Source: Candidatus Fimimonas sp. (GTDB taxonomy: Bacteria > Bacillota > Clostridia > Christensenellales > CAG-314). From it: a stretch of 64,000 nucleotides of DNA. Where the stretch lies: positions 44,314 to 108,313 of the forward strand of contig JAZRHU010000042.1 of the NCBI GenBank assembly GCA_045644945.1. Direction: 5' to 3'. Within the stretch, counting starts at the first letter, position 1, and each line of letters begins with the position of its first letter. The notes beneath the pieces are model-generated. The model had not been told where the DNA came from, searched no databases, and saw only the letters and a program-made list of their open reading frames with translations. Position numbers and translations under genes: made by a program. Positions 1 to 64,000 of the stretch are shown here, piece by piece.

Positions 1-412
1 GTTGGATATCTGGTTCAACGGACATTGCTGTACAAATAACAGAAACGTCATTCAAGAATCCCTTAGGGAACAAAGGTCTGATTGGACGGTCAATAAGACG
101 GGATGTCAAGATTGCCTTGTCACTTGCGCGACCTTCACGCTTTTTGAAACCTCCGGGGATTTTACCTACGGAGTACATTTTTTCTTCAAAGTCTACTCCA
201 AGAGGGAAGAAGTCGATTCCGTCTCTTGGTTTTGCAGCGAGTGTTACGTTTGTCATAACTACTGTTTCGCCACATTGTACCATGCAGGAGCCGTTAGCTT
301 GTTCTGCATACTTGCCGATCTCTACGGAAACTGTTCTGCCACCAACTTCAGTTTGGAAGATGTGGTACTTGCGGTTGCCGATTTGACCTTCGATGTGATT
401 GAATTTTTCCAT
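1..412 (-). CDS. pnp: Polyribonucleotide nucleotidyltransferase (PNPase), N-terminal part; the gene runs off the left edge.
   Basis: Manual minus-strand translation from ATG (412-410) gives [116 protein letters not shown], a typical PNPase N-terminus. An AAAGGAG SD lies 7 nt upstream. The rpsO-pnp synteny is canonical. It is absent from the ORF track because no stop lies in the window. Confidence 0.9.
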
Positions 413-490
413 TTTCTTTCTCCTTTCTTTCTCGAAAATCGCTCATGCGATTTCCCATATTTTACCGCGCAGTATTGTTTTTACTGCAAA

Positions 491-534
491 AAATAAAAAA
501 AGGAACAAGAGGATGTATTCCGTCCTCCTATTCC
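491..534 (-). terminator. Intrinsic terminator / attenuator in the rpsO-pnp spacer.
   Basis: Imperfect hairpin GGAACAAGAGGA (502-513) / TCCTCCTATTCC (523-534). On the minus strand it is followed by a T-run (A-run 491-500 on plus). It starts 15 nt after the rpsO stop. Confidence 0.55.
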
Positions 535-548
535 CTTTAATATCATCA

Positions 549-803
549 TTATTTTCTGAGACCGAGTTCAGCAATGATTGCACGATACTTTTCGATGTCA
601 GTTTGTTTGAGGTAGTCCAACAAACCCTTTCTGCGACCTACCATTTGCAAAAGTCCACGACGGGAGTGGTGATCCTTTTGGTGTGTCTTGAGGTGCTCTG
701 TAAGGTGGTTGATGCGTTCTGTCAAAAGTGCAATTTGTACTTCTGGAGAACCTGTGTCGCCCTCTTTTCTGCCGAATTTAGCAATGATTTCTTGTTTTGT
801 CAT
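549..803 (-). CDS. rpsO: 30S ribosomal protein uS15.
   Basis: 84 aa. [52 protein letters not shown] is the S15 family pattern. It lies directly upstream of pnp. Confidence 0.97.
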
Positions 804-893
804 TTTAGTTTTCTCCTTGTTTTTTATTTGCCGTTATCCAAGAACAAAGTCGGAGTGATCTTTGTTCGTAGAAAACGGTAGTTGACTTGTTAA

Positions 894-2879
894 TTACTCT
901 TCGTCAGCTGTAGCTGGTGCTTGAGCAGGTTGCTCTGGCTTTGGAAGAAGAGATTTGCGAGACAATGTGATACGTTTACGTTCACCGTCAAATTCAAGAA
1001 CTTCTACTTGAACTTCGTCGCCAATCTTAAGTACTTGGTTGATGTCTTCAATCCATTCCCAAGAAACGTTGGAAACGTGCAAGAGACCATCGATGGACTT
1101 GTCAAGTTGAATGAAAGCACCAAATGGAACAACGCGAGCAACAGTACCTGTTACTACGGAACCAACTGCATACTTTTCTTCAGCTACTTGCCAAGGTTGT
1201 GGTTGAAGTTGTTTGAAACCAAGAGATACTCTGTTCTTTTCACGGTCAAGACCAAGAACAACAAATTCGTAAGTTTCGCCAATTGTCAAAACTTCTTGTG
1301 GGTTGTTTACTCTATCCCAAGAAAGGTCAGATGTATGTGCAAGGCAGTCGAAGCCACGAACATCTACGAATGCGCCAAATGGAGCAAAACGCAAAACTTT
1401 ACCTTCAACGATTTCGTTTACAGCAATGTTGTTCCAGAATTCGTCTTCCTTAGCTTTCTTTTCAGCAAGCAAGATTGCTTTTTGGCTAGCAAAGATAACG
1501 CGCTTAGCATCGTCAACTTTGTCTGCACCGCTTACAACCAAGCGAAGTGTCTTGTTGAGGTATGTTTCAAGGTTTTTAACATAGCCAATCTTGATTTGAG
1601 AAGCATGTACGATAACTGTGTAGCTACCAAGTTTACCTGTCAAACATTCCTTACCAACTCTTGTCATTTTAACTTCGAAGATTTCGCCGTTTTTGATACC
1701 TTCTACGAGAGCGTCATCCTTGTAACGTTCGTCGATAGCTTTCTTGGAAAGAGTGATACCCTTTTCAACGGAGATGATAAGACATTCCAAAGTTGTTTCG
1801 TCTACAACAAGTGTGGATTTTACAGCTTTGTAGTCGCCGTCAAGCGCCAATTCTTCGTTAGGAATAAATGCGTTGCGCTTGGAGCTTGGGATGCTAACGT
1901 AAACACCGTCATCACTTACTTGCACTACAAGGCACTTAACTTTGTTACCAGGTCTGTACTTGTGACCTTCTTTCATGTCGTTAACTGCTTTAGCAAGCAT
2001 TGCTTCGTCTTTGCTCATTACCTTTTCAGTTACTACTGTTTCTACGGAAACAGCGTCATTTGCAATTTCTGTCATTGTTTTAAAAACCCCCTTCACCAAC
2101 TCCTCGGGAGTTGATGCGCCTGAAATGAAACATACGTTTCGTGTATTATTATCGAAAGCAATTTCTGATACATTTCCATCTGTCAAAATGGTCTTGCAAT
2201 TTTGCGATGCGATCTCAAACAGACGTTTTGTGTTAGAACTGTTTTTGTCGCCCACAACTACCGCTAAATCACTCTGTTTAGACAAAATTTGGGCATAATA
2301 TTGCCTTACCGTAGTAGTATAACAAATTGTGTTAAATATTTCAAGCGTTTTAACACCCTCTGATAAAAGATTTTTTAAACTTTTTTCAAAAAATCGCGTA
2401 TCAAAGGTCGTTTGGAACATAACAAGCACCTTTTCGTGCCCTTTTACGTCCAAAACGCTCTTTCCATCAAAAATGAGTGCACTGTTATTGCACCACCCAT
2501 TTATGCCCACAATTTCCGGATGTTTGGCATCCCCAACAAGCACAATTTGGTAGCCATCACGATAGTACTTTTGCGCTTTTTGTTGGATAGCTTTTACCGA
2601 TGGACAGGTTGCATCTACAACCTTGATATTTCTTGCTTTTGCTTGCTCGAAAACTGTTGGTGGAACGCCATGAGCGCGTACAATCATCGTTGCGCCTTCT
2701 GGCACGTCATCAACACTTTGCACTGTCAAAATGCCCTTTTGACGCAACTGCTCGATTACAGTTTGATTGTGAACGATGTCGCCCAAACAATAGGCGCCAC
2801 CTTCCACCGCCAAAGCTTTGTTGATGGCACTTTGAACGCCCTTGCAAAAGCCAATTTCTTTTGGTAACAAAAATTTCAT
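894..2879 (-). CDS. ispH: Bifunctional 4-hydroxy-3-methylbut-2-enyl diphosphate reductase (IspH/LytB) fused to ribosomal protein S1-like repeats.
   Basis: 661 aa. The N-terminal ~280 aa is IspH-like (MKFLLPKEIGFCKGVQSAI, HNQTVI, ATCPSV). The C-terminal ~370 aa carries repeated S1 motifs (FGAFVDVRGFDCLAHTSDLSW, FGAFIQLDKSIDGLLHVSNVSW). Confidence 0.9.
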   Translation of the reverse strand: MKFLLPKEIGFCKGVQSAINKALAVEGGAYCLGDIVHNQTVIEQLRQKGILTVQSVDDVPEGATMIVRAHGVPPTVFEQAKARNIKVVDATCPSVKAIQQKAQKYYRDGYQIVLVGDAKHPEIVGINGWCNNSALIFDGKSVLDVKGHEKVLVMFQTTFDTRFFEKSLKNLLSEGVKTLEIFNTICYTTTVRQYYAQILSKQSDLAVVVGDKNSSNTKRLFEIASQNCKTILTDGNVSEIAFDNNTRNVCFISGASTPEELVKGVFKTMTEIANDAVSVETVVTEKVMSKDEAMLAKAVNDMKEGHKYRPGNKVKCLVVQVSDDGVYVSIPSSKRNAFIPNEELALDGDYKAVKSTLVVDETTLECLIISVEKGITLSKKAIDERYKDDALVEGIKNGEIFEVKMTRVGKECLTGKLGSYTVIVHASQIKIGYVKNLETYLNKTLRLVVSGADKVDDAKRVIFASQKAILLAEKKAKEDEFWNNIAVNEIVEGKVLRFAPFGAFVDVRGFDCLAHTSDLSWDRVNNPQEVLTIGETYEFVVLGLDREKNRVSLGFKQLQPQPWQVAEEKYAVGSVVTGTVARVVPFGAFIQLDKSIDGLLHVSNVSWEWIEDINQVLKIGDEVQVEVLEFDGERKRITLSRKSLLPKPEQPAQAPATADEE

Positions 2880-2985
2880 TTTGTATCCTTGTTTTCTTCT
2901 GAAGATGACAAAATCTCCAAAATGAATAAATTTTACAGTAAAATCAATTTTGAATATCTCGAATGTGCCTAAAAGCTACTTCCGC

Positions 2986-3774
2986 CTACATATCCAGAAT
3001 GTCGCCTTCGCTAGCTACACCAACAACACTCTCGCCATCAGTTGGCTGGTTGTTATCCGCAGGCAAATCCATAACAAATGTATTTGCAATCACTTCTTCC
3101 GCTCTGTCGCCATACTCAATGTAAAGTTGCTTTAGTTCTTTTTTAGTGTATTTGCGGTGCTTTTTGCCCTTTTGCACCAAAATTGCATTAAGTTGTTTGC
3201 GAAGTTCATCCATCTTTGCTTGAAGATACTCCGTAACCTCTTGCAAAAGAGCTTTGCTGATAGGCTTGCCGTAAAATTGATCGAGAGTAAACTCATCGCC
3301 AATAATCATGTAGTTTTTGCGGAAAGTTTTGGTTTTTTCCCAAATATAAAACAATCTGATGGGTGCTTGCGACTTTAAAGCAAACAATGCCGCACCCTTT
3401 CTAAAAGGCAACAAGCAGTTATGTGCCGCATTGCGGTGCCCTTCGGGAGTTACGAGGACATTGTGTCCGTCATTCAATCTTTCCAAGCCGATTTTAACCG
3501 AAGATATATCGACATCACCACGACTTACCGGTATAGCGCGAAAATCGCGGAAAATCCAGTTAAGTGGCCAAATTTTTTCCAATTCCTTTTTATACATAAC
3601 GCAGGGCATCTCACCCTTAGTCCACAGGTAGAACATCACAGTATCGTACCCAGAAACGTGATTACCCAGGTATAAACAGGCCTTCTTTTCGCGTTTTTTG
3701 TTACCAAAAACCTTGCATGGAAGGAACAGTCGCACCAAATATTTAACTATACTAGCCAAAAAGCGTAAAAACAT
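2986..3774 (-). CDS. plsC: 1-acyl-sn-glycerol-3-phosphate acyltransferase family protein.
   Basis: 262 aa. Acyltransferase HX4D block GNHVSGYD and VTPEGHRN block. It neighbours ispH/S1, as is common in Firmicutes. Confidence 0.8.
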   Translation of the reverse strand: MFLRFLASIVKYLVRLFLPCKVFGNKKREKKACLYLGNHVSGYDTVMFYLWTKGEMPCVMYKKELEKIWPLNWIFRDFRAIPVSRGDVDISSVKIGLERLNDGHNVLVTPEGHRNAAHNCLLPFRKGAALFALKSQAPIRLFYIWEKTKTFRKNYMIIGDEFTLDQFYGKPISKALLQEVTEYLQAKMDELRKQLNAILVQKGKKHRKYTKKELKQLYIEYGDRAEEVIANTFVMDLPADNNQPTDGESVVGVASEGDILDM

Positions 3775-3942
3775 GTTATATCCTTATATATTACGATTGC
3801 AAAATCTCGCCAACAATTGTGCGAGAAAATGACAAAATAGTCCAAAGACAATTTCGAACTACATCAACCTTTGATTAGTAAAATGTAGACAAAAAGAGCA
3901 TGAACTATAATTTAGCACCAAGAAGATCACTAGTTAGACAAG

Positions 3943-4299
3943 CTATTTTAAATCGGGACGAAGACACTCGGCACCATCAAGATAGCAATGATAAACATCC
4001 TGTTGAATAATATTTGAAGTTGTTACCACACAAATGCGGATACACTTTTGCAAAGCTCCAACAACATCCATTTCTTGTACACACATAAAAGCAACGTTGG
4101 ATAGTTCGGCAAAACTTTCGCGCACAAATTTTGCAGGGTAACAAGCATCGATATCTTTTGTTACAGTAAATAGTACAGCCTCAATATCGCAAAAATTCAA
4201 ACTGTTTTTGCAAACAACTTCGTCAAAAAGCTTTAATGTTTGCCTTTTTACACTTTCAACATTGTTTTCAGCACAAATTGCACCTCTAATCCAAGCCAT
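3943..4299 (-). CDS. aroH: AroH-class monofunctional chorismate mutase.
   Basis: MAWIRGAICAENNVESVKRQ, YPAKFVRE, CVQEMDVVGALQKCIRI and RPDL parallel the Bacillus AroH pattern (IRGIRGATT, FPAKAVRE, CMQEMDVTGGLKKCIRV, RPDL). I moved the start to ATG 4299, which has an AAAGGAG SD and abuts the upstream stop. Confidence 0.8.
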   Translation of the reverse strand: MAWIRGAICAENNVESVKRQTLKLFDEVVCKNSLNFCDIEAVLFTVTKDIDACYPAKFVRESFAELSNVAFMCVQEMDVVGALQKCIRICVVTTSNIIQQDVYHCYLDGAECLRPDLK

Positions 4300-4300
4300 A

Positions 4301-5524
4301 TTACCACTCCTTTGATGCACTCATACCAGCAACATAGCCAGTAGAAAGAGCAATTTGAATATTAAATCCACCCGTCAAAGCATCAACGTCCAAAACTTCG
4401 CCTGCAAAGTACAAGCCCTCTACAAGCTTGCTCTCCATTGTGGAAGGAGAAACTTCCGCAACATCCACGCCACCACTTGTAACGATGCCGTATTCGATGG
4501 AATCGAGTGCAACCTTTGCAAATGTTAGGCACTTTAGCGTAGTTACAAGATTTTTACGCTCTTGTGCAGTGATTTGGTTTACTTTTTTATAAAGCGGAAC
4601 TCCACATCTCTCCGCAACAAACAAGCGAAGACGCTCAGGCAAAAGTTGATCGAGAGAATTTGCAAAATCTTTGTTCATTCGCTCAGAAAAATCCCTCAAG
4701 ATGCGAGCGTCCAATTTTTCTTCGTCCAACGCAGGTTTCAAATCAATGGCAATCTTGCACCCATTGAGATTTGTTTTGTTAATTCTCGATGACAAACTCA
4801 GCACCGCCGGGCCACTTACACCATTGCTAGTAAAAAGCATTTCGCCAAACTCACTTGCAATAGTTTTGCCGTTGGCATCCACAAGACTTACTTCTACATT
4901 TTTGAGAGTTAGGCCTTCCAAAGATTTACAACCATCACACAACACGCGACACAAAGCTGGTCTCAATGGCAACACCTTGTGACCAAGAGATTTTGCAAAG
5001 TTGTAGCCATCGCCACAACTGCCAGTTGCGCTATAACTTTTGCCACCGGTGGCAATAATTACCCTGTCAAACGATATTATGTCTGTGATAGTAGTTAACA
5101 AAAAGCCACTTTCTTGATATTCAATCTTGGAAATTTGCTCATTTAGGCAAATTTTGACACCACTACGCAACAGTTGTTGGGTAAATAGCTTGATGACATC
5201 GCTAGACTTGTCACTTGCTGGAAACACCCTGTTTCCACGTTCAACCTTGAGTTGCAAGCCACGAGATTGACAAAAATCCATTGTATCTTGTGGTGTAAAT
5301 TTGTGCAAAGCACCCAAAACGAATTTTGGATTTGTTACAACGTTTGCAACAAAATCTCTAACAGAACAATCGTTTGTGAGGTTGCATCTGCCCTTGCCTG
5401 CAATATACATCTTTTTGCCCGTCTTTTCGTTTTGTTCAAACAAGGTTACATCAGCACCATTTTCCGCGGCAGTTATCGCCGCCATCATTCCCGCTGGGCC
5501 ACCGCCGATTACAGCTATTTTCAT
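4301..5524 (-). CDS. NAD(P)/FAD-dependent oxidoreductase, HI0933/BaiN-like flavoprotein family.
   Basis: 407 aa. N-terminal dinucleotide-binding fold MKIAVIGGGPAGMMAAITAAENG. GKGRCNLTN and ATGGKSY blocks are typical of the HI0933 family. Confidence 0.8.
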   Translation of the reverse strand: MKIAVIGGGPAGMMAAITAAENGADVTLFEQNEKTGKKMYIAGKGRCNLTNDCSVRDFVANVVTNPKFVLGALHKFTPQDTMDFCQSRGLQLKVERGNRVFPASDKSSDVIKLFTQQLLRSGVKICLNEQISKIEYQESGFLLTTITDIISFDRVIIATGGKSYSATGSCGDGYNFAKSLGHKVLPLRPALCRVLCDGCKSLEGLTLKNVEVSLVDANGKTIASEFGEMLFTSNGVSGPAVLSLSSRINKTNLNGCKIAIDLKPALDEEKLDARILRDFSERMNKDFANSLDQLLPERLRLFVAERCGVPLYKKVNQITAQERKNLVTTLKCLTFAKVALDSIEYGIVTSGGVDVAEVSPSTMESKLVEGLYFAGEVLDVDALTGGFNIQIALSTGYVAGMSASKEW

Positions 5525-6261
5525 GATTCCAACCCCTTCAAACTATCGATTGCTTTGTAGTTTGTACGTTCGAGAGTCAATGGCACTATCACAATATATC
5601 CATCGTCGCACAATGTAATATCGCTAATTTCGCCAGTAACCTTGAGTTTGTCGCCCGTGTGGAACCAACGGTGAGGATCCTCCGTAGGCGCAAAGTAGTC
5701 GTTCCAGTTGGCTGACATACTTTGGCGTGTTACGCGAACCCCCTTTATTTGGTCAAGCGGAAGATTAGGCACGTTGATATTCAACAAAGTGTAAGGAATA
5801 TCCACTTGAGCAAGTTGTTGCAAATTTCTGCAAACATACTCCACCGCTGAGCTAAAAGCCACGTTGTAGCCCGCGCGAGAAAGCGCAATGCTCTTGATAC
5901 CACATGCAACCCCCTCCTCGGCGGCAGCAATTGTGCCAGAATACATAGCGGAGTCGCCATAGTTGTCGCCATTGTTTGGGCCGGAAATTAGCAAGTCGAA
6001 CTTGATACCAAGACAGCTGTCGGCATATTTTACACAATCAGCAGGAGTACCTTCGCAAATATATGCATCAACTGCACCACAATAGTTATCTAACTTTTGG
6101 ATAAGCAAGTTTTTGTAAAAATTGACGGAATGAGAGCATGCGGAACGATTTCCGTCAGGCGCAACAACATAAACATTGTGGCCCAAGGCGGAAAGTTTTT
6201 CCGTCAGTAGCATAAGTCCACTGCTCAAATATCCGTCATCGTTTGTAAGAAGTATGTTCAT
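5521..6261 (-). CDS. surE: 5'/3'-nucleotidase SurE.
   Basis: 246 aa. MNILLTNDDGYLSSGL is the SurE N-terminal signature. GPNNGDNYGDSAMYSGTIAAAEEG is also present. A 4-nt ATGA overlap links it to the downstream gene. Confidence 0.9.
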   Translation of the reverse strand: MNILLTNDDGYLSSGLMLLTEKLSALGHNVYVVAPDGNRSACSHSVNFYKNLLIQKLDNYCGAVDAYICEGTPADCVKYADSCLGIKFDLLISGPNNGDNYGDSAMYSGTIAAAEEGVACGIKSIALSRAGYNVAFSSAVEYVCRNLQQLAQVDIPYTLLNINVPNLPLDQIKGVRVTRQSMSANWNDYFAPTEDPHRWFHTGDKLKVTGEISDITLCDDGYIVIVPLTLERTNYKAIDSLKGLES

Positions 6262-6262
6262 A

Positions 6263-6964
6263 TTACAAGTTTTTGAGGTAATTTACCTCTTTATCTGTCA
6301 AAAATCTGTATTTGCAACGTTGCAAACCACCAAGATGCAAGTCACCAATAGCAACACGTTTCAAAAATTCCACTTCTTTACCAACAGCTTCGAACATCTT
6401 CTTGATTTGTCTGTTTCTGCCTTCATGAATGGTAATTTCCACGCGAGTATGATGAACATCGCCCTCTAGCACTTTTACGATAGCTGGAGCAGTAACTTTG
6501 CCGTCCACCATGACACCTTTTTCCAGCTGTCTTACATCAGCATCTTCAAGCTTGCCGGAAATGCGTGCAATGTAGGTTTTAGAAACTTCGTTGCTTGGGT
6601 GTGTTAGCTTGTTTGCAAGGTCGCCATCGTTCGTCAAGAGAAGCAATCCTTCGGTATCGTAGTCCAAACGACCAACAGGGTAAACACGACTATGGATATC
6701 CTTGACAAAATCCATAACGGTTTTTCTGCCAAGGTCGTCTGTTACAGTTGTAACACATCCCTTTGGTTTGTGGAGCATGATGTATGTAAGTTTTTTACCA
6801 CTACCAACACGCTTACCATTTACGGAAACCTTGTCGCCAATTTCTACTTGAGTAGTTACCGTTGCAACTTTGTCGTTTACCTTTACTTTGCCTTCTTCAA
6901 TAAGTTTGTCACAAGCACGACGGCTACCAACGCCACAATCGGCTAAATATTTATTAAGTCTCAT
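6263..6964 (-). CDS. rluB: Pseudouridine synthase, RsuA/RluB family, with an N-terminal S4 domain.
   Basis: 233 aa. MRLNKYLADCGVGSRRACDKLIEEGKVKVN is the S4 domain. The catalytic block is GRLDYDTEGLLLLTNDG. HEGRNRQIKKM is also present. Confidence 0.88.
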   Translation of the reverse strand: MRLNKYLADCGVGSRRACDKLIEEGKVKVNDKVATVTTQVEIGDKVSVNGKRVGSGKKLTYIMLHKPKGCVTTVTDDLGRKTVMDFVKDIHSRVYPVGRLDYDTEGLLLLTNDGDLANKLTHPSNEVSKTYIARISGKLEDADVRQLEKGVMVDGKVTAPAIVKVLEGDVHHTRVEITIHEGRNRQIKKMFEAVGKEVEFLKRVAIGDLHLGGLQRCKYRFLTDKEVNYLKNL

Positions 6965-7311
6965 ACGTAGTCCTTTGGGGTAATTGGGTCAACCTGTCAA
7001 CAGACCAAAATACCCATTAAAAAAATGCTACTTTGATTGTAGCATTTTTCGTGAAAAATAGCAAGTACTTGCATATAGTTGAGATATATTATATCTATAT
7101 TGTATAAATTCGGCAGAAATTCATCAAATTGCATGACATTTTAGCAAAATTTTACACTTACACTACAAAGAAATTTTGCAAAATTTCAAACGAACACAAT
7201 CGAAATGATGGATTCTACCACAAGGGATACTCCAAAGATTGCGGAATACACATTTGCAACTCCGCTTTTTACAGCAAAATTCCCACACTTACATCAAATT
7301 TGAATCTAGAA

Positions 7312-8607
7312 TTATTCAATCGCTTTTAGCTCGAGGGTCTTAACAATTGAGCCATCAAGCAAAATATCCAAAGTTTGAGTTTGCTCTGTCAAAGTAATGT
7401 TGCGAGTTAATTTTTCGCCAGCAGTCACTGGGTAGCTAAAACCGTCCTCACAGTAGTAGTAAGTTGGGGTGTTATTTTTGTAAACCACACCACAAAGTTT
7501 GTTTTGGGGCACAATGCAAACATTGCGATAATTTGCAAATGCAACGTCCAACATTTTGGCAGTTTCCTCAAACATGGGCCCACAATTCAAAACAACCACA
7601 ACAACTTGCATACCATTTCGAGTCGCACTGCCTACAAAACACCGCCCCGCCTTTTTAGTGTAGCCAGTTTTTACACCATCAGCATCGACAAAACTACTAA
7701 GCAACTTGTTTTTGTTGGTTAAAACACGTGGATACTCGTAGCCATCGTTTGCAATTTTTAAGCTTTTTGTACTAACAATTTTAGCAAAATCGTCATTTTT
7801 TAACGCATTGCACGTAATTTTTGCCAAATCCTTTGCAGTTGTGTAGTGATTTTCATCATGCAATCCATGTGGATTTACAAAGTTACTATCCGTACACCCC
7901 AAATCCTTTGCAGTTTTGTTCATCATTTCTGAAAAAATCTTAACACTACCGCCAACGTGCAAGGCCAATGCTACGGCGCAATCGTTACCACTACGTAACA
8001 TAAGACCGTACAAAAGTTCTCGCACCGTTAGCTTTTCCCCTTCGCGGAGATAAATTGACGAGCCTTCGACACCGCACGCCTCTTTAGGAATTACCACAAC
8101 ATCCTCCAATGATGAATTATTAAGCACAGTTAACGCTGTAACAATTTTGGTCGTGCTTGCCATAGGTAGCCGTTTAGAGTAGTCCTTTTCGAACAAAATG
8201 CGACCAGAATCGCGTTCCATAACCACACAAGAGGATGCAGTTGTCGCAAAATTTGCAAGATTTTTGCCAGAATAAGCCTCTTCTAATACCGATTCACTTG
8301 TAAAATCGCCTTCAAATTGAGGTAGATCTGCACTGCCGGAAGCATTTTTTGCATCGCGAACATTTGCTTGTTCCAACTCGAATTTTGCTCCATTGGATAT
8401 CGAATACTTGCCAGAATGAAGCATGAGCGACTGATTGCAATCAAAGCAATTGCAATATTGTTCACTACAACTGTAACAATCCACAAGTTCACCAAATGCA
8501 CGTCTTGTAAAACTAAATACGGACGCGTGCTCATTGGATACAAATATCAACGTAAACAAACTAAATAAAAATATCGTTACACAAACTATAAGCAGTAGTT
8601 TTTTCAT
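7312..8607 (-). CDS. Serine-type D-Ala-D-Ala carboxypeptidase (PBP5-like) with a ~110-aa Cys-rich N-terminal extension.
   Basis: 431 aa. N-terminal TM anchor. SxxK = ASTTKIVT, SxN = RSGND, KTG = VKTGYT. It starts 2 nt after the ytfJ stop, so it is probably in an operon with ytfI-ytfJ. Confidence 0.85.
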   Translation of the reverse strand: MKKLLLIVCVTIFLFSLFTLIFVSNEHASVFSFTRRAFGELVDCYSCSEQYCNCFDCNQSLMLHSGKYSISNGAKFELEQANVRDAKNASGSADLPQFEGDFTSESVLEEAYSGKNLANFATTASSCVVMERDSGRILFEKDYSKRLPMASTTKIVTALTVLNNSSLEDVVVIPKEACGVEGSSIYLREGEKLTVRELLYGLMLRSGNDCAVALALHVGGSVKIFSEMMNKTAKDLGCTDSNFVNPHGLHDENHYTTAKDLAKITCNALKNDDFAKIVSTKSLKIANDGYEYPRVLTNKNKLLSSFVDADGVKTGYTKKAGRCFVGSATRNGMQVVVVVLNCGPMFEETAKMLDVAFANYRNVCIVPQNKLCGVVYKNNTPTYYYCEDGFSYPVTAGEKLTRNITLTEQTQTLDILLDGSIVKTLELKAIE

Positions 8608-8608
8608 A

Positions 8609-8974
8609 TCATTTCAGTTTGGTAAGCCCTTTGGCAATATCAATGATTTTATCCAATGGCGAATCGGAATCAATAGTAACCATATCGATACCATCATCGC
8701 CAATAACAAGAAACCCAATCGGCTTCATTGTTGCGCCACCTCCAGATCCACCAGCAAAATTGCCGTCAATGTTGTTTTTCGCATATGATTTGGTCAAATT
8801 CTTGTTGCCGTACTCGCCGCCACCTGCCACAAAAGCAAATGTAATTTGAGAAATAGGCAATATAGTTGTTCCATCCAATACAAGGATAGGTTTGCCAACT
8901 ATACTATTAACTTCGGCAGCTTTTGTCAGATTGGCAATAGCACTTTCCACTATATCATTGATTTGCGTTTGCAT
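8609..8974 (-). CDS. ytfJ: Sporulation protein YtfJ/GerW family.
   Basis: 121 aa. The pattern IVGKPILVLDGTTILPISQITFAFVAGGGEYG ... GGSGGGATMKPIGFLVI is characteristic of the YtfJ family. Confidence 0.85.
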   Translation of the reverse strand: MQTQINDIVESAIANLTKAAEVNSIVGKPILVLDGTTILPISQITFAFVAGGGEYGNKNLTKSYAKNNIDGNFAGGSGGGATMKPIGFLVIGDDGIDMVTIDSDSPLDKIIDIAKGLTKLK

Positions 8975-9480
8975 CGTTCGACTCCTTGTTTAATAAAACA
9001 AAATGATAGTTCTGCAACGCTGACACTTCCCTTTACACAAATTTGCAAATCAGAAATGTTAGCAAAATTATCACAAATGCAACCAAACTGACAATGTGTC
9101 AAAGCACACACAGCAGGACAGACAGAACTGATGAACGCGCTTAGAGCAACCATCACACTAGGATTTAGGTTGGACAAATCATTGCGCAAATAAATCAGGA
9201 CACTGTCCAAAGTGATGCATTTAGCAATGTCAATTCCGCTATTGTTGGTTTGCTTGTCAGTCTGCAAATACCCTTGAACCGTTCCCTTGTATCCAACACC
9301 ATTGCCATCAACAAACACCTCTTGATTGGCAAACGGCAAGAAAAATACCTTTATCCAAACATTCAAAACCATTTGTCCAAAGACATATCTAAGTCGCACA
9401 GTTAATGGTATCGGAGTGAAAATCAGTAGCAGAAATATCAGCATTGCAGTTGCAACTATCATCAAGATTAGATTGCGCAA
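8950..9480 (-). CDS. ytfI: DUF2953/YtfI-like sporulation membrane protein. The start is uncertain (TTG 9480 or ATG 9462).
   Basis: 176 aa with an N-terminal TM helix. It sits immediately upstream of ytfJ and overlaps it, matching the Bacillus ytfI-ytfJ pair. There is no strong SD. Confidence 0.5.
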   Translation of the reverse strand: MRNLILMIVATAMLIFLLLIFTPIPLTVRLRYVFGQMVLNVWIKVFFLPFANQEVFVDGNGVGYKGTVQGYLQTDKQTNNSGIDIAKCITLDSVLIYLRNDLSNLNPSVMVALSAFISSVCPAVCALTHCQFGCICDNFANISDLQICVKGSVSVAELSFCFIKQGVERCKRKSMI

Positions 9481-9515
9481 AATTACTATTTGTATGCAAA
9501 AAATATCTAAAATTG

Positions 9516-9536
9516 CTTATTATGTTTGTCATAGTA
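9516..9536 (-). repeat. Box A copy 1. Exact 21-mer CTTATTATGTTTGTCATAGTA (gene orientation TACTATGACAAACATAATAAG), upstream of ytfI.
   Basis: Identical to 17694-17714. A TGCATACAA box (9490-9498, minus orientation) lies 17 nt downstream in gene orientation. Confidence 0.9.
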
Positions 9537-9583
9537 CTATATAGATGGGCCGATTCTGCCAATATATAATGTTTTAGGCAAAG

Positions 9584-9617
9584 AAAAACGCCCGATTTTC
9601 GTTATCGGACGTTTTTA
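9584..9617 (-). terminator. Intrinsic terminator downstream of the HAD-IIA gene; the hairpin looks bidirectional.
   Basis: Stem CGCCCGAT (9589-9596) / ATCGGACG (9604-9611). It is flanked by an A-run on one side and a T-run on the other. Confidence 0.6.
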
Positions 9618-9728
9618 TCATTAAAATTTTGATTCAATTTTATTAGGGTTTTTCAGGGCAAAATTAGCATCAAATACCTAATTCCAATCGTTTCGCTTGC
9701 ACCGAATTCGCAACAACACATGCCACTT

Positions 9729-10508
9729 TTACTCGGCAATATCTCCTACGCCATTCAAAATTAGGCGTGGTTGATAAGGATACTTTGCAACAATTTCCAA
9801 AGTGGATACACCACTCAAAACAAGGATTGGATCAAGTCCACTTTCCAAGGCACCAACGATATCCGTATCCATTCTGTCTCCAATCATTGCGACATCAGCT
9901 GAGTGAATGCCACGCTTGTGGAAAGAGTTCATAGCAGCTCGCATCATAAGCGGATTGGGCTTTCCTACATAGTAGGCCGTACGATTAGTAGCATATTCTA
10001 CAGGGGCAACAAGCGCCTTGCAAGCTGGCACTTCGCCGTGCTCCGTTGGGGTTGTTATGTCTGCATTTGTGCCAATCAATTTCGCACCATTGTTTACAAG
10101 CACCGTTGCGCGCTTGATATTTTCAAAATTGTAGTTTTGTGTTTCGCCAATAACCACATACTCTGGATCTACATCGTTAAGAGCAATTCCCACTTGATAA
10201 AGAGCATTTGTCAAACCTGCATCGCCAATTACATAGGCACTTTTTGCCCCTTGGCTTTGCAAAAAACTTGCGGTTGCCATGGCAGCAGTATAAAAATGAT
10301 GTTCACCAACTTCCAAACCCATACGAGAGAGCTTTTGAGCCAACTCCTTGGGAGATTTTTGGCTATTGTTAGTCAAAAATAGAAATGCTTTGTTATTATC
10401 GCGCAACCACTCAACAAATTCTTTTGCGCCAGGCAAAAGCTTGTTACCATGGTAAATTACGCCATCCATATCACAAATATAACCTTTTTTATTACGTAGT
10501 TTTTCCAT
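9729..10508 (-). CDS. HAD-superfamily subfamily IIA hydrolase (NagD/YutF-like sugar-phosphate phosphatase).
   Basis: 259 aa. DMDGVIYHG is the DxDG nucleophile motif. LTNNS and GDRMDTDI are HAD-IIA blocks. Confidence 0.85.
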   Translation of the reverse strand: MEKLRNKKGYICDMDGVIYHGNKLLPGAKEFVEWLRDNNKAFLFLTNNSQKSPKELAQKLSRMGLEVGEHHFYTAAMATASFLQSQGAKSAYVIGDAGLTNALYQVGIALNDVDPEYVVIGETQNYNFENIKRATVLVNNGAKLIGTNADITTPTEHGEVPACKALVAPVEYATNRTAYYVGKPNPLMMRAAMNSFHKRGIHSADVAMIGDRMDTDIVGALESGLDPILVLSGVSTLEIVAKYPYQPRLILNGVGDIAE

Positions 10509-10562
10509 TTTATATCCTCCTTTAGGTCTTTCATTCAGTAGTATTAATATCGACCATTCTGC

Positions 10563-11000
10563 CTACAAAAATTTGCACTTAGATTTGAAGTTGGTTGTAT
10601 CTTTGTAGCCAAGTTTACCATAGAAGTGTTCGTGCATATTGTCGTTTACCGCAAACAATTGCACCATTGCCGCTCCAAGTTGCTTCACTCGATTTTCCAA
10701 CTCTAACATCATCTTTGTGCCAAAGCCGCGATTTTGATACTCGCTTGCAACAACAATCTCCACAAGATTGTACGCAGTCAAGTCGTAGAACGTTTCAAAG
10801 CGCCCCATCGCAAAACCCACAACACAATTATCGCTTTCGCCAATCATGCAGTAGGAGTCTGGGCTACCCAAAACTTGCCAAATTCGCCGATAAACAAGTT
10901 CATCCGTCCATTGGTCGCCAAGACCATTCCAATATTGTATAAAAAGAGGAATAACCTTGTGGATATCCTCTTTTTGCATCTGTCTATATGTAATATTCAT
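10563..11000 (-). CDS. GNAT family N-acetyltransferase.
   Basis: Acetyl-CoA motif A: VASEYQNRGFGTKMMLELE. I moved the start to ATG 11000 (MNITYRQMQKEDI). Confidence 0.75.
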   Translation of the reverse strand: MNITYRQMQKEDIHKVIPLFIQYWNGLGDQWTDELVYRRIWQVLGSPDSYCMIGESDNCVVGFAMGRFETFYDLTAYNLVEIVVASEYQNRGFGTKMMLELENRVKQLGAAMVQLFAVNDNMHEHFYGKLGYKDTTNFKSKCKFL

Positions 11001-11050
11001 AATATACCTTTGATTTTTACTGCAAAGCAATTTGCAATCAAACCCATATA

Positions 11051-11689
11051 CTACTCGATAACCTCTACCTTTTCGCCAACAAGGAAGTCTGGAACTTCGT
11101 TTACTTGGTCGAACATTGGCTTTTCTACCGATGTAACACCTGCCGCAAGGCCATCGGAGATTTCCTTGAGCTTTTCGAGGAACACATCGTAGTCTGGCAA
11201 ATCAGTAACCTCGCTAATAGAGAAGCGCTTTAGGAAATCATCCGTTGTTCCAAACAACAAGGGTTTACCAATTGTGTCTTTACGTCCCACAATTTCGATC
11301 ATACCAAGGCGCATCAAGTTTTGAACAGCGTATGTACAATCAACCGCACGAATTTCCTCAATTTCGATACGAGTGATTGGTTGTTTGTAGGCAACAATTG
11401 CAAGAGTCTCCAACATGGCGTTTGTAAGTTCTCTTTCCTTGATGGGATTTAAAACAGCTTCCACTTGCTTTACGTAGTCAGGATTGGAAGCAAATTGAAT
11501 TTTTTTGTTAAAGCGCAAGAGGTGGATTCCACTCTCGCCACTGTATTGCTTCATCAATTCGTCCAATGCTTCGCTATATTGTTTACCTGTAATTTCCAAC
11601 TTTTCTCTAATGAAGGATTCTTCAACAGGTTTGCCGGAAACAAACAAGATTGATTCGATAATTTTACTCAACTTGCTCATCGTATTCAT
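11051..11689 (-). CDS. scpB: Segregation and condensation protein B.
   Basis: 212 aa. IIESILFVSGKPV, LETLAIVAYKQPITRIEIEEIRAVDC and LMRLGMIEIVGR are ScpB winged-helix blocks. It lies downstream of scpA. Confidence 0.9.
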   Translation of the reverse strand: MNTMSKLSKIIESILFVSGKPVEESFIREKLEITGKQYSEALDELMKQYSGESGIHLLRFNKKIQFASNPDYVKQVEAVLNPIKERELTNAMLETLAIVAYKQPITRIEIEEIRAVDCTYAVQNLMRLGMIEIVGRKDTIGKPLLFGTTDDFLKRFSISEVTDLPDYDVFLEKLKEISDGLAAGVTSVEKPMFDQVNEVPDFLVGEKVEVIE

Positions 11690-12479
11690 CTCCTACTCTG
11701 ATATCAATATTTTCGATATCACCCTTCTTGTGGATGATAACTTCTTCAAACAAGCCATTTTGCTCAACGCTGATAGCTTGAAGCTTCAAAAGTTCCAAAA
11801 CGGCCATAAATGTTGTGATAATTTCGTTTTTGCTTGCATCAACTGCAAACAAGTCAACAAATTTAAAGTGGTCTTCATTACGTAGTACCTCGCGAATGAG
11901 CGCGATCTTGGAACTAACAGAAAAGTTTTCCTTTGTGATAGCTCTAGACACATTTTCTACTTGTGCCTTTACTTGCATTTTAGCCAAAAATTTGCTAAAT
12001 GCCGTCATAAAGCCCTCAAGGGAAAGACTATCTTTCAAGACAGACACTTCCTTGCCTACAGAACTATCTGGTTCACGATAGAAACGATTGACATTTTCCT
12101 GCGTTTTGAGCTCAGTAACAACTTCTTTGAATAGTTTGTACTCTTCAAGTTGACGAATCAACAACTGCTCTGGACTTTCCTCATCTTCGTCAAGACCTGG
12201 CAAAACAGGCAACAAAGCGCGCGATTTGATTTCCAAAAGCGTTGCAGACATTGCCATGTACTCGCTTGCTTGATCCACGTCCAATTTGGATACTTGGTCC
12301 ATGTATTGCAAGAATTGCTCAGTAACTTGGGACACAAAGATATCCTTGATTTCAATCTTGTTTTCCTTTACAAGGGCCAAAAGCAAATCCAACGGGCCGG
12401 AAAAATTGGCAAGGTCCAACTTGAGCGTATCTTTTTGCTCGTCAAATATATATTCTTGTTGATATTGTTGTTCGTCCAT
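11664..12479 (-). CDS. scpA: Segregation and condensation protein A (kleisin).
   Basis: FSGPLDLLLALVKENKIEIKDIFVSQVTEQFLQY is the ScpA N-terminal signature. I moved the start to ATG 12479, which forms a TAATG overlap with the upstream stop. Confidence 0.9.
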   Translation of the reverse strand: MDEQQYQQEYIFDEQKDTLKLDLANFSGPLDLLLALVKENKIEIKDIFVSQVTEQFLQYMDQVSKLDVDQASEYMAMSATLLEIKSRALLPVLPGLDEDEESPEQLLIRQLEEYKLFKEVVTELKTQENVNRFYREPDSSVGKEVSVLKDSLSLEGFMTAFSKFLAKMQVKAQVENVSRAITKENFSVSSKIALIREVLRNEDHFKFVDLFAVDASKNEIITTFMAVLELLKLQAISVEQNGLFEEVIIHKKGDIENIDIRVGDEYDEQVE

Positions 12480-13189
12480 TATACAAATAGCCCCCAAAAG
12501 TTCTCAAATGCGCCCAAAATGACGCCACCAAGTTTGCCAATATACCAATCAAATGGCGAAAAACCCGCCATAAATGGCAAACGATCCAAAAGCAACAGAG
12601 CAAGCATGATATACAAGCTGTATTTTCTGAGTGCAGCCATAGCTGGTTTGCGTTCGTCCACAAAGCAAGAAAGCAATCTGTAACCATCAAGTGGGTACAA
12701 TGGCAACAAATTGAACAATGCGAAGTTAACATTCAGCATGGATGTATAGACGCCAACTGCATACAAAAAGTAGACAACATAATAGCTTGCTTCGCCTTTT
12801 GCTACAGGAATAAGCACCATAAATACCGACAATGCACTAAACAAAAATGCCAAAATCAAGTTTGTAACAATTCCCGCAAGTGAAACGGTAAAAGCACCAA
12901 CTTTGCGATTTTTGAAGTTATTTGGATTTACTGGAACGGGCTTTGCCCAACCAAAACCTACAAACAACATCATTAGCAAACCGATGATATCAAAGTGCTT
13001 TGCAGGGTTCAAGGAAAGTCGGCCATAGTATTTTGCAGTGATATCACCATTCCAATAGGCAACCAATCCATGAGCAATTTCGTGAAGCACCAAAGCCATC
13101 AAAAGCGCCACAATAAACGCGATGGTTTCCAACAAACTTTCGCGAGTAACGCCGGAATATTCATTTGTTAAAATTCTGATAATTGTCAT
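12479..13189 (-). CDS. Site-2 protease family (peptidase M50) membrane metalloprotease.
   Basis: 236 aa, polytopic. HExxH = HEIAHGL. The second zinc-ligand block is NLLPLYPLDGYRL. Confidence 0.85.
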   Translation of the reverse strand: MTIIRILTNEYSGVTRESLLETIAFIVALLMALVLHEIAHGLVAYWNGDITAKYYGRLSLNPAKHFDIIGLLMMLFVGFGWAKPVPVNPNNFKNRKVGAFTVSLAGIVTNLILAFLFSALSVFMVLIPVAKGEASYYVVYFLYAVGVYTSMLNVNFALFNLLPLYPLDGYRLLSCFVDERKPAMAALRKYSLYIMLALLLLDRLPFMAGFSPFDWYIGKLGGVILGAFENFWGLFV

Positions 13190-13446
13190 AGTAACATTCT
13201 ACCAAATTGTAGCCTCAAAGTCAATAAAAATCGCAAGTTTGTGATGCTATATAATATATATTAACAAAATTCATTTAATAAATGCTGAAAACGCTGTTTT
13301 GTGAGAATCAACAATTATTGCAATCTAGATATAATCACTAGCTCACCAAGATCAAAATTTCGGCAAATACTCTAATAAATCAGAAACCGCAAGGAAACAA
13401 TCCTTGCAGTTTCAAACAACAATATTTTTGTTACAAAATTTTCATA

Positions 13447-14580
13447 TTATTTGGACGTTACAATCTTTTGAACATATTCCCAGTAGGATTTAGCTTCAAC
13501 ATCACACATTGCAATCAAATTTACCGACTTAAAAATACCGCCATCTTCGTCAATCAAGTGTGCTTGACCCACAACATCGCCCTTAGATATTGGAGCTTTG
13601 ACGTTCTGCGGAAGATCAACTTGCAACGTGTAGCTACTACTACCCTTTTTGCCAAATGCAACAAGTTTTTTGCATGGTGCAACCTCAACACAACTTTGTT
13701 TGCCACCGTCAACGGAAACTTGATGAGTGTCCTTTGTGGACATGTAAACGCTACTTTGATAGTTAGCAAATGCATAGTTAAACATGTCACTTACCTCTTT
13801 GAAACGAGTTTGACTATCTTTTGCGCCAATAACAACAGCAACAACTCGTGTATCGCCACGTTTTGCGGTTGCGGCCAAGCAATGTTGAGCCTCGCAAGTG
13901 TAACCAGTTTTGCCACCATCGCATCCTTGATAAAACCGCACAAGCTTGTTTGTGTTGGTCATGCCGGTAATCCTGCCTGATGGATGGACAAAATCTTCCA
14001 TCCAAATGTTAGAACAACTAAAGTAATGTGGCTGATTGATTAGGCGCAAAAACATTTGAGCAACGTCTTTCGCACAAGAAAATTGACTAACAGCCGGCAA
14101 ACCTGTACAGTTTTCGAAATGAGTCGCCACAAGACCATATTCACGGCACTTGTTATTCATCATTTCCACAAAACTTTCTACACTTCCACTTACATGCTCC
14201 GCCATTGCAACACAACTATCGTTTGCAGAACAAACAATGATAGACTTGATAAGTTCGTTTACTTTGTAGGCGCCATTTGCCTCCAAAAACACTTGCGAAC
14301 CACCCATACCTGCCGCACGACTGCTTACCACTACTATATCATCCAAGGCTATTTTTCCATTGTCAATAGCGTCATAGATACACAATAATGTCATAATTTT
14401 TGTCATACTGGCAATGGGACGTTTCTCTAGAGCATTGTGTTCTTGCAAAACTTGACCATCTTCGCTTACCAAAATACCTTCGCGCGCAGTGATCGCTACA
14501 CCATCCGCGCATACAGATACCGGTAGAATTGCTAATACCAAAAGCAAAATGCTAATAAAAATCCAAATTTGTTTTTTCAT
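13447..14580 (-). CDS. Serine-type D-Ala-D-Ala carboxypeptidase (DacF/DacB-like).
   Basis: Signal peptide MKKQIWIFISILLLVLAILPVSVCA. SxxK = ASMTKIMT, SxN = CSAND, KTG = GKTGYT. Start at ATG 14580 with an AAGGAG SD. Its position next to deoB matches the Bacillus dacF region. Confidence 0.85.
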   Translation of the reverse strand: MKKQIWIFISILLLVLAILPVSVCADGVAITAREGILVSEDGQVLQEHNALEKRPIASMTKIMTLLCIYDAIDNGKIALDDIVVVSSRAAGMGGSQVFLEANGAYKVNELIKSIIVCSANDSCVAMAEHVSGSVESFVEMMNNKCREYGLVATHFENCTGLPAVSQFSCAKDVAQMFLRLINQPHYFSCSNIWMEDFVHPSGRITGMTNTNKLVRFYQGCDGGKTGYTCEAQHCLAATAKRGDTRVVAVVIGAKDSQTRFKEVSDMFNYAFANYQSSVYMSTKDTHQVSVDGGKQSCVEVAPCKKLVAFGKKGSSSYTLQVDLPQNVKAPISKGDVVGQAHLIDEDGGIFKSVNLIAMCDVEAKSYWEYVQKIVTSK

Positions 14581-14697
14581 AACAAATCTCCTTGACTTTT
14601 TTGTTAGTATTTGCAAATGATGCCCAAATATACTAAAAAACACCTTGAATAGTCAATTTCAAGGTGTTTTCGTATCAGATAATAAATTTTGCAGATT

Positions 14698-15849
14698 TTA
14701 TCTTGTGATCTTTTCCCAAACGGACTTTGGAGCATTTTCGTCAATGCCAAGTTGCGCCTTGATTGTGTCAGCAATTACATCAAAGCCCTCCATTGTGCCC
14801 AAGTTTGTTGGGATGACATCTGCGCCATACACAAGAAGTGGAACATACTCACGAGTGTGGTCGGTGTGCACTGTGTGAGTTGGGTCGCAACCATGGTCTC
14901 CTGTGATATACAATACGTCATCGTGCTTGAGCAATTTTACAAGTTCGCCAACCTTTGCATCAATTTCTTCCAATGCCTCAGCATAACCGAAAATGTCACG
15001 ACGGTGACCGAACTTCATGTCTGTATCAACAAGGTTCACAAACACGAGACCGTCAAATTTTTCCTTGGCAATTTCCAATGTTTTGTTGAGACCATCCAAA
15101 TTGCTTTCGGTGTGAATACAACGAGTCATGCCAATTCCGTTAAAAATGTACTCAATTTTGCCAACTGCAACACTTTCGAGACCGGCATTTTTAACATACT
15201 CAAGCAAAGTAACACCTGTTGGATCCAAGGAATAGTCTTTGCGTTCCGCTGTGCGAGCAAATGGGTAACTACCTGCAAATGGACGCGCAATAATACGTCC
15301 AACGCCGTAGTCGCCAGTGCAAAGCTTACGTGCCTTTTCGCACATGGTGTACAATTCCTCGATGGAATACTTGTCCATATGCACCGCTATTTGCAAAACG
15401 GAGTCAGCAGATGTGTAAACAACTGGGTAGCCAGTTTCTAGATGTTCGTTACCGTAGTCTTTGATAACTTCGGTACCACTATATGGCTTGTTGCACAAAA
15501 TTTTTGTGCCAAGTTCCGCTTCGAGCTTGTCTACAAATTCCTTAGGAAAACCATTAGGGAAAGTTGGCAATGGCTTGGATGTGATTACACCTGCCATTTC
15601 CCAGTGGCCAACGGTTGTATCCTTGCCCTTGGAAAGCTCCGACAATCTTGCATACGCACCGATTGGAGAACGATCATCGTTATAAGTGCCATCGATATTG
15701 TACAAACCCATGTCAGCAAGGTTTGGAATAGCCATTTCGTATGCTGAACGGACATTTTTTAGTGTGTTTGCACCAAAATCGCCATACTTTTTGCAATCTG
15801 GCATGGCACCAATGCCAAAACCATCAATAACTAAAATAAATGCTCTCAT
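14698..15849 (-). CDS. deoB: Phosphopentomutase.
   Basis: 383 aa. MRAFILVIDGFGIGAMPD, GKDTTVGHWEMAG and TGDHGCDPT are the metal-binding blocks of DeoB. Confidence 0.93.
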   Translation of the reverse strand: MRAFILVIDGFGIGAMPDCKKYGDFGANTLKNVRSAYEMAIPNLADMGLYNIDGTYNDDRSPIGAYARLSELSKGKDTTVGHWEMAGVITSKPLPTFPNGFPKEFVDKLEAELGTKILCNKPYSGTEVIKDYGNEHLETGYPVVYTSADSVLQIAVHMDKYSIEELYTMCEKARKLCTGDYGVGRIIARPFAGSYPFARTAERKDYSLDPTGVTLLEYVKNAGLESVAVGKIEYIFNGIGMTRCIHTESNLDGLNKTLEIAKEKFDGLVFVNLVDTDMKFGHRRDIFGYAEALEEIDAKVGELVKLLKHDDVLYITGDHGCDPTHTVHTDHTREYVPLLVYGADVIPTNLGTMEGFDVIADTIKAQLGIDENAPKSVWEKITR

Positions 15850-15929
15850 TTAGACCTCATAAAATTTGCCAAACATTCTGCAAATCCTTTTGTTTAGTAT
15901 ATTATAGCAAATTGGCGCTTTTTTAACAA

Positions 15930-16526
15930 TCAAATTGAAGCACAAATCGGGCGCAAGAATAAAAAAAGTAACAAGATTTTCAAACCGGATAACAACATTA
16001 CCGCAAAGAACGACTGTTTGCTATCGCTCCAAATTTCGCAATAAGATTTGCAGTAGTCAGTAGGATGACACACACTAAAGCATGGAATTAGTAAAATAAT
16101 TACCGATATTGTTGTGTAAAATATCAGAAATAGCACCGACAAAGCACCAATTAGCACAAACAAGCTTGCTAGGTGCGCTCCACAATAGATCCCTCCAACA
16201 AACAATGCAAGATAAGCTACTATTGCTAGGTGCTTGTGCATTTGCGAAATGTACAACAACAATACTAAAAATAACGTTTCAATCAGCAAAGATAACAATG
16301 TCGGGAAAAAGTTGCCACACAGCAAAAGCTCAACGTGATTGCAACGATTTGTATACCACAAACCATGCCGACAATTTGCGAAGATTACACATCCAACAAC
16401 AATCGACACCAATGCTAATAGCGCCGAAAGTGCAAATTTTAGTTTATTTAACGATATCCACAGGGTAAAATCTTCCCAATATTGCTTGATTTGTCTAAAA
16501 AAGCCCATATCAATTGATATGAGCAT
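15930..16526 (-). CDS. Integral membrane protein of unknown function. A SpoIIM-like role is possible from position and topology only.
   Basis: 198 aa with about 5 predicted TM helices and no diagnostic motif. It lies between deoB and spoIVB. Confidence 0.5.
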   Translation of the reverse strand: MLISIDMGFFRQIKQYWEDFTLWISLNKLKFALSALLALVSIVVGCVIFANCRHGLWYTNRCNHVELLLCGNFFPTLLSLLIETLFLVLLLYISQMHKHLAIVAYLALFVGGIYCGAHLASLFVLIGALSVLFLIFYTTISVIILLIPCFSVCHPTDYCKSYCEIWSDSKQSFFAVMLLSGLKILLLFLFLRPICASI

Positions 16527-16541
16527 TTAGAAAATTTTAGA

Positions 16542-17627
16542 CTAGTTGGTTAGCATCCATTTTGCATAAATACCATAACCACGAGTTGGATCGTTTACAA
16601 AAACGTGTGTAACTGCACCAACAAGTTTTCCATTTTGTACAATTGGACTACCCGACATGCCTTGCACTATTCCGCCAGTTTTATCAAGTAAATCCTTGTC
16701 GGTTACTTGTATGACCATTCCCTTGTCGTTGCAAGTTGTTTGGTAACTTGCTTTTACAATTTTTATATCGTATGCACGACGAATACCATCCTCAAACGTG
16801 CAGTATATTTGCGCAAAACCTGGCTGAATTTCGCAAATATCAGCAACATCAATCAAATCTGTGCAAAATTTTGGCATACTATCAAAGGTTCCATAGGCAC
16901 CAAATTTATTGTTTTTGTACAAATTACCCATTCGGGCATCGAATTGCAACGTACCTTTTAGCTCTCCCGCCGCACCTTGTCGGCCTTTTTTGATACCTTC
17001 GATATCGCATGCAAAAACACCGCCATTTGAGCACTTCACTATGTTGCCTTTAGCATCGCAAATGGGATGCCCAAGACTAGCAAAGGACAAGTTTTTGCGC
17101 ACATAGGTTAAAGTGCCAACACCACTAGAGGCATCACGCGTCCAAAGTCCCAGACGAAACGTTCCACTAGCCAAATCCTTGACGGGAGTGATTTGCTTTT
17201 CTAGGACTAGTCCATTGCGGATAAATTTGATCTTTGCACTTTTGCCTTTTATTTCTTTGGATACTTCAATCAATTTTTGCGAGGAGAAAATTTTATGGCC
17301 ATCCAACTCAATTATGGCATCACCAATGGTAATGCCGGCATTTTGTGCTGGACAGTAGAGTTTTCCATCTGTGCCAACAAACTCGTTTAGCCCCACGACA
17401 GTAACACCATCACCATCAATTGTTAGCCCCAAAGGATAACCACCAAGATACACTTGTTCGTTAACTTTACTTGACGTTTCAGGCACAAACAAATCTGTTA
17501 TATTTTCTCGAAAGTCATCAAAGTTTGTGCCATCAGCAAAAGCAATTTGACTTCCAAAACAAAGCATCAACGTTGCTACAATTATCAATATAAGAATGGA
17601 TAAAGCTAAAATTTTTTGCTTATTCAT
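16542..17627 (-). CDS. spoIVB: SpoIVB peptidase (S55), the stage IV sporulation signalling protease.
   Basis: N-terminal TM, a PDZ-like region (GITIGDAIIELDGHKI), and the catalytic block GMSGSPIVQNGKLVGAVTHVFVNDPTRGYGIY. Start at ATG 17627 (MNKQKILAL) behind a GAGGTG SD. Confidence 0.9.
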   Translation of the reverse strand: MNKQKILALSILILIIVATLMLCFGSQIAFADGTNFDDFRENITDLFVPETSSKVNEQVYLGGYPLGLTIDGDGVTVVGLNEFVGTDGKLYCPAQNAGITIGDAIIELDGHKIFSSQKLIEVSKEIKGKSAKIKFIRNGLVLEKQITPVKDLASGTFRLGLWTRDASSGVGTLTYVRKNLSFASLGHPICDAKGNIVKCSNGGVFACDIEGIKKGRQGAAGELKGTLQFDARMGNLYKNNKFGAYGTFDSMPKFCTDLIDVADICEIQPGFAQIYCTFEDGIRRAYDIKIVKASYQTTCNDKGMVIQVTDKDLLDKTGGIVQGMSGSPIVQNGKLVGAVTHVFVNDPTRGYGIYAKWMLTN

Positions 17628-17693
17628 AAACACCTCAAAAGTGTTTTTAGTTTGCGGAATTGGCAAAATTGTATGCATTTTAGCCGAAATTTA

Positions 17694-17714
17694 CTTATTA
17701 TGTTTGTCATAGTA
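17694..17714 (-). repeat. Box A copy 2. Exact 21-mer identical to 9516-9536, upstream of spoIVB.
   Basis: CTTATTATGTTTGTCATAGTA. A TGCATACAA box (17669-17677, minus orientation) lies 16 nt downstream in gene orientation. Confidence 0.9.
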
Positions 17715-17883
17715 ATCTAGAATTGCGCACATTTTAGTATTCAGTACTTCTAATATGAGAAAATTCCATACTTTTAGGTGCATTTTTGCAAAATAACAAA
17801 CAAAGCAATCGAGTCATATTTTGCCACTATAGCGTCGAATCAACTCAGCAAGAACCAGTGTCTACAGGATGAAAAATTGCGTT

Positions 17884-17917
17884 AAAAAAGCAAGACGACA
17901 AACTTTGTCATCTTGCT
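17884..17917 (-). terminator. Intrinsic terminator after smc.
   Basis: Stem AGCAAGACGACA (17889-17900) / TGTCATCTTGCT (17906-17917). The minus-strand T-run corresponds to the plus-strand A-run 17884-17889. Confidence 0.7.
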
Positions 17918-18032
17918 TTTATGCTAACTATTTAATTTTTAGCGCATAGATTTTGTCCATCTAAAAGCTTCATAGGCGGTCACATTGCCCAAGTATTCAA
18001 CTCCAGCAAAGTGTTAAATCTACCGCACTACA

Positions 18033-21000
18033 CTACATCGCTTGCTTGATAGCTTCGGTAAGTTTTACGGAAACAATCTTGGATACACCCTTTTCTTCCA
18101 TGGTTACGCCGTACAAAACGTCGGCATTTTCCATAGTTGGCTTTTTGTGGGTAATAACAACAAACTGAGTTGAAGCGGAGAACTTGCGCAAGAACTTAGA
18201 TACGCGTTCCGCATTGGCATCGTCCAATGGCGCTTCAATTTCGTCCAATACACAGAAAGGCATTGGGTTGTATTTCAAAATACTGAACAAAATCGCAACA
18301 GAAGTCATTGTGCGCTCGCCACCGGAGAGCAAGGAAATATTTTGCAATTTCTTTCCTGGTGGTTGAGCCTCGATTTCTACACCGTAGTCAAGTGAAGATT
18401 TGTTTGGATCTTTTTCTACTGTCAAACGAGCAAAACCACCGTTAAACAATTCTCTAAATACCATCTTGAAGTTATCGTTGATTTGGCTCATGCCTTCTTC
18501 AAAACGCACTTCGATATCAGCAGTCAAACTCTTCAAAGCTGCATCAAGGTCATTTTGAGCCTTTTTGAGGTCTTCAATTTGATTCATGTAGTCGTCGTAA
18601 CGCTCTTGAGTTTCCGCAAGTTCTTGGATAGCGTTTACGTTTACACTACCAAGACGTTGCAACGCTTGTTTAAGTTCGGCAATGGCATTTTTGCCACCTT
18701 CAAAGTCGTAGTCTTCCGCTTTGTATTGCATTGCAGCAGAGTATGTAACGCCATATTCTTGGAATACGCGTTCTTGAAGGGCCATCAAGTCATCGTCAAT
18801 CTTGCCCAAAACATAAGTTTCATGCTCGATTGAGCCAACTAGTTTCTCTAACTCGTTAGACAACTGCATGCGTTGCTCGGAAAGCATTTGGAACTGCATC
18901 TCAATGTCCAACTTCATCTTGTCTGTAGACTTGATTTGCTCCAAAAGCGCATCCATTTCCGCTTGCAAAGCTGTGTCTGTTGTGCTTTCATTCAATGCTT
19001 GGTAAAGAATATCAAGAGATGCGGTCAATTGAGTGATGTAGTTTTTCTTTTGACCAATCGACTCTTGCAAGCTAAAGATTTGCTTGTCATTGCCGGCAAT
19101 TTCGTGTTTGAAGTTCTCGATGTTAGATGTCAACACCGCCAAACGAAGGTTTCTGTCGGTAAGGGAGTTGCGAATTGCTTCCTTTGCAGCAAGTTCCGCA
19201 TTGAGAGTTTCCGTCATACGAGCAATTTTGTCGCGAAGTTTTTCTTCGGCAGATTTAAGTTCTTCGATATGACTGAGAGTTTTTTCAATGGCACGTTGCA
19301 AAGTAGCCAAACGTTGATCGATTCTTTCCTTATCGTTGGAAAGTCCCAAGATGTTTTTCTTGTCAGCACCGCTAAGTGTATTGGATGTTTCAATCTTTTC
19401 GCGGTAGGTTGCAATATCAACAGTAACTTGGTTGATTTTTTCCAGCAAACTAGCATACTCTTGACGAGCAACTTCCAACTGCTTGTCCAATTGTTGCTTT
19501 TGACCTTCAGTTTCTTTAAGTTGTTGCAAGAGTTGAGCAAGTTTTTGAGTGCGCTCTTCAATTTGTGTTTCTTGAGAAAGCAAACTTGTTGCTTGCTTTT
19601 TGCTACTACCACCTTCCAAAGAACCATCGTTGTTGATGCGTTCGCCAGTAAGTGTTACCATGCGGTGAACGTAGCGGTATTTTTTAGACAAAGCAACAGC
19701 GTTATCAAATGTATCGACTACTACAATACCACCAAGCAAGGATTCGAAAACGTTAGAGTAGTACTTGTCGTAGGAAATAAGTTCGCTTGCAACACCAAGT
19801 ACGCCCTTTTCCTTCAAAACATCTGCACGATCAATTCCGTGAGGCTTCATGGATGATACGGGCAAGAAAGTTGCTTTGCCGTAGTCGTTGATTTTGAGGT
19901 AGTTGATGAGGTATTTTACATCATTTTCGTCCTTGGTAACGATGTTTTGCAAACGTCCACCAAGAGCTGTTTCGATAGCAACACGCAATTGTGGTTGAAC
20001 TTTGATTAGGTTAGCAACTACACCGCAGATGTGGGAGTTGAGCTGACTATCATGCTTAGCGTCATTCATCAAGTTTTGGATGCAAGAGTTGTATCCACGA
20101 TAGCTAGACACAAAGTCCTTGAGCATGTCGATACCGCCCTTTTCACTTGAATACGCTTGATGCTTACGTTGAAGCTCTGTACTCAAATTAAATTGTTGAT
20201 ATTCCAAATCCTTTACTTGTTGCTTGAGTTGTTGCGCTTGCTTTTCAAGTTGTTCCTTGAGTTTTCTAAGTTCATCATACTTGCCAATCAAGTCGCCTTC
20301 TTCGCCAGCACTTTCTTGCAATCTCAAGGAAAGCTCTTGTTCCTTTTCGGCAATTTCTACAAGGCGGTCGGACAACGTTTTGATTTCTGCCTCAAAACCA
20401 GCCACAGCACTTGCATGCTTACCAGCCGAAGTCAAGACTTCTTCCAATTTAGCGCGTAGCTCGTCCAAATTTCGTTGAATATCGTCAACTCTACGAGAAA
20501 TGGAAACAAATTTATCGTTTGTTTGCAAAATTTCGTTTTGAAGTTGATCTCTATCTTGTTCACGATGAGTGATTGTCGCTTTGAGTTGGTCATTGCCAGC
20601 GATAAGGTTATCAATTTCCGCACCAGCATCAACAATTTGTTGCTCGATTGTTTCAATCTCGCGCTTTACATTGTTTATTTTTTCGCGTACAACGTTCTTT
20701 TCGCCGGAATTACGCTCTACAACAACGGCAAGTTCTACTTGCTTATCTCTTAACGCTGTGATTTCTACGTCGATATTATTGCGCTTGTGGAACATTTCGT
20801 CGTATTGCTCGTTAACGTCAACGTACAATGCACTCTTGTAGTTTTGCTCTTCGTGCAAACCTTCCAACTTTTTACGACAATCATCCTTTTGTTGACTTGC
20901 ATTGTCGTAGCTGTAGATATATGCGTTGATTTCGTGATGTTTTAGTTGATCGTACAAATCGATGTACTTTTTGGCGTTTGTAGATTGACGCTTGAGTTCG

Positions 21001-21611
21001 GGCAAACGGCGTTTGAGTTCCTCGACAATAATCATCAAGTTGTCCATATTCAAACGAGTTCTTTCCAACTTACGCTCTGTTTCCACTTTTTTAGCGCGGA
21101 ATGTAGAAATACCCATCGCTTCTTCGAAAATTGCACGACGATCTTCTGGCTTGGCATTCAAAATGGCATCCATACGACCTTGTCCAACAATGGAGTAACC
21201 TTCCTTACCAAGGCCAACGCCACGCAAAAGCTCTTTGATATCCATCAAACGAACAACGTTGCGATTCAAAAGATACTCGCTTTCGTTGTTGCGGTAAAGC
21301 TTACGACTGATGATTACTTCGTCCATTGGCAATGGGAAAATGCGAGTTGTGTTATCCATGTAAAGGGAAACTTCGCAGTAACTCATAGATTTGCGGGAGT
21401 CGGTACCATTAAAGATGAGGTCTTGCATGTGCTTACCACGCAAGTTTTTGGTGCTTTGTTCACCAAGAACCCATCTAATAGCATCGGAGATGTTACTCTT
21501 ACCGCAACCATTTGGCCCAACAATACCAGTAATGGGTTGATCAAATTTTAGTTCTACTTTGTCGGCAAAACTCTTGAAGCCGTACATTTCGACTTTTTTC
21601 AAATATAGCAC
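18033..21611 (-). CDS. smc: Chromosome partition protein Smc.
   Basis: 1192 aa. Walker A GPNGCGKSN, long coiled coils, a hinge (GVVANLIKV), the signature LSGGERTMTSVA, and Walker B FCVLDEIEAPLDDAN. A GTG start overlaps the rnc stop. Confidence 0.97.
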   Translation of the reverse strand: MLYLKKVEMYGFKSFADKVELKFDQPITGIVGPNGCGKSNISDAIRWVLGEQSTKNLRGKHMQDLIFNGTDSRKSMSYCEVSLYMDNTTRIFPLPMDEVIISRKLYRNNESEYLLNRNVVRLMDIKELLRGVGLGKEGYSIVGQGRMDAILNAKPEDRRAIFEEAMGISTFRAKKVETERKLERTRLNMDNLMIIVEELKRRLPELKRQSTNAKKYIDLYDQLKHHEINAYIYSYDNASQQKDDCRKKLEGLHEEQNYKSALYVDVNEQYDEMFHKRNNIDVEITALRDKQVELAVVVERNSGEKNVVREKINNVKREIETIEQQIVDAGAEIDNLIAGNDQLKATITHREQDRDQLQNEILQTNDKFVSISRRVDDIQRNLDELRAKLEEVLTSAGKHASAVAGFEAEIKTLSDRLVEIAEKEQELSLRLQESAGEEGDLIGKYDELRKLKEQLEKQAQQLKQQVKDLEYQQFNLSTELQRKHQAYSSEKGGIDMLKDFVSSYRGYNSCIQNLMNDAKHDSQLNSHICGVVANLIKVQPQLRVAIETALGGRLQNIVTKDENDVKYLINYLKINDYGKATFLPVSSMKPHGIDRADVLKEKGVLGVASELISYDKYYSNVFESLLGGIVVVDTFDNAVALSKKYRYVHRMVTLTGERINNDGSLEGGSSKKQATSLLSQETQIEERTQKLAQLLQQLKETEGQKQQLDKQLEVARQEYASLLEKINQVTVDIATYREKIETSNTLSGADKKNILGLSNDKERIDQRLATLQRAIEKTLSHIEELKSAEEKLRDKIARMTETLNAELAAKEAIRNSLTDRNLRLAVLTSNIENFKHEIAGNDKQIFSLQESIGQKKNYITQLTASLDILYQALNESTTDTALQAEMDALLEQIKSTDKMKLDIEMQFQMLSEQRMQLSNELEKLVGSIEHETYVLGKIDDDLMALQERVFQEYGVTYSAAMQYKAEDYDFEGGKNAIAELKQALQRLGSVNVNAIQELAETQERYDDYMNQIEDLKKAQNDLDAALKSLTADIEVRFEEGMSQINDNFKMVFRELFNGGFARLTVEKDPNKSSLDYGVEIEAQPPGKKLQNISLLSGGERTMTSVAILFSILKYNPMPFCVLDEIEAPLDDANAERVSKFLRKFSASTQFVVITHKKPTMENADVLYGVTMEEKGVSKIVSVKLTEAIKQAM

Positions 21612-22288
21612 TATTCAATTCTCCATTTAGTACAGTATTTCTTTGCTGCATCTTGTTGGGCAGACTTTTTAGAAAGCCCTGTGCCTTCGCAGCAGAATTC
21701 GTCATTTATATACAATGCAAATGTAAACGTGGGTTTGTTCTGTGGCCCACTTTGACTAACAAATTTGTAGGAAATTGTCCACTTGCGCTCTTGGCAATAT
21801 TCTTGCAAAGGTGTTTTGTAGTCTTTTTGACCATCCTCCAAAACGCGATTTTCCAAAATATCCTTCAAAAAGTGCAAAACAAATCTTTCCGCCTCGCGAT
21901 AGCCACCATCAAGGTAAATTGCACCAAGCACCGCTTCAAACAAGTCAGCCTCAATCTTTTTGCCAAGACGTTTGATAACATCAGCACCATCGGCAACAAG
22001 CAGATGCTTGAGCAGGCCCATCTCTCTTACAATAGGCTTTAGGCCTTGCGCCGAAACAATTGTTGCGCGCAATTTTGTAAGGTCGCCAGCATCAAGTTGT
22101 GGGTATGCGTTGTAGATGTAGATGGAAACCACATCATCTAAAATCGCATCGCCAAGGTACTCCATTCGATCGTTATCCAGCATACCCGTCATATGCGAGT
22201 AGGATGGATGAGTAAAAGCTTGAATGAGCAAATTTTTGTTTTGGAAGGTGTAACCTATTATGTTTTCAATTGATTTGATATCAATCAT
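21611..22288 (-). CDS. rnc: Ribonuclease III.
   Basis: 225 aa. The RNase III signature is MEYLGDAILD. A C-terminal dsRBD is present (GPQNKPTFTFALYINDEFCCEGTGLSKKSAQQDAAK). Confidence 0.95.
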   Translation of the reverse strand: MIDIKSIENIIGYTFQNKNLLIQAFTHPSYSHMTGMLDNDRMEYLGDAILDDVVSIYIYNAYPQLDAGDLTKLRATIVSAQGLKPIVREMGLLKHLLVADGADVIKRLGKKIEADLFEAVLGAIYLDGGYREAERFVLHFLKDILENRVLEDGQKDYKTPLQEYCQERKWTISYKFVSQSGPQNKPTFTFALYINDEFCCEGTGLSKKSAQQDAAKKYCTKWRIE

Positions 22289-22501
22289 ATGTTACTCCAC
22301 AGCTTACAAGTAGTTTGACACCAAATTCCACAGGCGGATTTGATGCACATATTATATACTTAAATTTACACAAATTTTGTGCAAAATTATCATTATACAT
22401 ATATATTATATACCTTTTAATTACATTTTGCAATAGTTTCATGCAATAAATGTGTGTTGTTTCACAAAAATGCGCCATTTTTGGCAAATGTTTCACAAAA
22501 T

Positions 22502-22528
22502 AAAAAACCACCGACAAAATCGGTGGTT
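22502..22528 (-). terminator. Intrinsic terminator after rpmF.
   Basis: Stem CCACCGA (22508-22514) / TCGGTGG (22520-22526), then a T-run on the minus strand (A-run 22502-22507 on plus). Confidence 0.7.
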
Positions 22529-22562
22529 AATTATTTACCTAATGGTATTTTGATAGAGTCAA

Positions 22563-22751
22563 TTATTTGTTGTCTGCTGTTACTTCAACAACTTGTTTGC
22601 CATCATAGTAGCCACAAGAATCACAAACCTTGTGAGCAACCTTGAGTTCGTGGCATTGAGGACATTCTACCAAAGTTGGAGCAGTTGCTGTCCAGTTAGC
22701 TGCTCTTGTGTGTTTTCTTTGTTTAGATGTTTTTCTCTTGGGTACTGCCAT
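22563..22751 (-). CDS. rpmF: 50S ribosomal protein bL32.
   Basis: 62 aa. MAVPKRKTSKQRKHTRAANW plus a CxxC...CxxC zinc ribbon. Confidence 0.95.
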   Translation of the reverse strand: MAVPKRKTSKQRKHTRAANWTATAPTLVECPQCHELKVAHKVCDSCGYYDGKQVVEVTADNK

Positions 22752-22766
22752 TGTGATGCACCTCCG

Positions 22767-23270
22767 TTAGAATTTTAAATTTTTTAGTACAGAAAAAGCG
22801 TTGTCAGGTGTGGTGTCGCAACTGCACGTTTGTTTGTTCAAGTCTGTACCACACTTGTGACACAAGCCTTTGCAATCTTCCTTGCACAAAAAGCTCAATG
22901 GAAGGGACAACACAATTTCGTCGCATACGGCCTTGGTTACGTCAAGTTTACTTCCTGAGTAGATGTACGCATCCTCGTCCGTTGCACTATCTTTGTAAAA
23001 TGTTTGTTCAAAAGGTAAGTAGATTTGTTTGGAAACTTTGCTTAGGCATCTGTCGCAAACACCCTCGATAAAGCAGGTGATTTCCCCTTCGATGAACACA
23101 TTTGGATTTTCAAACGTAACGTCGAAATCCACTTCCACTTTTGTTAAAGTAGCTTGTGGATATGGCAACAAGTCGCTAGGTAAGGCAAATTCGCCTTGAA
23201 AAATCAGCGGTTCGCCTACATTTGCAAGGTTTTCCGTCAAATCAATTACAATTTTACTATGCACAGCCAT
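22767..23270 (-). CDS. yceD: DUF177/YceD family protein (large ribosomal RNA subunit accumulation protein).
   Basis: 167 aa. C-terminal Cys cluster CKEDCKGLCHKCGTDLN. It lies immediately upstream of rpmF, the conserved pairing. Confidence 0.85.
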   Translation of the reverse strand: MAVHSKIVIDLTENLANVGEPLIFQGEFALPSDLLPYPQATLTKVEVDFDVTFENPNVFIEGEITCFIEGVCDRCLSKVSKQIYLPFEQTFYKDSATDEDAYIYSGSKLDVTKAVCDEIVLSLPLSFLCKEDCKGLCHKCGTDLNKQTCSCDTTPDNAFSVLKNLKF

Positions 23271-23304
23271 TATTATACTAATTTATAAACAATTTGTCAA
23301 CGAT

Positions 23305-24510
23305 TTAAGACAACTTTGCAACAGCCATTGTTTCGCGAGCTATTACAACTTCTTCGTTTGTTGGAATCACAAGAATCTTAACTCTGGAGTCGTCTGCTTG
23401 AATTTCGGCAATAGTACCACGTGGGCAGTTAGCGTTCTTTTCAAGGTCGAGTTTAACACCGAGATAATCCAAGTTCTTCAAAGTTCTTTGACGAACGTCA
23501 GCATCGTTTTCGCCAACGCCAGCAGTAAATACGATAACGTCAACACCATTCAAAGCTGCTGCGTATGCACCGATGTACTTCTTTGTGCCGTATGCAAATA
23601 CGTCCAAAGCAAGGTTAGCGCGGTAGTTGCCTTCTTCTGCTGCCTTAGCCAAATCTCTAAAGTCACTGCTTACGCCGGAAAGACCAAGCATACCGCACTT
23701 CTTGTTGAGATAAGTCAAAGTTTGGGAGATATCCATACCCTCTTTGCGTCCAATGTACTCTGCTGCAGCGTAGTCGATATCACCACTACGAGTACCCATT
23801 GCAACACCTGCAAGAGGAGTGAATCCCATAGATGTATCGATGCACTTTCCGCCATCAACGGCTGTAATGGAAGAACCGTTACCAAGGTGGCAAGTGATGA
23901 TTTTGAGATCAGCAATGTCTTTAGCAAGGTACTTTGCTGCTTCTTGAGCTACAAACTTGTGGCTTGTACCGTGTGCGCCGTAACGACGAATCTTGTATTT
24001 TTCGTAGTGAGCGTAGTCAACAGCATACATATATGCGTAGTCAGGCATTGTAAAGTGGAAACCTGTGTCAAAAACAAGCACCATTGGTGTGTTTGGCATT
24101 TGTGCAAGGCAGGCATTTACACCAACGATAGCTGCTGGGTTGTGGAGTGGAGCCAAGTCCTTGATTTCTTCCATCAAAACCATAGCTTCGGGTGTTACCA
24201 ATGTTGGAACCTTAAATGCTTCGCCAGAAGCCACAACGCGGTGACCTACACCATCGATTTCTTCCATAGACTTGATAACGCCAACTTCAGTATCAGTCAA
24301 CTTGTCCAAAACAAGCTTTACTGCTACGTTGTGGTTAGGCATGTCTACAAGTTGCTCGATTGTTTGACCGTGTGCTTTGTAAACAAAGTTAGAGTTTGCA
24401 ATACCGATACGCTCGCAAATACCTTTTGCAAGAACACTTTCGTTCTTCATATCGATAAGTTGGTACTTCAAAGATGAACTACCAGAGTTGATTACCAAAA
24501 TTTTGCTCAT
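23305..24510 (-). CDS. ackA: Acetate kinase.
   Basis: 401 aa. MSKILVINSGSSSLKYQL, GHRVVASG and ITCHLGNGSSI are acetate kinase signatures. Confidence 0.97.
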   Translation of the reverse strand: MSKILVINSGSSSLKYQLIDMKNESVLAKGICERIGIANSNFVYKAHGQTIEQLVDMPNHNVAVKLVLDKLTDTEVGVIKSMEEIDGVGHRVVASGEAFKVPTLVTPEAMVLMEEIKDLAPLHNPAAIVGVNACLAQMPNTPMVLVFDTGFHFTMPDYAYMYAVDYAHYEKYKIRRYGAHGTSHKFVAQEAAKYLAKDIADLKIITCHLGNGSSITAVDGGKCIDTSMGFTPLAGVAMGTRSGDIDYAAAEYIGRKEGMDISQTLTYLNKKCGMLGLSGVSSDFRDLAKAAEEGNYRANLALDVFAYGTKKYIGAYAAALNGVDVIVFTAGVGENDADVRQRTLKNLDYLGVKLDLEKNANCPRGTIAEIQADDSRVKILVIPTNEEVVIARETMAVAKLS

Positions 24511-24519
24511 ATTTATCTC

Positions 24520-25515
24520 CTAAAATTGTGTTTGAAGTGCTGTGATTGCTACGCAAGCAACAATATCCTCTGTTTTGCAACCGCGAGAAAGATCGTTCAT
24601 TGGTTTAGCAAAACCTTGGCAGATTGGGCCAACAGCCATAAAGCCACCAAGACGTTCAGCAATTTTGTAGCCAATGTTACCAGATTGCAAGTCAGGGAAA
24701 ACAAATACGTTAGCATGACCAGCAACGGAGCTACCCTTTGCCTTCATTTCGCCAACGGATGGAACAATTGCAGCGTCAAATTGCAATTCGCCATCAATCT
24801 TGAGTTCTGGAGCAGTTTCTTGAGCAATGCGTGTTGCTTCTGCTACCAAACTAACGTTGTCATGCTTTGCACTGCCCTTGGAGGAGAAGGAAAGCATTGC
24901 AACTTTTGGATCGATACCTGCAATTGCTTTTGCAGATTTTGCTGTGGAAATAGCAAGATCAGCAAGACCTTCGGATGTGTATGTTGGATTCAAACCGCAG
25001 TCAGCAAAAACCACCAAACCATCTGGGCAGTATTGGTTGCCTTGTGGTGGGCAGAGCATCAAGTTGAAGCTTGTAACAGCTTTTGCACCAGGAGCAGTTT
25101 TGATAATTTGAAGACCTGGTCTAAGTGTGTTAGCTGTGGAGTGGCAAGCACCGGAAACAAGACCGTCCACTTCGCCCATCTTGAGCATCATTGCACCAAA
25201 GTATGTGCCGTCTCTCAAGAGAGCTGCTGCTTGTTCTTCTGTCATACCCTTGGATTTGCGGAGTTCGCAAAGTGTTGCAATGTACTCTGGCAAACGTTCA
25301 CTTGTAAGATTGTTAACAATTGTTACGCCAGTAAGATCAACGTCTGGGTTAGCTTGAGCAATTGCATCTGGATCGCCAATCAAAACGATTTTTGCGATAC
25401 CTTCGCGAGTTGCATCTTGAGCTGCTTTTACAACACGACTATCTTCGCCTTCGCAAAGTACAATTGTCTTTTGGAGTGCTGCTGCTTTTTGTTTGATTTG
25501 TTCTAGAATGTTCAT
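24520..25515 (-). CDS. pta: Phosphate acetyltransferase.
   Basis: 331 aa. It matches the short Pta family (LRDGTYFGAMMLKMGEVDGLVSGA, VFPDLQSGNIGYK) and lies upstream of ackA. Confidence 0.95.
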   Translation of the reverse strand: MNILEQIKQKAAALQKTIVLCEGEDSRVVKAAQDATREGIAKIVLIGDPDAIAQANPDVDLTGVTIVNNLTSERLPEYIATLCELRKSKGMTEEQAAALLRDGTYFGAMMLKMGEVDGLVSGACHSTANTLRPGLQIIKTAPGAKAVTSFNLMLCPPQGNQYCPDGLVVFADCGLNPTYTSEGLADLAISTAKSAKAIAGIDPKVAMLSFSSKGSAKHDNVSLVAEATRIAQETAPELKIDGELQFDAAIVPSVGEMKAKGSSVAGHANVFVFPDLQSGNIGYKIAERLGGFMAVGPICQGFAKPMNDLSRGCKTEDIVACVAITALQTQF

Positions 25516-25707
25516 AACTTTTCTCCTTGAAGAAATGCTTTATTTTTTACAAAATTTGGTGTATAATGATTTAGTCAAGGCGATTTACCCCGCCATTTGT
25601 TTGACAAGATGATATCAAAGATATCAATTTTACTTTACCAAAAGGCATTATACCACAAATAAAATTTATTGTAAATAGAAAAGTAGCAAATCAAAGGAAA
25701 TAAAGTT

Positions 25708-26763
25708 ATGAAAATTGCCGCAATAATTTGCGAATTTAACCCAATACATACCGGACACAAACGACTTATCGACTACGCCAAGAGCGTTGCCGACAAAGTT
25801 GTGTGCATAATGAGCGGTAATTTTGTGCAACGTGGCATGCCTGCTTGCGCCGATAAATACGACCGAGCGCGCCACGCCATCCTTTGCGGAGCCGATTTAG
25901 TTGTGGAACTACCAACTATTTTTGCAACAGCTTCTGCGGAAGACTTTGCGTTTGGCGGAATTAAAATTGCTAGCCAAATTGGCGCTGACTACCTCGTGTT
26001 CGGTAGCGAATGTGGCAGTGTTGACGAGTTGCAACATATTGCAAATATGCTTGATGACACGCTGGTAAACGAAAAAATTCAAGATTTCCTTGCGCAAGGA
26101 AACAGCTATCCAAAAGCTGTCAGTCTTGCTATTGGAAGCGAAATCTTGCAAAGTCCAAACAACACTTTGGCAATCGAGTACCTGCGCGCTATCAGCAAAA
26201 TTGACAAAAACATCACACCACTTACCATCAAGCGCGAAAACAACTATCACGGCAATGGTAGCGAATACGCAAGTTCATCGGCACTGCGCAAAGATTTGGC
26301 TTTGAGAAATAAATTCAGTTACGAATTTGTAGCACCAGACATCAACGACAGCATCGAAGACAAATTTTGCCAATTTGTTTGCCACTACTTAACAACAGTT
26401 AACTCGCAAGAACTTTACAAAATTGACGGTGTGAGCGAGGGTCTAAACAACAAGATATTCAAGGCAGACAAGCACCTTGGTTACAACGAATTGGTGGAGC
26501 AAATAAAGAGCAAACGCTACACTAGAGCAAAGATTCAGCGCATACTTTTACGAAGCATTTTGGGCATCGAAGAGTTTGATATGCAGTGTGCGCGCAAAGG
26601 CACGCTTCAAACAAAAGTGCTTGCAGTAAGGTCTGACGCTGTTGCACTTTTGCAACGTTGCAATGATCAACTAGACGACAACTTTACCGTTACTGCCGAC
26701 AAACTTTACCTGTCATTTAGCGGAAAAAAGGCGCCACAAAAACTTCAAAAAATAAATTTTTAA
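25708..26763 (+). CDS. tmcAL: tRNA(Met) cytidine acetate ligase (YlbM/UPF0348 nucleotidyltransferase).
   Basis: 351 aa. MKIAAIICEFNPIHTGHKRLIDYAK is the HxGH-type nucleotidyltransferase motif of the TmcAL family. ylbJ/coaD/rsmD neighbours match the Bacillus ylb region. Confidence 0.85.
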   Translation: MKIAAIICEFNPIHTGHKRLIDYAKSVADKVVCIMSGNFVQRGMPACADKYDRARHAILCGADLVVELPTIFATASAEDFAFGGIKIASQIGADYLVFGSECGSVDELQHIANMLDDTLVNEKIQDFLAQGNSYPKAVSLAIGSEILQSPNNTLAIEYLRAISKIDKNITPLTIKRENNYHGNGSEYASSSALRKDLALRNKFSYEFVAPDINDSIEDKFCQFVCHYLTTVNSQELYKIDGVSEGLNNKIFKADKHLGYNELVEQIKSKRYTRAKIQRILLRSILGIEEFDMQCARKGTLQTKVLAVRSDAVALLQRCNDQLDDNFTVTADKLYLSFSGKKAPQKLQKINF

Positions 26764-26816
26764 TTTTAACAAATAGACAACAATAGGTCGTCACAACAAC
26801 CCACAATAAACAATAC

Positions 26817-26850
26817 GCCCGACTGAAAATCATTCATTCGGGCTGTTTTT
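26817..26850 (+). terminator. Intrinsic terminator after tmcAL.
   Basis: Stem GCCCGA (26817-26822) / TCGGGC (26838-26843), followed by TGTTTTT. Confidence 0.6.
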
Positions 26851-26866
26851 GCACTATTTTAATTAT

Positions 26867-26890
26867 ATATGTCTGTCATAGTATTATATA
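26867..26890 (+). repeat. Box A-like copy 3 (ATATGTCTGTCATAGTATTATATA), upstream of ylbJ.
   Basis: 21 of 24 positions match 9520-9543 (TTATGTTTGTCATAGTACTATATA). It has the same plus-strand orientation as copies 1 and 2, although ylbJ is on the opposite strand to ytfI and spoIVB. Confidence 0.7.
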
Positions 26891-26991
26891 AAAGGGCGCT
26901 TTTTAGTATTGCAAGGTATAATTTGCGCAAAAATCAGTAAATATTGCAAGAATTACGAATATTGACACATCAGGCAAAATATCTCAATAGT

Positions 26992-27882
26992 ATGAAAAAA
27001 ATATTGGAAAGAACTGCCCTTGCACTGCTATACTTAGCCATTGTCGTTTGCTTTGTAATCCAGCCAGCAAGGTATACAAAAGCGTTTTTAGACGGCATCA
27101 CAGTTTGGGCGCACAATGTTTTACCAGTGGTTTTCCCCTTTGCACTACTAACAACCATCTTTGCAAGAAACTTCAACTTTGGCAAATTTTCCATCACAAA
27201 ATTGCTATTTGGCATCAGCTGTGACGAGCTGTTTTTTGCCAGCATTTTGTGCGGTTATCCCGTTGGTGCAAGGGTGATATCCGAACAAAATGTTGACGAG
27301 AAATCAGCCACAATTTTGTGCAGTTTCTGCTCAACACCTAGCCCAATTTTCTTGATTGCAACCGTAGGCACAGCCATTGACAACACCACCGCTACTTTGA
27401 TTGTTTGCTTTTCCCAATTTATTGCAATGGCACTAAATGGACTACTTTACACCCACAAACAAAGTATTTCATTTATACCAATAAAACAAAACTTTGACAG
27501 CAAAGACTTTGGCGATACCATCACAAATTCCATACTATCAATTTTGACAATTGGTGCTTTGATTGCATTGTTTTTTATGTTAACGGAAATTATACAATCA
27601 TTGCTACCAAAAACTATTTCTACACACCCTGCACTATTTTTTGCAATTGGCATGCTGGAAATGACATGCGGAATCTTGAAGATTTGTGCAACTTGCGATA
27701 TTTTTTGTGCAACTGTATGTACATCGGCGCTATTATCATTTGGCGGACTTTGTGTAGCATTGCAATGTTTTGCCTTCGTATCGCAAAAGGGAGTCAAATT
27801 TGGCAATTTGCTGAAAATGAAATGCACTCAATGTGCTTTTGCTACAATTGTTGCCTTTGTATTAGGAAAACTGTTTTTGTAA
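26992..27882 (+). CDS. ylbJ: Sporulation integral membrane protein YlbJ-like (nucleoside-recognition/Gate-type).
   Basis: Polytopic. The N-terminus MKKILERTALALLYLAIVVCFVIQPARYTKAFLDGITVWAHNVLPVVFPFALL follows the YlbJ pattern. It is shorter than Bacillus YlbJ. A TTG at 26944 is an alternative start. Confidence 0.6.
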   Translation: MKKILERTALALLYLAIVVCFVIQPARYTKAFLDGITVWAHNVLPVVFPFALLTTIFARNFNFGKFSITKLLFGISCDELFFASILCGYPVGARVISEQNVDEKSATILCSFCSTPSPIFLIATVGTAIDNTTATLIVCFSQFIAMALNGLLYTHKQSISFIPIKQNFDSKDFGDTITNSILSILTIGALIALFFMLTEIIQSLLPKTISTHPALFFAIGMLEMTCGILKICATCDIFCATVCTSALLSFGGLCVALQCFAFVSQKGVKFGNLLKMKCTQCAFATIVAFVLGKLFL

Positions 27883-27989
27883 TACGATTTTAAAAATTGA
27901 ATGTAAAGCAACAATAGCTATCGACACATTATTTTGCGCCATTTTATTTTGCAAAATCTACGTAATATACACAAACATCACAAACAACA

Positions 27990-28019
27990 AAAAAGGATGC
28001 AAATTCATGCATCCTTTTA
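27990..28019. terminator. Bidirectional terminator between the convergent ylbJ and DAHP synthase genes.
   Basis: Stem AAGGATGCA (27993-28001) / TGCATCCTT (28008-28016), with an A-run and a T-run on the flanks. Confidence 0.7.
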
Positions 28020-28056
28020 TCATTATCAATTAGATTTTTTGTTGCCGTTTTATGGT

Positions 28057-29034
28057 CTATCTCTTTGCGAATTGCTTATCAAGCATAAACAACAAATCTT
28101 TGGTATCTTCAAATCCTAGGCATTGATCAGTCTTAGAAACGCCATATGTATTGCCGTCGCTACCATCAGAAAGATAACTCTCCATCATGATACCATTGAT
28201 ATTTTCGTCCAAAATTACCATTTTGGCGTTATCAATTTGATTTTGCGCAACCTTTTGACTATTTGCGTGGCTCAAATCAGCCATAACAAAATCATTCAAA
28301 CCTAGCGATTGCAATCCTATTTTGAGTTTTGCAACGCTATCTTTGTCGATATTAGACCAGTATTTGCCATCCAATGAGCCACCACGCAGTACAACGTGAG
28401 CAAATTTGCAACCGCCCGTTTGCATTTGGTTACCAAAACAAGGGAATATTGTAGGCAACGAAATTGCATGCAAAGATTGCATCAATTTTTCCATATCGCC
28501 ATCGGTAGAGTTTTTAACACCGCAACAAACATCCAAACCTGATGCAAAAGCGCGATGCAAACTGTCTTCGCTACTGCGAGCACCAACAAAACTATAACTA
28601 ATCAGGTCATCAAAATATTGATAAAGCTCCGGATACAACAGCTCGTCGGCGATAGGCAAGCCCACCTTGAGGCAATCAATCATCATTTGACGGCAGGCCA
28701 AAATACCTTTTGCGATATCATTGCCATCTTCGCCAAAGCAAAGACCTTTGTAGCCAAGACCGTTTGAACGTGGTTTTGTTGTGTAAATGCGAGCAACCAC
28801 CAATAAATTTGGACAGTTGTCTGCAATTTGCTTGAGTTTTGATACGTATTCGCCAACCGCAACTGGGTCATCTGCCGAACAAGGCCCACAGACAACAACC
28901 AATTTTTGCTTAGATTGCATGTTTTGGCGCAAGTCTTCGTCAAATTTCAATTTGATTCTATTAAGTTGATCATCCAAAGGCAACGCCGATTTAATTTCGG
29001 CAACCAATGGCAATTTCTTTTGTTGTGTAAACAT
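28057..29034 (-). CDS. aroG: 3-deoxy-7-phosphoheptulonate (DAHP) synthase, class I.
   Basis: 325 aa. VVCGPCSADDPVAVGEYVSKL and RIYTTKPRSNGLGYKGL parallel the class I (AroG-type) GPCS and KPRT blocks. Confidence 0.8.
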   Translation of the reverse strand: MFTQQKKLPLVAEIKSALPLDDQLNRIKLKFDEDLRQNMQSKQKLVVVCGPCSADDPVAVGEYVSKLKQIADNCPNLLVVARIYTTKPRSNGLGYKGLCFGEDGNDIAKGILACRQMMIDCLKVGLPIADELLYPELYQYFDDLISYSFVGARSSEDSLHRAFASGLDVCCGVKNSTDGDMEKLMQSLHAISLPTIFPCFGNQMQTGGCKFAHVVLRGGSLDGKYWSNIDKDSVAKLKIGLQSLGLNDFVMADLSHANSQKVAQNQIDNAKMVILDENINGIMMESYLSDGSDGNTYGVSKTDQCLGFEDTKDLLFMLDKQFAKR

Positions 29035-29036
29035 CT

Positions 29037-29513
29037 TTAACCAACCAAATACTTAGTAATTTCTTCTAAACAATTTTCGGGAACATACTCGGAAAAATCT
29101 TGTCCCAAGCTTGCAAGTTCGCGAACAAGAGAGCTAGAAACGTGTCTGTATTGCTTGTTGCCAACAACAAACACTGTTTCCCCATCCCAGTAGCTTTCGT
29201 TTACGTCGCAAAGGTCGATGACCGATTGCAAATCCATCGCATTGCGAATGGATTTTATCATCACAGTTGCGCCCACATTTTTGCAAAAGTCCGTCATCAT
29301 GCCCTCGTGAGAGCAAACTTCCACATTGGGTATATGGCCCAAAGCACGTTTGAGCATATCAAGGCGCGCTTCAACAGAGATTGCATATTTCTTTGCAAAG
29401 TTAACACCCATCACAACATAAAGCTTGTCTACAAGTTTTGCAGACTTTTCGATGGCATCAACATGACCTTTGGTAACCGGACAAAACGAACCAGCAAAAA
29501 CACCTATTGACAT
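29037..29513 (-). CDS. coaD: Pantetheine-phosphate adenylyltransferase.
   Basis: 158 aa. GVFAGSFCPVTKGHVDAIEK is the (T/H)xGH motif. ISSSLVRE-like HVSSSLVRE is also present. Confidence 0.93.
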   Translation of the reverse strand: MSIGVFAGSFCPVTKGHVDAIEKSAKLVDKLYVVMGVNFAKKYAISVEARLDMLKRALGHIPNVEVCSHEGMMTDFCKNVGATVMIKSIRNAMDLQSVIDLCDVNESYWDGETVFVVGNKQYRHVSSSLVRELASLGQDFSEYVPENCLEEITKYLVG

Positions 29514-30052
29514 ACTTCACTCCTTTTGTAAAATGTAAACTTTACACTACCAATTTTTCGTTCATCACACACTTGCAAATTGCAAATTTCGCTAGGCAAT
29601 ACCACGTCAAATGCGTGTTCGCAGATTACGATGCCATTTTCCGCAAGCAAATCGTTGTTGGAAATTGTCTCCAGCACATCTTTGTAGTAGCCAGATGCGT
29701 AAGGTGGATCGACAAAAACCATATCCAAAGTGCCTTTGGAAATATTAGCAAGGCAACTTTTGTAGTTGCAAGCATAAAGCTCTGGTAGTATGCCAATTTT
29801 AGCAAAATTAGACTTGATTGCCTGTTGTGCAACGCGATCGTTATCGCACAAAATAGCACGCTTTGCGCCTCGACTTAGGCACTCGATGGCAATTTGCCCA
29901 CTACCAGCAAACAAATCCAACACAGTAGAGTTGGCAATGCGCATTTGCAGGATGTTAAAAAGCGTCTCTTTGGTGCGGTCCAAAGTTGGACGGGTACTAT
30001 CCCCCGCCGACTGAAGCACGCGACCTTTGTATTTTCCTGCAATAACCCTCAT
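29504..30052 (-). CDS. rsmD: 16S rRNA (guanine966-N2)-methyltransferase RsmD.
   Basis: MRVIAGKYKGRVL, DLFAGSGQIAIECLSRGA (SAM motif) and VFVDPPY. Start at ATG 30052, 3 nt after the alr stop. Confidence 0.9.
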   Translation of the reverse strand: MRVIAGKYKGRVLQSAGDSTRPTLDRTKETLFNILQMRIANSTVLDLFAGSGQIAIECLSRGAKRAILCDNDRVAQQAIKSNFAKIGILPELYACNYKSCLANISKGTLDMVFVDPPYASGYYKDVLETISNNDLLAENGIVICEHAFDVVLPSEICNLQVCDERKIGSVKFTFYKRSEVCQ

Positions 30053-30054
30053 TT

Positions 30055-31041
30055 TTACCTCAAATTGCACAATAGTTGGTATATTATCGCATCGTCAGTT
30101 GATGGATTGACACCTTCGCCAAGCACAACAACATCATCGCCAACACTAACATGTATATTTGTGACGTCCACCATACACATAGACATACAAATATTCCCTA
30201 CAACCTTTGCAAAGTTGTTGCCAATTTTGACTGTTGGCTCGCGCAAACTACGAACATACCCTTTGGCGTAGCCTGTGTCGATAATGGCCACATCCATATC
30301 GCGATTGCACGTATATCTTGCACCGTAGCCGATAATACTACCCTTGGAAAGTTTCTTTTTTGCAACTACCTTTGCGGTCACCATTTTTGCAACGGACAAA
30401 TTGCTTGCACCATAGCCATACAAACCTAGACCAACTCGCGCCATATCCAAGTGGAACGACTTGTCAAGCAACACTCCACCTGAATTTGCAATATGTTTGG
30501 TAATGTTGCCAAACTTCCTCGATACTATTTTACTGCATTTTTCAAAGTAATTCAACTGTTCTTGGCATAAATTTTGATTTTCGGCGTAAAAATGCGAAAA
30601 AATTCCTTCCACAATGATATTATTTCCATCAAGCACACCTACAAGACTATCCAAATCTTCCAATCGAAAGCCCAGGCGCGACATTCCGCTATCAATTTTG
30701 ATATGCACGCGCACGAAATCTTTAGAAAATTGCTTTAGGATTTGCAAAGTATCAAAACTATCCAAGGTTAAAATATACCCATTTTCAATGGCAATTTTTG
30801 TATTGCGAGCATCCTGTGGTAGCAAAATCAAAACATCCCTACCATATCTTGCAATTTTTTGCCCTTCCAAGACGTCATTTACTGCAAAGCAATCGGCAAT
30901 ATCACACAAACAGCTTACAACTCTTTCCAGCCCATGACCGTAGGCATCACATTTAACAACGGCGCACAATTTAGAATCACCCAAAATTTGCTTAAAATAC
31001 TGCGCGTTCTTGATAATTGCACCATAATTTACATATTGCAT
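30055..31041 (-). CDS. alr: Alanine racemase (compact, 328 aa).
   Basis: The PLP-lysine block is AVVKCDAYGHG. The catalytic Tyr block is IGYGARYT. The C-terminal block is MSMCMVDV. Confidence 0.85.
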   Translation of the reverse strand: MQYVNYGAIIKNAQYFKQILGDSKLCAVVKCDAYGHGLERVVSCLCDIADCFAVNDVLEGQKIARYGRDVLILLPQDARNTKIAIENGYILTLDSFDTLQILKQFSKDFVRVHIKIDSGMSRLGFRLEDLDSLVGVLDGNNIIVEGIFSHFYAENQNLCQEQLNYFEKCSKIVSRKFGNITKHIANSGGVLLDKSFHLDMARVGLGLYGYGASNLSVAKMVTAKVVAKKKLSKGSIIGYGARYTCNRDMDVAIIDTGYAKGYVRSLREPTVKIGNNFAKVVGNICMSMCMVDVTNIHVSVGDDVVVLGEGVNPSTDDAIIYQLLCNLR

Positions 31042-31067
31042 ACCCTACCCCAATTTTACATTAACAT

Positions 31068-31096
31068 TTGACACAATTGTCAATTATGGATATAAT
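31068..31096 (+). promoter_or_regulatory. Consensus sigma-A type promoter for the membrane-protein/rdgB operon.
   Basis: TTGACA (31068-31073), 17 nt spacer, TATAAT (31091-31096). It lies about 50 nt upstream of ATG 31146. Confidence 0.75.
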
Positions 31097-31145
31097 ATAT
31101 GTAACACAACTAATTGGTTTGCCAAATCTGGCAATAAAGGAAGAA

Positions 31146-31622
31146 ATGAGATTCCCATTGCAACTATCAAAAAAGTATTTTATACTCAAAATTGTTATGA
31201 TACTATCAATCGTACTAAGTGTAGCAATGATTGTGTTGTCCATCATGACACTTTGTGGCATGTACACATTTTTGAACATGACATTTGCCCAAGCTAAAAT
31301 TCAACTTACAACTGCTTGCGTTTCCATTTTGTTGATGTCGGCGCTTCTTTCCATGCACTATCATCTTGACGACAAGCATTTGCGCATAAAGCTGTTGTTT
31401 TTTGACCTTTTGGGTGGACGAATTCGCTACGAAAACATCCTAAACATCGTCTACACTGATGGTTTGATGTACATCAGCTATATTTGGAAGGGCGCAGACC
31501 CCGTGATAGCCGGCATCATGATTTCGCCAGCAAAATTTGACAAAATGAAGGATGCACTTTTGGCTAAAAATAAAAACATTGTATTTTACGAGGATAAAGA
31601 TGAAACTGGTAATAGCAAGTAA
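31146..31622 (+). CDS. Small membrane protein of unknown function (two TM helices plus a bacterial PH-like soluble part).
   Basis: Start at ATG 31146 behind an AAGGAAG SD (MRFPLQLSKKYF). It has two hydrophobic helices and overlaps the rdgB start by 23 nt. Confidence 0.55.
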   Translation: MRFPLQLSKKYFILKIVMILSIVLSVAMIVLSIMTLCGMYTFLNMTFAQAKIQLTTACVSILLMSALLSMHYHLDDKHLRIKLLFFDLLGGRIRYENILNIVYTDGLMYISYIWKGADPVIAGIMISPAKFDKMKDALLAKNKNIVFYEDKDETGNSK

Positions 31623-32169
31623 CAACAATCACAAAATTCAGCAGATAAAGGAAGTTCTAAAGGGTAAATTTGAACAGATGTACTCCCTTGCAGAAATGGG
31701 AATTGATTGTGACCCAGAGGAAAATGGCGCAACATTTTTGGAAAATGCACTAATCAAAGTTAACGAAATTGCAAAGTATACCGACTATGCCGTACTTGGC
31801 GATGACACAGGGCTTTGTGTTGATGCACTTGATGGCGCACCAGGAATCATGTCTGCAAGATATGCAGGCGACCACGACAGCGCTAAGAATCGTCAAAAGT
31901 TACTTGCCGACCTCTGCAACGAAACAAATCGTAAAGCACATTTTGAAACTTGCGTAGCACTGCGCTACCCAGATGGCCACATCGTTACTGCTTTTGGCAG
32001 AGTTGACGGGGAAATTTTGACGGAAGAACGTGGAGACAAGAGCTTTGGCTACGAATGTTTGTTTTTTGCAACAGATCTTTGCAAAACTTTTGGTCAAGCC
32101 ACTACCGAAGAAAAGTTGGCTATCAGTCACCGTGGTAGAGCTTTGAGAAATTTGTTAGAAAAACTATAA
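31600..32169 (+). CDS. rdgB: Non-canonical purine NTP pyrophosphatase (RdgB/HAM1 family).
   Basis: MKLVIASNNNHKIQQIKEVL, EENGATFLENALIK, DDTGLCVDALDGAPGIMSARYAG and SHRGRALR are the RdgB family blocks. Confidence 0.93.
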   Translation: MKLVIASNNNHKIQQIKEVLKGKFEQMYSLAEMGIDCDPEENGATFLENALIKVNEIAKYTDYAVLGDDTGLCVDALDGAPGIMSARYAGDHDSAKNRQKLLADLCNETNRKAHFETCVALRYPDGHIVTAFGRVDGEILTEERGDKSFGYECLFFATDLCKTFGQATTEEKLAISHRGRALRNLLEKL

Positions 32170-32187
32170 TTTTGCAAAAATATAATC

Positions 32188-32217
32188 AAAAAAGGTCAGG
32201 AAATCCTGACCTTTTTC
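32188..32217. terminator. Bidirectional terminator between the convergent rdgB and HAD genes.
   Basis: Perfect 10-bp stem AAAGGTCAGG (32191-32200) / CCTGACCTTT (32205-32214). Confidence 0.75.
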
Positions 32218-32330
32218 ATTATAAATTTAAATTTTAACAAGCAAAACAACAAAAGTTAGCAAGCGATATTCGTACATACATGCTAAATCTCTATTAATTA
32301 ACCAAATAATTTAAATTCGCAATTTTTACA

Positions 32331-33017
32331 CTACTTTACAATATCAAAAAGCTTTGCGAGATCGTCAATCTCGTAAATTGGTATAATTTTGCGAGTGTTT
32401 TGCTCGTGCTTAGGGTTGTACCAACAGCTGTCGATGCCCGCGTTGATACCACCTTGAATATCACTTGTTAACGAATCGCCAACGATAAGTGTCTTTGCCT
32501 TGTCAAAGTTCTCGATATGCGCAAAACTGTGGTTGAAAAACTCAATTTTGGGCTTTGGATAACCCACTTCTTCGCTGATAAAACGTTTTGCAAAATACTT
32601 ACCAATACCACTACCTTTGAGGCGCGAATTTTGGATTGTGAGCACACCATTGGTAACTAAGTACAAAGTTGCGCCCATATCAATTAGTCCTTGCATAACC
32701 GCTGTGGCGCCCTCAATAACGAAAAATCCTTCGTGAAGGTACTCTTCATACTTGCGAGAAACGGTCAAAATGTCACATTCTAAACCAAGTTCCTTGGCTG
32801 TGTTGACGAAACGATTATTCAAAACATAGTCTTTGGAAACAAGACCTTGTTCCAATTGTTGCCAAAGTGCGATATTGTTCTTGCGGTAGATTTCTACAAG
32901 ATGATCGTCCACTTGCACACCATGCTCGCCAAAAGCACGGCAAAGAGCCTGAAACTCCGCTTTGTCAAAATCAAAAATAGTATTGTCTGCATCAAACAAA
33001 ATAATATCGTATTTCAT
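32331..33017 (-). CDS. HAD-IA family hydrolase (YjjG-like nucleotidase type).
   Basis: Start at ATG 33017 (MKYDIILFDADNTIFDF, DxDxT motif). VTNG and GDSLTSDIQGG are HAD motifs III and IV. Confidence 0.75.
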   Translation of the reverse strand: MKYDIILFDADNTIFDFDKAEFQALCRAFGEHGVQVDDHLVEIYRKNNIALWQQLEQGLVSKDYVLNNRFVNTAKELGLECDILTVSRKYEEYLHEGFFVIEGATAVMQGLIDMGATLYLVTNGVLTIQNSRLKGSGIGKYFAKRFISEEVGYPKPKIEFFNHSFAHIENFDKAKTLIVGDSLTSDIQGGINAGIDSCWYNPKHEQNTRKIIPIYEIDDLAKLFDIVK

Positions 33018-33242
33018 AAAACCTTCCAATTTAAATTTAGTTACAGCGCTACGTTTACCTAAGCGCAAAAGAGCAAGCGCACATTAGCTCCGCAAAATAC
33101 TTGGAAATTACCACATTGCAACTGCTCAAATTAGCTAAATTTTTGTTATTATGGCAAAATTATATCACAATTAGCAAAATATAACAACAAAATAAAAGGA
33201 CTTGACACAATTGTGCCAAGTCCTAAATTTTTTAATGAAGCA

Positions 33243-33794
33243 TTACCACTCGCGTTTGAATTGCTCCCAAGTGGAAGGTGCATAGTCGCAACTTTCGAAG
33301 AAGCATCTCAAGATGTAGTACTCGTTTTCGTCCATTGCTTTGTCGCCAGAAAGGCAGAAGTAGCAGAAACCTTGTACCATAGCTTCGTAGTTATCTGCAT
33401 CTTTGAGGTATCCACGAAGATCGCGAAGCAATGAGATGTCGCTAGAAAGATCGTCTACTGTAAGGCGATTGTACAAGGAACGAACACTATCTGTTGTAAG
33501 TGGTTCAAACTTTGCATATTCGCAGAAAGTTTTGTAGCAATCGTATTCGCCTTGCAAAAAGTCGTCATCACACATCATCAAGAATACAAGAATGTGTTGG
33601 AAAATGTAGAAAACTTGATCGTTGTAGGATTCGCCTTTGTTTCTGCAAAAATCTACAAACATATTTTTGTATTCCACATAAGCATGAGAAAGCAAATTTT
33701 TAGTTTTTTGATAGTACTCGGATGGAGCAAGCTTTGTTTTGCGGTCCCAAGCAAGGTTGCAAAGTTCAATCATGTTGATAGGTGTTTTAGACAT
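33243..33794 (-). CDS. Hypothetical cytoplasmic protein, Cys/aromatic-rich. Weak TerB-like repeat pattern only.
   Basis: 183 aa with its own hairpin terminator (33197-33224). It has two segments of the form hydrophobic-x-DD/GD-x-hydrophobic-x2-E-Y (MMCDDDFLQGEYDCY, CLSGDKAMDENEYYIL). I recognise no firm family. Confidence 0.55.
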   Translation of the reverse strand: MSKTPINMIELCNLAWDRKTKLAPSEYYQKTKNLLSHAYVEYKNMFVDFCRNKGESYNDQVFYIFQHILVFLMMCDDDFLQGEYDCYKTFCEYAKFEPLTTDSVRSLYNRLTVDDLSSDISLLRDLRGYLKDADNYEAMVQGFCYFCLSGDKAMDENEYYILRCFFESCDYAPSTWEQFKREW

Positions 33795-34024
33795 TGTACA
33801 ATTCTCCTTTATTTTGATTGTAAATTCATTATAGCACCATGATATTGCTATGTCAATACCAAATTCTTAAAAAACAACCGCAAATTAGACTAATTTTGCA
33901 CAAAATTGCCTATTGTTTTTGCAAAATTGATAGTTTTTATATTTACAATAAAACAAAAATGCCACACAAAATTGTGTGACATTTTTAGCAAATGTATAGT
34001 TTCAAATTAGAGCATAAATCTAGA

Positions 34025-34861
34025 TTAGTTGCGCAAATCAATTTGTGTAGAACCATCGCATGTGATAGCACCACCCCATTTTTCCGCAACATAGTCGGAA
34101 ACTTCCTTGGACAAAAGAGCATTTGTCAAAGCGTCAATTTTTGCTTTGTACACAGCATCTGTATTATAGTCATCAAGACGAGCAGCCAAAACGTTGGCGT
34201 TGCCAGCTACAAGTGCAGGGTCAGTTTCTTGATCGATTTTCAAGCTTTGGTCTACGTTGCCGGTCATTGCTGTGTTGCATGGCAAGCAAACATAGGTGTA
34301 GTCTGGCATGGATGCAACAAGAAGTTCTTCGGCAATCAATTTGATAGTTACGTTGCCTACAGTAAGAGTAGAGCCAACAACCACACCTTGACTATCGGAG
34401 TTGAACTCTGGAATAGATGTGATGTATCCCTTTGCATACAACAATTGCAAAGCACGAAGCGCGTTAGACTCGTCATTGCAGATTGCAATGGATGGGTTGG
34501 ATGAATTTTCGGTATATTGACCGCCTTTGTAGATACCAAGTGGTTCGTAGTGAACTTTGCAGGATGCAAAAAGTTTAACAGAACCTGTGTATGTTTCGAG
34601 ATAAGGAACGTGTTGGAAGTAGTTTGCATCGTAGTCGCCTTGAGCAACTGCGCCATTTTGAAGTGTCCAATCGATAACTTTAACCTTCAAGGTGTAACCT
34701 TGCGCCTTCAAAATATCAGCAACACAATTTTCCAAAATGTCCGCGTGTGGTAGTTCGCTTGCGCAAACTGTGATTGTTTTAGCTGGGTCGCTACAAGCGG
34801 CAAAACTAAGTGAGGATACAAGCAAAAGTGCCACCAAAAGCACTACCAAGATTTTTTTCAT
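34025..34861 (-). CDS. metQ: Methionine ABC transporter substrate-binding lipoprotein (MetQ/NlpA family).
   Basis: 278 aa. The lipobox is LSFAAC. The family pattern is FQHVPYLE. It is last in the metN-metI-metQ order. Confidence 0.88.
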   Translation of the reverse strand: MKKILVVLLVALLLVSSLSFAACSDPAKTITVCASELPHADILENCVADILKAQGYTLKVKVIDWTLQNGAVAQGDYDANYFQHVPYLETYTGSVKLFASCKVHYEPLGIYKGGQYTENSSNPSIAICNDESNALRALQLLYAKGYITSIPEFNSDSQGVVVGSTLTVGNVTIKLIAEELLVASMPDYTYVCLPCNTAMTGNVDQSLKIDQETDPALVAGNANVLAARLDDYNTDAVYKAKIDALTNALLSKEVSDYVAEKWGGAITCDGSTQIDLRN

Positions 34862-35529
34862 TGTAAAATTCTCCTTTTGTCAAGTTTTTTAGAAATAGCA
34901 AGTCCCAACTCTTGAATGAGTTGAACAAGCAAAATTACGATTATAATCATCAACCAAAATACGGGATGTTCGAGATAGTTGCCAGTATTTTGAGCATAGT
35001 AACGCCAAATACCTGCAATGATGCCACCTGCGGAAATATTGTACGCAAATGATGTGTAGCCAAGCAAAGAAACAAGGGTTACTGCAAGTCCACCAACGAG
35101 GGAACTGCGCGCCTCGGGCAATAGCACCTTTGTGATAATTTGCAAGTTTGTACCACCAAGAGATTGCACCGCTTCCACCTTGCCTTTGTCAACTTCGGCA
35201 AGCGATTGCTCAACCATTCTTGCAACAAAACCAAAACTTGTAACGAACAATGGGATAATGATTGTGTACCACTCGCCTGTGCCTTTGCCAAGGATTGCGC
35301 GAACAGCGGGCATCAAGAGTACAACAACAATCAAGCAAGGAATGGAGCGCAAGATGTTTACAAACAAGCTAAGTACAAAGTTGAGCCATTTGCAGGGTTT
35401 TAGGCCTTTTTGTGACGTTACATTTAACAAAACACCAAGAGGCAATCCCACAAGGTAAGCAAGTGCACCAGAAATGGTCACCATTGCCAGTGTTTCCAAT
35501 ATCATTGTCAAAATATCATTGAAGTTCAC
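34858..35529 (-). CDS. metI: Methionine ABC transporter permease.
   Basis: 223 aa, 5 TM helices. The EAA-type loop is VEAVQSLGGTNLQIITKVLLPEA. Start and stop overlap both neighbours. Confidence 0.9.
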   Translation of the reverse strand: MNFNDILTMILETLAMVTISGALAYLVGLPLGVLLNVTSQKGLKPCKWLNFVLSLFVNILRSIPCLIVVVLLMPAVRAILGKGTGEWYTIIIPLFVTSFGFVARMVEQSLAEVDKGKVEAVQSLGGTNLQIITKVLLPEARSSLVGGLAVTLVSLLGYTSFAYNISAGGIIAGIWRYYAQNTGNYLEHPVFWLMIIIVILLVQLIQELGLAISKKLDKRRILQ

Positions 35530-36496
35530 TTGCTATCACCTCCTCGTAGTGAATTTGTTTAAGATCCAAGTACTTGCAAAGCTTTTGCGCATCTTTTGCA
35601 TCAGCTGGCATTGTAAAAATAAGTTGTCCGTAAACACGACCGTCCACAACTTTAGAGTCGGCATAAATGATGGACAATGCGATATTACAATCTTGGATAA
35701 TGTTGGCAACAATTGGCGTATCAATTTCGCCGTTGAAAATCAATTTTAGGAATTTTGTGTTATCAACGGATGTGTTGATATGGCCGGAATAAATGATCTT
35801 TTTGGAAATTTCCGTTTTGGGAAACAGGAAAATATCTTGCGCATTGCCACTTTCAACAATTTGCGCATTGTCGATGATTGCAACCTTGGTGCAAATCTTT
35901 TCGATAACATCCATTTGATGGGAAATCATGATGATTGTTAGGCCAAGTTCACGATTGAGCTTTGTTAACAATGCCAAGATTTGTTGTGTCGTGTCGGGGT
36001 CCAATGCGGAAGTTGCTTCGTCACACAACAAAATTTGAGGGTTAGACATAAGCGCTCTTGCAATTGCCACACGTTGACGTTGACCACCAGAAAGTTGTGA
36101 TGGGTAAGAATTTAGTTTGTCGGCAAGTCCAACAAGACTCAACAACTCAACTGCTCTATCCTTGCAATCTTTTTCGCCAAATAACTCTCCTGCTAGCATA
36201 ACGTTCTTCAAAACTGTACGTTGGTCAAGCAAATTGAATTGTTGGAAGATCATTGCAACTTGTCTGCGGTAGTCACGATCAAATGTTACAACCTCGCCAT
36301 TGAACACAATTTGGCCTTGATCAAACTTTTCCAAACCGTTGATACATCTAACAAGTGTGGACTTACCTGCACCAGACAAGCCCAAAATACCGTAGATATC
36401 CCCCTTGGCAACATCCAAGCAAACGTTCTTAAGCACTTGATGTGCACCAAATTTTTTGCTTAGATTTTCAATTTTAAGAATAACTTGTTCGCTCAT
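35516..36496 (-). CDS. metN: Methionine ABC transporter ATP-binding protein with a C-terminal NIL domain.
   Basis: Start at ATG 36496 (MSEQVILKIENLSKKFG) behind a GGAG SD. Walker A GLSGAGKST, signature LSGGQRQR, Walker B ILLCDEATSALD. Confidence 0.93.
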   Translation of the reverse strand: MSEQVILKIENLSKKFGAHQVLKNVCLDVAKGDIYGILGLSGAGKSTLVRCINGLEKFDQGQIVFNGEVVTFDRDYRRQVAMIFQQFNLLDQRTVLKNVMLAGELFGEKDCKDRAVELLSLVGLADKLNSYPSQLSGGQRQRVAIARALMSNPQILLCDEATSALDPDTTQQILALLTKLNRELGLTIIMISHQMDVIEKICTKVAIIDNAQIVESGNAQDIFLFPKTEISKKIIYSGHINTSVDNTKFLKLIFNGEIDTPIVANIIQDCNIALSIIYADSKVVDGRVYGQLIFTMPADAKDAQKLCKYLDLKQIHYEEVIASELQ

Positions 36497-36507
36497 ATTT
36501 ACTCCAA

Positions 36508-36764
36508 TAAAAAAACTCGTCCTTGAAAACACTCCAAGGACGAGAATAAATCACGTGGTACCAACCTTTTTCGCCGAAAATCGGCCTATTTCGGCTCTAA
36601 CAAGCCATATTGCTATAACGGGCAAACCCGAAACTCCCTACATTTCGAAAGTTCAACTCAGAGGCCATGTTCATAAACTTTCCGTTTGCTTCCTCTCACC
36701 ACGTGGAAACTCTCTGTAAAACATCCCGTTTACTACTCTTCTCTTCAGCGTTTTTAGATATTAT
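36508..36764 (-). promoter_or_regulatory. T-box leader (candidate Met specifier AUG) with a terminator/antiterminator, controlling metNIQ.
   Basis: In minus orientation, Stem I elements AGAGAG...GGTGAGA are followed by a candidate specifier in GTTTATGAACATGG. The T-box core GGTTGGTACCACGTG is the reverse complement of 36551-36566. The terminator stem is CTCGTCCTTG / CAAGGACGAG (36516-36525 / 36535-36544) plus a 7-T run. An upstream promoter reads TTGACA (36794-36799), 17 nt, TAAAAT (36771-36776). Confidence 0.75.
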
Positions 36765-36876
36765 GCGACAATTTTATACATTTTTTCAAATTTTGTCAAC
36801 AAATATATAGCAAAAATTGAAAATTAAACAATGTTTGCGTATAAATTAGAAATTTTACGCAGATTTGCAAATTGAA

Positions 36877-38616
36877 TTACTTTCTCTTTTTACCTTTTGG
36901 TTGAGGTTTTTTGCTTTGTTGTTTGTCTTGTGGTTGTTTATTATCAACCTTTGGTTCTTCTTCGATATCTGCAAATATCTTTTTGGCAGGTCTAAGCATT
37001 GTGCCGAAGGACAACCTTGAAATAGCAAGTCTGATTTGTTGATACTTGCGCTTGGAAATAAGTCTTACAATCAAGAAGAACAACAAAATTAACACAACTG
37101 TTGCAGCCACACCACAAGCAGCACCTTCAGTATCGAGAATTGCGTCTTTTACACTTGGACCGCGGTGCTCTGTAAAGATAGGCATTTGCAACACTTCGGT
37201 AAGCGCAGCAACTGCAGCACTACTGATAATTGCAAAAATTGGGGAAATCTTGCGCGCACGTCCGGAAAGCAAGAAGAATGTTACAGCAAAACCAACGCCC
37301 AAAATTGCAAAAGCAGTAAAGTGACCAAAAATCTTACGTACAAATGTGTGGAAGTTTTCGTATGGAGACACGCGAACTTTAAATTCTACAAAGATTTTTT
37401 CATCTTGTGTGCTTGTTGCGCGAATGATAACATCGCCAAGTTCCGTTGCAATAAGTTTGCCGTCTGCGGTGATTGTTGCATCACCCTTTACGATAGACCA
37501 AGTAATCTTTTCGCAGTCACGTTCGCCATCGAATACTGTGTATTGATATTCCTTATCACAAATGATACGGTCGCGACCCATGATTGTGAGTTGTTCTGGG
37601 AGTGGTTCTACAACAACTACTCTGTAACGAGAAGTTCTTCCGCTTGCGTAAGCAGAAAATTCGAAATAAGCTTCACCAACAGTAACGGCTGTGTATGTTT
37701 CGCCAGCAATTTCGAACAAAGACTTGTTTGTACATGTGATTGTGCAAAAACGCTTGTCCAAAGTTGCACCCTCTGGCAAAATTGAAGAGATGTTGTCACG
37801 TGGGTTGAAACTTGTGTTTGTGTTGATGTACAAAACGTGTTCTTCAAATTCGAAAAACTCAGGTGCAGCAAATGTGTCACTTTCGGTAACTTGAATATTG
37901 ATGTCCTTTGTTTGTTTTGTGGACTTGTTTGTTACAGTAATTTTAGCTACGCCAGGTTTGATTGCAACAAAGTGCTTTGTATCACTCATGCGCAAAATTG
38001 TAGAGTCGTGGCACACAATTGTGAGTGTATCAACAGACACTACTTGACCTTGACTATCTCTAAAGCAAATGTAAGAGTAGGTTCCTTCGGGGACTTCGTA
38101 TTTGGCTGGAGATCCTGGTTCATCACTAAATGTTGGATAAATATTAGAAATATCCCCTGCTGCAACACCAGAACAAATAACTTTGAATGTTGTTTTGATA
38201 TTTGGCTTAGCTACCGAAGTTGCAGTAATCTTGCACTCACCATAGGAGTTGAATGTAACAACACCCTTTTCGTCAACTGATGCAATAGATGGATTAGAAG
38301 AAGAAAAAGTAAGCGCCTTGTCTGTTGCTTGACTTGGTGTGTAAGCAAAAGTCAACGTCAATTTTGTACCAACAGCGCGGGAAGCGTTTGCTTGCTTACA
38401 TCTGATGGATACCAGTTCGTAGTTTTGATCGTTATCGGGGATATCAGGGATGATATCCTTGATAGTATCTTCCACATCTTGAGATGTATCGCTACTGTCT
38501 TCGCCTGGCTTAAGAGCTTCGTAGCACAAAAGCCAAACCATAAACATTGTGCAAATAAGTGCCAAAATGCCCAAGAAACGCCAAAAATTAAATTCTCTTA
38601 CAAGTCTTTTTTTCAT
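36877..38616 (-). CDS. Membrane protein with extracytoplasmic Big_2 (bacterial Ig-like) repeats fused to a C-terminal VanZ-like membrane domain and a Lys/Gln-rich tail.
   Basis: 579 aa with an N-terminal TM helix. Big_2-type segments include SSNPSIASVDEKGVVTFNSYGECKITATS. The VanZ-like part is KIFGHFTAFAILGVGFA, EVLQMPIFTEHRGPSVKDAILDTEGAACGV. The tail is KVDNKQPQDKQQSKKPQPKGKKRK. Confidence 0.7.
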   Translation of the reverse strand: MKKRLVREFNFWRFLGILALICTMFMVWLLCYEALKPGEDSSDTSQDVEDTIKDIIPDIPDNDQNYELVSIRCKQANASRAVGTKLTLTFAYTPSQATDKALTFSSSNPSIASVDEKGVVTFNSYGECKITATSVAKPNIKTTFKVICSGVAAGDISNIYPTFSDEPGSPAKYEVPEGTYSYICFRDSQGQVVSVDTLTIVCHDSTILRMSDTKHFVAIKPGVAKITVTNKSTKQTKDINIQVTESDTFAAPEFFEFEEHVLYINTNTSFNPRDNISSILPEGATLDKRFCTITCTNKSLFEIAGETYTAVTVGEAYFEFSAYASGRTSRYRVVVVEPLPEQLTIMGRDRIICDKEYQYTVFDGERDCEKITWSIVKGDATITADGKLIATELGDVIIRATSTQDEKIFVEFKVRVSPYENFHTFVRKIFGHFTAFAILGVGFAVTFFLLSGRARKISPIFAIISSAAVAALTEVLQMPIFTEHRGPSVKDAILDTEGAACGVAATVVLILLFFLIVRLISKRKYQQIRLAISRLSFGTMLRPAKKIFADIEEEPKVDNKQPQDKQQSKKPQPKGKKRK

Positions 38617-38830
38617 AATAGTTTCCTCTCCATAAAAGTATAAACCAATGCAAAGTTATTGTCAACCTTAGCACGTGTATTTTGTTATAATATATGTAAT
38701 ATATAAATAGGGACGCACCACTATAAGGCAAATTGCAAACATCTAAAACTGCTAAAAACACCGCTAAAATTGCCCCAAAAGCAATACAAAAAAATAGTCA
38801 AAAAAAATCAAAAAAAGTTGTGTAAAATTG

Positions 38831-38859
38831 TTGACATTTTTTAGACCACAATGTATAAT
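38831..38859 (+). promoter_or_regulatory. Perfect consensus sigma-A promoter driving the tRNA array.
   Basis: TTGACA (38831-38836), 17 nt spacer, TATAAT (38854-38859). It lies 18 nt upstream of the first tRNA. Confidence 0.85.
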
Positions 38860-38876
38860 GTAAAAGCTGTTGAAGT

Positions 38877-38950
38877 GCGGGTGTAGTTCAATGGTAGAAT
38901 CCCAGCCTTCCAAGCTGGTCGCGTGGGTCCGATTCCCATCACCCGCTCCA
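38877..38950 (+). tRNA. tRNA-Gly (anticodon UCC).
   Basis: Cloverleaf by eye. Acceptor GCGGGTG/CACCCGC, anticodon loop CT-TCC-AA, T-loop GGTCCGATTCC, encoded CCA. Confidence 0.9.
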
Positions 38951-38964
38951 AATCTTAGTTGCCT

Positions 38965-39041
38965 GTGCCTGTAGCTCAGCAGGATAGAGCAACGGCCTTC
39001 TAAGCCGTTTGTCGGGGGTTCGAATCCCTTCAGGCACGCCA
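38965..39041 (+). tRNA. tRNA-Arg (anticodon UCU).
   Basis: Acceptor GTGCCTG/CAGGCAC, anticodon stem ACGGC/GCCGT with loop CT-TCT-AA, GTTCGAATC T-loop, CCA. Confidence 0.88.
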
Positions 39042-39047
39042 TTATAT

Positions 39048-39125
39048 GGTGGGCTTAGCTCAGCTGGTTAGAGTGCCAGATTGTGACTCTGGAGGTCGTG
39101 GGTTCGATTCCCATAGCTCACCCCA
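39048..39125 (+). tRNA. tRNA-His (anticodon GUG) with an encoded extra G at position -1.
   Basis: G(-1) followed by acceptor GTGGGCT/AGCTCAC. Anticodon stem CCAGA/TCTGG with loop TT-GTG-AC. GTTCGATTC T-loop, CCA. Confidence 0.88.
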
Positions 39126-39134
39126 CAATTTTAT

Positions 39135-39209
39135 AGGGGTATAGCCAAGCGGTAAGGCATCAGACTTTGACTCTGACATTCGTTGGTTCAAATCCAGCTA
39201 CCCCTGCCA
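39135..39209 (+). tRNA. tRNA-Gln (anticodon UUG).
   Basis: Acceptor AGGGGTA/TACCCCT, anticodon stem TCAGA/TCTGA with loop CT-TTG-AC, GTTCAAATC T-loop, CCA. Confidence 0.88.
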
Positions 39210-39214
39210 GTTAT

Positions 39215-39290
39215 GACCCATTAGCTCAGTCGGTAGAGCACATGACTTTTAATCATGGTGTCCCGCGTTCGAGTCGCGGATGGGTCACCA
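39215..39290 (+). tRNA. tRNA-Lys (anticodon UUU).
   Basis: Acceptor GACCCAT/ATGGGTC, anticodon stem CATGA/TCATG with loop CT-TTT-AA, CCA. Confidence 0.9.
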
Positions 39291-39319
39291 TTAGAAAAAA
39301 GTCTTACCGACTTATATAT

Positions 39320-39395
39320 GCATCTTTAGCTCAGTTGGTAGAGCAACTGACTCTTAATCAGTGGGTCCAGGGTTCGAGTCCCTGAAGGTGTACCA
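39320..39395 (+). tRNA. tRNA-Lys (anticodon CUU).
   Basis: Anticodon stem ACTGA/TCAGT with loop CT-CTT-AA. T-arm CAGGG-TTCGAGT-CCCTG, CCA. The acceptor stem has two G-U pairs, so the exact 5' end is less certain. Confidence 0.8.
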
Positions 39396-39411
39396 AGACA
39401 ACCTACTGCAT

Positions 39412-39495
39412 GCGGATATGGCGGAATTGGCAGACGCGCTAGACTTAGGATCTAGTGTCTCAGACGTGGGGGTTCAAGTCCCTTTATCCGCACCA
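39412..39495 (+). tRNA. tRNA-Leu (anticodon UAG), long variable arm.
   Basis: Acceptor GCGGATA/TATCCGC, anticodon stem CTAGA/TCTAG with loop CT-TAG-GA, class II variable arm, CCA. Confidence 0.9.
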
Positions 39496-39512
39496 GACAA
39501 CATAATAAATTT

Positions 39513-39587
39513 GCGGGAGTGGCTCAGCGGTAGAGCGCTGCCTTGCCAAGGCAGATATCGCGGGTTCGAATCCCGTCTCCCGCTCCA
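39513..39587 (+). tRNA. tRNA-Gly (anticodon GCC).
   Basis: Acceptor GCGGGAG/CTCCCGC, anticodon stem CTGCC/GGCAG with loop TT-GCC-AA, GTTCGAATC T-loop, CCA. Confidence 0.9.
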
Positions 39588-39623
39588 TTAGAAAGGACTT
39601 ACAAATGTAAGTCCTTTTCTATT
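39582..39623 (+). repeat. Direct repeat copy 1 (42 bp). It covers the last 6 nt of tRNA-Gly(GCC) plus the array terminator hairpin.
   Basis: GCTCCATTAGAAAGGACTTACAAATGTAAGTCCTTTTCTATT is identical to 39776-39817. It contains the terminator stem AAAGGACTTAC / GTAAGTCCTTT followed by a T-rich tail. Confidence 0.95.
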
Positions 39624-39657
39624 GTCTTTTTTCGGAATTCTCACCCGCGGATTTTCA

Positions 39658-39688
39658 ATTTCGCGGAAGGCGTTCTCATCCCGTCTCC
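39658..39688 (+). pseudogene. Decayed fragment of a tRNA-Gly(GCC) T-arm and 3' half.
   Basis: TCGCGG-AAGGCGTTCTC-ATCCCGTCTCC compared with the intact TCGCGG-GTTCGA-ATCCCGTCTCC (39558-39580). There is an 11-nt identity at 39678-39688, a disrupted T-loop, and no acceptor 5' half. Confidence 0.6.
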
Positions 39689-39775
39689 AATATGGATATT
39701 AATGTCGTTGTACTACTCGATTATTTGCCGCACCCACTTTTGTTTTAGTTTGTTTTGCACTACCACTTCCCACTT

Positions 39776-39817
39776 GCTCCATTAGAAAGGACTTACAAAT
39801 GTAAGTCCTTTTCTATT
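39776..39817 (+). repeat. Direct repeat copy 2 (42 bp), carrying a second copy of the terminator hairpin.
   Basis: Letter-for-letter identical to 39582-39623, with a period of 194 bp. Confidence 0.95.
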
Positions 39818-39991
39818 ACCTTTTTGAGTTCATAGCCTGTTTGCAATCTAGCGGTTTGTGCAACACATCTCAACTTAAAGCAGCACTTGTTTAAATATTT
39901 TGCACTACTACTTTTTTGCAACGCATTGCATTGCAAGCAATTTTGTGTTAATATAGTTATAATAACAACTTAAACAGTCGGGAGGTGCCCT

Positions 39992-41425
39992 ATGAGTTTG
40001 GGAACAAACATAACTAAATATCGCGAGCAACTTGGGTTATCCCAGGAACAGCTTGCAGACAAACTGAACATTTCCTGTGAAGCACTGGCGCTTTGGGAGA
40101 CGGGACAAGCGCAACCAAGTACCGATGCACTACAACTTTTGTCGAGCGCATTTGGTATTTCCATTGAGGAACTTTGTAAAAATACACAAAGCGAGCAGGT
40201 TGAAAAGCCATTGTTTACTGCATCAATCAAATACAGCGATGATATCCTAATAACCACATCCAAGGTTTTCGCGAAGAAAAATATCGTTATCTGTTGGATT
40301 GGCATCGCCTTGTCAATAATAATTACGATCGGCCTGTTATTTTCCGATCTTGACAATAGCTTAGTCTTTTTGCCATTCTTTTTCGGCATACTTTTTGGCA
40401 GTTCAATCATGCGTATCAACAAGACAATTAAAAAGTCTGCCGAAATTGCACGCAGGGAGGTGCCAAATCTTCAAGCTAAATACTGGTTTTACGCCGACCA
40501 CTTAGTTTATAACGTTTGGTCGGACAACTCCACCTCTACTTTCAAGAAAAAATACAGCGAGCTGAAGACAAAATTGCACGATGACAAGTACATCTACATT
40601 ATGTTTGACAATCGCTATGCCGTGATAGATAAGAATAGTTGCAAAGAACATTTAGACCAACTTTCCCAGCTGATTGGATTGCAACAAAAGCAAACCAACA
40701 CCGGCACATACAAATACACAAACTCAACGGACAGCACAAATGAGCAAAAGCCCAAGAGCAGATGGGTATCCGCATTGTTGATTGTCTTGTTTGTGTTATC
40801 ATTAGCATCGCTATTTATTGCGCTAATGCTCATGGCTATGGCTAGAGCGCTTTCCCCCTTGCCAGAATTCGCACTTGCAACTACAGAACATATGTGGGTA
40901 TTCTATTTAGTCATTCCAATACCCGCTACTTCCATTGCACTTGGCATCATATACAAACGCAAGGGATATAAGTGCAAGAAGAACATCGTTGCAGGAATAA
41001 TCATGGCTGTGATTTTGTTTATCTACGGTAGTTTTACCGCTATCTTTGATCCCCAAATAAGCCATGATATGCAATACGTTGAAGAACTTTCGCAAGAGAT
41101 AGGCTTTGAGATACCAACAGACGGGTATGTTTCTGTGTCCTATGATAGCTCTAACGAGAGTGAATCCTTTGCCATGGTAAAGATTACCGACAAGCAAGAG
41201 CCTAATTTTGTTGCTCGACTACAAAACAGCTATTATTGGAAAGGCGACACATCGTTTATTCCCGCAAACGTATTGGGCGCATACGAGCTTGCCTCCACAC
41301 GAAACTACGACTACTTTGCTGTTTACAACACTACTACCGACTCGTACAACAACTTTACAGGCAAATTGATTTACTTAGCGTACGACGTTGAAACAAACAT
41401 TTTGTACGTTTACTGCTATAAGTGA
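39992..41425 (+). CDS. XRE-family HTH domain fused to a YcxB-like two-TM module, a further TM bundle and a C-terminal extracytoplasmic domain.
   Basis: 477 aa with a GGGAGG SD. The HTH is LGTNITKYREQLGLSQEQLADKLNISCEALALWETGQAQPSTDALQLLSSAFGISIEEL. The TM pair is IVICWIGIALSIIITIGLLF / VFLPFFFGILFGSSIM. It is followed by a YcxB-like segment (WFYADHLVYNVWSDNSTSTFKKKYSELKTKLHDDKYIYIMFDNRYAVIDK) and then four more TM helices. Confidence 0.75.
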   Translation: MSLGTNITKYREQLGLSQEQLADKLNISCEALALWETGQAQPSTDALQLLSSAFGISIEELCKNTQSEQVEKPLFTASIKYSDDILITTSKVFAKKNIVICWIGIALSIIITIGLLFSDLDNSLVFLPFFFGILFGSSIMRINKTIKKSAEIARREVPNLQAKYWFYADHLVYNVWSDNSTSTFKKKYSELKTKLHDDKYIYIMFDNRYAVIDKNSCKEHLDQLSQLIGLQQKQTNTGTYKYTNSTDSTNEQKPKSRWVSALLIVLFVLSLASLFIALMLMAMARALSPLPEFALATTEHMWVFYLVIPIPATSIALGIIYKRKGYKCKKNIVAGIIMAVILFIYGSFTAIFDPQISHDMQYVEELSQEIGFEIPTDGYVSVSYDSSNESESFAMVKITDKQEPNFVARLQNSYYWKGDTSFIPANVLGAYELASTRNYDYFAVYNTTTDSYNNFTGKLIYLAYDVETNILYVYCYK

Positions 41426-41491
41426 TAACCAAAAGCTACAATACCACTACTTGTTGTATTATTTGAAACTAACCTAAAATGGAGACTAACC

Positions 41492-41998
41492 ATGGAACTT
41501 GAACAAGCATTGCTCGCAAGACGAAGTGTGCGCAAATTTTTGCCAGACAAAATTGATGATGAAACAATAAACAAACTCTTGTACTTTGCAATGTGTGCAC
41601 CAAGTGCTTGCAACAAAAAGCCTTGGGAGTTTTATGTAATCAAAAGTGAAGACAAACTAAAAGACGTTCAAAAAGCAAGTATGTTTTCCAATCACAATGC
41701 ACCACTTGCAATTGTTGTAGCTGGCAATTTGCACAAAGCATTGCCTTTCAAGATGGCGGAATACTGGATACAAGATTGCTCATCAGCCATCACACACATT
41801 TTGCTGGAAGCAACAAATCTTGGGCTTGGCTCACTTTGGTGCGGATTGCACCCACAAAAAGGCGCAGAAGAGCACGTGCGCAACGTCTTGGGGGAAGGTA
41901 AACACATTGTACCCCTTGGTTTGATTTTGCTTGGCTACCCAGCAGAAACACCCGAACCACGTAGTCAATTTGACGAAAAGAAGGTGCACATCATCTAG
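41492..41998 (+). CDS. Nitroreductase family protein.
   Basis: 168 aa. RRSVRKFLPDKIDDETINKLL and APSACNKKPWEFYVI are nitroreductase FMN-binding blocks. Confidence 0.88.
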   Translation: MELEQALLARRSVRKFLPDKIDDETINKLLYFAMCAPSACNKKPWEFYVIKSEDKLKDVQKASMFSNHNAPLAIVVAGNLHKALPFKMAEYWIQDCSSAITHILLEATNLGLGSLWCGLHPQKGAEEHVRNVLGEGKHIVPLGLILLGYPAETPEPRSQFDEKKVHII

Positions 41999-42055
41999 TT
42001 GTATACTCCAACAAAAATGCACCATTTTCAACAATAATACACAACAAATAATTAG

Positions 42056-42090
42056 AAAAGGGTTGATTTTGTTATCAATCCTTTTTTTTA
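42056..42090 (+). terminator. Intrinsic terminator after the nitroreductase gene.
   Basis: Stem AAAGGGTTGAT / ATCAATCCTTT, followed by a T-run (42081-42089). Confidence 0.7.
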
Positions 42091-42178
42091 CTTGCAAATA
42101 ATTTGTTTAAAATAATTGCAAAAAATATAGAAAAATAAGTTTATATGTGCTATAATTAGTGCAAACAGGAGGCAGATT

Positions 42179-42880
42179 ATGAAAATTTACATGATGGGCG
42201 ACTCGACAATGAAATACAACAACATCACTTCCTACCCACAAGTGGGCTGGGGACAATTTTTACATGTGTTTACAAAGAACGAGTATCTAATTGAAGACCA
42301 TGCCGAAAACGGAAAAAGCACCAAAAGCTTCAAAGCAGAGGGCAGATTTGACGTGATTTTGTCTAGATTGCAACCAAACGACTACGTTATTTGTCAATTT
42401 GGTCACAACGATGGCAAGGTTGACGACCCTACTCGCTTTACCGAGCCCCAAGGAGACTACAAACACAACTTGAAGTATTACGCAGACGAAGTGACAAAAA
42501 AGGGAGCAAAAATCATTTTTGCAACACCAATTGCACGTCACAAGTTTGTTGATGGCGTTTTAGAAAACACCCACACACCATATCAAAATGCAATGTTGCA
42601 ATTTTGCGCTGAAAACGGCTACACTTGCATTGATATGAGCACATTGACAATGGACTTATACAAAAAGCTTGGCGAACAAGAATCCAAAAAGTTCCACATG
42701 ATTTTCCCAGCAAACACCTACGTAAACTACCCCAATGGCATGGATGACCATACACATTTGAGATACGTTGGCGCACTTACCATTGCGGAAATTTTTGTTA
42801 GAGCCGTTTTAGCGACCGACCACCCAATCAAGGAGTGTTTCTTGGATTTGGGCGATAAACCAGCTATTTTGTTACCATAA
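42179..42880 (+). CDS. SGNH/GDSL hydrolase (rhamnogalacturonan acetylesterase-like).
   Basis: 233 aa. Block I MMGDSTM, block III FGHNDG, block V DDHTH. Confidence 0.8.
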   Translation: MKIYMMGDSTMKYNNITSYPQVGWGQFLHVFTKNEYLIEDHAENGKSTKSFKAEGRFDVILSRLQPNDYVICQFGHNDGKVDDPTRFTEPQGDYKHNLKYYADEVTKKGAKIIFATPIARHKFVDGVLENTHTPYQNAMLQFCAENGYTCIDMSTLTMDLYKKLGEQESKKFHMIFPANTYVNYPNGMDDHTHLRYVGALTIAEIFVRAVLATDHPIKECFLDLGDKPAILLP

Positions 42881-42891
42881 AACTACAAAAC

Positions 42892-42926
42892 AAAAAGGAT
42901 TGACATATTTTGTCAATCCTTTTTAA
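42892..42926. terminator. Bidirectional terminator between the convergent SGNH and DUF3810 genes.
   Basis: Perfect 12-bp stem AAAGGATTGACA (42894-42905) / TGTCAATCCTTT (42911-42922), with flanking A and T runs. Confidence 0.75.
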
Positions 42927-42979
42927 TTTCGAATAAACGTTATTTTGTAACACGTCAACACACCTTTGTGTTACTTGAA

Positions 42980-44149
42980 CTATCCAATCAATCCTTGCTT
43001 ATACAAGTTGATGAGCAAGTTTTGAGTGTTGGAAAAGTTCAAAATTACAACAATATCGTCACCATCATCATCCTTATCACCAGTTATTTCAAACTTTGGT
43101 GGCTCTACATAGCTACCTGTGCCATCTGTTTGACCTTGTAGCTTTAGGTAGATATTATTGAAAAACTCGCCAATATCGTCCAAAAGTTTGTATTGGCTCC
43201 AATGTTTAGAGTAGTTGCCAAGTTCACTGCGCACACGGCGGTCCACACTATCGTACAAACGGTCGTAATCCGCATTACTGTTTGGGAACAATCGTAACAT
43301 ACTTAGCGCACTAGACAAGCAATCAACATATCCGCTGTAACGCAAAAATGCATTCTCGCTAGTAATAAGCAGATAGGACGCAACTGTGTTAGCATCACTT
43401 TCGCGCATGATACCCTTGGAATGCGCAAGCTCGTGAGCAATTACCGATGGGGTAAACACATCTAAGCGTGTCACATTGATGTTTGGCTCGCCAAATGGTG
43501 CAAAAAATACGCCCGTTATGTGCAATTCGCTCATAATGCGCTTGTTCAAAATACCCTTTACATTGGGTGTAAATGGCGAAAAGTAGTTGCTATCTAAGCG
43601 CTTGTACTCTTGTCGCACAAGTTCGTTCAACTCTTTGAGTGATGGCATGATAACGTTGCCATTTTCGTCGTGAGGTGTCGCTTGATAACTAGCATTGACT
43701 TGTGCAATAACATGCTCGACAATAGCAATTGCCTCCTCGTAGGTAACGTTTTCGCCATTGTGGCTTTTGATAATCTCCGTTGGCAATGGCTCACGTTCGT
43801 AGCTAAATGATGCAGTAGCTGTGTACAAATTTACTCCAGACATGGCGATTATTGCAACAGACAGCAACAAAGATACCGCTTTTTTACTATTTTTTGTGCA
43901 AAATCGTTTGATTATGATAACTACACAAACAATTGCGGCTGAGATGGCAACTATCAAAAATAGCTCAAACAAGCTAAATGGTAGCCAACCAAAGATGTGA
44001 CCTGTCAGCCAAATCCAAGCGCGCGCAAAAGTTGTTGCTACAAACTCGCAAATTGCTGTGCTTGTTTTTAGTAGCAACAATACTATTAGTACGGCGATCA
44101 AAGAGCCAACCGCTATTAACTTGGACTTGATAGGATTTTTTGTTTTCAT
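42980..44149 (-). CDS. DUF3810-type membrane protein with a zinc-metalloprotease-like HExxH motif.
   Basis: N-terminal TM helices, then an extracytoplasmic domain with VIAHELAHSKG. The start is ATG 44149 or TTG 44158. Confidence 0.7.
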   Translation of the reverse strand: MKTKNPIKSKLIAVGSLIAVLIVLLLLKTSTAICEFVATTFARAWIWLTGHIFGWLPFSLFELFLIVAISAAIVCVVIIIKRFCTKNSKKAVSLLLSVAIIAMSGVNLYTATASFSYEREPLPTEIIKSHNGENVTYEEAIAIVEHVIAQVNASYQATPHDENGNVIMPSLKELNELVRQEYKRLDSNYFSPFTPNVKGILNKRIMSELHITGVFFAPFGEPNINVTRLDVFTPSVIAHELAHSKGIMRESDANTVASYLLITSENAFLRYSGYVDCLSSALSMLRLFPNSNADYDRLYDSVDRRVRSELGNYSKHWSQYKLLDDIGEFFNNIYLKLQGQTDGTGSYVEPPKFEITGDKDDDGDDIVVILNFSNTQNLLINLYKQGLIG

Positions 44150-44194
44150 ATTAACCAAAATGCGACTTGCGGAGATCCGTTTGTCGCATATTTT

Positions 44195-45601
44195 TTACTG
44201 TTTTGGGGCAAAAAGCGCAAACTTTTTGTCGATGTAGTCTTGGCTACGTGCAATGTAAGTGATAACGTCCTTTGCGTTTGCCGAACGTTCGATTTTGTTT
44301 TGTCCAATGGTAATCTTTTTAGAAATTGCTCCACTACCGCATGCAAGGATATCTGTGATTTCTTCCATGATGCCAATGTTGTAGAGGCAAGGTTTACCCT
44401 TTTTGCAGAAGCCAACGTTTTCCAAATTTTCCATCACGTACTTTTGACGATACATGTAGTATGGAACGTACTCCGCATTGTACAGTGCTTGGTGGGCGTA
44501 TTCCACCATTGCTGCAACATCTTGTTCCGTTGCGGAGTAGTTTTGGCCCTTAAGAATACTACCATGTTTAAGAGCCAAAGTATGTACTGTGATGTTATCC
44601 GCACCCATAGCAATTGCACAATCCACAGAGTGACAAAACATGTCGTAAGTTTCGGTAGGAAGACCTGCAATCAAGTCCATGTTGACATCGAAGCCAAAAC
44701 TTTTTGCCATGTAGAACTTGTCGTAGATATCTTGCACCGAGTGTTTACGGCCAATTTCATCCAAAACACTTTGATTGAATGTTTGTGGATTGATGGAAAC
44801 ACGATGAACGCCATGCTTTACAAAGACGGCAAGCTTTTGAGCGTCAATTGTATCGGGGCGTCCCGCTTCTACTGTAAACTCAACTGGTTTGATTGTCACG
44901 CAAGATAGAACTCTGTCAAGTTGCTCGGCAGTCAAACTTGTTGGTGTACCACCGCCAAAGTAGACATTGTTGATTGTGATGTTATTTTGTTGAGCGAAAT
45001 GGATAGTTTGAGTGATTTCGTCACACAACTTTTCCACATAGGGCTCAACGTACTTTTGCAGTTTGGCAATTTCGCCACTGGTAAATGAGCAGTAACTGCA
45101 CCTAGATACACAAAATGGCACGCCAATGTACAAATCAGCAAAGTTTTGCTTGATGTTGCGCAGTTCTCCTTGGGTTGCAAGAATATCGGCAACAAGCTTG
45201 GTTTTACGTTCGGAAACGCCCAAAAGGTTGGTAAATGTGTTTTGCCAATCAAGACCTTCGCTCGCTAGTTGCATTGCAAGCTTTGTTGGGCGGATACCCG
45301 TAAGACTACCCCACGGAATATCCTTGTGTGTTACCTTTTGCAAAAGGTTAAAAATTGCAAGTTTTGCGTAGCGTTTGCGTAGGCGCATTGCTTGAAGCTC
45401 GTCCACACCACTTACATCCACTTGTTGCACTTCTACCTTGGCAAAGAACGTTGCAATGGTCGTGTAGGTATTACCATGACAGCCCTCTTGCACCACAATT
45501 TGTCCTTGAGCCTTTTCATCGCACAAAACTACGTCAGCAAAAAACAGCTTTGCTACATCGTGAATTTCTGTGGGATGGCAAAAGTTGGTGTACAACGTCA
45601 A
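44195..45601 (-). CDS. hemZ: Radical SAM coproporphyrinogen-dehydrogenase-like protein (HemZ/HemN family).
   Basis: The radical SAM cluster is GVPFCVSRCSYCSF, followed by GGGTPT. I favour the TTG start at 45601 because it overlaps the MBL stop (ATTGA). The ORF-track ATG at 45646 would give a 49-nt overlap. The start is uncertain. Confidence 0.8.
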   Translation of the reverse strand: MTLYTNFCHPTEIHDVAKLFFADVVLCDEKAQGQIVVQEGCHGNTYTTIATFFAKVEVQQVDVSGVDELQAMRLRKRYAKLAIFNLLQKVTHKDIPWGSLTGIRPTKLAMQLASEGLDWQNTFTNLLGVSERKTKLVADILATQGELRNIKQNFADLYIGVPFCVSRCSYCSFTSGEIAKLQKYVEPYVEKLCDEITQTIHFAQQNNITINNVYFGGGTPTSLTAEQLDRVLSCVTIKPVEFTVEAGRPDTIDAQKLAVFVKHGVHRVSINPQTFNQSVLDEIGRKHSVQDIYDKFYMAKSFGFDVNMDLIAGLPTETYDMFCHSVDCAIAMGADNITVHTLALKHGSILKGQNYSATEQDVAAMVEYAHQALYNAEYVPYYMYRQKYVMENLENVGFCKKGKPCLYNIGIMEEITDILACGSGAISKKITIGQNKIERSANAKDVITYIARSQDYIDKKFALFAPKQ

Positions 45602-46206
45602 TTTAGATATGGATTGTGTCGAAGTTCCGCTTGTAATGTCGTGCATTGTGAGTGTCCTGGATATATTTTGTAGTTAATTTGTAAATTTGCAATCTTTTGT
45701 AAAGAATTTTTTAGTTGGTTGATGTCGCCACCGGGAAAATCTGTGCGACCAACAGACATGTGGAACAAAGTATCGCCGGAAAACATCGCATCACCCAATA
45801 AGTACACAACCGAGCCAGGTGTATGTCCTGGTGTGTGCAGTACTTGCAGATGGAAGTCGCCAATTTTCAGTTCGCATTCCTCGACAAAATGCGTTGGATA
45901 GCAATTTTCGCAAGTGATCCTAAACCAGTTGTGCTGTGCTTCGGTGCAAAGCTCAGCATCAAACTTGTGAACATACACAGGTATGTCAACAAGATTACAG
46001 CCACGCTTTAGCTCCTCAACGCCACCACAATGGTCAAAATGGCCGTGTGTTAGCAATATCGCCACCACTTTCAAGTTGTTTGAATTGATGAACTCAATCA
46101 GCTTTTGACAACGATAGGCAACATCGATAATAATGCAATTGCCATCTTTTTCAACAAGATAGCAATTACTGTTTATTCGGCCTGTGGGAAATGTTAGAAT
46201 TTGCAT
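45598..46206 (-). CDS. MBL-fold metallo-hydrolase (glyoxalase II-like).
   Basis: 202 aa. The metal motif is LLTHGHFDHCGG, followed by HTPGHTPGS. Confidence 0.88.
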   Translation of the reverse strand: MQILTFPTGRINSNCYLVEKDGNCIIIDVAYRCQKLIEFINSNNLKVVAILLTHGHFDHCGGVEELKRGCNLVDIPVYVHKFDAELCTEAQHNWFRITCENCYPTHFVEECELKIGDFHLQVLHTPGHTPGSVVYLLGDAMFSGDTLFHMSVGRTDFPGGDINQLKNSLQKIANLQINYKIYPGHSQCTTLQAELRHNPYLN

Positions 46207-48392
46207 TATCCATGAGTGCGGTAAGCATTGATTACCGCAGAAAGTGACTTGAGCTTTTGAATAAGTTGGTTACATTGTTCGTGGTTGGAAATTTCCACAG
46301 TGATTTGTGCTACGGCATTGCCCTTGCGATCCTTGCGAGCATTGATTGCAACAAGAGGCAAACCTTCGTTAGCAATAACTTTGGTGATTTCCGCAAAGAT
46401 ATCCCCTTTGTTTTCCGCAATAATTTCCAAACTTACTGGGAATGACGCCTTGTTATCGGTATTTACCCACTCTGCGGGCGCCAAACGCTCTGGTTCCAAA
46501 GATTTGAGCGCTGGGCAGTCGGTACGGTGGATGCATACGCCACGACCACGAGAGATGTAGCCGACAATTTCATCTCCAGGAACGGGAGAACAGCACTTGG
46601 AAAAACGCACCAAGAGGTCTTCCATACCCTTGACAATAACAGCGTTTTCTTTCTTTGTTGGAGCGGATTTTCTAACGTTACTACGAGTTTTGATGCGGTC
46701 GCTAAGAGCCTTGTTGGAAGTGATGAGTTTGACCATCACTTGATTCAACGAAATACTACCATAGCCAACTGCTGCATACATTTCGTCAACAGAGTTGAAC
46801 ATGTATCTTTCGCATGTTGCTTGTAACGCTTCGTTTGTCAATAGTTCGCTTGGGGCAATGTTGCGATGTTTTGCATCACGCTCAATCATGGATTTACCCG
46901 TGCGAATGTACTCATCTTTAAGTTCGCGCTTGAAAAATTGACGAATTTTTGTCTTGGTAGACGCCATTACGGCAATCTTAAGCCAGTCGCGAGATGGGCC
47001 CTTTGCATTGGGGTTTGTCATTACTTCTACAGTATCACCAGTTTGCAACACTGTGTCAAGTTGAACAATCTTGTTGTTGATCTTGATACCTACACAGTGG
47101 TTACCAACTTCGCTGTGTACACTGTACGCAAAGTCAAGTGCAGTTGCACCTGCTTGCAAAATTTTAACGTCACCATTTGGAGTGAAAAGGTACACTTCGT
47201 TAGTATTGGAAATATCCTTGCGGATAACTTCCAAAAAGGCCTTGCCATCGCGCAATTCGTTATCATAAGACAAAACCTGTTTTACCCAAGCAAGATTTTC
47301 GTCCATTCCTGTTGCACCGGTCAAACCTTCTTTATATTTCCAGTGTGCAGCAATACCGTATTCGGCAATTTTGTGCATTTGGTGTGTTCTAATTTGCACT
47401 TCAATTGGGTAACGATGACCTTGGTAATCAATAAACACTGTTGTATGCAAAGATTGGTACATGTTTGGCTTTGGTACAGCAATGTAGTCCTTAAAACGAC
47501 CTGGCATTGGCTTCCACTTGGCATGGATAGCACCCAAAACGGCATAACAATCTTTGATGGAATCAACAATAACGCGTACGGCTGTAAGGTCGTAAACTTG
47601 GTCGAGAGTTTTGTTCTGCTTCTTCATCTTTTTGTAGATGGAATACAAGTGCTTAACTCTGCCGTAGATATCGAAGTCTGTGATGCCTACACTACTCAAT
47701 TCGGCGCTAACATCATCAATAAACCCATCAACAATAGCATCACGTTCCGTCTTTTTGAGAGCAATACCTTCGGAAATAGACTTGTACGCTTCGAAATCGA
47801 GATGTTTCAAGCACAAGTCTTCTAGTTCACTCTTGATTGGAGAAATACCCAAACGACCTGCAATAGGCGCAAAAATATCCAACGTTTCTTTGGCAATTAC
47901 TTGTTGCTTTTGAGGGGAAAGATACGTCAAACTGCGCATATTGTGCAATCTGTCGGCAAGTTTGATGAGCATAACACGAATGTCCTTTGCCATAGCAAAG
48001 AACATTTTGCGCATGTTTTCCGCCTGCTCTTCTACCTTGTTATGGAATTGAATTTTGTCCAATTTTGTTACGCCAGCAACAAGATAGGCAATTTCGTCGC
48101 CAAATTGTTTACGAAGATCGTTGTCGCTAACATAGGTATCCTCTACTGTGTCGTGCAACAACGCAGCACAAATTGTGGGCACGTCAAGTCCCATATCAAT
48201 AAGTAGCTCCGCAACAATAACCGGGTGAGTAATATATGGACGGCCACTAGCACGAAATTGGCCCGTGTGGGCCTTTTCAGCAAGATCGTAGGCCTTTAGT
48301 ATCAAATTGACGTCAGCAGGATGATAAAAGTGCTTTACCTTGTTCAAAAAGTTTTGAATAGTTACTGACGTTTCTTGTTTTTCTGTGTACAT
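46206..48392 (-). CDS. relA: Bifunctional (p)ppGpp synthetase/hydrolase RelA/SpoT (Rel).
   Basis: HD hydrolase domain (HPVIVAELL, LLHDTVEDT), synthetase domain (YQSLHTTV, EVQIRTHQMH), then TGS and ACT regions. Start at ATG 48392 behind an AAGGAA SD; the track uses TTG 48410. Confidence 0.95.
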   Translation of the reverse strand: MYTEKQETSVTIQNFLNKVKHFYHPADVNLILKAYDLAEKAHTGQFRASGRPYITHPVIVAELLIDMGLDVPTICAALLHDTVEDTYVSDNDLRKQFGDEIAYLVAGVTKLDKIQFHNKVEEQAENMRKMFFAMAKDIRVMLIKLADRLHNMRSLTYLSPQKQQVIAKETLDIFAPIAGRLGISPIKSELEDLCLKHLDFEAYKSISEGIALKKTERDAIVDGFIDDVSAELSSVGITDFDIYGRVKHLYSIYKKMKKQNKTLDQVYDLTAVRVIVDSIKDCYAVLGAIHAKWKPMPGRFKDYIAVPKPNMYQSLHTTVFIDYQGHRYPIEVQIRTHQMHKIAEYGIAAHWKYKEGLTGATGMDENLAWVKQVLSYDNELRDGKAFLEVIRKDISNTNEVYLFTPNGDVKILQAGATALDFAYSVHSEVGNHCVGIKINNKIVQLDTVLQTGDTVEVMTNPNAKGPSRDWLKIAVMASTKTKIRQFFKRELKDEYIRTGKSMIERDAKHRNIAPSELLTNEALQATCERYMFNSVDEMYAAVGYGSISLNQVMVKLITSNKALSDRIKTRSNVRKSAPTKKENAVIVKGMEDLLVRFSKCCSPVPGDEIVGYISRGRGVCIHRTDCPALKSLEPERLAPAEWVNTDNKASFPVSLEIIAENKGDIFAEITKVIANEGLPLVAINARKDRKGNAVAQITVEISNHEQCNQLIQKLKSLSAVINAYRTHG

Positions 48393-48399
48393 AATTTCC

Positions 48400-50646
48400 T
48401 TAAATGGCAAATTTTTTGTATATTTGTGAGTTATCCAATGGCGCTTTTATACTACCATCAAACTCGACAGTATATTTGTCGATAATCTTGATAAAACCAA
48501 GTTCTTCGAACACTCTAAGTGCTACAACAAATTGTTCGTAGCTAATTTTGCCCAACAAATGTTTGTCGTAGACACCTTTGATGCTGTCAAATTTTGTTTT
48601 ACGTTTTAGTGCCGAAAATGCTTGTGTGCAAACATTTCTATCAAGTTGCAATTGATACAGGCCATCGTTGGCACAATCAACTTGGTAGTAAAGTACATTT
48701 GAAGCGAGATCTCTTGGTAGACCTTTTGTAGAAAAGCTAACAACAGTTGTAAATGCAGACAAATCACACAAATCAAGTGGAGAAATAACCACAGTTTTGT
48801 TGCTTTTGCTATCTGCAAAGAAAATATCCAATGTGAACTCACTAAAGTCGAACAAACTAGAGTAGTTTACAAATGTTTCGTGGTCATCGAAAACTGCCAA
48901 TACTTTGTCTTGGCAAAGTGCAGTTTTAATTTGGGAAGCATCTGCATACACGACTGGTTGTGCTGTAAAATTCTTTAGCAAATTCAAACGATAAAAGTCG
49001 TCAAAACACAAAGAATTGCAAAGGGTCATGTCTTCTACAATACCGCAAATTTCTTTGGTGTAGCTATCAATTTCCAAAGTGCACAGTACATCTACCAAAG
49101 CACCATTTTTGATAAATGGAGCATATTCGGCAAACTTGAAGAAACTTTTTAGTCCTAATCCGCTTTTTAGCGTTGCGGACATATGCGCACTATCCTTGCC
49201 AAAGTTGTTAGCAAACGTAACAGTATCCCTAACGCGACAAACAATTTTGTCTTGTGGCAAAAGTGGTTGCAATCTTTCGGTAATTTGCATCACTTGGGAT
49301 ACGTTTACACCGCCGGTAAGTTCAATATCGTAGAGATATGTTTTTTCGAAATGACTTTGTGGAAGTTGCGAGAACACATTTGACAAAGCTTGCTTCAAGG
49401 CAAGTAAATTATCCTTGTGAACACTAAATCCAACGGATGCCTTGTGTCCACCAAACTTGACAAGCAAGTCCTTGCATTGACAGAAGGAATCAAACAAATG
49501 GATATTATCCACACTACGCGCTGAGCCAACATAGTTATCGCCATCCAATGTCATCACTACCGCAGGAACATTGTAACGCTCTTTGTAGCGTGCAGCGGCA
49601 ATGCCCAAAAGACCGTGTTGCCACTTGTCACTATACAAAAACACCAACTTGTCCTTTGAGATTTGCTCGGCATCGCACATCTGGTCGGCATCTTGGATAA
49701 TTTCGTCCAAAATTTGTTTACGTTTTTCATTTAGAGCAAGCAACGATTCGGCAACAGTTTTGTCCACTCTGTCACGTGCAAGCAATAGTTTTAGAGCAAT
49801 CTCCGGAGATCCTACACGGCCTGCAGCGTTGATTTTGGGTGCGATACGCATTGCAATATCATTACAAGTAAGCGTACTGCCACACTTGGATAACTCAGCA
49901 AGATACTTCAAACTCTTGTGTTGAAAGTGTGTCAAACCCGCCTTTACGATGGAGCGGTTTTCATCAGTTAGTGGCATCAAGTCGGCAATTGTGCCAATAA
50001 ATGCAATATCAACATACTTTAGCGCCACTTCGCGACCAACAAGTGCTTCCACAAGTTTCCAAGCTACTCCCGAGCCGGAAAGGTTAGGGAATGGGTAGCC
50101 CATCTTTGGATTGACGCACAGGCAATCAGGCAAAACGTCTGGTAACTCGTGGTGGTCGGTAACAATTACCTCAACACCAAGTTCATCAATAATTTTAGCA
50201 ACGTCTTCGCAATTAGAAATACCACAGTCAACTGTGATAACCAAGTCGTAGAACTTGTTTTGGAATGCCTCAATCACCTTTTCGGCATGCAAACCGTAGC
50301 CCTCGTCGCGTGTTGGTATGATAACATCGTTATCAACACCATTATCGGTAAAAAACAAGGACAAAACTGCACTTGCAGTTAGACCATCGGCATCGTAGTC
50401 GCCACAAATCAACACACTACCGCCCTCTTCCAAGATGTAGGAAATGGTTTCGACAGCTTCCGACATATTGGGCATGTCAAAAGGCGAGTGAAATGTGAGT
50501 TCATCTTTGAAGAACTCGTCAAAATTTTCACTCGTGACACCGCGCGCATTGAGCATCTCTGCAAGGGGCAAGGAAATTCCCTTTTGCACAAAGAAGTCAA
50601 CCGATTGCTGATCGATATATGGACGTTGTGTGTACTTTTGTTTCAT
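48400..50646 (-). CDS. recJ: Single-stranded-DNA-specific exonuclease RecJ (long form).
   Basis: 748 aa. DHH motifs are CGDYDADGLTASA, TVDCG and VTDHH. The DHHA1 motif is GGHKASVGFS. Confidence 0.9.
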   Translation of the reverse strand: MKQKYTQRPYIDQQSVDFFVQKGISLPLAEMLNARGVTSENFDEFFKDELTFHSPFDMPNMSEAVETISYILEEGGSVLICGDYDADGLTASAVLSLFFTDNGVDNDVIIPTRDEGYGLHAEKVIEAFQNKFYDLVITVDCGISNCEDVAKIIDELGVEVIVTDHHELPDVLPDCLCVNPKMGYPFPNLSGSGVAWKLVEALVGREVALKYVDIAFIGTIADLMPLTDENRSIVKAGLTHFQHKSLKYLAELSKCGSTLTCNDIAMRIAPKINAAGRVGSPEIALKLLLARDRVDKTVAESLLALNEKRKQILDEIIQDADQMCDAEQISKDKLVFLYSDKWQHGLLGIAAARYKERYNVPAVVMTLDGDNYVGSARSVDNIHLFDSFCQCKDLLVKFGGHKASVGFSVHKDNLLALKQALSNVFSQLPQSHFEKTYLYDIELTGGVNVSQVMQITERLQPLLPQDKIVCRVRDTVTFANNFGKDSAHMSATLKSGLGLKSFFKFAEYAPFIKNGALVDVLCTLEIDSYTKEICGIVEDMTLCNSLCFDDFYRLNLLKNFTAQPVVYADASQIKTALCQDKVLAVFDDHETFVNYSSLFDFSEFTLDIFFADSKSNKTVVISPLDLCDLSAFTTVVSFSTKGLPRDLASNVLYYQVDCANDGLYQLQLDRNVCTQAFSALKRKTKFDSIKGVYDKHLLGKISYEQFVVALRVFEELGFIKIIDKYTVEFDGSIKAPLDNSQIYKKFAI

Positions 50647-50710
50647 AGTCTATAAAATAGCATAACAGCCCTCTAATAGGATTAGAAGGCTGTTAAATGG
50701 ATATTATTTG

Positions 50711-51937
50711 TTATTTTCTCTTAGCGTATGAGCCTTCGATAAAAGGTTCAACAATGCTTGCAAACAATCTGTTAAGACCCATTGTACCAACAAAGGAAAG
50801 GATTGCCAAGTAAACAAGAGCGTTACCAAGAGGAGCTGTTACCGCTGTAGGAATTACCCACAAGATGATACCAACTACCAAAGCAATACCATGAACGATC
50901 AAGTTGCGTTTGTTGGAGTTTGCAAATCCCTTGTATTTAGCACTAGCAAATGTGCTGCCTTCGTAACCATTGATGTTGTCGAATGCGTAGATTGTGAAGT
51001 ATGTTTGCAAAGCAAAACCTACAAGCAAACCAACGATTGCAAATACGTTGAGAATTTCCAAGTGAATGAGACCTGCAACGATTGTAGCAATAACAAGTGT
51101 GAACAATTGAGAAAGAACAGCAGCCCAACCCAATGTCTTGTAACGAAGAACGTAGAACACACAAAGAGCTACAACTACAAGAGCAAGACCAATTGCAAGG
51201 AACAAACCGCCAAGGGATTGTTGTGTTTCGCTATCAGCAAGTTTGAGTTCTGCACCCAAGTTACCAACATTAACGAAAGAAGCAAGTTCTTTTGCATCAA
51301 TCATAGAGTAGGAGTAGAGATAAAGTGTGCTATCGTTAAAGCGTTGAACAGCGCCAGTCAAAGTAACTGTGCCATCAACTGCGTATGTGCCGTTAGTGTA
51401 TGCAAGAGCCTTTGCAGCTTTAACACCTTCGGAGTTCAAGTTAACGATTGTAACAAAGTATTCGTATTCGCCACTAACAAGCTTGCGTGTTGTTGCATTT
51501 TCGAAGTGATGAGCACCCATGATAACACTATCCTTAGAGTAGGTGGATTCGCTCAAGATTTCCAAAACGCCATCAACAGCCACAGCTTCCATAATTTGGT
51601 CAGCTGTAAAACCACTACCCTTTGCAATTTCAGGAATTGTAACGGACAATGAGTTTTCGTTAACAGAAATTTTTGCGCCGTAAAGACCGTAGATAGAACC
51701 AAGTCTTTGGCTGAGTACCTTTTTAACTTGTGCACTTGTTACGTCTTGATCCAATTCAACTGTGTAAGTTGTTTTTACGGAATCAGAGAACCAAGTACCC
51801 TTTTGTATGAGCGTTGCAGGGGAGTAGAACTCGCCATAAGCGCCGTATTCAAACTCAGGAATGAATGTGAACACGCCTACAAACGCCAAAACCGCAATAA
51901 AAATGATAAGCATTACGGTTGCAGTTGTTTTTGTCAT
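50711..51937 (-). CDS. Divergent SecD/SecF-like protein-export membrane protein.
   Basis: Start at ATG 51937 behind an AAGGAGG SD. It has an N-terminal TM helix, a ~230-aa periplasmic-type domain and a C-terminal 5-TM bundle. The bundle spacing resembles SecD/SecF (RYKTLGWAAVLSQLFTL, AIVGLLVGFALQT, GFANSNKRNLIVHGIALV). It occupies the usual secDF slot upstream of recJ. Confidence 0.45.
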   Translation of the reverse strand: MTKTTATVMLIIFIAVLAFVGVFTFIPEFEYGAYGEFYSPATLIQKGTWFSDSVKTTYTVELDQDVTSAQVKKVLSQRLGSIYGLYGAKISVNENSLSVTIPEIAKGSGFTADQIMEAVAVDGVLEILSESTYSKDSVIMGAHHFENATTRKLVSGEYEYFVTIVNLNSEGVKAAKALAYTNGTYAVDGTVTLTGAVQRFNDSTLYLYSYSMIDAKELASFVNVGNLGAELKLADSETQQSLGGLFLAIGLALVVVALCVFYVLRYKTLGWAAVLSQLFTLVIATIVAGLIHLEILNVFAIVGLLVGFALQTYFTIYAFDNINGYEGSTFASAKYKGFANSNKRNLIVHGIALVVGIILWVIPTAVTAPLGNALVYLAILSFVGTMGLNRLFASIVEPFIEGSYAKRK

Positions 51938-52048
51938 AAGTAGCCTCCTTGACTTAATGAACATAACTATTAAATTATAATATCTTATAACAAAATAGTC
52001 AAATAAATTGAATATTAAATTACAGTGTGACGAGCAATAAAAGTAAAA

Positions 52049-52789
52049 TTACTCTTCGTCTTCGTCTGGAAGTTGAACGTTGTGGTAAACGTTTTGAACG
52101 TCATCGTTATCTTCCAACATGTCCAACATCTTTTGGAAACGAACAAGGTTTTCGCCTTCCAATGTTACCATGTTTTGTGGGAACCAAGTCATTTCTGCAG
52201 AAACAAGGTTAAGACCTTTTTCCACTACTGTGTCACGAACAATGGACAAACTTGTTGTTTCGCAAGTGAATTCCAACATTCCGTCTTCCAAAACTACGTC
52301 GTCAGCACCGGCTTCGATTGCAACTTCAAATGCTTGATCGTCATCGAGATTAGCTGTATTTTCGGCAACAACAACGCCTTTGTGATCGAACATAAATGCT
52401 ACGCTGTTTGTTTGACCGAGGTTACCACCATATTTAACAAAAGCACTTCTAACGTCGCCAGCTGTGCGGTTTTTGTTATCTGTGAGGCACTCAACAATTA
52501 CAGAACTTCCGCCGATACCGTATCCTTCGTAAACAATTGTTACGTAGTCTACTGTGGAAAGTTCGCCACTTGCCTTTTTGATACTGCGAGTGATATTGTC
52601 GTTAGGCATGTTATTTGCCTTTGCCTTTTGGATAACATCGTACAACTTGCTGTTAGTGCTGGGGTCAGCTCCGCCAGCTTTTACCGCTACGGCAATTTCA
52701 CGACCAATTTTTGTAAAAATGCGTGAACGAGCTGCGTCGCCCTTAGCTTTTTTGTTTTTGATATTATTCCATTTGCTATGACCGGACAT
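52049..52789 (-). CDS. YebC/PmpR family DNA-binding transcriptional regulator.
   Basis: 246 aa. MSGHSKWNNIKNKKAKGDAARSRIFTKIGREI is the family signature. Confidence 0.93.
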   Translation of the reverse strand: MSGHSKWNNIKNKKAKGDAARSRIFTKIGREIAVAVKAGGADPSTNSKLYDVIQKAKANNMPNDNITRSIKKASGELSTVDYVTIVYEGYGIGGSSVIVECLTDNKNRTAGDVRSAFVKYGGNLGQTNSVAFMFDHKGVVVAENTANLDDDQAFEVAIEAGADDVVLEDGMLEFTCETTSLSIVRDTVVEKGLNLVSAEMTWFPQNMVTLEGENLVRFQKMLDMLEDNDDVQNVYHNVQLPDEDEE

Positions 52790-52798
52790 AAATTACCT

Positions 52799-53536
52799 CT
52801 ATTTTGTATTTGCGTAAATTTGATACATAATAACACTACCTGCAACAGCCACGTTTAGCGACTCGAAACTGTTTGCCATAGGCAAGCTGATTGTCTCGTG
52901 AGCATTTTGACGCGAGTAGCTGGACAAGCCATTGCCTTCGTTGCCCAAAACAAGCGCAACATTGCCGGAGAAACTGCAATCAAAAATGTTTTTTCCACCC
53001 ATATCACAGGCAAGAATGGCATTTTTCGATGCAACTTCAAAAACCTTTGCAATATCGTCTGTTTGATGCAAATTCAAGCAAAAATGTGCTGACATTGCAC
53101 TACGCACCACCTTGGGGGAGTAGACATCGGCGCAGTTTACTGCATAGATATCGGTAAAGCCACAAGCAACTGCTGTACGAATAAGTGTACCAATGTTGCC
53201 TGGATCTTGCAAATTGTCCAAAATTAGACAATTACCCTTTGGTGCCGAAAGCTCAGTTTGAGGAATCTTGGCAACCGCCAAAACACCTTGGCTATTTACA
53301 GTTGTGGACATCTTTGCAAAAACTCTGTCGCTAACAATTGTTGCATCGGCAAAATCCAACTTAACTTTTGCACTTTCTGCAACAAAGATGCTTTGAACTT
53401 GTGCACCGTGAAGGATGGCGTCACGCACAAGGCGTTCACCTTCGATCACATAGGATTGACTTAGCTTGCGATACTTTTTGTCGGCAAGCTTTGCCACTTC
53501 CTGCACTTTTGCATTGTCCATCGATGTTATGACCAT
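52799..53536 (-). CDS. TrmH/SpoU family RNA 2'-O-methyltransferase (YsgA/RlmB-like).
   Basis: 245 aa. SpoU motifs are LDNLQDPGNIGTLIRTA, LVLGNEGNGLS and IPMANSFESLNVAVAGSV. It lies downstream of rplT, as Bacillus ysgA does. Confidence 0.85.
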   Translation of the reverse strand: MVITSMDNAKVQEVAKLADKKYRKLSQSYVIEGERLVRDAILHGAQVQSIFVAESAKVKLDFADATIVSDRVFAKMSTTVNSQGVLAVAKIPQTELSAPKGNCLILDNLQDPGNIGTLIRTAVACGFTDIYAVNCADVYSPKVVRSAMSAHFCLNLHQTDDIAKVFEVASKNAILACDMGGKNIFDCSFSGNVALVLGNEGNGLSSYSRQNAHETISLPMANSFESLNVAVAGSVIMYQIYANTK

Positions 53537-53554
53537 GATTTACTAAATAACAAC

Positions 53555-53582
53555 AAAGGGCTTTTGTAGGAAAAGCCCCTAA
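53555..53582 (-). terminator. Intrinsic terminator after rplT.
   Basis: Stem AAAGGGCTTTT (53556-53566) / AAAAGCCCCT (53571-53580), followed by a weak T-tract on the minus strand. Confidence 0.5.
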
Positions 53583-53590
53583 AGTTGCAA

Positions 53591-53944
53591 TTATTTCAAG
53601 TTTGCTTTTGCAGTTTCAGCAAGAGCTGCAAATGTAGCTGCATCGCTTACTGCGATTTCAGCAAGAGATTTACGGTTGAGTTCGATACCAGCAACCTTCA
53701 AACCGTGCATAAGTTTGGAGTAGGAAAGACCATTTGCGCGTGCTGCAGCGTTGATACGAGCAATCCAAAGGCTGCGCATATCACGTTTGCGAAGACGACG
53801 ACCAACATATGCATAGTTACCACTCTTCATAACCGCTTGACGAGCAATACGGTAGTTAGTGGATTTAAGACCAAAGTAACCTTTGGCAGCTTTCAAAATC
53901 TTTCTACGTTTTTTAACGGCTGTAACGCCTCTCTTAATTCTCAT
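53591..53944 (-). CDS. rplT: 50S ribosomal protein bL20.
   Basis: 117 aa. [25 protein letters not shown] is the L20 signature. Confidence 0.97.
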
Positions 53945-53959
53945 TATCTAGCCCTCCTC

Positions 53960-54154
53960 TTAGTATGGCAACATGCTCTTAACAGTTGCTGCTTTTGTAT
54001 CGTGAACGTAAGCTGTACTGCGAAGATTGCGTGTTCTCTTTGTTGTCTTTTTGCCAAGTTTGTGGTTCTTGTTGCATTGTGCGCGCTTAACTTTGCCGGA
54101 TTTCAAAACGACAAATCTTTTCTTAGATGCGCTATGTGATTTTTGTTTAGGCAT
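53960..54154 (-). CDS. rpmI: 50S ribosomal protein bL35.
   Basis: 64 aa. MPKQKSHSASKKRF is the L35 signature. Confidence 0.95.
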   Translation of the reverse strand: MPKQKSHSASKKRFVVLKSGKVKRAQCNKNHKLGKKTTKRTRNLRSTAYVHDTKAATVKSMLPY

Positions 54155-54182
54155 GTGTTTACCCTCCTATAGTGTACAATGA

Positions 54183-54689
54183 TTAATTTAGCGGAACAAG
54201 AAACATGGAGATGTTTCTACCTTCCGTAGTTGGCTGTTTGTCGATTTTTGCAACGTCTTTCAAGAGTTCGGCAAAGCGTTTCATTACTTCTACACCTTGG
54301 CTTGCGTATGCTTGTTGACGACCGCGCATACGGATTGTTGCCTTAACCTTGTTGCCGTCTTGCAAAAATTTGCGTGCGATGTTGGCCTTTGTTTGCAAAT
54401 CACCAACGTCGATGGTCATAGAAAGCCAAACTTCCTTGACTTCGATAACCTTTTGGTTGCGTTTCATTTCCTTTTCACGCTTGTTTTGTTCGTACTTGTA
54501 CTTGGAATAGTTCATGATCTTGCATACTGGCGGAACAGAGTTTGGAGAAATTTTTACAAGATCAAGTTCTTGCTCGTCTGCCAAACGTTGTGCTTCGTAT
54601 GCTGATACAATACCAAGTTGTTGTCCGTCGCTACCAATAAGGCGTACTTCCTTGTCACGAATTTGCGTGTTGATCTGAAGCTCTTTAAT
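54183..54689 (-). CDS. infC: Translation initiation factor IF-3, with a non-canonical ATT start.
   Basis: The reading frame is open back to a stop at 54705-54707. ATT (54689-54687) sits 8 nt after GGAGGA. It gives (M)IKELQINTQIRDKEVRLIGSDGQQLGIVSAYEAQRLADEQELDLVKISPNSVPPVCKIMNYSKYKYEQ, which aligns with the IF-3 N-domain. The track ORF starts only at the internal TTG at 54584. Confidence 0.9.
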   Translation of the reverse strand: MKELQINTQIRDKEVRLIGSDGQQLGIVSAYEAQRLADEQELDLVKISPNSVPPVCKIMNYSKYKYEQNKREKEMKRNQKVIEVKEVWLSMTIDVGDLQTKANIARKFLQDGNKVKATIRMRGRQQAYASQGVEVMKRFAELLKDVAKIDKQPTTEGRNISMFLVPLN

Positions 54690-54713
54690 AGTGGTGTCCT
54701 CCTGTTAGACAAA

Positions 54714-54847
54714 TAAAAAAGTGTGGCATCAAGAACATACCACACCAATAGAATTTGCGCCAAATTGCGCAAAGTAATTACATATTAGTTAACTGACGAA
54801 CGTCATTCGGCAGTGAGAAATGGTATTTCTTCTTGAATTGCAAAGGT
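54714..54847 (-). promoter_or_regulatory. infC operon leader with an intrinsic attenuator (L20-leader type).
   Basis: The ~130-nt leader ends in the hairpin GTGTGGTATG...GATGCCACAC (54721-54746) plus a T-run (54715-54720 on minus), just upstream of the infC SD. Its position matches the L20-responsive attenuator of Firmicutes. Confidence 0.6.
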
Positions 54848-54876
54848 ATTATAACAAAAAGTGGAAACAAAGTCAA
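54848..54876 (-). promoter_or_regulatory. Consensus-like sigma-A promoter of the infC-rpmI-rplT operon.
   Basis: In minus orientation: TTGACT (54876-54871), 17 nt spacer, TATAAT (54853-54848). Confidence 0.75.
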
Positions 54877-54904
54877 ACGATTTTGCACCACTTTTTGCTT
54901 AAAT

Positions 54905-56389
54905 TTAGTTAATTTTTTCCAATTTGTCACCACAAATGTATGCATCAACTTTGCGACTTTCGTCCACGAGATAAACTTGTGCATTGTACTTTTTGAGTAC
55001 TGGCAAAATACCGCGGAAGCGATCCAACGCCTTGTTTTTGTTAGGCAAAAGCAGGTCGTAGATAACACCACCATCACCGCACACACCTTGGCCGACAAGC
55101 AACGTCAAGTTACTTTTATCCTGTTGAACAAATGTATTATTTCTGTAGTCAAGATGCCAGAACAAATCATTTTGGATTGTTTCAATATCATCAACTTTGG
55201 GAATGTAGATGTAACCCAATGTGTAGTGAGTAAGCCACAACGCTGGAGGCCCATCCTTTTTGAGGTCTTCTTGAGTCATTGTTGCAAGGTTTGGCGCCAT
55301 CGATGCCAAATGGGCAATCTTTTCGCGCCCCAAAAGAGGAGTTCCTGTCATATTTTTGCCATCAGTCAGGTCAATTTGGAACATTTCGGGGAATGGAACT
55401 GGTGGTAACTTTTGATAGTAGTTGGAAATGGCCTCCACAACATCGCCAAGAGTTGCAAGTGCAATGTCGCTATCGATATATCTAATTGTAAACCACGCAT
55501 GATACATTTCTTCACCAAGCGCACAAGTAAGGTAGTTTTCGATATCTTGCACATAACTAAAAGTTTTGCGCTCACTAGAACGAAGTTTTTCCGGAATAAA
55601 CACGCGAAGTTCACTTTGACCATTTTCGCCACACTCGGTAAAGTAGGCAACCTTACTACTTTCGTTAAGCTTTGTCTTACCTTTATACTTGACTACACCG
55701 CCCTTAAGGCAAGGAATCATCTTCCAACCATTTTTCACAAAGACACTTGGCATATCGTTGAACACTTGTGCCAAAAATTGCAAGTCAAGGGCAAATTCCG
55801 GAGCGCTCGCGCATGCGCGCGCGTACAATACATAATTACCATCCACAACACGACCAAAAAGTTCCACTGGGAACATTATGCGAGAGAGTTCCTTGTTGAA
55901 AATTTTTGATAACTTTTTGTCATTACCCTTGTCGATACACTTTTTGATTTTGTCGTATTGCTTTTCCAAAAATGCACCAATTATGTAGTACAGAATGTCG
56001 TAGTAGATAACCCTGTCTCCTGGTTGACGGCGCAAACAGCACATGCCATCTAAATCCATTTCGACATAGTGGCCAGACAAATCAGCCGAGTCCCCACCAA
56101 AAGAGGAGCAACCTTTGCACTTTGCATCAACAAGTTTGCGAAGTTTTTCGTCATACTCGTCCTTTGTGAGCACAAACACATCGCAAGGCACAATGTGGTT
56201 TGGAGCATCGATATCCAAAGTTACAGCTTCCACCAAACTATCGATAAAATATGGTGGAATACTACCCAAGTTTTCGTCGCCAATGCCAAGTTTTTGTAAG
56301 GTTACTTGACCATTGAGTTGCTCAATGGTCTTGTCTTCCGGCAAAATATAGTAGTTAAAATGATAGAAAATACCTTTTAGTTGTTGCAT
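54905..56389 (-). CDS. Hypothetical protein (494 aa), no recognisable domain. It is the last gene of the TIR / RyR-domain cluster.
   Basis: Start at ATG 56389 (MQQLKGIFYHF) with an AAAGGA SD 6 nt upstream; the track uses TTG 56407. It lies 61 nt after the stop of the 835-aa gene. It contains a Cys cluster (KCKGCSSFGGD...GMCCLRR) and has no TM helix or signal peptide. Confidence 0.7.
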   Translation of the reverse strand: MQQLKGIFYHFNYYILPEDKTIEQLNGQVTLQKLGIGDENLGSIPPYFIDSLVEAVTLDIDAPNHIVPCDVFVLTKDEYDEKLRKLVDAKCKGCSSFGGDSADLSGHYVEMDLDGMCCLRRQPGDRVIYYDILYYIIGAFLEKQYDKIKKCIDKGNDKKLSKIFNKELSRIMFPVELFGRVVDGNYVLYARACASAPEFALDLQFLAQVFNDMPSVFVKNGWKMIPCLKGGVVKYKGKTKLNESSKVAYFTECGENGQSELRVFIPEKLRSSERKTFSYVQDIENYLTCALGEEMYHAWFTIRYIDSDIALATLGDVVEAISNYYQKLPPVPFPEMFQIDLTDGKNMTGTPLLGREKIAHLASMAPNLATMTQEDLKKDGPPALWLTHYTLGYIYIPKVDDIETIQNDLFWHLDYRNNTFVQQDKSNLTLLVGQGVCGDGGVIYDLLLPNKNKALDRFRGILPVLKKYNAQVYLVDESRKVDAYICGDKLEKIN

Positions 56390-56450
56390 AGATGTCCTTT
56401 TGTGCAATCAATTTATACATATTATCTGACCGAGATTTGTAAATTGGTGC

Positions 56451-58958
56451 TTATTTCGGAATGGATTTCAAATTTTTCAAAAGAATTTGCGAAGATTTCG
56501 AAATTTTAGCTAATTCTCCAAATAAAAATTTATATGTGTATATTACTTGTCCAACGTGAACATTTACAAGGTCATAGGCTTGTGTCCATTTATCCAACAT
56601 GTCGTACGGACAAATGCAAGTGTGCTGTTTGTTGTGACGGCGGAATGCCTTTTCCGATTTGTCATACTCGGCATAGACCCAGCCGTTGGCGATATGGAAA
56701 CGGTTCCAACGAAGGTGCTCTACCCTTTCGCAATACTCGCGATCGGAAGATTCGTCAACAAAAGCGTAGTTAATTGCAAAACTAAACGCGCTTCGATTAG
56801 ACTCACGCGCAAAAGCGTTTACATCCAGCCAAATGTCCTTTCTTGCCACATCTAGCAGAGCCGTATCGTACCAAGCGCCATCATCACGAGCAATACTATC
56901 AATGATTTGTTGCTCGATTGCAGACAGTTGTTCTTGTCCACCACGTTCCGCTTCCATAGCGTGCGACTTGACATTGTACATGTAGTTGTACATACTTGCA
57001 CTTTCATCATCGATAATGTTGCCATAGGACCAAATGTTTTCGCGACAGCCAAATGAAACAACTCTAAAGTGGTTTGCAAAGAATTTTTCGTCTTCTGGAG
57101 ACCAATTGAGACGATGTGCGTTCTTTTCATCACGGATATGTACAAAAATTGTAATAATCTCGTTGTCCAAAGCGCCATGAGGCTTGCCTGTAAGCAAAAT
57201 TTCGTGTTTGAAGTCGTCAATCAAGATGTTTGCCATAACAAGGTTATCTTCGTCGTTACCCATGGACACAACAAAGGAGTTATAGTGAACACTGTCCTTG
57301 TCGAAAATTCCCAAGGATTTATCAATCTTGTTCATAAAGTCTTGACGCAAGCAGGAAACACGGTGGTAGTCGACAATTGGGAAGGCCATATCTTCCCACA
57401 CTTGATCGCGAGTCATTTGCAAAGGACTTGCTTTAGCTCTATCGTAGATGTACTTCAATGCATCATTAGATGCTTCCTTGCCCCAAGCAATAAGATTAGC
57501 ATTAGATATAGGCATGTGATCTGCCGCATCCGTCTTGCAAAGGAACAATGGATGAGCGTACGCAAACTCGCCCGAGCGCTTGTCCGCATCAAGGTCGTAC
57601 ACGTCAGCAATAAATTGAGAAGAAACATACTTGCCATCCACCTTTGCGACATTGGATGTAGCGGCAAAAATACTCTTTAGTGCATATTGACCAGTTTTAC
57701 CAAAGCCAAAGATAGCTGTGCGATAAACATTTTCCGCACCGGGCAATGTGCTTTTACGATAATTGTTGTGACTGGCTTCGTCCCACTTTTTCATAAAGGT
57801 GTTTTGCCAGCTTGTTACAAGGTCATCAGCTGTAAGTTTTGCTTCGCTCAAAATGTGCAGTTGCAAACTACGCAAAATGAGTTGCTTTTTGCTAATGGAT
57901 TTGCCGTATTGGTCAACAATTTGGGTGTTTTCAATGTAGTTAAGCTTGAAAAAATTATCAACAATTGCAGAAATACGTGTATTGTAGAACTCGTAGTTGA
58001 TGTCACCATGAGTTAACAAGTAGTAGTTAACAACTGTAGGGATTGGGTCAACCTCGTCCTTAGCTTTGCTAAATTTGCTCATACCCTTGCAGTAGTCATT
58101 GAGCAAAGATTGAATATCGTCAAACACGAAGTTACTATTGTGGTTTTCCGCAGCATACATGTTTGCATCATTTAGCAAGGAGAAAATGTGCACCATCTTG
58201 TTGTGATTGAAGCCCTTGTCGCGTTTTTGGCAACTCTTTTTGGTGTAATGTAGCTTTTTGAGAAGGGATAGCTCGCGATCTTTGTCGGAAACTTTTGCAT
58301 ATGACCAGTAGATGTAGCCACGATCCATAATTTCGCGATGCAACTCGTTTTTGTTGTCAAATGCTTCCAGTTCGTTACCCATAAACAAAATTGCGTAGGA
58401 ACTGCGCACCCCACGAGATTTTTCCACTTGATCAATATCTGCAGCCATGATAAGTGCTTCTTCAGTAACATCGGGGAAAATGTAAACAGTATCAAACTTG
58501 CGCAAAAATCCGCCAATCTTAAAGAAAGAGTACACCTCGTAGCTAACGCAAGTAGACAAAATGAGCAATGTGGATACACCTGCGTACGCAACCGCACCGT
58601 AGTACAAAATTTGCGCACCAACATCAATCATCCCCAAAAAGTCGTTTGGAGCGTAGGTGCCTTCGAAAGTTAGACCACCAATGAGCGCATACAAAGCAAA
58701 CAAACCGCTAGAGATACCATCCCAAATAGAATCAAAACCGCCTTGCTCTTGTTGCACATATAAAATTGCAACAATAAAGCGCGCAATGAAACTAACAGCA
58801 ATGGTACCGCCCATGATGATAATTTCGTTCATAAACTTGCGTTCTGGGTGTTTTTGGCGCAGTTTGAAGTAGGCAAGTAGCGTAAGCCCTTCCAAAACGG
58901 CCAAAATCAACACAGCCAAAATGCCAAATAATATGGAAATCAAAATATCTGTCCACAT
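56451..58958 (-). CDS. Membrane protein with an N-terminal 4-5 TM bundle, two Rossmann/RCK (TrkA_N)-like modules and a C-terminal RyR-type domain.
   Basis: 835 aa with an AAAAGGAG SD. TM helices lie in residues 1-145. Module 1 is TVYIFPDVTEEALIMAADID...AILFMGNE. Module 2 has the dinucleotide loop RTAIFGFGKTGQYALK and SMGNDEDNLVMANILIDD. The C-terminus VEHLRWNRFHIANGWVYAEYD...KQHTCICPYDMLDKWTQAYDLVNV follows the RyR-domain pattern (H..W......GW.Y....K.H....PY..L......D). Confidence 0.75.
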   Translation of the reverse strand: MWTDILISILFGILAVLILAVLEGLTLLAYFKLRQKHPERKFMNEIIIMGGTIAVSFIARFIVAILYVQQEQGGFDSIWDGISSGLFALYALIGGLTFEGTYAPNDFLGMIDVGAQILYYGAVAYAGVSTLLILSTCVSYEVYSFFKIGGFLRKFDTVYIFPDVTEEALIMAADIDQVEKSRGVRSSYAILFMGNELEAFDNKNELHREIMDRGYIYWSYAKVSDKDRELSLLKKLHYTKKSCQKRDKGFNHNKMVHIFSLLNDANMYAAENHNSNFVFDDIQSLLNDYCKGMSKFSKAKDEVDPIPTVVNYYLLTHGDINYEFYNTRISAIVDNFFKLNYIENTQIVDQYGKSISKKQLILRSLQLHILSEAKLTADDLVTSWQNTFMKKWDEASHNNYRKSTLPGAENVYRTAIFGFGKTGQYALKSIFAATSNVAKVDGKYVSSQFIADVYDLDADKRSGEFAYAHPLFLCKTDAADHMPISNANLIAWGKEASNDALKYIYDRAKASPLQMTRDQVWEDMAFPIVDYHRVSCLRQDFMNKIDKSLGIFDKDSVHYNSFVVSMGNDEDNLVMANILIDDFKHEILLTGKPHGALDNEIITIFVHIRDEKNAHRLNWSPEDEKFFANHFRVVSFGCRENIWSYGNIIDDESASMYNYMYNVKSHAMEAERGGQEQLSAIEQQIIDSIARDDGAWYDTALLDVARKDIWLDVNAFARESNRSAFSFAINYAFVDESSDREYCERVEHLRWNRFHIANGWVYAEYDKSEKAFRRHNKQHTCICPYDMLDKWTQAYDLVNVHVGQVIYTYKFLFGELAKISKSSQILLKNLKSIPK

Positions 58959-59090
58959 AACAAAAACTCCTTTTGTATGTCTTTTACATCGATTGTTGCA
59001 AGTACAAAAGGTACATTACAACGTGTTTTAGTGCTCAAATAGCAACACTTTACGTTTGCAGAAGTTACTCCACAAGCCAATTATTTTAAC

Positions 59091-59119
59091 ATTATACCAC
59101 AAGTGGTATAAAATTTAAA
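59091..59119 (-). promoter_or_regulatory. Extended -10 promoter for the 835-aa gene, overlapped by a perfect 8+8 palindrome.
   Basis: In minus orientation: TTTAAA (59119-59114), 17 nt spacer, TGGTATAAT (59099-59091). The palindrome TATACCAC-AA-GTGGTATA (59093-59110) covers the -10 element and the spacer. Confidence 0.6.
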
Positions 59120-59123
59120 CTGT

Positions 59124-62100
59124 TTATTGGTATTTTTTCATTGCTTGGCGCACTTCGCCCAATATTTGCATGCAAGATTTGTCCATTGGATTGTCATTTA
59201 GCAAAGTTTGCAAAACTTCTTCCGCCTTTTCCAATGGCTCGATACCAGCAAATTGACCAAGAGTCAAACAATATTTAGCCAAACTTAGCCAATCATCCCA
59301 TTCGTTTGTGATGGTTGCAAAATCCAAAGCAATTTCGATAGCTGGAGCAAGGTGTTCAACAGCACTTTCAACATCGCCAATTTGATAGTAATATGCACCC
59401 AAACTGTGTTCCACTTCAGCAAGCAATCTTGTTGACGTAGCATACAATTGCGCATGATCTTCCATTTGATCATCATCTTGGATTTGCAAACAAAATTCGC
59501 GCCCTTGAGTTAGCAAGCCCTTTGCAATATTGTAGTAGTCCACAGCATTTTCGTAATCGTAAAGGTGGTCATAGCAATCGGCAACATCCTTACAATCACT
59601 TCCGCATGCTACCAAGTTGGCGCAGTTATCGTCCTTTTGAGCCATTGCAAGCGTGTCGGCAACAACCATCAAAAGATAGTCCAATTGCTTGGAATACTCT
59701 TGGTTATCTTTGTGGAAAATTGCAAATCTGCGCCAAACATCCGTCAAAACTTCTTGTTCTGCATCATCCTGCTCTACAGCAGATTTTGCACACGCCAAAG
59801 CCTTGTTGTAGTACTGCAAAGCAAGATTGTCGTCATCGGCAAAGTGACAGATGTCTGCAACAGTTAGGTAAGAGCTGGACAAAACTTCGTCGGGGTACAA
59901 TTTGAGTTTTCGTAGTTCCGTCAAGTTTTCTTCAAGCACACCTATACCATCAAGCATACATTGTTTTGCTTTGTCCACTTGTTCAATTTTAGTATAGATT
60001 TGGCAAAGCTGATAGTTTGTTGAGTAAATACTACGCGCATGAGTTGGTGACTTGGAAATTTGCATCACTTGCTTGATTGCTTCTAGTCTACTTTGGCAAT
60101 AGAAAATGGCTTTGTCGTACTCTTGCATATCTACATAGAGGTCGGAAAGATCTTCCAACAATGAGATATGTACGTCAAAAATGTACGGTGAGTTAACACG
60201 ACTAACCAAGTCTTTGCTTATAGTCAAAGCATTTTCGTAACACTCAATTGCCAGCTCGTCATTTTCTTCAATTAGATGGTAAAAGTTACCCAAATATGAC
60301 AAATCCACTATACATTGGCGCCAGTTTTCGGCAGATTCGTGCGCTTTGGCATAGTTTAGGTCAAGCTCAAAGGCTTTGAGGGCATACTCCAATGATTGAT
60401 CAGGATCCTTTTCCACTAGCAAACTAGACAAACCGTAGTAAAATGGAGCCATATCGCGTAGATAGTTATCATTTGGAATATCTTCGTGCAACTTCAAAAG
60501 AACGTCCAATCCTTTACCATACAACTCTTCACTCTTTTCGAGGTCCTTCAGCCCGAGCATCATTCTTGCCAAGTTGTAGTAGCAATCGGACAAAAGTTCA
60601 TAAAACTGCGTAGTTGGATTGTTTTCAATCAGTCCTAAAAGCAATTTTTCCGCATTGTGCAACATTTCAACAGCTTTTTCTTGATCGGAAAGGTTGTCGT
60701 ACAACTTTGCAACACTTATATAGGTGGATGCAAGGGTATGTTGAGTTTCCGGAATAGGTGCAAATTTTACCAATTCTTCACGGAGATACAACGCTTTTAG
60801 AATGTAGTCCTCCGCCTCGTCGTAGTCGCCCAAAGCGCGAGCATTGGCAGAAAGATTGAAGAGTGTTCGAGCAAGTCTTTGTCTGTCAGCAACGTCCGCT
60901 TGCTTGTCGGCAAGTTGAATAGCAATGTCCAATGCTTTGAGATACCAGTTGCGCTCTTCCAACAAGTCTTCCTCGAAGTTGGCAAGGCTTGCCATTCGCG
61001 CGTAGACAACGTGCAAAGAGTCCTTGGTATAGTCGGTGTTTTGTTCTTGATCTAACCTTTCGGCAAGAGCCAAAGCTTGCAATATGACTTCGCGAGCATT
61101 TGGGATATCACACATTCGTTCGTAGATATCGTACAAGTCGGTGTAGCAACACAATAGTGAATCGTCGCAATATGCGCGGTTATCTGGATCCAACTCGGCA
61201 ATCATGTTTAGCACACGCAAACGATCATTGTGGTAGGCAAGGGATTGTTCGTATTTACCTTGGCTTTCGTAGCATCTACCCAAGTTTCGGTAGCAAGTAG
61301 ACAGGTTGTAGCATGTGTCAATAGAAGGATCAATTTCCGCGAGCTCTTCGGAATATTTCAAAGCCAAAAGATAGTACTCTTGCGCCTTGTCAAATTCGTA
61401 TTTAGAGCTGTGCACTTCTCCAAGGAAGTTGCATGCGTAGGAAAGCATACTCTTGACAAATGCAAAATCGCGTTGTTCGGCACATCCTAACCACCACTCG
61501 CAAAATCCCTTGAGGGTGTTGTAAACCTGGATGGATTTGTCGTAGTCGAGTAGCGATTTGTACATATCGCCCAAGTTGATAAGCTGTGAGTAGTAGTCAA
61601 TCTTTGTATCACGCAGCCCTTGTGGCAAAATTTGTTTGATTACGTAGACATAGCGTTCTTGCCATTTGATGGCCTCAGTTATATCACGTTCGACGCCCTT
61701 GCCATACTTGTACATGTCAACAATGGTTTCAAAAGAACTAAAATAGCCCCTGCCTGCGCAATATTTGAGCATTTCTAGCGCTCGTGCGTGGTCAACTTCC
61801 ACATCGATACCATCTAGATATGCCAAAGCAAGCAAGTGATAACGTGGAACGTCATCTTTGGGATCCACATCGCGTGGGAAGAACTTTGCAAGTTCTTGCA
61901 TAAGCACTTGCTCGTCACTTTCGCTAATTACTGTGGGCAAATTTGCGTACTGATTTTTGAGCATAGATTTGTCCGTTGGACACATTTCTACTGGCATAAC
62001 CGCTTTGCCACTTTCCAACGCCATGGGGTACTCTACCGCTTGAACATAGTTGGGCTCGCAAACAAGATTAGGAGTTACCGAAAGCAAAAACAATTGGCTT

Positions 62101-64000: not shown

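Follow-up and report, generated by a model that had tools for sequence, protein, structure and literature searches.

TIR signalling of the Thoeris kind is a fast-growing class of bacterial immunity, in which new effector types reveal new ways of sensing NAD-derived signals. Type II Thoeris combines a TIR protein with a TM-Macro effector. In type X, described in a preprint from the Sorek laboratory, the TIR protein ThsB is paired with an ion-channel effector, ThsK (10.64898/2025.12.03.692087). Evidence that RyR domains bind cADPR isomers dates from 2026 and comes solely from phage counter-defence proteins, whose RyR domains bind or cleave 2′cADPR and 3′cADPR through an H/W/H/D tetrad (PMC13232231; 10.64898/2026.06.04.730250). 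RyDEP is a phage RyR-domain glycosidase that converts 2′/3′cADPR to ADPR and binds 3′cADPR with the H/W/H/D residues (PMC13232231), while phage RyR Tad is a sponge in which the same tetrad binds 3′cADPR with a Kd of 43 nM (10.64898/2026.06.04.730250). ATP is among the adenine ligands bound by the animal R12 domain (PMC13232231; 10.64898/2026.06.04.730250). The statement in our preliminary description that bacterial RyR domains have no determined function is outdated for the domain as such, given the cADPR binding by phage RyR domains in the 2026 preprints.

Here we describe an 835-aa RyR protein encoded next to a TIR gene in Candidatus Fimimonas sp. (GCA_045644945.1, contig JAZRHU010000042.1, positions 44,314–108,313 of the forward strand), with all coordinates referring to this 64,000-nt stretch (the window). 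The open reading frame has an ATG start with AAAGGAG 7 nt upstream, and the protein is composed of a TM domain, RCK-like module 1, RCK-like module 2, a helical linker, the RyR domain and a C-terminal helix, in that order. The features of the gene and its surroundings are as follows.

54905–56407, minus strand: gene for a soluble 500-aa protein, 43 bp after the stop of the 835-aa gene
56451–58958, minus strand: the whole 835-aa gene, from the list of open reading frames
58494–58958, minus strand: N-terminal membrane domain, aa 1–155 (DSSP of the model and hydrophobicity scan)
58659–58682, minus strand: conserved IGGLTFEG, aa 93–100, at the end of helix 3 (alignments A1 and A5)
57744–58493, minus strand: RCK-like alpha/beta module 1, aa 156–405 (strand and helix order in the model; GxGxxG absent)
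57009–57743, minus strand: RCK/KTN-like module 2, aa 406–650 (motifs conserved in alignment A1; Foldseek)
57690–57707, minus strand: GFGKTG of module 2, aa 418–423
57222–57266, minus strand: SMGNDEDNLVMANIL, aa 565–579, the KTN-type motif of module 2
56754–57008, minus strand: helical linker, aa 651–735, with conserved W710 and S720-N721
56544–56753, minus strand: RyR (R12-type) domain, aa 736–805, with H748, W751, H779 and D796
56454–56543, minus strand: C-terminal amphipathic helix, aa 806–835 (helix 790–831 in the AF2 model)
59091–59119, minus strand: promoter-like TTTAAA-17-TGgTATAAT, within the 165 bp that separate the gene from the TIR gene (consensus match only)
59124–62753, minus strand: upstream gene, 1209 aa, with a TIR-like module at aa ~17–115, TIR_2 and Sel1/TPR repeats
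61980–62258, minus strand: TIR_2 domain, aa 166–258 of the 1209-aa protein (Pfam match)
63077–63285, plus strand: tRNA-Cys and tRNA-Leu, flanking the block of three genes at its TIR end

The AF2 model of the 835-aa protein had a pLDDT of 85 and a pTM of 0.83, and the C-terminal helix may serve in oligomerisation. A word-indexed search returned 52 homologs, and an exhaustive profile search with the family gave 208 clusters at E≤1e-30; the loci of the relatives were scanned using a 13-sequence alignment. Single-sequence scans of Pfam, NCBIfam and PADLOC gave a weak RyR match as the sole match, and the protein was absent from PADLOC-DB and the searchable literature. Phage records, plasmid records and IMG/VR were searched and gave no match. 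Sequencing runs containing the region were low-depth gut DNA metagenomes only, with no RNA runs found.

The match of aa 747–797 to Pfam RyR (PF02026) had an E-value of 0.0048 and a score of 17.5 bits, with a model cutoff of 27.4, and phmmer against the PDB gave 1.4e-5. Among the 48 family members 31 matched Pfam RyR at E<0.01, several homologs carry a precomputed PF02026 match, and the family profile found PDB RyR chains at 2.7e-13 (6uhi) and 8.9e-6 (3nrt). Judged by these matches, the RyR similarity exceeds chance, and the C-terminal RyR pattern of the preliminary description (nt 56559–56816), weak for the single sequence, is clear for the family. The family is at least 90% conserved at each of H748, W751, H779 and D796, which correspond to H75/W78/H100/D117 of RyDEP and H129/W132/H154/D171 of RyR Tad; the spacings from the first H to W and from H to D are the same as in RyDEP and RyR Tad, and W to H spans 28 residues compared with 22, a 6-residue insert. 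The protein shares the RyR/R12 fold family and the H-x2-W...H...D residues with RyDEP and RyR Tad, but these two are small soluble dimers that counter host immunity, whereas here the RyR domain is the C-terminal module of a host membrane protein and would serve to perceive the signal, not to degrade or sequester it. The closest solved bacterial RyR sequence, 3NRT of Bacteroides thetaiotaomicron, is a 103-aa soluble stand-alone RyR protein that lacks membrane and RCK parts. Repeat12 of the animal ryanodine receptors is homologous, shares the ligand residues and is likewise placed on an ion-channel-type protein, but those eukaryotic receptors have tandem repeats where the bacterial protein has one, and the membrane and regulatory scaffolds are unrelated. 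The animal R12 domain also binds dantrolene.

As originally proposed, the N-terminus forms a bundle of four to five helices without TVGYG: DSSP of the AF2 model placed four membrane helices at aa 2–36, 41–72, 78–96 and 113–138 and an amphipathic helix at 140–151, with a low-confidence loop at 97–112, and the hydrophobicity scan identified segments at 4–22, 46–64 and 117–135. The T-V-G-Y-G filter of K+ pores is absent, there was no match to Pfam Ion_trans_2 (PF07885), and the TVGYG position is occupied by IGGLTFEG, in which G100 is invariant and G94, G95, F98 and E99 are each at least 90% conserved, followed by an acidic loop. Since the K+ filter is lacking and the conserved, acidic IGGLTFEG stands in its place, any pore formed by the protein would not be K+-selective. 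From the K/R-rich loop 32–41 we infer an N-out/C-in topology, with helix 78–96 predicted to be re-entrant. The membrane-domain profile (A5) found just a chance match in the PDB, cytochrome oxidase subunit 2, and the membrane domain alone gave hhalign probabilities of 0.3% with the K+ pore of a sister family and 6.4% with a ~620-aa partner family. A weak collinear HMMER alignment (11.3 bits) set IGGLTFEG opposite TTVGYGD of the sister K+ channel, a signal that probably derives largely from the adjacent beta1 segment of RCK1. On these HMMER and hhalign values, the idea of IGGLTFEG as a demonstrably mutated selectivity filter was withdrawn.

The cytosolic part has two Rossmann-like modules, of which only module 2 has GxGxxG and an acidic residue after beta2 (D452/D455). 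Module 2 resembles the KTN/TrkA_N domains of Trk and Ktr in these features and in G-x-D-E-x-N-(x3)-A-N (G567–N577), but the 835-aa protein has no Pfam TrkA_N (PF02254) match at E≤1, nor was there one among 48 family members or 43 long relatives; in the distant relative L028 TrkA_N was found at E 0.0026, below the cutoff. Foldseek with the full-length model gave Slo2.2, Slo1, MthK and the BK gating ring as best PDB fold matches, with E 4.5e-4 and probabilities up to 1.0 for Slo2.2, Slo1 and MthK at a TM-score of just ~0.25. With aa 1–410, Slo2 and Slo1 were again on top (E 1.4e-3, probability 1.0), the TM-scores were no better, and GPCR-like bundles were among the matches. Since a TrkA_N profile match is absent, the RCK assignment is drawn solely from motifs and weak fold matches. 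The two modules and the GFGKTG motif of the preliminary description stand, and its TrkA_N likeness holds for motifs and not for the profile. Module 2 looks capable of binding ATP or a dinucleotide. The arrangement of a membrane domain followed by RCK modules recalls MthK and Slo1/Slo2, with two modules per chain in Slo and in the 835-aa protein, but the latter has no TVGYG, Ion_trans_2 or TrkA_N match and carries an extra RyR domain.

Two sister families place this architecture in a wider group. The 835-aa family aligned with a ~620-aa TM-Rossmann-RyR family over 562 columns (hhalign 99.8%, E 6e-29), and with a ~520-aa family from the filter onward only (98.8%, E 4.5e-17). Members of the ~520-aa family have a TTVGYGD filter, match Ion_trans_2 at 1e-11 to 1e-14, and find KvAP/KcsA at ~1e-20 and RyR1 at ~1e-18 in the PDB; by these sequence criteria the family consists of genuine RyR-bearing K+ channels, and the superfamily of the 835-aa protein extends to true K+ channels whose cytosolic RCK-RyR part is the same. 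The W...SN motif of the linker is common to the 835-aa protein and the sister families, and in sister operons the gene of the ~620-aa partner adjoins that of the true K+ channel. Among 119 Pfam-scanned neighbours of the sister families TIR_2 ranked first (7 members, best 4e-22). A TIR HMM built in this analysis detected a TIR open reading frame within 1 kb in 20/58 sister-family loci, with 21 of the 22 TIR frames in all adjacent and one distal, several overlapping at start and stop codons, and found TIR frames at 9/37 further metagenome loci. All ten TIR frames that were checked were Pfam TIR_2, fused to a beta-propeller or Sel1 repeats. At some sister loci a nucleoside hydrolase gene lies directly downstream. 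PADLOC returned nothing for the sister-family proteins.

At the locus itself, the presence of a TIR gene beside the RyR gene was borne out, as the 1209-aa protein matched Pfam TIR_2 above the cutoff (4.7e-8), TPR_12 at 8e-23 and PADLOC ThsB at 7e-7. Its E241, a candidate catalytic Glu, does not vary among 30 homologs and lies 4 residues from AbTIR E208 in an offset profile alignment; the protein is a candidate signal-producing sensor. The order of the 500-aa, 835-aa and TIR genes is kept in L001, L002 and L088, which is every close relative examined, and the block is bordered by the infC-rpmI-rplT operon on the side opposite TIR. The 500-aa protein had no Pfam, NCBIfam or PADLOC match and only 14 homologs (53–93% identical), and an Rfam scan found the two tRNAs and nothing else. 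The locus resembles Thoeris in that a TIR gene adjoins a membrane protein with a predicted small-molecule-binding cytosolic domain, that the TIR matches ThsB-type models, and that a membrane or ion-channel effector has its precedent in type X. It differs in that the sensor would be RyR, that the TIR protein is a 1209-aa double-TIR with Sel1/TPR repeats where ThsB is short, and that the TIR-effector pairing is inconstant in the protein's own subfamily. PF02026 does not appear in the available text and supplements of the type X preprint (10.64898/2025.12.03.692087), and the type X TIR sequences available from it, a comparison that covers the TIR side only, gave no phmmer match (E≤1) in any studied locus.

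Since its relatives so often adjoin TIR enzymes, the 835-aa protein is probably a cADPR-type-gated immune effector. Specifically, we propose that it may be the Thoeris-like membrane effector of a TIR signalling pair, a reading whose chances we judge to be about even. The TIR-TIR-Sel1/TPR protein would sense infection through its repeat domain, and its TIR domain would turn NAD+ into a cyclic ADP-ribose-type signal, as such TIR domains suggest. This signal would bind the RyR pocket formed by the conserved H748, W751, H779 and D796, by analogy with phage RyR, and the tandem RCK ring would relay the change to the membrane domain, which may then pass ions, so that the membrane potential collapses and the infected cell is halted. 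A nucleotide-gated effector with a TIR-made, NAD-derived ligand, as first suggested, is now the best-supported reading in view of the retained tetrad and the TIR linkage of the sister families, but linkage in the protein's own subfamily is limited. Large TIR-repeat proteins can also deplete NAD+ alone, which counts against the effector reading, as do the lack of profile similarity between the membrane domain and K+ pores, the low Foldseek TM-scores, the absence of a PADLOC match and the TIR-rich islands without RyR described below.

The main alternative is a physiological, housekeeping role as a cation channel or regulator of transport gated by nucleotides, in which RyR and the KTN-type module sense ATP/ADP/AMP, NAD(H) or cAMP and tie flux to the energy state, the TIR gene being an unrelated stand-alone defence gene inserted next to a tRNA. 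Six loci of the own subfamily (L007, L009, L014, L017/L090, L018 and L091) lie in a clpP-clpP-X-ruvCAB-queA-tgt-yajC-secDF core context and lack TIR, which counts against the effector reading. Only three lineages of the subfamily have TIR-type neighbours, so the housekeeping surroundings that the preliminary description held to speak against its proposal are partly what we found. A conjugative-element context, considered from TraG-like neighbours, was rejected, as the surrounding genes are core genes. The 835-aa gene diverges at the rate of RecJ, unlike a fast immune gene, whereas the TIR-TPR gene diverges much faster (53% identity to L002, compared with 82% for its neighbours), and the 165-bp gap between the two contains the promoter-like site, both again counting against an effector. 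The extended −10 promoter claimed earlier holds as a consensus match, but such sites are not above expectation in the region (18, compared with 19.9 in shuffles). The housekeeping account also gains from the adenine ligands of animal R12, from the missing phage, plasmid and viral matches, and from the TIR-TIR-Sel1/TPR module, which is widespread (460+ homologs) and, in the five TIR-rich islands inspected for two homologs, had no RyR gene nearby. Against it stand the sister families, in which TIR tops the list of neighbours and the stop and start codons of the two genes often overlap, and the three different TIR-type proteins flanking own-subfamily members: the TIR-TPR protein here, a TIR-NACHT-LRR protein in L083 and a 1177-aa DUF4062 protein in L089, without similarity to the 1209-aa protein. 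DUF4062 is a TIR-like NADase (10.64898/2026.05.01.722283). The other neighbours are also of conflict-system types (NACHT/STAND, AAA ATPases, AAA-FtsH and a stand-alone RyR protein), with a 96-aa stand-alone RyR gene, similar to 3NRT, directly upstream of the L085 member. On balance we regard the housekeeping role as rather unlikely.

TrkA, KtrA and other soluble RCK/KTN proteins control membrane subunits that are separate polypeptides. In a similar way, the 835-aa protein could be anchored in the membrane as a regulator or partner, comparable to the ~620-aa protein of the sister operons, and require a separate pore or transporter encoded elsewhere or act by another membrane mechanism. Its closer relation, over the full length, to the non-pore family (E 6e-29) than to the K+ pore family (4.5e-17) and a membrane domain that on its own has no similarity to K+ pores point this way. 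We nevertheless consider it improbable, as neither the 64-kb window nor the neighbourhood of any subfamily member contains a pore-type paralog, the strongly conserved polar and acidic membrane motif would be needless in a simple anchor, and the predicted topology favours a re-entrant loop. Very improbable is a RyDEP-like membrane-anchored glycosidase that converts 2′/3′cADPR to ADPR and resets or dampens TIR signalling: the equivalents of the RyDEP catalytic dyad (H748, D796) are conserved, and hydrolase genes occur nearby (an ADP-ribosylglycohydrolase in L089, the nucleoside hydrolases of sister loci), but the same residues are retained in non-catalytic sponges, and it is not obvious what a tandem RCK ring and a conserved membrane domain would do in a hydrolase.

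If the effector reading is true, a host-side RyR membrane effector would mean that host and phage rely on a common sensor fold, and would add a Thoeris-like type common in gut Firmicutes, accounting for hundreds of unannotated RyR-bearing membrane proteins (the 208 clusters above). More broadly, bacteria may have ion-channel-type effectors with the RyR/R12 sensor of animal ryanodine receptors, gated by TIR-made cADPR isomers, an axis that would be an ancient immune module; we hold this general proposal tentatively, as somewhat short of an even chance. A direct action of cADPR on ryanodine receptors, through the R12 domain, has long been disputed. A TIR-cADPR-RyR channel, if true, would supply a simple bacterial model for the action of cADPR on these receptors, and the small bacterial protein, or its K+-pore sister, could make the direct cADPR-R12 question testable by purification and recording.

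The open reading frame at 56451..58958 on the minus strand is genuine according to the ORF listing and sequence inspection, encoding 835 aa from an ATG start codon with AAAGGAG located 7 nt upstream, and is the second member of a block of three co-directional genes:

59124..62753, minus strand: 1209-aa TIR-TPR gene (tandem TIR with Sel1/TPR repeats), first of the block
56451..58958, minus strand: 835-aa gene, following after a 165-bp gap
54905..56407, minus strand: 500-aa gene, following after a 43-bp gap

The block is bordered by tRNA-Cys and tRNA-Leu on one side and by the infC-rpmI-rplT operon on the other. The 165-bp gap contains the promoter-like sequence TTTAAA-17-TGgTATAAT, which is a hint of a promoter only, since such matches were not more frequent in the region than in shuffled sequences. 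The 500-aa protein is soluble, matched no Pfam, NCBIfam or PADLOC family in profile scans, and has just 14 homologs, all from the same narrow clade; its gene is always located directly downstream of the RyR gene and is kept with the TIR-TPR/835-aa pair, and may be either a third component or a gene specific to this lineage and unrelated to the pair. The nearest public relatives in the genome scan were Clostridia and Oscillospiraceae MAGs from goat and other gut samples. The tRNA-Cys/tRNA-Leu region (63076-63542) reached approximately 300-fold contig depth in gut metagenomes, versus ~1-15 elsewhere; this is expected because tRNA sequences are common to many species, and the contrast in depth marks the host organism as rare in the gut metagenome samples containing this region.

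The AlphaFold2 model of the 835-aa protein (pLDDT 85, pTM 0.83, 48-sequence alignment) was divided as follows, with the motifs of all parts conserved across the family alignments:

Domains of the 835-aa protein
aa 1-155: membrane domain; helices 2-36, 41-72, 78-96 and 113-138, low-confidence loop 97-112, amphipathic helix 140-151
aa 156-405: alpha/beta module 1, lacking GxGxxG
aa 406-650: alpha/beta module 2; GFGKTG 418-423, D452/D455 after beta2, SMGNDEDNLVMANIL 565-579
aa 651-735: helical linker; W710 and S720-N721 conserved
aa 736-805: RyR domain; H748, W751, H779, D796
aa 806-835: C-terminal helix (spanning 790-831 in the model)

The top PDB fold matches of the whole model were Slo2.2, Slo1/BK and MthK, which are channels made of a pore and an RCK ring, with a probability of up to 1.0 but an E of only 4.5e-4 and a TM-score of ~0.25, and Slo2 and Slo1 were again the top matches of a separate model of aa 1-410. 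Model, motifs and fold matches thus bear out the architecture proposed in the preliminary description, a membrane bundle followed by two RCK-like modules and a RyR end. The TrkA_N similarity proposed there for module 2 was not recovered, as Pfam gave neither a TrkA_N nor an ion-channel family match in the 835-aa protein or the family members scanned, and the term RCK-like reflects motifs and modest fold evidence, with no profile match. A few long family members (P0018-P0190) carry a GDSL lipase or M20 peptidase domain as a fusion, and in one homologous locus (L081:10409-11101) the family gene is followed by a stand-alone GDSL lipase gene; these additions hint that some lineages have an extra output, lytic or hydrolytic in nature.

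The single 835-aa sequence matched Pfam RyR with E 0.0048, under the cutoff, whereas 31 of the 48 family members matched RyR, and the family profile matched PDB RyR chains at 2.7e-13 (6uhi) and 8.9e-6 (3nrt, Bacteroides thetaiotaomicron). Membership of the RyR family, as judged from these profiles, is clear at the family level and marginal for the single sequence. The preliminary description held the function of bacterial RyR domains to be undetermined, which two 2026 preprints have made out of date, because phage RyR domains bind cADPR isomers via residues conserved here (PMC13232231; 10.64898/2026.06.04.730250). Six of the eight other homologs of the phage glycosidase RyDEP that were assayed bind 2′/3′cADPR-type signals, and two characterised RyR sponges do so at nanomolar affinity, with H75, W78, H100 and D117 as the ligand residues of RyDEP (PMC13232231), while the RyR Tad sponge of a Pectobacterium phage has a Kd of 43 nM for 3′cADPR via H129/W132, H154 and D171 (10.64898/2026.06.04.730250). 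In a HMMER alignment to 3NRT, H748, W751, H779 and D796 of the 835-aa protein occupy exactly these ligand-residue positions, with a 6-residue insert between W751 and the second His, H779, and each shows 90% or higher conservation across the family. The idea of an NAD-derived ligand has therefore gained independent experimental precedent in phage proteins, and the 835-aa protein, having kept the pocket residues, may bind such a ligand.

A word-indexed search gave 52 homologs of the 835-aa protein, and an exhaustive profile search gave 208 clusters at E≤1e-30 and 819 at E≤1e-10. The genome scan also caught loci matching through the C-terminal end only, which contained tandem pairs of related genes: one product (~620 aa) combines membrane helices and a GFGxxGQ Rossmann motif with a RyR-like end, and the other (~520 aa) joins a bona fide Ion_trans_2 pore to a RyR domain. 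The latter type matched Ion_trans_2 at 1e-11 to 1e-14 in Pfam, KvAP and KcsA at ~1e-20 and RyR1 at ~1e-18 in the PDB, and its TTVGYGD is invariant. In profile-profile comparison the query family aligned with the ~620-aa partner type over its full length (99.8%, E 6e-29, 562 columns) and with the K+ channel type between the filter position and the RyR end (98.8%, E 4.5e-17, 431 columns), and on the basis of sequence it belongs with both sister types. Four loci of the query subfamily have a more divergent paralog of 413-744 aa directly upstream, which keeps the membrane helices, GFGKT and EHERWN and lacks IGGLTFEG, the motif at aa 93-100 of the 835-aa protein.

Among 119 neighbours of 30 sister loci, TIR_2 was the first-ranking Pfam family (7 members, best E 4e-22), accompanied by ThsB_TIR (4) and TIR (3). 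A custom TIR HMM located a TIR ORF within 1 kb in 20/58 sister loci, in 11/31 loci flanked by 3.5 kb or more on either side, and in 9/37 additional non-duplicate metagenome loci; 21 of the sister-locus TIR ORFs were adjacent and one was distal, often with gaps of 0-25 nt. All ten that were checked are TIR_2 in Pfam (nine above cutoff), and their fusion partners are beta-propeller repeats spanning ~950 aa, or Sel1 repeats. A recurrent three-gene operon combines the ~620-aa TM-Rossmann-RyR protein, the ~520-aa K+ channel-RyR protein (TTVGYGD) and a ~1100-aa TIR-beta-propeller protein, often with overlapping stop and start codons, in Lachnospiraceae, Solobacterium and Oscillospiraceae MAGs (L024, L035, L038, L043, L053, L058, L068, L072 and others, e.g. 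L035:6762-13440). The operon has the look of a defence system not yet described, and is the cleanest form of the system proposed for the window. Where sister loci lack TIR, an AAA ATPase is often encoded upstream and a nucleoside hydrolase immediately downstream; in L029 (6390-13105), L065 and L027 a 659-674-aa AAA ATPase with a weak match to PADLOC IetA and PDC-M37B lies by the pair, and an inosine-uridine-type nucleoside hydrolase overlaps its downstream end. These may be alternative signal-making or signal-processing partners.

The TIR-TPR protein of the window has a second TIR-like module at aa 1-115 (RVYFCCHPDDF…IPVLPLM), which was undetected by Pfam and lacks a conserved Glu at the catalytic position, and the protein is therefore a tandem TIR of whose domains probably one is active. 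This two-module N-terminus has more than 460 homologs in gut Firmicutes, at 47-62% identity. Five loci examined around two double-TIR homologs contained no RyR gene and were TIR-rich islands, with the homologs located amid TIR_2, ThsB_TIR, CAP12-PCTIR_TIR and TIR-STING-like genes (L092:2463-5063, L093:6623-11382); an unannotated 729-aa gene next to these TIR genes is not of the RyR family.

Within the query subfamily the three-gene block is kept in three other loci, in which the 835-aa protein is 90%, 82% and 68% identical, with the remaining members at 23-43%:

Identity to the window of the TIR-TPR, 835-aa and RecJ products
L001: 87.5%, 89.6%, 89.8%
L002: 53%, 81.5%, 81.5%
L088: 40%, 67.7%, 71.8%

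TIR-TPR diverges as expected of an immune sensor, the 835-aa gene at the pace of a core gene. The TIR adjacency stressed in the preliminary description holds in the window and these three loci, and in TIR-type form in two others, but not in six subfamily loci that share a single core context (clpP-clpP-X-285aa-ruvCAB-queA-tgt, adjoining a TraG-like gene), with no conjugation machinery around them. Conflict-type genes flank other subfamily members, among them those of L083, L089 and L085. In L083 the family gene adjoins a TIR-NACHT-LRR protein. In L089 (71-11424) an ADP-ribosylglycohydrolase gene, SbcD/SbcC-like genes, a 1177-aa DUF4062 gene and a 175-aa protein gene are found immediately upstream of a member with 42% identity; DUF4062 is a TIR-like NADase (10.64898/2026.05.01.722283), and L089 holds a second, independent TIR-type pairing. 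TIR was absent among the 25 most frequent Pfam families of 131 neighbours in 24 loci (23 relatives and the window). From the sister, subfamily and reciprocal neighbourhoods, the TIR link of RyR-bearing RCK membrane proteins is strong for the superfamily, and suggestive and inconstant for the query subfamily. An operon-like row in L085 (3618-10295) consists of a 1179-aa AAA-AAA-FtsH(M41) gene, a YbjN-like 156-aa gene, a stand-alone 96-aa RyR gene whose product closely resembles B. thetaiotaomicron 3NRT, and the subfamily member; L081 and L082 likewise have YbjN-like genes ahead of the family gene. Recurrent neighbours of the family gene, in ten loci and three arrangements, are a TraG/VirD4-like coupling-protein gene and a 301-aa Sel1-like gene (L007, L009, L014, L017/L090, L018, L091, and also L008, L010, L082, L084), with core genes all around and no other conjugation genes.

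The architecture, conserved pocket residues, K+ channel-RyR homology and TIR neighbourhood statistics established here frame our proposal that the 835-aa protein and TIR-TPR are most likely a Thoeris-like pair. The repeat-bearing TIR protein would detect infection and make a cADPR-type signal, which would bind the RyR pocket of the 835-aa protein; the tandem RCK ring would relay binding to the membrane domain and gate it, with module 2 possibly also reading NAD(H) or ATP, and the resulting ion leakage would halt the infected cell. A nucleotide-gated housekeeping channel whose TIR neighbour is coincidental is a possible but less probable reading, which fits the clpP/ruvCAB core context and the slow divergence of the 835-aa gene, and against which speak the TIR neighbours of the sister families.

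The pore status of the membrane domain is the weakest link of the proposed effector reading. In favour of a pore, RCK rings are attached to ion-transport domains, and the membrane domain occupies exactly the place of the K+ pore in the homologous sister. With a K/R-rich loop at 32-41 and a cytosolic RCK part, an N-out/C-in topology would fit only if helix 78-96 and its loop are re-entrant, as in P-loop channels. The end of this helix bears IGGLTFEG, the best-conserved membrane motif (with E as the acidic residue in most members, and D in a few), followed by an acidic loop, and HMMER aligns the stretch collinearly with '…ATITTVGYGD' of a sister channel. Against a pore, this alignment scores only 11.3 bits. 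Compared alone by hhalign, the membrane domains gave a probability of 0.3% versus the pore type and 6.4% versus the partner type, and the membrane profile found one chance match and nothing else in the PDB. On balance, the membrane domain rather likely conducts ions; if it does, it is not K+-selective. In profile-profile comparison the query family is nearer to the non-pore partner type than to the pore type, and a role as a non-conducting partner subunit is considered improbable. A RyDEP-like enzyme degrading the signal is very unlikely.

For the proposed TIR-effector pair, Thoeris is the nearest described system, including type X, which combines a TIR with an ion-channel effector and a signal of unknown nature (10.64898/2025.12.03.692087). 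RyR and PF02026 are unmentioned in the text and searched supplements of the type X preprint (10.64898/2025.12.03.692087), the type X TIRs, compared on the TIR side, match nothing in the loci studied, none of the RyR membrane proteins described here has a model in PADLOC-DB, and full-text literature searches returned no paper on a bacterial TIR-associated RyR-domain membrane protein; we therefore consider this a candidate Thoeris-like type, in which a RyR domain would be the signal sensor of the effector. Such an arrangement mirrors the cADPR-ryanodine receptor relation of animals, and the 835-aa protein offers a tractable means of testing it.
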